Positions 1 to 12,691 of a DNA stretch of 12,691 bases are shown here, in pieces (position 1 is the first letter of the stretch; every line of letters begins with the position of its first letter). The stretch is from Candidatus Thorarchaeota archaeon. GTDB lineage: Archaea; Asgardarchaeota; Thorarchaeia; Thorarchaeales; Thorarchaeaceae. The position numbers were made by a program, and so were the translations under genes. The notes beneath the pieces were generated by a model. The model was not told the origin of the DNA. It saw only the letters and a program-made list of their open reading frames with translations, and searched no databases. Location of the stretch: NCBI GenBank assembly GCA_016840855.1, contig JAEORO010000245.1, forward strand, positions 1 to 12,691, in the 5' to 3' direction.

Positions 1-21
1 CTGAAGCGTATGTTGAAAGTC

Positions 22-40
22 ATTAAGAAAAAATAAAAAC
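22..40 (-). terminator. Putative archaeal oligo-T terminator of the permease gene
   Basis: The + strand is A-rich (aagaaaaaataaaaac) immediately past the stop at 41, giving a T-rich tract on the coding strand. Confidence 0.45.
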
Positions 41-1309
41 TCAAGACGCCAGAAGAAGAAATACAAGGTATACGAACGATTGAACTAGAGTCAGTGGAAT
101 CCCTATTTTCGCAAACTCACTGAATTCAATTGTTTCCCCATGTCGTTCAGCATTCTGAATGATTATGACATTACTCGCAGCTCCAAGCACCAGCATGTTG
201 CCTGCAATTGTACTTCCCGCAGCGAGGGCTATTAACTGAACAAGTGAAGCTCCATTCGACGAGAAAATTGGGATAAATAGCGCAACAAGCGGCACATTGG
301 AAATCAGTTGACTTAGCAGTGTTCCAACTGCAATTATTATGGGGATAGATGTCAAATCGAGACCCAGTGTTGAGATGAGTTCTTGAAATACACCACTTTG
401 CCAGACACTTGCCATCAACACAAACATCGATACAAAGAACAGGAGTGTCGGCCAATCGATATTCCTTACAATATCGACCCTCTTTCTACTTAACAGAATT
501 ATTGGCAATGCTGCAATGATTGCAATGTAGGACAGTCTCATTTCAATCCAAGGCGCAGCTACAACGACGATGACCTTAACTCCAATCAACAGAATGATCA
601 AAAGCAATGAGAGTTTTGATATCTGAACCAGTTGAGTGTCTATGTGAATCTCTTCGTTTTGATTCTCTACGAGTGGTTTTTGGAATTCAGCCCTATAGAA
701 AAATCGTAGAAAGAGGAATGCTACAATAAAGCACAGCATTGTTGGTAATGCAAGATATTGCACGAAAGTAATGAAAGGACTGTCAATTCCGCCTGAAGAA
801 GCTACTAACAGATTTTGGGGATTTCCAATTGGACTCATTACACTACCTGTAGTGACTGCGAATGCCAGTGCCAGTAAGAGAAGTTTTGGTGAAAGTCCGT
901 GTTTCTTTGAGAGCCCAAGTGCAATTGGTGTACCAATGATTGCGAGTGTATCATTCATTAAAAGTGCTGATAGCAGTCCTATTGGAATGAGAATGAGAAG
1001 AATAAGTTGATCTACACTTCTCGCTCGATAGAAGAGTCTGCGAGAAAGTAGATTGAGATATCCACTCCGTTGCATTGACTCACCTACAACAAACATTCCA
1101 AATAAGAATACAATCACATCAAGGTTTACAGAGTAGAAGGCATCGATTGGATTAATCTGACCAGTTAGAAGTACGATTACTGCCCCTAGTGTCATAGCTT
1201 GCCAGATTTTGATTCTAATGTTTCCAATCTTCCTTACAGCAATGAGGACAAAGACAATAGCTAGTACCATAATGGAGATGTACTCTAAGGCCATAGGATA
1301 GTCAACCAT
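41..1309 (-). CDS. ArsB/NhaD (IT superfamily, SLC13/CitMHS/YbiR-like) anion permease
   Basis: 422 aa, highly hydrophobic with many predicted TM segments. Carries IT-superfamily motifs MNDT, SPIGNPQN, ISNVP and GAASN. Substrate cannot be determined. Confidence 0.85.
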   Translation of the reverse strand: MVDYPMALEYISIMVLAIVFVLIAVRKIGNIRIKIWQAMTLGAVIVLLTGQINPIDAFYSVNLDVIVFLFGMFVVGESMQRSGYLNLLSRRLFYRARSVDQLILLILIPIGLLSALLMNDTLAIIGTPIALGLSKKHGLSPKLLLLALAFAVTTGSVMSPIGNPQNLLVASSGGIDSPFITFVQYLALPTMLCFIVAFLFLRFFYRAEFQKPLVENQNEEIHIDTQLVQISKLSLLLIILLIGVKVIVVVAAPWIEMRLSYIAIIAALPIILLSRKRVDIVRNIDWPTLLFFVSMFVLMASVWQSGVFQELISTLGLDLTSIPIIIAVGTLLSQLISNVPLVALFIPIFSSNGASLVQLIALAAGSTIAGNMLVLGAASNVIIIQNAERHGETIEFSEFAKIGIPLTLVQSFVYLVFLLLAS

Positions 1310-1424
1310 CCGTGTGAAGTTTCGATGAATCGTTTTTCTTATAGCTCGATTGCAACAGTTTTTTGAATCAATGTTATGTCTATTAAGTTAGAGATGGGGA
1401 AAAGCAACTGAAGTATCCAATCTG

Positions 1425-1616
1425 CTAGGTTCTGAAGAGAGCTGTACCAATCATATAGAAGCCCAAGAAACCAAACACCACACCAGTCACACCGAAGTTG
1501 ACAATCAATCCAGGATTGATTGTTGGAAAATTACCCATAATCGCAATTGCGATTGGAATTAGACTTGCAAGGACCATTGCTCCTCCAATACCAAATTCAG
1601 TTTCTCTTGAAACCAT
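1425..1616 (-). CDS. Small hypothetical membrane protein (2 TM)
   Basis: 63 aa, ATG start preceded by a GGTGA SD-like motif (+ strand tcacc near 1626-1630). Two hydrophobic Gly-rich segments. Confidence 0.65.
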   Translation of the reverse strand: MVSRETEFGIGGAMVLASLIPIAIAIMGNFPTINPGLIVNFGVTGVVFGFLGFYMIGTALFRT

Positions 1617-1804
1617 GTATATAGTTCACCTAGGAAATACATTGCTTTGAAAGATTTTGAACTTATTCAACTATCTAATGAGATCATAGAGGTCATTATG
1701 GCGTATCGAAGGGATTTCGAGTTATTCACGCAGTACAAAGTACTAATAATCAAAACGAAACGAGTTCAGAAACATATCTACACACACAAGGATTGTGCCA
1801 ATTA

Positions 1805-2758
1805 ATGATTCATATAGAGGCCAGAAAACTTAGTCCAGAGGACTGCGTAAAACTTGCTAAAATAACAAAACATGCAAGGCAGGGTACACCTGTTGAATCA
1901 AATAAGACGATCGAGGAGATTTCAAAGAATATTGAGGATTTATCCATTAGTGATGGTTATCGGATATTTATCGCTCTAGATGATGAGGAAAACATAGTTG
2001 GGTGGATATACTACTATGTTGGGTTTCCTCTGATGAGCTTCATTGGCGGATTCTTACCACTTGTGGATGAAACACGTGAGTCTGAAGAGATTGCCATATC
2101 ATTAATTGAGGCTTTAAAGAAAGATATCGTTAACAATAGACGCAGCAGGCTGGAAATCGAGTTAGTATTGCCCACAGACGAGTACAGGTCATATTCAGAG
2201 AAGTTTGTTGAATGGTACAAAAATTGTGGTTTTAAATTTGCAGCAGAAGAAATGCACATGAAGACAGACCTGAGTAGCATAGAACTTCCTGAGCTTGATT
2301 TGCCGCATGATTACGCGCTGAAAAAGTTTTCAGAAGTGTCCTATGAGAGACTCAAGGATTCGGGATTTAGAACTTTGAAAGAGAGTAAAGAAGGTTTATT
2401 CCTCTCAATGCACCATGCTGAGCAAGAAGTGACTCTAGAGTATTTCTTTGACAAGTCCAAGCCATACATTGATGATGCATCATTGATCCTTGAAAAGAGA
2501 GGAGAAATCATCGGGTTTGTTATTGCACGCATGATGGATGATGAGCCTGAGATTGGACCAGTCGGGATTGTACCTGAAGCAAGGGGGGAAGGACTAGGTA
2601 CGTATTTGTTTGTTCGTGTTCTAAAGAATTTGAAGCATAGTGGTGCAAACAGCGCTTGTCTTGACACAACTGTAACCAATTTTCCTGCTCAAGGACTCTA
2701 CAGAAGATATGGTTTCAAAGAAGTATATTTCAAGCAATTTTACTTCTGGTCACCTTAG
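1805..2758 (+). CDS. Tandem-domain GNAT family N-acetyltransferase
   Basis: The C-terminal domain has acetyl-CoA motif A (VGIVPEARGEGLG) and motif B (N..AQGLYRRYGF). The N-terminal domain has a degenerate copy (WYKNCGF). In-frame ATG at 1805 preferred over the track's TTG at 1793. Confidence 0.85.
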   Translation: MIHIEARKLSPEDCVKLAKITKHARQGTPVESNKTIEEISKNIEDLSISDGYRIFIALDDEENIVGWIYYYVGFPLMSFIGGFLPLVDETRESEEIAISLIEALKKDIVNNRRSRLEIELVLPTDEYRSYSEKFVEWYKNCGFKFAAEEMHMKTDLSSIELPELDLPHDYALKKFSEVSYERLKDSGFRTLKESKEGLFLSMHHAEQEVTLEYFFDKSKPYIDDASLILEKRGEIIGFVIARMMDDEPEIGPVGIVPEARGEGLGTYLFVRVLKNLKHSGANSACLDTTVTNFPAQGLYRRYGFKEVYFKQFYFWSP

Positions 2759-2844
2759 AGGATAGTTAAAGAAATAAATAAGAGAAACGATAGTTCTTAG
2801 CTGCTTTCTTTGATTTAGAGCCAAGTGGAATAGGTTTGTGTTGT

Positions 2845-3129
2845 TCATTCCTTTTCCTGATTTAGCAATCTCCACCAACCATTCCAAAGGATGAAATCTT
2901 CGAGTACAATCTTTGTTTCTGGCATGCTTCTGTATAGCAAATCAGTCACTAACAAGAAAAACAATCCAACTAGGAATCCAAGAAAAGGCAGTAAGAAGAG
3001 GAAGATTGTGTGAGGGGATATGCCAACAAGTGTGATAATCCCTCTAAAAATAAGAATGATACTACCAAGCAAAGTGACACATGAAATTATTTCCATTGTA
3101 TCTTTGTTTTCCACAATCCTTCGCTTCAT
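2845..3129 (-). CDS. Hypothetical membrane protein (2 TM)
   Basis: 94 aa with ATG start and two long hydrophobic segments. Fills the gap between the GNAT and DUF998-like genes. Confidence 0.55.
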   Translation of the reverse strand: MKRRIVENKDTMEIISCVTLLGSIILIFRGIITLVGISPHTIFLFLLPFLGFLVGLFFLLVTDLLYRSMPETKIVLEDFILWNGWWRLLNQEKE

Positions 3130-3295
3130 ATATTCGTCTGGAATCCTTTAAGGTTTCTCAATTAAGACAGTGATGTGTGAAGTTGTGCGAAGAACAACAG
3201 TGATTTGAGTCAGTTTGTAACGCAAACCTCGATGCAGTTCAAAGATTGTCTACCTCTTATATTCATTCTATGTATGCTCAATATCGTGATTTAAA

Positions 3296-3934
3296 ATGTC
3301 GAAATCAGAAATCACTGTAACTAATTCACCAAAAAGGTTCGAGTCGGTTAGATTCGATATGACAAAACTGGGCGGCACGCTTCTCTATATAGGAGGCGTT
3401 CAATGGCTCCTAGGTCTGCTTCTTGCAGAGTCATGGTATCCAGGGTATAGTTCGAGAATTGATTATGTGAGTGATCTTGGAACTGGCCCAACAGCTCTCA
3501 TCTACAATATGTCTGTATTCCTTTTAGGAGTCTGCATGTTTCTAGGGGCATATTTCATGATGAAATCTATCAAGAGTAAGGTCCAATCTGTCCTTCTTTC
3601 CATTTCAGGAATTGGAGCTATGGGAGTAGGAATATTCCCAGCAGACATGCAACCTATGCATAGTGTCTTTACTTTGGTAGCCATCTTGTTTGGTGCCTTT
3701 GCGGCAATATCATCGTATAAGATACAAAGTCCACCCATTTCATACATTTCTGTGATTCTGGGTGCATTCTCCCTAATTGTATCATTTGTCTTCTTCCCCT
3801 ATTTGGGACTTCCAGCAGGTGCAACTGATACATTTCTCGGCATGGCTAAGGGCTCAATGGAACGTTGGGCCATATACCCAATTCTCGCTTGGGCAATTGG
3901 ACATGGCAGTCATATTGCACGGTCTCAGGTGTGA
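3296..3934 (+). CDS. DUF998-like membrane protein
   Basis: 212 aa, ~5 TM. YPGYS...VSDLG, GVGIFP, a conserved His (MHSVF) and G.MER.. match the DUF998 pattern. Confidence 0.75.
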   Translation: MSKSEITVTNSPKRFESVRFDMTKLGGTLLYIGGVQWLLGLLLAESWYPGYSSRIDYVSDLGTGPTALIYNMSVFLLGVCMFLGAYFMMKSIKSKVQSVLLSISGIGAMGVGIFPADMQPMHSVFTLVAILFGAFAAISSYKIQSPPISYISVILGAFSLIVSFVFFPYLGLPAGATDTFLGMAKGSMERWAIYPILAWAIGHGSHIARSQV

Positions 3935-3984
3935 GTGATCAATTCGATTCTCATATCGAGAGTGATAGAATAAAGAAAGAGATT

Positions 3985-4011
3985 CGAAGGGGGCGTTGCA
4001 GCCCACCTTCG
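3985..4011 (-). terminator. Hairpin plus T-tract downstream of the distal repeat copy and the hydrolase gene
   Basis: CGAAGGGGGC (3985-3994) pairs with GCCC-a-CCTTCG (4001-4011, one bulge) around a 6-nt loop. Followed on the - strand by aatctctttctttattct. Confidence 0.65.
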
Positions 4012-4060
4012 GAAACTAAAGCACACTGATACAGCGGTGAATGACTTCTGGTCCTACTTC
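4007..4060. repeat. Direct repeat copy 1 (54 bp): displaced duplicate of the actin 3' end, att-like
   Basis: Identical to 6469-6523 except that one base (A6490) is missing: 4007-4027 = 6469-6489 and 4028-4060 = 6491-6523. Confidence 0.95.
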
Positions 4061-4083
4061 TTGAAGAATATCTACACATTTTT

Positions 4084-5649
4084 TTATTGGAGTATTTGCA
4101 GCGACAGAACTAATTTTTGATTTGATTCAAACTGAAGAGTATAGTCTTTTCCATGACGTGGTTTTTCGTACTGTGGATAATTCGACCAACTTATTTCTAT
4201 CATCAGTTTTTCACCAGTCCTAGTTTCAAAGGACGTGAAACCAAGATTGATATCGCGCTCCTTCATTTCATTGGCTTCTTCGATGATATGAATCCCATTA
4301 TTGATTATATATTCGGCTCCTTCTTCGTCAACTAGATTGAGTTTAGCAGTAATGTGGGAACCAGAGATAGATCCTGAGGAAATGACTTTTACAATAACAT
4401 TTCCCATAATAGTAGTATCCTCTCGAAATGGCTCAGAGTAGAAACGAAGAACATCAGCTCTATTATTGACAACTCTTTGGTCATATGGTCCAGGATGCAA
4501 TCCTTCAACTAGATGATTGGTCCACACTGGACCTCCAGTAGTTCTCACTGGATCATCATAGTTGGCTATGATTCTTCTCTGCGTTGAATCAAAGGGAAAC
4601 TCTATCTCAAGGGATGTAGTGGGTAATGGCCACTGGTTAAATTCGTACCACTCATCCTTTCTAAGGACATAGACTTTAATCGATTGTTCTTTCTTGACCA
4701 CAGGATCAGCACTAATTTGCAAGTGTTTGATTAAATCATTAATTACATTAGCTTGTGCATTCGTAATTTTGAATGTACCAATACTATCAAGGGAATTAAT
4801 GTACCCATTATGCCCCCAAGGACCAATTATTAGATTGGGCTGAATGCCACCAATATCACTCACCTTTTCGAATGCATCGATACTAGCGCGACAGACATTA
4901 TCATAATAAGATGCAATAAAAGTGACCTTTGTTGAGAAATTAGTATCCTTGATGAAATTTAATTTGAGGGAATCGAGATATTCGAAGTCACTTAACAAAT
5001 CCCATAAATCGGATGGATAACCTTGAGAAGAAACTCCGTGGCTCAAAGCAAGATCATATGCCTCAGGAAAAGGTGTATTCATGTTCTCCAGCGACCCTTG
5101 TATCCTGCCACTCATCATAATCGACCAGGGATATGCATGATGCAGATTGAGTACACCATCAGTCAGGATTGTATTGTTTGTTAAATCGGAAAATGTCATA
5201 GGTGTGAAAACAGACTCAATCGTTGCATTGGTTTTCTTACATTGTGTTACAGCTTGGAGACCTATCCATCCTAGATATGAAGGTCCGAAGAAGTGGACCT
5301 TTCCATTTGACCAGGGTTGTTCAGTAATCCAGTCAAGTGTATCAATGGAATCATTAGCTTCATTGAAGGGATTGAATTTTCCATCCGAATTGTATCGGCC
5401 TCTTACATCTTGCACTACGTAATTCAATGTAATAGGCAAACTTTGAGCCATCATTTTTACAAGCCCGAAAAATCCTGTTGCATTGTAGGGATTGCGAATT
5501 ATAATGGTGTCCCGTGCCATGCCATCTATAGGGATGTGCGTAATGGTTGCAAGGCGGATTCCATCTCGAGTCATGACTCCCAGATTGAACTCAGTTCGGT
5601 ATGCGACTGTTGCATTTTGACCCTCTTTTTGATTGTGCTTTCGTTCCAT
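4084..5649 (-). CDS. CocE/NonD family serine hydrolase (peptidase S15-like)
   Basis: Motifs: V.TRDGIRLAT, RNPYN, QDVRGRYNSDG, nucleophile elbow GPSYLG, acid motif SYYD, GPWGH (His) and a C-terminal beta-rich domain. ATG at 5649 preferred over 5691 because it has a GGTGG SD-like motif upstream, while 5691 lies inside the operator palindrome. Confidence 0.88.
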   Translation of the reverse strand: MERKHNQKEGQNATVAYRTEFNLGVMTRDGIRLATITHIPIDGMARDTIIIRNPYNATGFFGLVKMMAQSLPITLNYVVQDVRGRYNSDGKFNPFNEANDSIDTLDWITEQPWSNGKVHFFGPSYLGWIGLQAVTQCKKTNATIESVFTPMTFSDLTNNTILTDGVLNLHHAYPWSIMMSGRIQGSLENMNTPFPEAYDLALSHGVSSQGYPSDLWDLLSDFEYLDSLKLNFIKDTNFSTKVTFIASYYDNVCRASIDAFEKVSDIGGIQPNLIIGPWGHNGYINSLDSIGTFKITNAQANVINDLIKHLQISADPVVKKEQSIKVYVLRKDEWYEFNQWPLPTTSLEIEFPFDSTQRRIIANYDDPVRTTGGPVWTNHLVEGLHPGPYDQRVVNNRADVLRFYSEPFREDTTIMGNVIVKVISSGSISGSHITAKLNLVDEEGAEYIINNGIHIIEEANEMKERDINLGFTSFETRTGEKLMIEISWSNYPQYEKPRHGKDYTLQFESNQKLVLSLQILQ

Positions 5650-5670
5650 TAATCTTCGCCACCAAAAATT

Positions 5671-5740
5671 TAATGTTAATTTTTTTGTCATAATATTAAC
5701 ATTACATCTTATGTTAAGATATATAAATATTTCTTAACAT
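5671..5740. promoter_or_regulatory. Two tandem palindromic operators (ATGTTAA-N16-TTAACAT) in the divergent promoter
   Basis: Site 1: TAATGTTAAT 5671-5680 / ATTAACATTA 5695-5704. Site 2: ATGTTAAGA 5711-5719 / TCTTAACAT 5732-5740, enclosing TATATAAATA. Confidence 0.8.
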
Positions 5741-5770
5741 TATCCGTCTACATATTTGGAGAGTAATAAT

Positions 5771-6424
5771 ATGATTCCTTCCAAATCTTCTGAAGCAACA
5801 TCCGAAATTGTAGAAAAAATGTTGAAAATGGTTAGAGCCAGGTCCCACTCGCTGAAATTTAAATTACTACAACTATTGATGATTTATGGCGAATTGTCCA
5901 CTTCAGAATTGGTTGAAAAAGTCGGAAAATCCAAACCAACTATTCTCAAACATCTAGATGAATTGGAAGATCTTGGAGAAGTGTCATTCCGAACGGAAAT
6001 ATCTCCAGGAGCCTATGATAGACGAATTTATTCTTCAACTAATCCCAGTTGGAGAATTGAAGGGCAAAGTCTGCGAGAACGCGTGCGTAAAAATCCTAAA
6101 CTAGCTGTTGGATACATGAATTTTCAATTATCTCAACTGCTACTTTTGAAGGAAATTATAGATAGTATGGTCGACTATCAAAAACGGTTGAACAACGAAG
6201 TAATGAAGGCATTCAACTCCAAAGAAATTGAAGAAATGATTGACTTATTCAAAGACAATCTAGGTCAAGTTCATCAACAATACCTATCCAAAGCACAGCT
6301 TCATGGAAGGGGACCGGAAACTCCAAAGGAATACCTTAAGCTGGAATTACTTTTACCAATTCGTAGATTGATTGAACAATTAACAAAAAGCGAATGGGAA
6401 AAAGATGGGTCCTTATGGGAATAG
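5771..6424 (+). CDS. ArsR/TrmB-like winged-helix transcriptional regulator
   Basis: LSTSELVEKVGKSKPTILKHLDELEDLGEV...RRIY is a wHTH, followed by a helical C-terminal region. ATG at 5771 has GGAGAG upstream (track start is TTG 5756). Confidence 0.85.
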   Translation: MIPSKSSEATSEIVEKMLKMVRARSHSLKFKLLQLLMIYGELSTSELVEKVGKSKPTILKHLDELEDLGEVSFRTEISPGAYDRRIYSSTNPSWRIEGQSLRERVRKNPKLAVGYMNFQLSQLLLLKEIIDSMVDYQKRLNNEVMKAFNSKEIEEMIDLFKDNLGQVHQQYLSKAQLHGRGPETPKEYLKLELLLPIRRLIEQLTKSEWEKDGSLWE

Positions 6425-6448
6425 GAATTAAAACGAAAAACAAGAGAG

Positions 6449-6473
6449 CGAAGAGGGAACTAGTCCCTCTTCG
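6449..6473 (-). terminator. Actin terminator hairpin, lying between convergent genes
   Basis: Perfect 10-bp stem CGAAGAGGGA / TCCCTCTTCG with a 5-nt loop. Followed on the - strand by ctctcttgtttttcgtttt. Confidence 0.75.
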
Positions 6474-6523
6474 GAAACTAAAGCACACTAGATACAGCGG
6501 TGAATGACTTCTGGTCCTACTTC
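6469..6523. repeat. Direct repeat copy 2 (55 bp): functional actin 3' end
   Basis: Encodes [11 protein letters not shown]-stop plus 19 nt of 3' UTR on the - strand. Matches 4007-4060. Confidence 0.95.
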
Positions 6524-7627
6524 CTCGAACTCTTTTCGTGAGACCCACATCTTCTGGAAGGTCTTCAGTGAGCCGAGAATGCTACCACCAATCCAGACAG
6601 AGTACTGTCGCTCTGGAGGAGCAATGATTCGGACTTCGATGTTCTCTGGAACTAGCTCGGTAATCTCCTTGTGGAGTCTCTCCTTGAGTCCTGGGAACAT
6701 GGTTGAGCCACCTGAGAGTACGACGTTAGCGTATAGATCACGCCTCAAGTCGACATCACAGGCTTTGATTGACTCGACAATGTGATCGTCGAGTGGCATT
6801 GTATCTAGCCCAATGGCACTTGGATTGAAGAACAGCTCAGGTGCCTGGAACCTCTCTGCACCAACAGTGATCACCTCACCATCAGGTAGCATGTAGGGTT
6901 TGTCAACACCAGCCTTGTCAGCGACTGTTCGCTCCCGCTCGGGATCGAGAGCTACATAACATAGCTTCTCCTTGATGTCCCTGACAATCTCTTTCTCTGC
7001 ACCGCTCACAAAGGAATAACCCCTCTGTCTGAGAAGTCTGCGCAGATATTCAGTGATGTCTCTACCAGCTAGGTCAATTCTTCGGATGGCGTGGTTGATT
7101 GAGAAGCCCTCATAGATTGGTACTATGTGGGTGACACCATCGCCTGAGTCAATGACCAGTCCAGTGGTTCGACCAGATGCATACAGTGACAGTACTGCCT
7201 GTGTGGCAACATACACTGCGGGTACACCGAAGTTATCAAACATAACAGATGCCATGCGCTCTCTGTTTTCTCGGGGGTTGAATGGTGCCTCTGTAAGGAG
7301 CACCGGATTCTCACTTGGGTCTACTTTCAAGTCATTATAGAACGTGTAGCTCCATATTTTCTCAATAGCATCCCAGTCTTCTACGATTCCGTGAGAGATT
7401 GGATAGACCAGACGGAGTACACCACGGAGGTTGATAGCCTCTTCACCAATATAGTAGTCACGTGTGTAGTGGTCCACGTCAGTCATGATTGACTCATAAC
7501 GTGGGTAACCAATCAGTGTGGGCCAGACGCTGCGTGGCTGATCTTCGCCGGCATAACCGTTCTTGCTCAAACCAGTACCATTGTCGATGACAATTGGTTT
7601 TGCGCCAAGAAACTCGTCTTCAGCCAT
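6488..7627 (-). CDS. Actin (Asgard Lokiactin-type)
   Basis: 379 aa, colinear with eukaryotic actin: IDNGTG phosphate-1, [36 protein letters not shown] phosphate-2, [41 protein letters not shown]. The [22 protein letters not shown] segment is as I recall for Asgard Lokiactins. Confidence 0.97.
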
Positions 7628-7637
7628 TTTTTATCGG

Positions 7638-7642
7638 TCCTC
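7638..7642 (-). promoter_or_regulatory. SD-like GAGGA upstream of actin
   Basis: + strand TCCTC at 7638-7642, 10 nt upstream of the ATG on the - strand. Confidence 0.55.
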
Positions 7643-7732
7643 GTTTAGTGATTTGTTCGGACAAATCCAAAGAAAGATTCGTCAAGCTCAGAGCTTTGAG
7701 ACTCTTTTCTAGCAATTCGTTCTTGCCGAATC

Positions 7733-7740
7733 TATTTAAG
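7733..7740 (-). promoter_or_regulatory. Putative TATA box of actin (CTTAAATA)
   Basis: Fits the archaeal TATA consensus. The identical octamer lies upstream of the HD gene (10921-10928). Confidence 0.5.
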
Positions 7741-7798
7741 GGTACGTCCGATAAGTGTCAACTATTTCGAAAAGTATCTAAGTTATGTATAATTCATC

Positions 7799-7825
7799 GC
7801 CATTTCAAGCCATTTTTAGCCATTT
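7799..7825. repeat. Three GCCATTT direct repeats with 10-bp period
   Basis: gccatttcaa gccattttta gccatttctg, starting at 7799, 7809 and 7819. Confidence 0.85.
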
Positions 7826-7898
7826 CTGGGAGTTTACCTTCGATAAGTATAATAATAACCTACATGTAATTACTAGATAATATATCCGCGAATGGTGC

Positions 7899-8678
7899 TT
7901 GATATTGCTCCGAAAACCACTTGAAGAGATAATTCGAGAAGAGATTGAAACAGTCAGAGCAAGAAGAATCATCCTCGACCAGCTTGAAGGAGGGCTGATG
8001 ACAGGAGCAGAACTCAGAGAAAAAATTGCTACTGATATCAAAGCACAGCTGGTGTCTGAGGGAGCTAGCAGAAAAGAGATAGAGAAGGTGAAGGTCACTA
8101 GTCCGAAACTCTATCATAATACGCAGCGACTTGAGGAACTTGGAATTATAGTCAGTTGGAAACAATCTCAATATCGCCTCTTTGAGTTGGACCCGCGAGC
8201 AATACATCCGGTTCGCAGGGCTCTTAAGATCTCAAAACCACTAATGTATATTACTTCGCTGAACAATCCTGAGGACCAGCGCCCGTTCGTTCAGTGGTTA
8301 GTGAACAATCAACACTTCAACCCGAAGAAGCTCTTGGTCTTTGTAGAAGCAAGTCAATGGACTCGTGGAGTTTCCAGAATTGTGGACCGCTTCATTCCAG
8401 ATGATGCCTTTCGGCGATGGACAACAGAATGGAGAGAAGTACCGGAAAATGTCACAAGGACAGAGGACGAGCGAGAGTATGGGAGTCTTCAGATGACTGT
8501 AGATTTCATAGAGAATGAACTTCTAAACCACATTCAGACTCATGATATTGTCTTTGACCTGACCCTTGGGCCTAGACTAATTACACTGGCGATGGCAAAG
8601 CTTGCAACTGAGTACTCCATCACCGCATTTCATGTGTCCACATATGATGCCAGCGACGCTGAGGTCAGCCATTACTGA
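7899..8678 (+). CDS. Winged-helix regulator with a C-terminal CARF-like Rossmann domain
   Basis: N-terminal wHTH (MTGAELREKI...VTSPKLYHNTQRLEELGII...YRLFEL). The C-terminal half has CARF-like strand order: LMYITSL, PKKLLVFV, IVFDLTLGPRLITLAM (cf. DxTxGxR/K), AFHV. TTG start uncertain. Confidence 0.65.
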   Translation: MILLRKPLEEIIREEIETVRARRIILDQLEGGLMTGAELREKIATDIKAQLVSEGASRKEIEKVKVTSPKLYHNTQRLEELGIIVSWKQSQYRLFELDPRAIHPVRRALKISKPLMYITSLNNPEDQRPFVQWLVNNQHFNPKKLLVFVEASQWTRGVSRIVDRFIPDDAFRRWTTEWREVPENVTRTEDEREYGSLQMTVDFIENELLNHIQTHDIVFDLTLGPRLITLAMAKLATEYSITAFHVSTYDASDAEVSHY

Positions 8679-8691
8679 GGAAAGTGATTCT

Positions 8692-9390
8692 TTGAAACAA
8701 AAAAACCCGATTCCTGCACTCTCTTGGAAGCCAATTCACATCGAGGAGAAACTCGGACACCTTTTCGACAGAGTTCAGAAAACACAGAGGCTAACGCCTG
8801 TGAATAATACAAGGCTCTTGAACAAGATGGATAGATGGATTCAAGACATGGAGTACATCCAAGACGGTCTGAAGAGAATAAGGGAAGACCTTGTGCCAGA
8901 ATTACAGAGATTGCTTGGCGTTGGTTTTGGTTCTCCCGAATTAATACAGGTTGCAATGTTTCAGCCTAGTACGAAGAACATCTTCTTGGAGTTGGAAACC
9001 CAGTACAAGGGAGATGATGACGACCCACTCGGACAAGAGGGGTTTGGAATGATGACCAACCTGAGTGAGATGGCGAAAGTCTTAGCACTGGTCGGTGATG
9101 GGGTTATATCATCTGCAGTCATTCAACATCTCTGGAGACCGCACCTAAGTAATGCTGGCGAGATTACCCTGAGGAAAGCGGAAATAGTTTCGAATGAGAA
9201 CATGGCAAAGCTCTGCGACGACTGGAATCTCTATGAATATCGCATCCATTTTGATCCTGATGTTCCAAGCAAATCAGAGATAGAGCACGACAAAGGTACA
9301 CTCATAGAGGCTATCTATGGTATTATTTACATTGAACATGAATACAAGCGCGTCGTTGATTTAGTGAAACATTTGATCAATATTCGGTAA
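8692..9390 (+). CDS. Ribonuclease III-family nuclease domain protein lacking a dsRBD (Mini-III-like)
   Basis: Motifs F..PELIQVAM, LALVGDGVI, IVSNENMAKL and GTLIEAIYGIIY; the protein ends shortly after the catalytic domain. In-frame TTG at 8692 follows GAGG/GTGA and avoids the 77-nt overlap implied by the track start at 8602. Confidence 0.75.
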   Translation: MKQKNPIPALSWKPIHIEEKLGHLFDRVQKTQRLTPVNNTRLLNKMDRWIQDMEYIQDGLKRIREDLVPELQRLLGVGFGSPELIQVAMFQPSTKNIFLELETQYKGDDDDPLGQEGFGMMTNLSEMAKVLALVGDGVISSAVIQHLWRPHLSNAGEITLRKAEIVSNENMAKLCDDWNLYEYRIHFDPDVPSKSEIEHDKGTLIEAIYGIIYIEHEYKRVVDLVKHLINIR

Positions 9391-10885
9391 GATCATATTC
9401 ATCTTCTCTATGTGAGGGAGCATCAGAAATCGGGAACGCCTTGTCAAACCGCCTCCGCACATTCTCAGCAATCTTTGAGTCTGCATATACTCGAACCGAT
9501 GGAATGGTACTTGCCTGTTGTTTCAAAATATGCATCAATGGACGACCTTCCTTGGTTTCATCAAGGCTGACAATATCAAAGCCCTGCTCACCACCTACTA
9601 ACAATGGGATTTTCCCAAGTGTCTTCTCACCAAGTGGAGGAGAGACCACGTCTATCACCACACTCCCGGGCTCATCAGAAATCTCATTTTCTGCATCGAC
9701 CAATTTTTTGATGTCATGAAGCATGTCACGAAGTAGATTTTGTGATTCACTCTCAAATGATGCAAGTGGTCGAGACAATACCACTTTGAACAATCTACGG
9801 TACCGGATTCGTGCCGCATACTCTCTAACAAAATCAATCTCAGATTCTTCTAACCATCGAAAGAGGTCTCCATCCGTCATTCTTGTGAATAGCCCTATAC
9901 ACTCATTCTTCGATAGGCGTTCTTCCTGCATGCGGAAGTATGTTGCTTTGGAAATCATCGCTTCAGCAAGCTTAACAGCATGATGAAGATAGAGATCACT
10001 GAACATCCAATTCCTACTGAGTATCAATGCCTCTAGCGAGTGGATGGCTTTTAGCATGAAAGCGCGTACGTACATGCCTTCCCGATTCTTGACCACGCGA
10101 TTTGTCAACATTACTCTCTCAGCTGGAAATATACCAAGCTGAACTCCGCTGAAGTGGGCATCTCTGATGAGATAGTCTGTCTTATCAATGTCAAGAGGAT
10201 GGTCTAGAAACTCAGAGAGAAGGCCCATAACAGGGTCTTTTGTATGCCTTCGAAAGATATTCACAACATCTTTTGGCTCAAAGTCATTCTGTAAGAGAAC
10301 ATCAGTGAGACTGCTGTTCAGTATCAAGTACGCGCCAAGATCTATATGATCAACACCAACCCATGCATCCAGCGCGTACTCTATTGTGTGGCTTGTTGGA
10401 GGATGTCCAACATCATGAAGCAACGCTGCAGTCCTGAACAATTTTTGGTGGTGCTCCTCAAGAAGCTGTGAGAATGGAACGAAGCATGCAGTATCCAAAT
10501 CATCACAATAATTCACAACGCGAATTGACTTCTGCGCGAGGAAATTCGTGCCGATACAGTGCTCGAAGCGAGTATGGGTAGCACCAGGATAAACCAGATG
10601 AGCTGGCCCCAACTGCCGCACATATCTCAAACGGAGCATCTCCCAAGTAGAGATGATGTCAAGCTCCCAAGGTTCAAGGAGTATTGCACCATGAACTGGA
10701 TCCTGAACAGCTTTTTGGCGGGTGTGTTTCTCACCCATTCTTATATAGCGATTATGCTCTGTGATTGCCTTCTGAATCTGTTCCCAGTCAGCTCCTTTCT
10801 GTTCACGAGCAGTCTCTATCTGAGCTTCCCGAAATCCAGTCAAGCGGATGAGCTTGATTACATCATTATCGAGATCATCTGACAT
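9377..10885 (-). CDS. HD-domain phosphohydrolase, SAMHD1/COG1078-like (putative dNTP triphosphohydrolase)
   Basis: Motifs DPVHG, RLRYVRQLG...VYPGATHTRFEHCIG, LLHDVGH.P.SH..E, DIDKTDYLIRD and LYLHH. Metal ligands H-HD-D are intact. Confidence 0.9.
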   Translation of the reverse strand: MSDDLDNDVIKLIRLTGFREAQIETAREQKGADWEQIQKAITEHNRYIRMGEKHTRQKAVQDPVHGAILLEPWELDIISTWEMLRLRYVRQLGPAHLVYPGATHTRFEHCIGTNFLAQKSIRVVNYCDDLDTACFVPFSQLLEEHHQKLFRTAALLHDVGHPPTSHTIEYALDAWVGVDHIDLGAYLILNSSLTDVLLQNDFEPKDVVNIFRRHTKDPVMGLLSEFLDHPLDIDKTDYLIRDAHFSGVQLGIFPAERVMLTNRVVKNREGMYVRAFMLKAIHSLEALILSRNWMFSDLYLHHAVKLAEAMISKATYFRMQEERLSKNECIGLFTRMTDGDLFRWLEESEIDFVREYAARIRYRRLFKVVLSRPLASFESESQNLLRDMLHDIKKLVDAENEISDEPGSVVIDVVSPPLGEKTLGKIPLLVGGEQGFDIVSLDETKEGRPLMHILKQQASTIPSVRVYADSKIAENVRRRFDKAFPISDAPSHREDEYDLTEY

Positions 10886-10920
10886 AACCTAGACGCCCCA
10901 CTAACGTGACTCGGAGCCAG

Positions 10921-10928
10921 TATTTAAG
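10921..10928 (-). promoter_or_regulatory. Putative TATA box of the HD gene (CTTAAATA)
   Basis: About 36-43 nt upstream of the ATG at 10885; matches the archaeal TATA consensus. Confidence 0.5.
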
Positions 10929-10944
10929 ACATCACAATCAAAGA

Positions 10945-11490
10945 CTATCTTAAATTCCGTGACTTCTTCACACGTTCTCGAGCAGCATTATACTCAAGCG
11001 TGTTCTCTTTTTCCATTGCTCGGCAATATTCATTCGGTTGGCAGTATCCCCAACGACGCATGACATTGCATGATGTGGAACCTCGTGCTCTATAGAATGG
11101 TGCATCAATGAGATTTGTTTTTGTGAGATAATTTGTTACAGTCTTAATGCTCTTCTTAGCAAAAGCCATTCTTATACACGGAGGCGCACGTTCCACTGTC
11201 TTCCACTGAACTATCTTAAACAGCTTATACCACAGTAGACATTTCTTAGCCACATAAAGGAAATCACATTTCAGACAAGTCTTGGTTTGAATTGAGAGTT
11301 CGCATAGCTCATCGCGACTCTGTTTTGCAAGACCTGAACCTCTGAGGAGATGGAACTTGATTTGGACAAAGAGCTCAGGAGTGAATGATCCAAACTCCTG
11401 TATGAATTGTCGCAATTCTTGTGCGACTATTTCTGAATTCTCAGTCCAGAGTGTTTTATCCAGATTTGGACTGCTAGTTTCATCTCTCAT
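10945..11490 (-). CDS. Small Cys-rich protein resembling the primase large subunit (PriL) C-terminal Fe-S domain
   Basis: APPCIR...SCNVMRRWGYC.PNEYC....NTLEY resembles the PriL pattern PPC...SC..m...g.C....C...NPL.Y. Only 181 aa. Confidence 0.6.
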   Translation of the reverse strand: MRDETSSPNLDKTLWTENSEIVAQELRQFIQEFGSFTPELFVQIKFHLLRGSGLAKQSRDELCELSIQTKTCLKCDFLYVAKKCLLWYKLFKIVQWKTVERAPPCIRMAFAKKSIKTVTNYLTKTNLIDAPFYRARGSTSCNVMRRWGYCQPNEYCRAMEKENTLEYNAARERVKKSRNLR

Positions 11491-11564
11491 AGCATACTCT
11501 CATGTAGTAAAGGTAGTCTTAAGCACATCAGTTCATCATCTTGGATACTTCTTCGAACTATTGA

Positions 11565-11849
11565 TCATATCCAATAGGTGGTTGATTTTGTAGCCCCATC
11601 AGTTAAGGCATCTTCAATTCTTGTTCTTGATTCAGGTGATAATTCCACTTCAGATCGCGAGCAGTATTCATACGTATCATCTACTTCTTCAGGCTCAGGG
11701 ATGGAGGGCACGCGCAGGTTCGGGTCTGCAATCACTGCGATGTCGTGGATGCGCATGTCCAACAGGGGTTTATTGCCATACCGCAGGCCCTCGATTATTA
11801 CCGTCCGTACTACCCTGGAGGCGTTGTACACCGACCTCACTAGGTACAA
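11565..11849 (-). CDS. Hypothetical protein
   Basis: Co-oriented with its neighbours, fills the gap and has protein-like composition. TTG/GTG start uncertain; no recognisable motif. Confidence 0.45.
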   Translation of the reverse strand: MYLVRSVYNASRVVRTVIIEGLRYGNKPLLDMRIHDIAVIADPNLRVPSIPEPEEVDDTYEYCSRSEVELSPESRTRIEDALTDGATKSTTYWI

Positions 11850-11882
11850 GCTTGATGTCTTTCCACGATTTTACCAAATATC

Positions 11883-12461
11883 TCATATTGAATCGCTATT
11901 GATTGTTGAAAGCTTTTGTCTAGCAATCTCACCGAGTTGGTCATCACGAGAGGAAAGGTATTCAAGAAATCCTCGTTCAGTTGCACCGGGAAACTTGGAG
12001 TGCTTTGTATTTATGAATGAGATTGCCACTTCCAAGCCCCTCTCTGGATCCTCATCACACTCGGCATTTGAGGCTGCAACATCGTAGATTCCTTTTGCAT
12101 GTCTCACATCGAGACCTAATCGCTGGTATCGTACCACGTTAATTATCGGTACGGAAATCATGAAAATCACCCCTACGACCATCCTCTCAATCATTGTTGG
12201 CCAGACCTCTATCAGGAAGGGGTGTTGGCTTTCCTCGATGAAGAGCGGAAGACCAATAGTGAAGAGAAAAGCCACGAGCTCATAGAGGGCCAAATTGATA
12301 TCAGGGGAAGTAACAATCCTAGTAATTCTGTGGTGAGGAGAACTCTCTCCGTGAAACCCAACATATATTTCCAGAAACACTAGTACAATGAACAGTGTTA
12401 ATGCTCCGAACAATAAAGATAGACCAATCATAATCATCACATCATCTCTACCATCCCGCAA
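11883..12461 (-). CDS. Hypothetical membrane protein (about 3 TM plus soluble C-terminus)
   Basis: Three hydrophobic segments. The true start is probably a GTG/ATG 7-10 codons downstream of the track's TTG. Confidence 0.65.
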   Translation of the reverse strand: MRDGRDDVMIMIGLSLLFGALTLFIVLVFLEIYVGFHGESSPHHRITRIVTSPDINLALYELVAFLFTIGLPLFIEESQHPFLIEVWPTMIERMVVGVIFMISVPIINVVRYQRLGLDVRHAKGIYDVAASNAECDEDPERGLEVAISFINTKHSKFPGATERGFLEYLSSRDDQLGEIARQKLSTINSDSI

Positions 12462-12583
12462 CCCAGAACTCGTATACTCTCACTGTCATGCGTGGTCATC
12501 CCGAAGATGTTGGCTTCCTCAGCCAATAATCCTGATTAGAATATACGCCCACTCTCCTTAATTATATGGATTCTATTTACTCG

Positions 12584-12691
12584 TTCATATCATCTTCCAT
12601 GGAAACAGGTTCGAAACTAGTCATGGATTCTATTCTGAAAGGCAATGTCAAAGATAAAAACCACATCAAGAACAACCATGGTAATGACATC
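12584..12691 (-). CDS. Possible 3' end of a membrane-protein gene truncated by the window edge
   Basis: Two - strand frames are open from the edge and hydrophobic (...VVLDVVFIFDIAFQNRIHD* and ...LPWLFLMWFLSLTLPF...MEDDI*). The frame cannot be chosen. Confidence 0.25.

What the first reader, a model, noticed from the sequence alone, without database searches (positions are those of the whole stretch)
4007..6523. Island apparently integrated into the 3' end of an Asgard actin gene (actin as an att site)
Seen: a 54/55-bp direct repeat (4007-4060 and 6469-6523, copies offset by ~2.46 kb) consisting of the last 11 actin codons, the stop and 19 nt of 3' UTR. It brackets an AT-richer hydrolase-plus-regulator cassette and has a sharp boundary on the coding side. 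Established: integrative elements using tyrosine recombinases duplicate the 3' end of conserved targets (tRNA, tmRNA, some housekeeping CDSs), so the target gene is restored. Inference: a conserved, probably essential cytoskeletal gene is being used as an integration target. I am not aware of this being described for Asgard actins. No integrase lies between the repeats, so this would be a non-autonomous or reduced element, or one acquired by host Xer-like or homologous recombination.
Basis: partly seen in the sequence, partly recalled or inferred. Interest (0 to 1): 0.9.

Follow-up and report, generated by a model that had tools for sequence, protein, structure and literature searches.

The report
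Cassette array behind Asgard actin gene
The repeat marks one inserted two-gene cassette in a hot spot shared by a whole genus of Thorarchaeota-labelled archaea, where small, varied gene cassettes pile up behind the actin gene, each bounded by a copy of the gene's last codons and terminator hairpin, and no integrase is in sight.

Summary
The 54/55-nt direct repeat is real. It is part of a larger ~110-nt module: the last 33-60 nt of the actin CDS, the stop, a spacer, a 10-bp G+C hairpin and a T-tract. In the window two modules bracket a CocE/NonD-type hydrolase gene and an ArsR-type regulator gene. The hairpin type that closest relatives carry next to actin now sits at the distal copy, beside DUF998, so the cassette entered upstream of the original hairpin. 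The pattern is genus-wide. 14 of 20 same-genus loci have 2-3 modules and metagenome contigs have up to 7. All modules in a locus lie on the actin strand (85 loci, 164 modules). They separate 48 distinct cassettes of 225-3405 nt with unrelated cargo. Empty sites (actin, one module, DUF998) exist in relatives. Twelve Asgard genomes outside the genus show no repeat. No integrase was found among the cassette proteins scanned. The window's genome has no tyrosine or serine recombinase, Cas1 or Y1 transposase hit, and 20 of 28 genus genomes lack any tyrosine recombinase hit. The enzyme is unknown: I favour homologous recombination between modules (about 0.45) over an unseen trans-acting site-specific recombinase (about 0.3).

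The parts
6488..7627 (-). Actin gene (379 aa), the conserved anchor of the array
   Evidence: Pfam Actin 443 bits. It is the only actin-like match in the genome. Identity across the genus is 97-100% aa.
6430..6523 (-). Proximal module: last 33 nt of the CDS (6491-6523), stop (6488-6490), spacer (6474-6487), 10-bp hairpin (6449-6473), T-tract (6430-6448). It holds the right copy of the repeat (6469-6523).
   Evidence: Its hairpin and spacer type (loop ACTAG) recurs as the second and third module of the closest relative, L136. I therefore read it as brought in with the cassette.
5756..6424 (+). Cargo gene 1: ArsR-type winged-helix regulator (222 aa). Its stop abuts the T-tract of the proximal module.
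   Evidence: Pfam HTH_5 E 5e-8. Homologues lie next to the hydrolase homologue in two Asgard genomes of another family, L180 and L181.
5665..5710 (.). Inverted repeat spanning the hydrolase start and the hydrolase/regulator intergenic region; a possible operator
   Evidence: Pair I10, 19-nt arms, 84% complementary. The function is inferred.
4084..5691 (-). Cargo gene 2: CocE/NonD-family (Peptidase_S15 + PepX_C) hydrolase, 535 aa
   Evidence: Found in 0 of 27 other genus genomes and in 13 of 301 Asgard genomes. Best relatives are 70%, 54% and 44% identical.
3966..4060 (-). Distal module: actin-like 33 nt (4028-4060), stop remnant lacking its A (4026-4027), spacer (4012-4025), hairpin (3985-4011), T-rich tail (3966-3984). 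It holds the left copy of the repeat (4007-4060).
   Evidence: Its hairpin and tail type matches the actin-proximal module of relatives L033, L049 and L136. I read it as the original actin terminator, displaced by the insertion.
3296..3934 (+). DUF998 gene, convergent with the array. In relatives it is the neighbour of actin at the empty site.
   Evidence: Pfam DUF998. Adjacent to the actin module in L049, L056, L062 and L132.

Best explanation
The repeat is the pair of junctions left by reciprocal (Campbell-type) recombination. A resident 'module' sits at the 3' end of actin and comprises the last codons, stop, spacer, hairpin and T-tract. It recombined with a similar module carried on an incoming circular DNA that held the hydrolase-regulator pair. 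The crossover lay in the 54 nt upstream of the hairpin. As a result actin keeps an intact end but now has the incoming hairpin and terminator. The original hairpin, preceded by a 33-nt actin-like stub, was pushed 2.46 kb away next to DUF998. The same process, repeated and reversed in many lineages of this genus, built arrays of up to seven co-oriented modules separating small cassettes. SHOWN: the module anatomy, the polarity of the insertion, empty sites, different cargo at the same site, arrays, strict co-orientation, restriction to the genus, exchange of cassettes between lineages, and the absence of detectable integrase genes. INFERRED: that the incoming DNA was circular, and that the enzyme is the host's general homologous-recombination machinery acting on the ~110-nt modules. 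Under this reading the modules also homogenise one another by gene conversion, and no dedicated site-specific recombinase is involved. My odds: insertion by recombination at the module about 0.9; the homologous-recombination step about 0.45. The confidence given is for the whole statement, including that step.
For: The distal hairpin and tail match the actin-proximal module of L033, L049 and L136. The proximal hairpin and spacer match the 2nd and 3rd modules of L136. Recurrence: 14 of 20 same-genus loci have at least 2 modules, and metagenome contigs have up to 7. In 85 loci holding 164 modules, none mixes strands; there are 48 distinct cassettes in 33 families. Empty sites are seen. No recombinase was found: Pfam scans of 37 cassette or cassette-neighbour proteins gave no integrase. 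G000 has 0 hits for PF00589 (E<=10), PF00239, PF01867 and PF01797. 20 of 28 genus genomes have no PF00589 hit. None of the 18 integrase-bearing contigs holds a module or a tRNA. No viral contig holds a module. Signs of homologous exchange and conversion: L053 and L077 are 99.7% identical over 5.2 kb and diverge inside the hairpin of module 4, and module 3 carries a patch of 5 differences in about 45 nt. The CitMHS cassette is 98.6-99% identical between arrays whose actin region is 92.7% identical, and it sits at a different array position. Secondary modules are closer to their own primary than to the mean of the others in 34 of 42 cases, and best or tied-best in 9 of 42 (rows are not independent). 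Partial modules also occur, either hairpin only or CDS part only. Gene orientation in cassettes is unbiased at 31:32, so the genes bring their own promoters.
Against: No recombination event was observed directly. Logan contigs (k=31) cannot bridge the 33-nt exact repeat, and no circular junction was seen. The actin-like part of secondary modules starts at a clustered position: 24 of 40 lie 47-54 nt before the stop, many exactly at the AAGAAGGAG codons. The right end is always just after the T-tract. Defined ends like these are what a site-specific att or attC-like site would show, although inheritance from a few founder modules also explains them. Cassettes are tidy, with genes abutting modules within 0-40 nt. 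Homologous recombination alone does not explain how new genes become so neatly framed. The same genome has 3'-part duplications at tRNA-Asp and tRNA-Val genes bracketing small cargo, which is the classical signature of integrases. MAGs commonly lose mobile-element contigs, and G000 is 92% complete, so absence of recombinase hits is weak evidence. Twelve other Asgard genomes have a conserved actin and presumably recombination proteins but no array.
Confidence: 0.45

Rival explanations
1. An integron-like capture system with an unknown site-specific recombinase acting in trans. The module would serve as attI at actin and as an attC-like site on each cassette. The enzyme would be encoded elsewhere, on an unbinned element or as a protein family not yet recognised as a recombinase. 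It would cut at defined points of the module.
For: Module ends are defined: the left boundary is clustered at -47 to -54 in 24 of 40 secondary modules, and the right end is always after the T-tract. A structured hairpin is conserved, with two compensated stem types and free loops. Arrays are strictly co-oriented. Cassettes are compact and gene-sized. The same module type (spacer plus ACTAG-loop hairpin) sits next to different cargo in the window and in L136. Some secondary modules are 100% identical, over the columns compared, to the primary module of another lineage, as expected for an att site that travels with its cassette. The system is restricted to one genus. The same genome has tRNA 3'-part duplications without an integrase.
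Against: No candidate enzyme was found. G000 has 0 hits for tyrosine or serine recombinase, Cas1 or Y1-HUH, and none was found in or beside the arrays examined. The conserved neighbour p259 resembles Csa3_N/HFX_2341-type regulators at low scores, not a recombinase. The module does not fold like an attC: only a 10-bp stem forms, and no Rfam family matches. Partial and eroded modules are frequent, and sequence patches look like gene conversion.
Confidence: 0.3
2. The cassettes are decayed remains of ordinary integrase-encoding elements (proviruses or integrative plasmids). These would have used a roughly 50-nt attB in the actin 3' end, integrated in tandem, and then lost their integrase and most genes.
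For: The architecture is that of tRNA-targeted islands with tandem accretion and scattered partial att copies, as described for tycheposons (passages of 10.1101/2020.12.28.424599). Many MAG contigs break at or just after the actin 3' end (G001, G019, G007, G008, G009, G016). Larger elements may therefore be unassembled. 8 of 28 genus genomes do carry tyrosine recombinases on short contigs.
Against: The 37 cassette or cassette-neighbour proteins scanned gave no integrase or fragment. Most of the 48 distinct cassettes are 0.2-1.6 kb, and the largest is 3.4 kb. G000 has no PF00589 match even at E<=10. The 18 integrase contigs hold no module. 0 viral contigs hold one. The cargo pair is a self-contained unit also found without modules in another Asgard family.
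Confidence: 0.12
3. Local duplication without horizontal insertion. The actin terminator region would have been copied by unequal crossing-over or replication slippage and reused as a terminator for neighbouring genes, and the neighbours would be ancestral.
For: The hairpin plus T-tract looks like a terminator, and genes on both strands end at it. Secondary modules tend to resemble their own primary.
Against: The cargo is absent from all 27 other genus genomes searched and patchy across the phylum. Gene content between modules differs completely among close relatives, while the other flank of actin is syntenic in 19 of 19 loci. Empty sites exist. The CitMHS cassette is 98.6-99% identical between lineages whose actin region is 92.7% identical.
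Confidence: 0.05
4. An assembly artefact: a chimera of two strains joined through the short repeat.
For: The window is a 12.7-kb MAG contig, and contamination of the bin is 6.3%. No laid contig bridges either junction by 31 nt or more on both sides.
Against: The exact shared stretches are only 33 and 21 nt, shorter than usual final k-mers and reads. The cassette sequence occurs with 0 differences from 4031 to 6493 in a run of another study, and parts of it occur in two further studies. The same architecture is seen in dozens of independent assemblies, including contigs of 177-265 kb.
Confidence: 0.03

Closest known systems
tRNA-seeded genomic islands with tandem integrations (tycheposons of Prochlorococcus; preprint 10.1101/2020.12.28.424599, passages read)
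   Same: The 3' part of a conserved gene is duplicated at each insertion. Newcomers push older inserts outward. Partial target copies are scattered through a hypervariable island. The cargo consists of accessory genes.
   Different: The target here is a protein-coding actin gene plus its terminator hairpin. No tyrosine recombinase or remnant was found among the cassette proteins scanned or anywhere in the genome. The cassettes are much smaller (median about 0.7 kb).
Integrons and integrase-less attC clusters (CALINs) reported in Archaea, enriched in Asgard (PMC9668308, passages read)
   Same: A fixed platform is followed by a co-oriented array of small cassettes separated by structured repeats of about 100 nt. 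An integrase is often missing from the MAG.
   Different: The repeat is a copy of the platform gene's own 3' end plus a simple 10-bp hairpin, not an attC fold. ORFs point both ways, 31:32. There is no IntI and no PF00589 hit in the genome. Whether that study's attC screen flagged these loci is unknown, because its data files were not seen.
Integrative elements that target the 3' end of protein-coding genes (SGI1 at trmE, PMC8409611; PAISt at bacA, PMC4057263; both seen only as abstracts in the listing). Casposons at the aEF-2 3' end are recalled from memory.
   Same: A conserved protein gene's 3' end serves as the attachment site, and the gene is restored by the element's own copy.
   Different: Those elements encode their own integrase or casposase and are large. 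Here no such gene was found, and the site accumulates many tiny cassettes.
Known Asgard mobile elements: aloposons and HeimV/HeimM at tRNA sites (PMC8813620, passages); Atabeyarchaeia integrated elements with an 11-bp att and tyrosine integrases (PMC11529989, passages)
   Same: They show site-specific integration in Asgard chromosomes.
   Different: They use tRNA or AT-rich 11-bp sites, are 8-44 kb long, and carry integrases. In those two papers 'actin' occurs once and zero times respectively, never as a target (find mode only).
IMEX elements that exploit host Xer at dif (recalled, not checked in a paper)
   Same: They are integrase-less elements that integrate in tandem at one chromosomal site using a host enzyme.
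   Different: The window's genome has no Xer-type (PF00589) gene, and 20 of 28 genus genomes have no such hit. The site is a gene end, not dif.

Membership tests
Integrase-mediated integrative element (tyrosine recombinase, tRNA-island type) | Direct repeats (attL/attR) made of the target's 3' part flank the insert, and the target gene is left intact | tested here: met
   54/55-nt repeat; the actin ORF is complete at 379 aa
Integrase-mediated integrative element (tyrosine recombinase, tRNA-island type) | Empty site in relatives, and different cargo at the same site | tested here: met
Integrase-mediated integrative element (tyrosine recombinase, tRNA-island type) | An integrase gene (or remnant) inside the element or in the genome | tested here: not met
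   No integrase family among the 37 proteins scanned. PF00589 gives 0 hits in G000 at E<=10. PF00239 gives 0.
Integrase-mediated integrative element (tyrosine recombinase, tRNA-island type) | A free attP-bearing form (virus, plasmid or circle) | tested here: not met
   0 viral contigs with a module. None on 18 integrase contigs. Contigs cannot show circles.
Integron / CALIN | IntI-type tyrosine recombinase next to attI | tested here: not met
   The neighbours of actin are p259, an RNase III-domain protein and an HD protein.
Integron / CALIN | attC sites: imperfect palindromes that fold over their whole length with R''/L''-L'/R' boxes | tested here: inconclusive
   Folding gives only one 10-bp stem within 111 nt. 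No Rfam match. The dedicated attC model of IntegronFinder was not available.
Integron / CALIN | Array of short cassettes, mostly one promoterless ORF in one orientation | tested here: not met
   An array is present, but ORFs are 31 '+' to 32 '-' relative to the modules, and some cassettes hold 2-4 genes.
Casposon | Cas1-type casposase, terminal inverted repeats, short target-site duplication | tested here: not met
   PF01867 gives 0 hits. No inverted repeat at the cassette ends or between module ends. The duplication is 54 to about 110 nt.
IS200/IS605-type (hairpin-guided, Y1 HUH transposase) | TnpA (Y1_Tnp) available, and subterminal hairpins at both ends | tested here: not met
   PF01797 gives 0 hits in G000. 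There is one TnpB elsewhere, on C54.
IMEX (Xer-dependent) | A host XerA/XerCD and a dif-like site | tested here: not met
   No PF00589 hit in G000 or in 20 of 28 genus genomes. A dif consensus was not tested.
Additive flexible genomic island maintained by homologous recombination | Conserved anchor, hypervariable content among close strains, identity tracts that end at shared repeats | tested here: met
   The dependence on RadA is not testable with these tools.

The most novel reading that the evidence does not exclude
Thorarchaeota of this genus have a gene-capture platform of a new kind. It is integron-like in layout, but it is built on the 3' end and terminator hairpin of the actin gene. 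A recombinase of a family not yet recognised, or a host factor recruited to the hairpin, would insert and excise gene-sized cassettes at defined points of a ~110-nt module. The same activity may explain the integrase-less cassettes at tRNA genes in the same genome.
Probability: 0.3. Interest if true: 0.85.

Novelty: new variant of a known kind. Interest (0 to 1): 0.62.

Why it matters
Three points make this worth following up. First, it shows that the gene for a hallmark 'eukaryotic signature' protein doubles as the anchor of the most variable stretch of its neighbourhood. That gives a concrete, recurrent entry point for horizontally acquired genes in an Asgard lineage. Second, none of the cassette genes scanned and none of the window genome's assembled contigs yielded a known integrase. 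That raises a testable question: can short structured repeats and general recombination build integron-like arrays, or is there an unrecognised archaeal recombinase? Third, it has practical uses. The module is a compact marker (about 110 nt, genus-specific) for finding accessory genes and strain variation in Thorarchaeota metagenomes. It also explains why MAG contigs of this genus so often break right behind actin. My full-text searches for such an actin-linked site and find-mode readings of three Asgard papers turned up no description of it.

Tried and rejected
Read evidence. The stretch 3600-7000 is held by runs of at least 6 studies. Only Logan contigs (k=31) could be laid, and they break at the 33-nt exact repeat, so neither junction is bridged and no circular junction can be shown. 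One contig of run X2 covers 4031-6493 (2463 nt, exactly one repeat period) without a difference. That length is what a cycle in a de Bruijn graph gives for a direct repeat as well as for a circle, so I draw nothing from it. In X7 a contig covering 3890-4060 carries the A that the window's left copy lacks. In X1 and X10 contigs ending at 4027 go on with A-GATACAGC. This may be the empty-site allele or a cassette allele with an intact stop remnant, and I could not tell which. X1 showed no cover over 4127-6380, but only about 66% of the run was read, so this is not absence. A joint 3912->6437 was seen in one X7 contig, laid at 90% likeness, and may come from a related strain.

Terminal inverted repeats between the module's two ends: none beyond chance (95.5% of 2000 shuffles scored as well).

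Rfam: no family.

Breakpoint mapping by megablast at 96% identity or more gave only 9 internal ends. All lay at trivial module edges or outside modules.

The 183-aa cassette shared by L035, L038 and L044 was too diverged to map junctions.

Viral contigs: the 24-nt and 21-nt patterns gave 0 hits. The 15-mer gave 24 contigs, all of which matched only the 15-mer region at 7.5-12.5 bits.

p259, the conserved neighbour on the other side of actin, was checked as a possible recombinase. Atlas leads point to Csa3_N/HFX_2341-like regulators at scores of 0.75-0.78, and the two hits at 0.9 or above are unnamed clusters. I rejected it as a candidate.

A bulge-helix-bulge fold for the 30-nt insert seen in some actin genes: not found.


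Full report
OBSERVATION. The repeat exists as described. The repeat finder gives exact copies at 4028-4060/6491-6523 and 4007-4027/6469-6489. The pairwise alignment joins them into 54 vs 55 nt with one gap, and the left copy lacks the A of the stop codon. The 33-mer occurs twice in the window and in none of 200 shuffles. The right copy is the last 11 codons, the stop and the 3' flank of ORF 6488-7627(-), which scores 443 bits on Pfam Actin. It is the only actin-like match in the 3.36-Mb, 92%-complete genome. The window is the whole of contig C220. Between the copies lie a Peptidase_S15/PepX_C (CocE/NonD-type) hydrolase gene (4084-5691, -) and an ArsR-type regulator gene (5756-6424, +). Cassette GC is 0.377, against 0.419 for the genome and 0.495 for actin.

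THE REPEATED UNIT IS LARGER. Downstream of the 54 nt, both copies continue with a 10-bp G+C hairpin (6449-6473 and 3985-4011) and a T-rich tail. These parts are diverged in sequence but alike in form. A profile built from the actin 3' ends of relatives matches the distal copy over profile positions 47-145. I call this unit the module: the last 33-60 nt of the CDS, the stop, about 12 nt of spacer, the hairpin and the T-tract. Across 73 modules with a hairpin region there are 57 different hairpin sequences. They fall into two stem types, each internally complementary, and the loops vary freely. In G000 the module and the hairpin occur only at this locus.

GENUS-WIDE ARRAY. Actin is 97-100% identical in protein across same-genus genomes. 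I fetched 19 same-genus loci and one from another family. On the 5' side of actin, p259 and the RNase III-domain gene are present in 19 of 19 same-genus loci. On the 3' side gene content differs from genome to genome, and the window's hydrolase and regulator are in none of them. With the window included, 14 of 20 same-genus loci have 2-3 modules. Four of the six single-module loci have less than 700 nt of sequence after actin. A 24-nt pattern from the module found 33 metagenome stretches carrying up to 7 (L053), 6 (L060) and 5 (L077, L068) modules. It also found 31 genome-collection stretches. Of these, 25 are titled Candidatus Thorarchaeota, 2 Promethearchaeota archaeon and 4 uncultured archaeon. 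Over all 85 loci there are 164 modules, and no locus has modules on both strands. The collections overlap, so the loci are not all independent. The 79 inter-module segments collapse to 48 distinct cassettes (95% identity, 80% cover) of 225-3405 nt, in 33 families. Cargo that was scanned includes an ABC transporter, a deaminase, a nitroreductase, DUF1801, a solute-binding protein, an HNH endonuclease and many proteins without a family. ORFs point both ways relative to the modules (31:32), and their stops usually abut a module. Even the 'flank' genes GNAT and CitMHS lie between modules in some arrays (L053, L058, L060). Twelve Asgard genomes outside the genus, one of them in the same order, show no copy of their actin 3' end within 0.6-8 kb downstream.

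EMPTY SITES AND POLARITY. The predicted empty site (actin, one module, DUF998) is present in L049, L056 and L062 and L132. In L033, L049 and the closest relative L136, the module next to actin has the hairpin and tail type that the window carries at its distal copy. L136 is 91% identical in DNA over 5.1 kb. The window's proximal hairpin and spacer (loop ACTAG) recur as the second and third modules of L136. The cassette therefore entered between the actin stop region and the original hairpin, bringing its own hairpin and a 33-nt actin-like stub. This is what reciprocal recombination between a resident module and a module on a circular DNA produces, with the crossover in the 54 identical nt.

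ORIGIN OF THE CARGO. The hydrolase is found in 0 of 27 other genus genomes and in 13 of 301 Asgard genomes. The best database relatives are 70%, 54% and 44% identical. In two genomes of another Asgard family (L180, L181) a homologue of the regulator lies next to the hydrolase homologue, and no module is nearby. The pair is thus a travelling two-gene unit that acquired its module framing in this array.

MOVEMENT BETWEEN LINEAGES. L053 and L077 are 99.7% identical from actin through three cassettes (5.2 kb). They part inside the hairpin of module 4, and beyond it DUF998 is only 85% identical. Module 3 carries 5 differences within about 45 nt in an otherwise identical stretch, which looks like a conversion patch. 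The CitMHS cassette is 98.6-99% identical between L053 and L058, whose actin region is 92.7% identical, and it sits at array position 5 in one and 2 in the other. Secondary modules are more like their own primary than like the average foreign primary in 34 of 42 cases, and best or tied-best in 9 of 42. Several, however, are 100% identical over the compared columns to the primary of another lineage (rows are not independent).

THE ENZYME. No integrase family matched any of the 37 cassette or cassette-neighbour proteins scanned. G000 has no hit for tyrosine recombinase (even at E<=10), serine recombinase, Cas1 or Y1 transposase, although the control genomes gave hits. Only 8 of 28 genus genomes have any tyrosine recombinase hit, all on other contigs, and the 18 such contigs fetched hold neither a module nor a tRNA. 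No viral contig carries a module. A Xer or integrase route is therefore unsupported, with the caveat that MAGs tend to lose mobile elements. Some features argue for a dedicated, still unseen recombinase. The module ends are defined: 24 of 40 left boundaries lie 47-54 nt before the stop. The cassettes are tidy. In the same genome, 45-63-nt duplications of the 3' parts of tRNA-Asp and tRNA-Val bracket small integrase-less cargo. I put homologous recombination between modules at about 0.45, a trans-acting unknown site-specific recombinase at about 0.3, decayed integrase elements at about 0.12, purely local duplication at about 0.05 and an assembly artefact at about 0.03.

ASSEMBLY. Logan contigs of runs from other studies reproduce the cassette: 4031-6493 without a difference in X2, and parts of it in X7 and X10. 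They cannot bridge the 33-nt exact repeat. The exact shared stretches are shorter than normal reads, and the architecture recurs in many independent assemblies, so a chimera is unlikely. It is not formally excluded for this contig.

COMPARISON AND NOVELTY. The nearest known things are listed here.
- tRNA-seeded islands with tandem integrations, the tycheposons (passages read).
- Integrons and CALINs reported in Asgard MAGs (passages read).
- Islands at 3' ends of protein genes such as trmE and bacA (abstracts in the listing).
- Described Asgard elements at tRNA or 11-bp sites (passages read).
The locus shares its layout with the first two and its target logic with the third. It fails the defining test of each, which is an integrase, or an attC fold and one-way ORFs. 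My searches found no description of actin as an integration site. I file it as a new variant of a known kind, a recombination hot spot or additive island at a conserved gene's 3' end. The bolder reading, a new capture system, remains open at about 0.3.

Noticed in passing
L057, L066, L084 (one sequence type) and L063 (another); not in the window: The actin gene of these contigs carries a 30-nt insert after the codons for W-S-Y-T, with two in-frame TAG stops. It differs at 2 of 30 positions between the two types, and both fold into the same small hairpin. No canonical bulge-helix-bulge was seen. It could be a mini-intron, a bypass element or a pseudogene. L036, which shares the first cassette type, lacks it.
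   Followed up: partly
G000 contigs C249 (133-195 / 1704-1766), C100 (5557-5601 / 6490-6534), C34 (458-503 / 2823-2868); loci L087-L089: The 3' parts of tRNA-Asp and tRNA-Val, and a tRNA-3'-end-like 46-mer, are repeated 0.9-2.4 kb away. They bracket small cargo (thioesterase plus hemerythrin; a 229-aa ORF; a radical-SAM protein plus a 219-aa ORF) with no integrase family hit among the cargo ORFs scanned. The architecture is the same as at actin. Only 10 such local direct-repeat pairs exist in the genome.
   Followed up: partly
Genus genomes G000-G043: 20 of 28 genus genomes, including one 97% complete in 50 contigs, have no Pfam Phage_integrase (Xer-type) match, while all 14 control genomes do. 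Either chromosome-dimer resolution works differently here, or the enzyme is too diverged for the model.
   Followed up: no
G001:C12, G019:C205, G007:C115, G008:C181, G009:C188, G016:C178: MAG contigs of this genus often end inside the last codons of actin or within 700 nt after it. This is as expected if strain-variable cassette arrays break assemblies there.
   Followed up: partly
window 7899-8678(+), 8602-9390(+), 9377-10885(-): A conserved trio lies on the 5' side of actin. It comprises an unnamed 259-aa protein (Atlas leads to Csa3_N/HFX_2341-like regulators at 0.75-0.78), a protein with a C-terminal RNase III domain, and an HD/HD_assoc_2 protein. The first two are syntenic in 19 of 19 genus loci. 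The first two ORFs overlap by 77 nt as listed, so one start is probably mis-set.
   Followed up: partly
G000 C54 (2452-2565 / 4471-4584) and C230 (1463-1553 / 3237-3327); loci L095, L094: Direct repeats of 92-114 nt flank a TnpB (OrfB_IS605) gene on C54, and two unnamed ORFs on C230. They share a similar motif, so this is probably one IS-like family. No Y1 transposase is found in the genome.
   Followed up: no
L036, L040, L046, L057, L058, L071, L077, L085, L127, L131, L133: Nine distinct 'cassettes' are only 225-297 nt long. Two have no ORF of 60 aa or more, and seven have one of 69-104 aa, some looking like small membrane peptides. Their status as genes is untested.
   Followed up: no

Follow-up and report, generated by a model that had tools for sequence, protein, structure and literature searches.

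The catalogued family closest to the regulator described here is CARF_m5 of the PADLOC collection (PDLC01987), whose profile match covers both the winged helix-turn-helix (wHTH) and the CARF part of the protein, while its label names only 'CARF', without a DNA-binding domain or a context. The family name presumably follows the minor clades of the CARF-superfamily classification; such a classification with minor clades was reportedly made by Makarova and co-workers in 2020. In the full-text literature searched, with the 2020 CARF classification and a paper on Asgard CRISPR-related systems lying outside its scope, no link between Asgard actin and a CARF protein was found, nor was any description of the actin linkage, promoter architecture or Cas10 independence of CARF_m5. 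As far as found, CARF_m5 is a catalogued minor CARF family that is apparently undescribed.

Among characterized proteins, Csa3 of type I-A/III CRISPR loci (2wte, 6w11, 6wxq) likewise combines a wHTH with a CARF domain, and the CARF fold is shared (Z 11.6–11.9, rmsd 2.8–2.9 Å over 125–127 residues), and both Csa3 and, by prediction, the protein studied here are dimeric one-component regulators. However, Csa3 is built as CARF followed by wHTH, whereas the order is reversed in the present protein and its wHTH is PadR/RosR-like. Moreover, Csa3 is cas-linked and belongs to TIGR01884, whereas the present protein has neither property and its gene is conserved as a core gene next to actin. Over its N-terminal 105 residues, the protein can be superposed on RosR of Halobacterium salinarum and on PadR (6qfd, 6ez1, 5dym), but RosR and the PadR-family proteins are without a CARF domain. 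The likeness to ring nucleases of the Crn1 type is found at the level of the fold only.

The wHTH-CARF gene and the fold of its product

The window, i.e., the whole stretch of 12,691 nucleotides that was analysed, comes from the Thorarchaeota assembly GCA_016840855.1, in which the regulator is single-copy and only one actin-like gene was found at E<1e-5. The ORF at 7899–8678 is a real, conserved gene and no chance ORF, because 85 homologues were retrieved at E≤1e-3 with a word-indexed search and the AlphaFold2 model, based on a 32-row alignment, reached a mean pLDDT of 86.1 and a pTM of 0.82. An exhaustive phmmer search over 1.84 billion representatives returned 23 homologues. Since most homologues are 257 aa long and begin at the third codon of the ORF, the start was placed at either 7899 or 7905. 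The features of the locus are collected in Table 1.

Table 1. Features of the actin/wHTH-CARF locus, with positions counted from the first letter of the window
Feature	Position	Strand	Basis or remark
Actin	6488–7627	-	Pfam Actin, E 9.8e-133
Divergent promoter region shared with actin, 271 bp	7628–7898		Putative
GAGGACCGA block just before the actin ATG, Shine-Dalgarno-like	7634–7642	-	Conservation
Small hairpin in the presumed actin 5' leader	7690–7705	-	RNAalifold on alignment A3; weak signal
Putative actin TATA box, TTAAATA, 112 nt upstream of the actin ATG	7733–7739	-	Function putative
TTTCGAAA palindrome, candidate operator	7765–7772		Spacing; function putative
Putative TATA box of the wHTH-CARF gene, TATGTATAA	7784–7792	+	Putative
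wHTH-CARF gene	7899–8678	+	259 aa from TTG 7899, or 257 aa from TTG 7905
N-terminal wHTH, residues ~6–111	7914–8231	+	Secondary structure, VIA-align
C-terminal CARF domain, residues 112–259	8232–8675	+	VIA-align, Foldseek
CARF motif after beta-4, D220-L-T-L-G-P-R226	8556–8576	+	In the predicted dimer interface
RNase III-domain gene, 225 aa	8713–9390	+	Pfam Ribonuclease_3, E 2e-11

The first-pass annotation had described actin as the neighbour, a 271-bp intergenic region shared with it and no CRISPR-Cas in view. The Pfam match and the length of the spacer bore out the first two statements, and a scan of 13 ORFs of the window revealed no cas gene. Behind actin, at 5756–6424 (+), lies a gene for a 222-aa ArsR-type wHTH protein without a CARF domain, which matches the Csa3/CasR HTH profiles (PADLOC Csa3, E 6e-11; NCBIfam cas_HTH, E 1.6e-6).

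Family profiles placed the regulator in CARF_m5. The 'CARF_m5--CARF' profile matched residues 14–247 over profile positions 4–187 of 195 (E 2.8e-25, 87.5 bits), and it was matched by 24/24 members of the pan-Asgard alignment A2, with a best E of 3.3e-81. In Pfam, the protein had no meaningful match (only STATa_Ig, E 0.0077, below the cut-off), and in NCBIfam no family was found at E≤0.1, TIGR01884 (cas_HTH) included. A profile search of the PDB sequences gave nothing better than E 0.29. The PadR profile PF03551 did not match the window protein and matched 10 of the 24 relatives weakly, with E down to 5.4e-6; the match of relative no. 1 scored 19.7 bits against the cut-off of 27 bits.

In the N-terminal domain, the predicted secondary structure placed the recognition helix at residues 68–80 (SPKLYHNTQRLEE) and the wing at residues 84–97. 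A tyrosine and an asparagine of the recognition helix are invariant across alignment A2. When the domain was superposed with VIA-align, RosR (6qfd) matched with Z 10.4 and an rmsd of 2.1 Å over 88 residues; CzrA, NolR and PadR (5dym, Z 9.8) matched as well, with Z of about 10 over residues 2–117. An insertion before the recognition helix had been suspected from the single sequence, and alignment A2 confirmed it: Thorarchaeota have approximately 12–18 more residues between helix 2 and the recognition helix than the other Asgard relatives, which corresponds to a Thorarchaeota-specific insert at about residues 49–66.

The C-terminal part had been called CARF-like, with a domain order reverse to that of Csa3 and with IVFDLTLGPRLITLAM inside a Rossmann-like region. 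These assignments stood. The AlphaFold2 model of residues 112–259 has a CARF fold by both Foldseek and VIA-align, this domain follows the wHTH, and the named segment was located at residues 216–231. The Foldseek matches listed against the PDB at E≤1e-3 (33 rows of 49 chains) were CARF proteins, among them Csm6, Card1, Cdn1, Cam1, ring nucleases, Csa3, Can2 and Cad1, with E from 8e-6 to 8e-4. VIA-align scored residues 112–259 against CARF domains at Z 11.6–13.4, including VC1899 (13.4), Cdn1 (13.2), Csm6 (12.7), Can2 (12.3) and Card1 (12.1).

The protein is predicted to form a CARF-type homodimer. A two-copy prediction gave an ipSAE of 0.69 (0.69, 0.72 and 0.68 in three runs) against 0.01 for the best control, and at least 84% of the contacts agreed between runs, with a partner pLDDT of at least 86. 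In the calibration, 20 of 30 proteins with a solved homodimer structure attained the ipSAE mark, compared with 1 of 23 proteins solved as single chains; as CARF dimers have already been solved, the pass may reflect likeness to known structures. The predicted interface takes in residues 192–198, 221–227, 229–237 and 244–250, including the motif loop after beta-4.

Distribution and actin linkage in Asgard archaea

The CARF_m5 family of this gene is Asgard-specific. The named close homologues were all labelled Thorarchaeota, except for one Odinarchaeota label and generic Promethearchaeota labels. The more distant relatives, of about 220 aa and 28–34% identity, have the same two domains and carry Hod-, Frey/Jord-, Baldr-, Hermod-, Ran- and 'Asgardarchaeia' labels. 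When 400 genomes of the phylum were searched with a profile, the gene was found in 146, and within the window's own family in 79 of 86 with the present genome counted. Nearly all genomes of families f2–f6, f14–f19, f28 and f29 (numbers are our own) carry it; by identity to named proteins, f5 corresponds to Baldr, f14 to Hermod, f16 to Frey/Jord and f28 to a Hod-labelled group. In the same search, the gene was absent from f8 (0/31), f10 (0/12) and f13 (0/12), and the matches in f22 (13/135 genomes) were weak and partial only. Many Asgard families have actin without the wHTH-CARF family (f8, f10 and f13, with only the weak partial matches in f22).

The linkage to actin was examined in 69 Thorarchaeota loci, which were taken as contigs of one genome per species and in which the actin of the window was located by tblastn. 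Actin lay divergently upstream of the regulator in 66 of the 69, that is, in 66/66 loci with upstream DNA; the loci L030, L034 and L041 cannot show the neighbour because they begin less than 400 nt before the regulator gene. In one locus (L024), the spacer between the two genes was 1.5 kb. Within Thorarchaeota, the identity of the regulator fell to as low as 34%, and that of actin was 92–100%.

Outside the window's family, 41 genomes had enough flanking DNA for the linkage to be judged, and actin was adjacent in 33 of them, with 31 divergent and 2 same-strand arrangements. The divergent pair was seen in f2 (1 genome), f3 (1), f4 (3), f5 (1), f6 (3), f14 (10, in two of which only the first 23 actin residues were present at the end of the locus), f16 (6), f28 (2) and f29 (4). 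In the two genomes of f17 (L106 and L107), actin was found on the same strand, directly downstream of the regulator at a distance of approximately 250–350 nt. The pair was not adjacent in the remaining 8 genomes (f15, 4; f18, 2; f19, 2), in one of which actin was 3.3 kb away. Where the pair was split, the neighbours of the regulator were a hexapeptide transferase, a ComB-type phosphatase, CDC48 and a Ras-family GTPase, and a check of these lineages for another cytoskeleton gene beside the regulator found none. The gene that converges on the regulator encodes a ComB-type 2-phosphosulfolactate phosphatase in f15 and f18 (L109:3319–4014 and L118:6672–7355) and a Ras-family small GTPase in f19 (L110:4675–5190 and L111:3731–4237). 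In five genomes of families without the regulator, actin had a different, unrelated upstream neighbour. The linkage to actin is therefore conserved, and more widely than the first-pass annotation had proposed.

The putative divergent promoter region

The sequence between the two genes was compared by anchoring 61 Thorarchaeota spacers (60 loci and the window) on TTAAATA and reading them on the actin strand; in a MAFFT alignment of 66 Thorarchaeota spacers, gaps were so many that only the TATA box and the block preceding the ATG could be made out. Among 65 distinct Thorarchaeota spacers, the putative actin TATA box was represented by ATTTAAG in 63 and by CTTAAATA in 59, and that of the wHTH-CARF gene by ATGTATA in 39. 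The GAGGACCGA block was present in 57 and was invariant in the 34-row alignment A3. The block is 9 nt long and reaches further than a plain ribosome-binding site. Actin appears to be preceded by a leader of approximately 85 nt (7628–7719, - strand). Every one of the 6 pairs of the hairpin in this region is backed by one or more compensatory changes, although the signal is weak, and Rfam gave no match in the window. Metatranscriptome contigs from four runs of one study mapped on actin only, one of them reaching 7693, 66 nt upstream of the ATG; these contigs are from relatives at 90–99% identity and cannot show transcription starts, levels or absence.

The palindrome TTTCGAAA, a candidate operator on sequence grounds, is located between the actin TATA box and the TATA-like element TATGTATAA of the opposite strand. 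Its centre is 29 nt from the former, and it lies about 15 nt upstream of the latter. In Thorarchaeota, the distance from the centre of TTCGAA to TTAAATA was 29–30 nt in 17 loci, the window included, and 19–20 nt in 7; TTCGAA was present only at other distances in 6 more loci, and the remaining spacers were without it. In families f6, f16, f28 and f29, whose spacers cannot be aligned with each other, a different palindrome, YGATATCR, occurred exactly once per spacer in 15/15 spacers. Its density was 1.55 per kb in the spacers versus 0.10 per kb elsewhere in these loci, it was embedded in a longer near-palindrome (e.g. ATAGATGATATCGTCTAT), and its centre was 29–30 nt from a TATA-like box in all 15 loci, the palindrome and TATA patterns having been picked after inspection of the sequences.

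YGATATCR was absent from the spacers of f2, f3, f4, f5 and f14, i.e., five of the nine non-Thorarchaeota families with the divergent pair. An unbiased, palindrome-aware Gibbs sampler recovered a GATATC-type site in some non-Thorarchaeota lineages, but no single motif common to all lineages was found among 23 representative spacers. When the genome was searched for further copies of the Thorarchaeota site, short k-mers occurred in chance-like numbers and no regulon was called; a 13-mer of the site was unique in the genome, as would be expected of any 13-mer.

A divergent regulator–target pair would be expected to look like this: a symmetric site at a fixed distance from a TATA box, and a dimeric wHTH protein with an invariant tyrosine and asparagine in its recognition helix. 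With some reservation, we lean towards a dimeric one-component transcription factor that acts on both the actin promoter and its own promoter.

Regulatory target, ligand and significance

The most serious competitor of this explanation is that the protein regulates its own operon only, and that its place next to actin reflects a gene order frozen around a core gene of high expression, with no regulatory effect on actin. We regard this as unlikely, though it has several points in its favour. The RNase III-domain gene follows the regulator on the same strand after 34 nt and was present in 67 of the 69 Thorarchaeota loci, the candidate site is nearer to the TATA box of the regulator (~15 nt) than to that of actin (~30 nt), and actin is transcribed in many Asgard lineages that are without the wHTH-CARF family. 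However, the gene is linked to actin in at least 11 families but to the RNase III-domain gene in Thorarchaeota only. The 29–30 nt spacing is, moreover, to the TATA-like box on the actin side and recurs across families with unalignable spacers, and the gene of f17 has moved and yet remains directly upstream of actin on the same strand.

The operon itself deserves description. The ORF list put the start of the downstream ORF at 8602, which would give a 77-nt overlap with the regulator. This overlap was rejected, as the N-terminal conservation begins near 'ALSWKPI', and the start was placed at TTG 8713, 34 nt after the regulator stop at 8678, because the frame of a relative opens only after the stop of its regulator. 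The RNase III-domain gene is probably co-transcribed with the regulator, and no other RNase III domain was found in this genome. It had been proposed that the regulator controls actin and/or this RNase. Control of the RNase III-like gene is plausible, since it stands on the same strand after a 34-nt gap, but that link is confined to Thorarchaeota, whereas the one to actin is Asgard-wide. The RNase III-domain protein has an N-terminal extension of approximately 120 aa with a very conserved MFQPSTKN motif, and by eye two of the four acidic catalytic positions of bacterial RNase III seem to be replaced. Further downstream are an HD plus HD_assoc_2 hydrolase with weak dGTPase-like matches (9377–10885, -) and a 181-aa ORF without a family (10945–11490, -), which adjoin the regulator operon in most of the 69 Thorarchaeota loci. 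Like the RNase III-domain gene, both were found downstream in Thorarchaeota loci only.

The first-pass annotation had also proposed that the protein senses a nucleotide second messenger, on the background that CARF domains bind cyclic oligoadenylates. The CARF motif after beta-4 is [DN]-x-[ST]-x-x-x-[RK], and the residue after D-x-[TS]-x-G-x is the basic pocket residue of CARF proteins. The window protein carries this motif in full. The basic residue was R or K in 40 of 42 distinct non-Thorarchaeota Asgard sequences. At the same position, the 69 distinct Thorarchaeota sequences had P (44), T (11), S (10), R (2), H (1) and A (1), so that R226 of the window protein is one of two exceptions with R. 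Among the Thorarchaeota members, the loop that follows beta-1 (TS[LM]xxPEDQRP) is strongly conserved instead, and there is an additional conserved stretch around residues 164–182. As judged from these sequences, the CARF pocket is remodelled in Thorarchaeota and the sensor may be degenerate there; because the pocket has diverged, the signal may have changed or been lost.

The supply of such a ligand was considered as well. No Cas10 was found in this 92%-complete genome with three models, two from NCBIfam for Cas10 and the Pfam one for its palm domain, each of which was positive in 5–7 of 14 control genomes. The palm domain was found in 12 of the 86 family genomes, as compared with 79 of 86 for the wHTH-CARF gene, and in one genome of the window's genus (27 genomes and the present one). 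Since no Cas10 was found in the genome, Cas10 is rare in the family and the basic residue has mostly been lost, sensing of cyclic oligoadenylates probably does not take place here, and a Cas10-made cyclic oligoadenylate is a doubtful ligand in this organism.

The same evidence bears on the explanation that the protein is a regulator of the Csa3 kind, linked to CRISPR or defence, whose signal would be cyclic oligoadenylates from a type III system elsewhere in the genome. The CARF fold does resemble that of cA4-bound Csa3 (6wxq, Z 11.9 and an rmsd of 2.9 Å over 126 residues; 6w11, Z 11.6), the window protein has the full D-x-T-x-x-x-R motif, and the non-Thorarchaeota relatives largely keep the R or K. 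Against this stand the Cas10 results and the loss of the basic residue in all but 2 of the 69 Thorarchaeota sequences; besides, no cas gene was seen in the window, NCBIfam gave no Csa3 match and the domain order is reversed. We therefore hold this explanation to be very improbable. Just as improbable is an enzymatic or RNA-binding CARF domain, e.g., a ring nuclease or an RNA-end sensor (RtcR reportedly senses RNA ends with a 2',3'-cyclic phosphate), that works with the RNase III-domain protein on RNA more than on promoters, since the matches to the ring nucleases Sso2081, Sis0455 and Sis0811 in Foldseek and VIA-align, the coupling to the genome's only RNase III-domain gene in Thorarchaeota and the small conserved hairpin in the actin leader are opposed by a complete wHTH with a conserved recognition helix in every member and by the lineage-specific nature of the RNase III link.

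For the preferred explanation, a dimeric regulator of actin and of its own operon, the following course of events is proposed. The PadR/RosR-like winged helix would read DNA, while the C-terminal CARF domain would dimerize and, by analogy with other CARF proteins, form a small-molecule pocket on the two-fold axis. The dimer would bind a short palindrome between the back-to-back core promoters, here presumably TTTCGAAA at 7765–7772, and once bound it would tune transcription on both sides, that of actin and that of the regulator operon, to which the RNase III-domain gene belongs as well in Thorarchaeota. A ligand may control the regulator, and this ligand is probably no cyclic oligoadenylate made by Cas10. 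The folds, the membership in CARF_m5, the synteny and the position of the palindrome, along with the predicted dimer, are the observations from which we infer DNA binding, an effect on actin and ligand control. A bolder form of the proposal, which is possible but distinctly speculative, would make the protein a CRISPR-independent, small-molecule-gated switch at the promoter of the eukaryote-like actin of Asgard archaea, a housekeeping CARF protein that couples a nucleotide-type signal to the cytoskeleton through an operator at a fixed 30 nt from the actin TATA box, in an arrangement that predates the split of the Asgard classes.

The control of the actin cytoskeleton in Asgard archaea, a matter still open, has a bearing on how eukaryotic cells arose. 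Because the pair is kept in many Asgard lineages, the wHTH-CARF gene is a testable candidate switch for archaeal actin, and not an antiviral part. As the single actin gene has a small soluble protein as its genetic partner in many of these lineages, the question of actin control becomes testable with the recombinant protein and the 271-bp DNA. If the protein regulates only itself, the locus would be an ordinary conserved gene pair. If the preferred explanation is true, the protein would clearly exemplify how a CARF sensor domain, a type of domain familiar from CRISPR signalling, can act outside defence.
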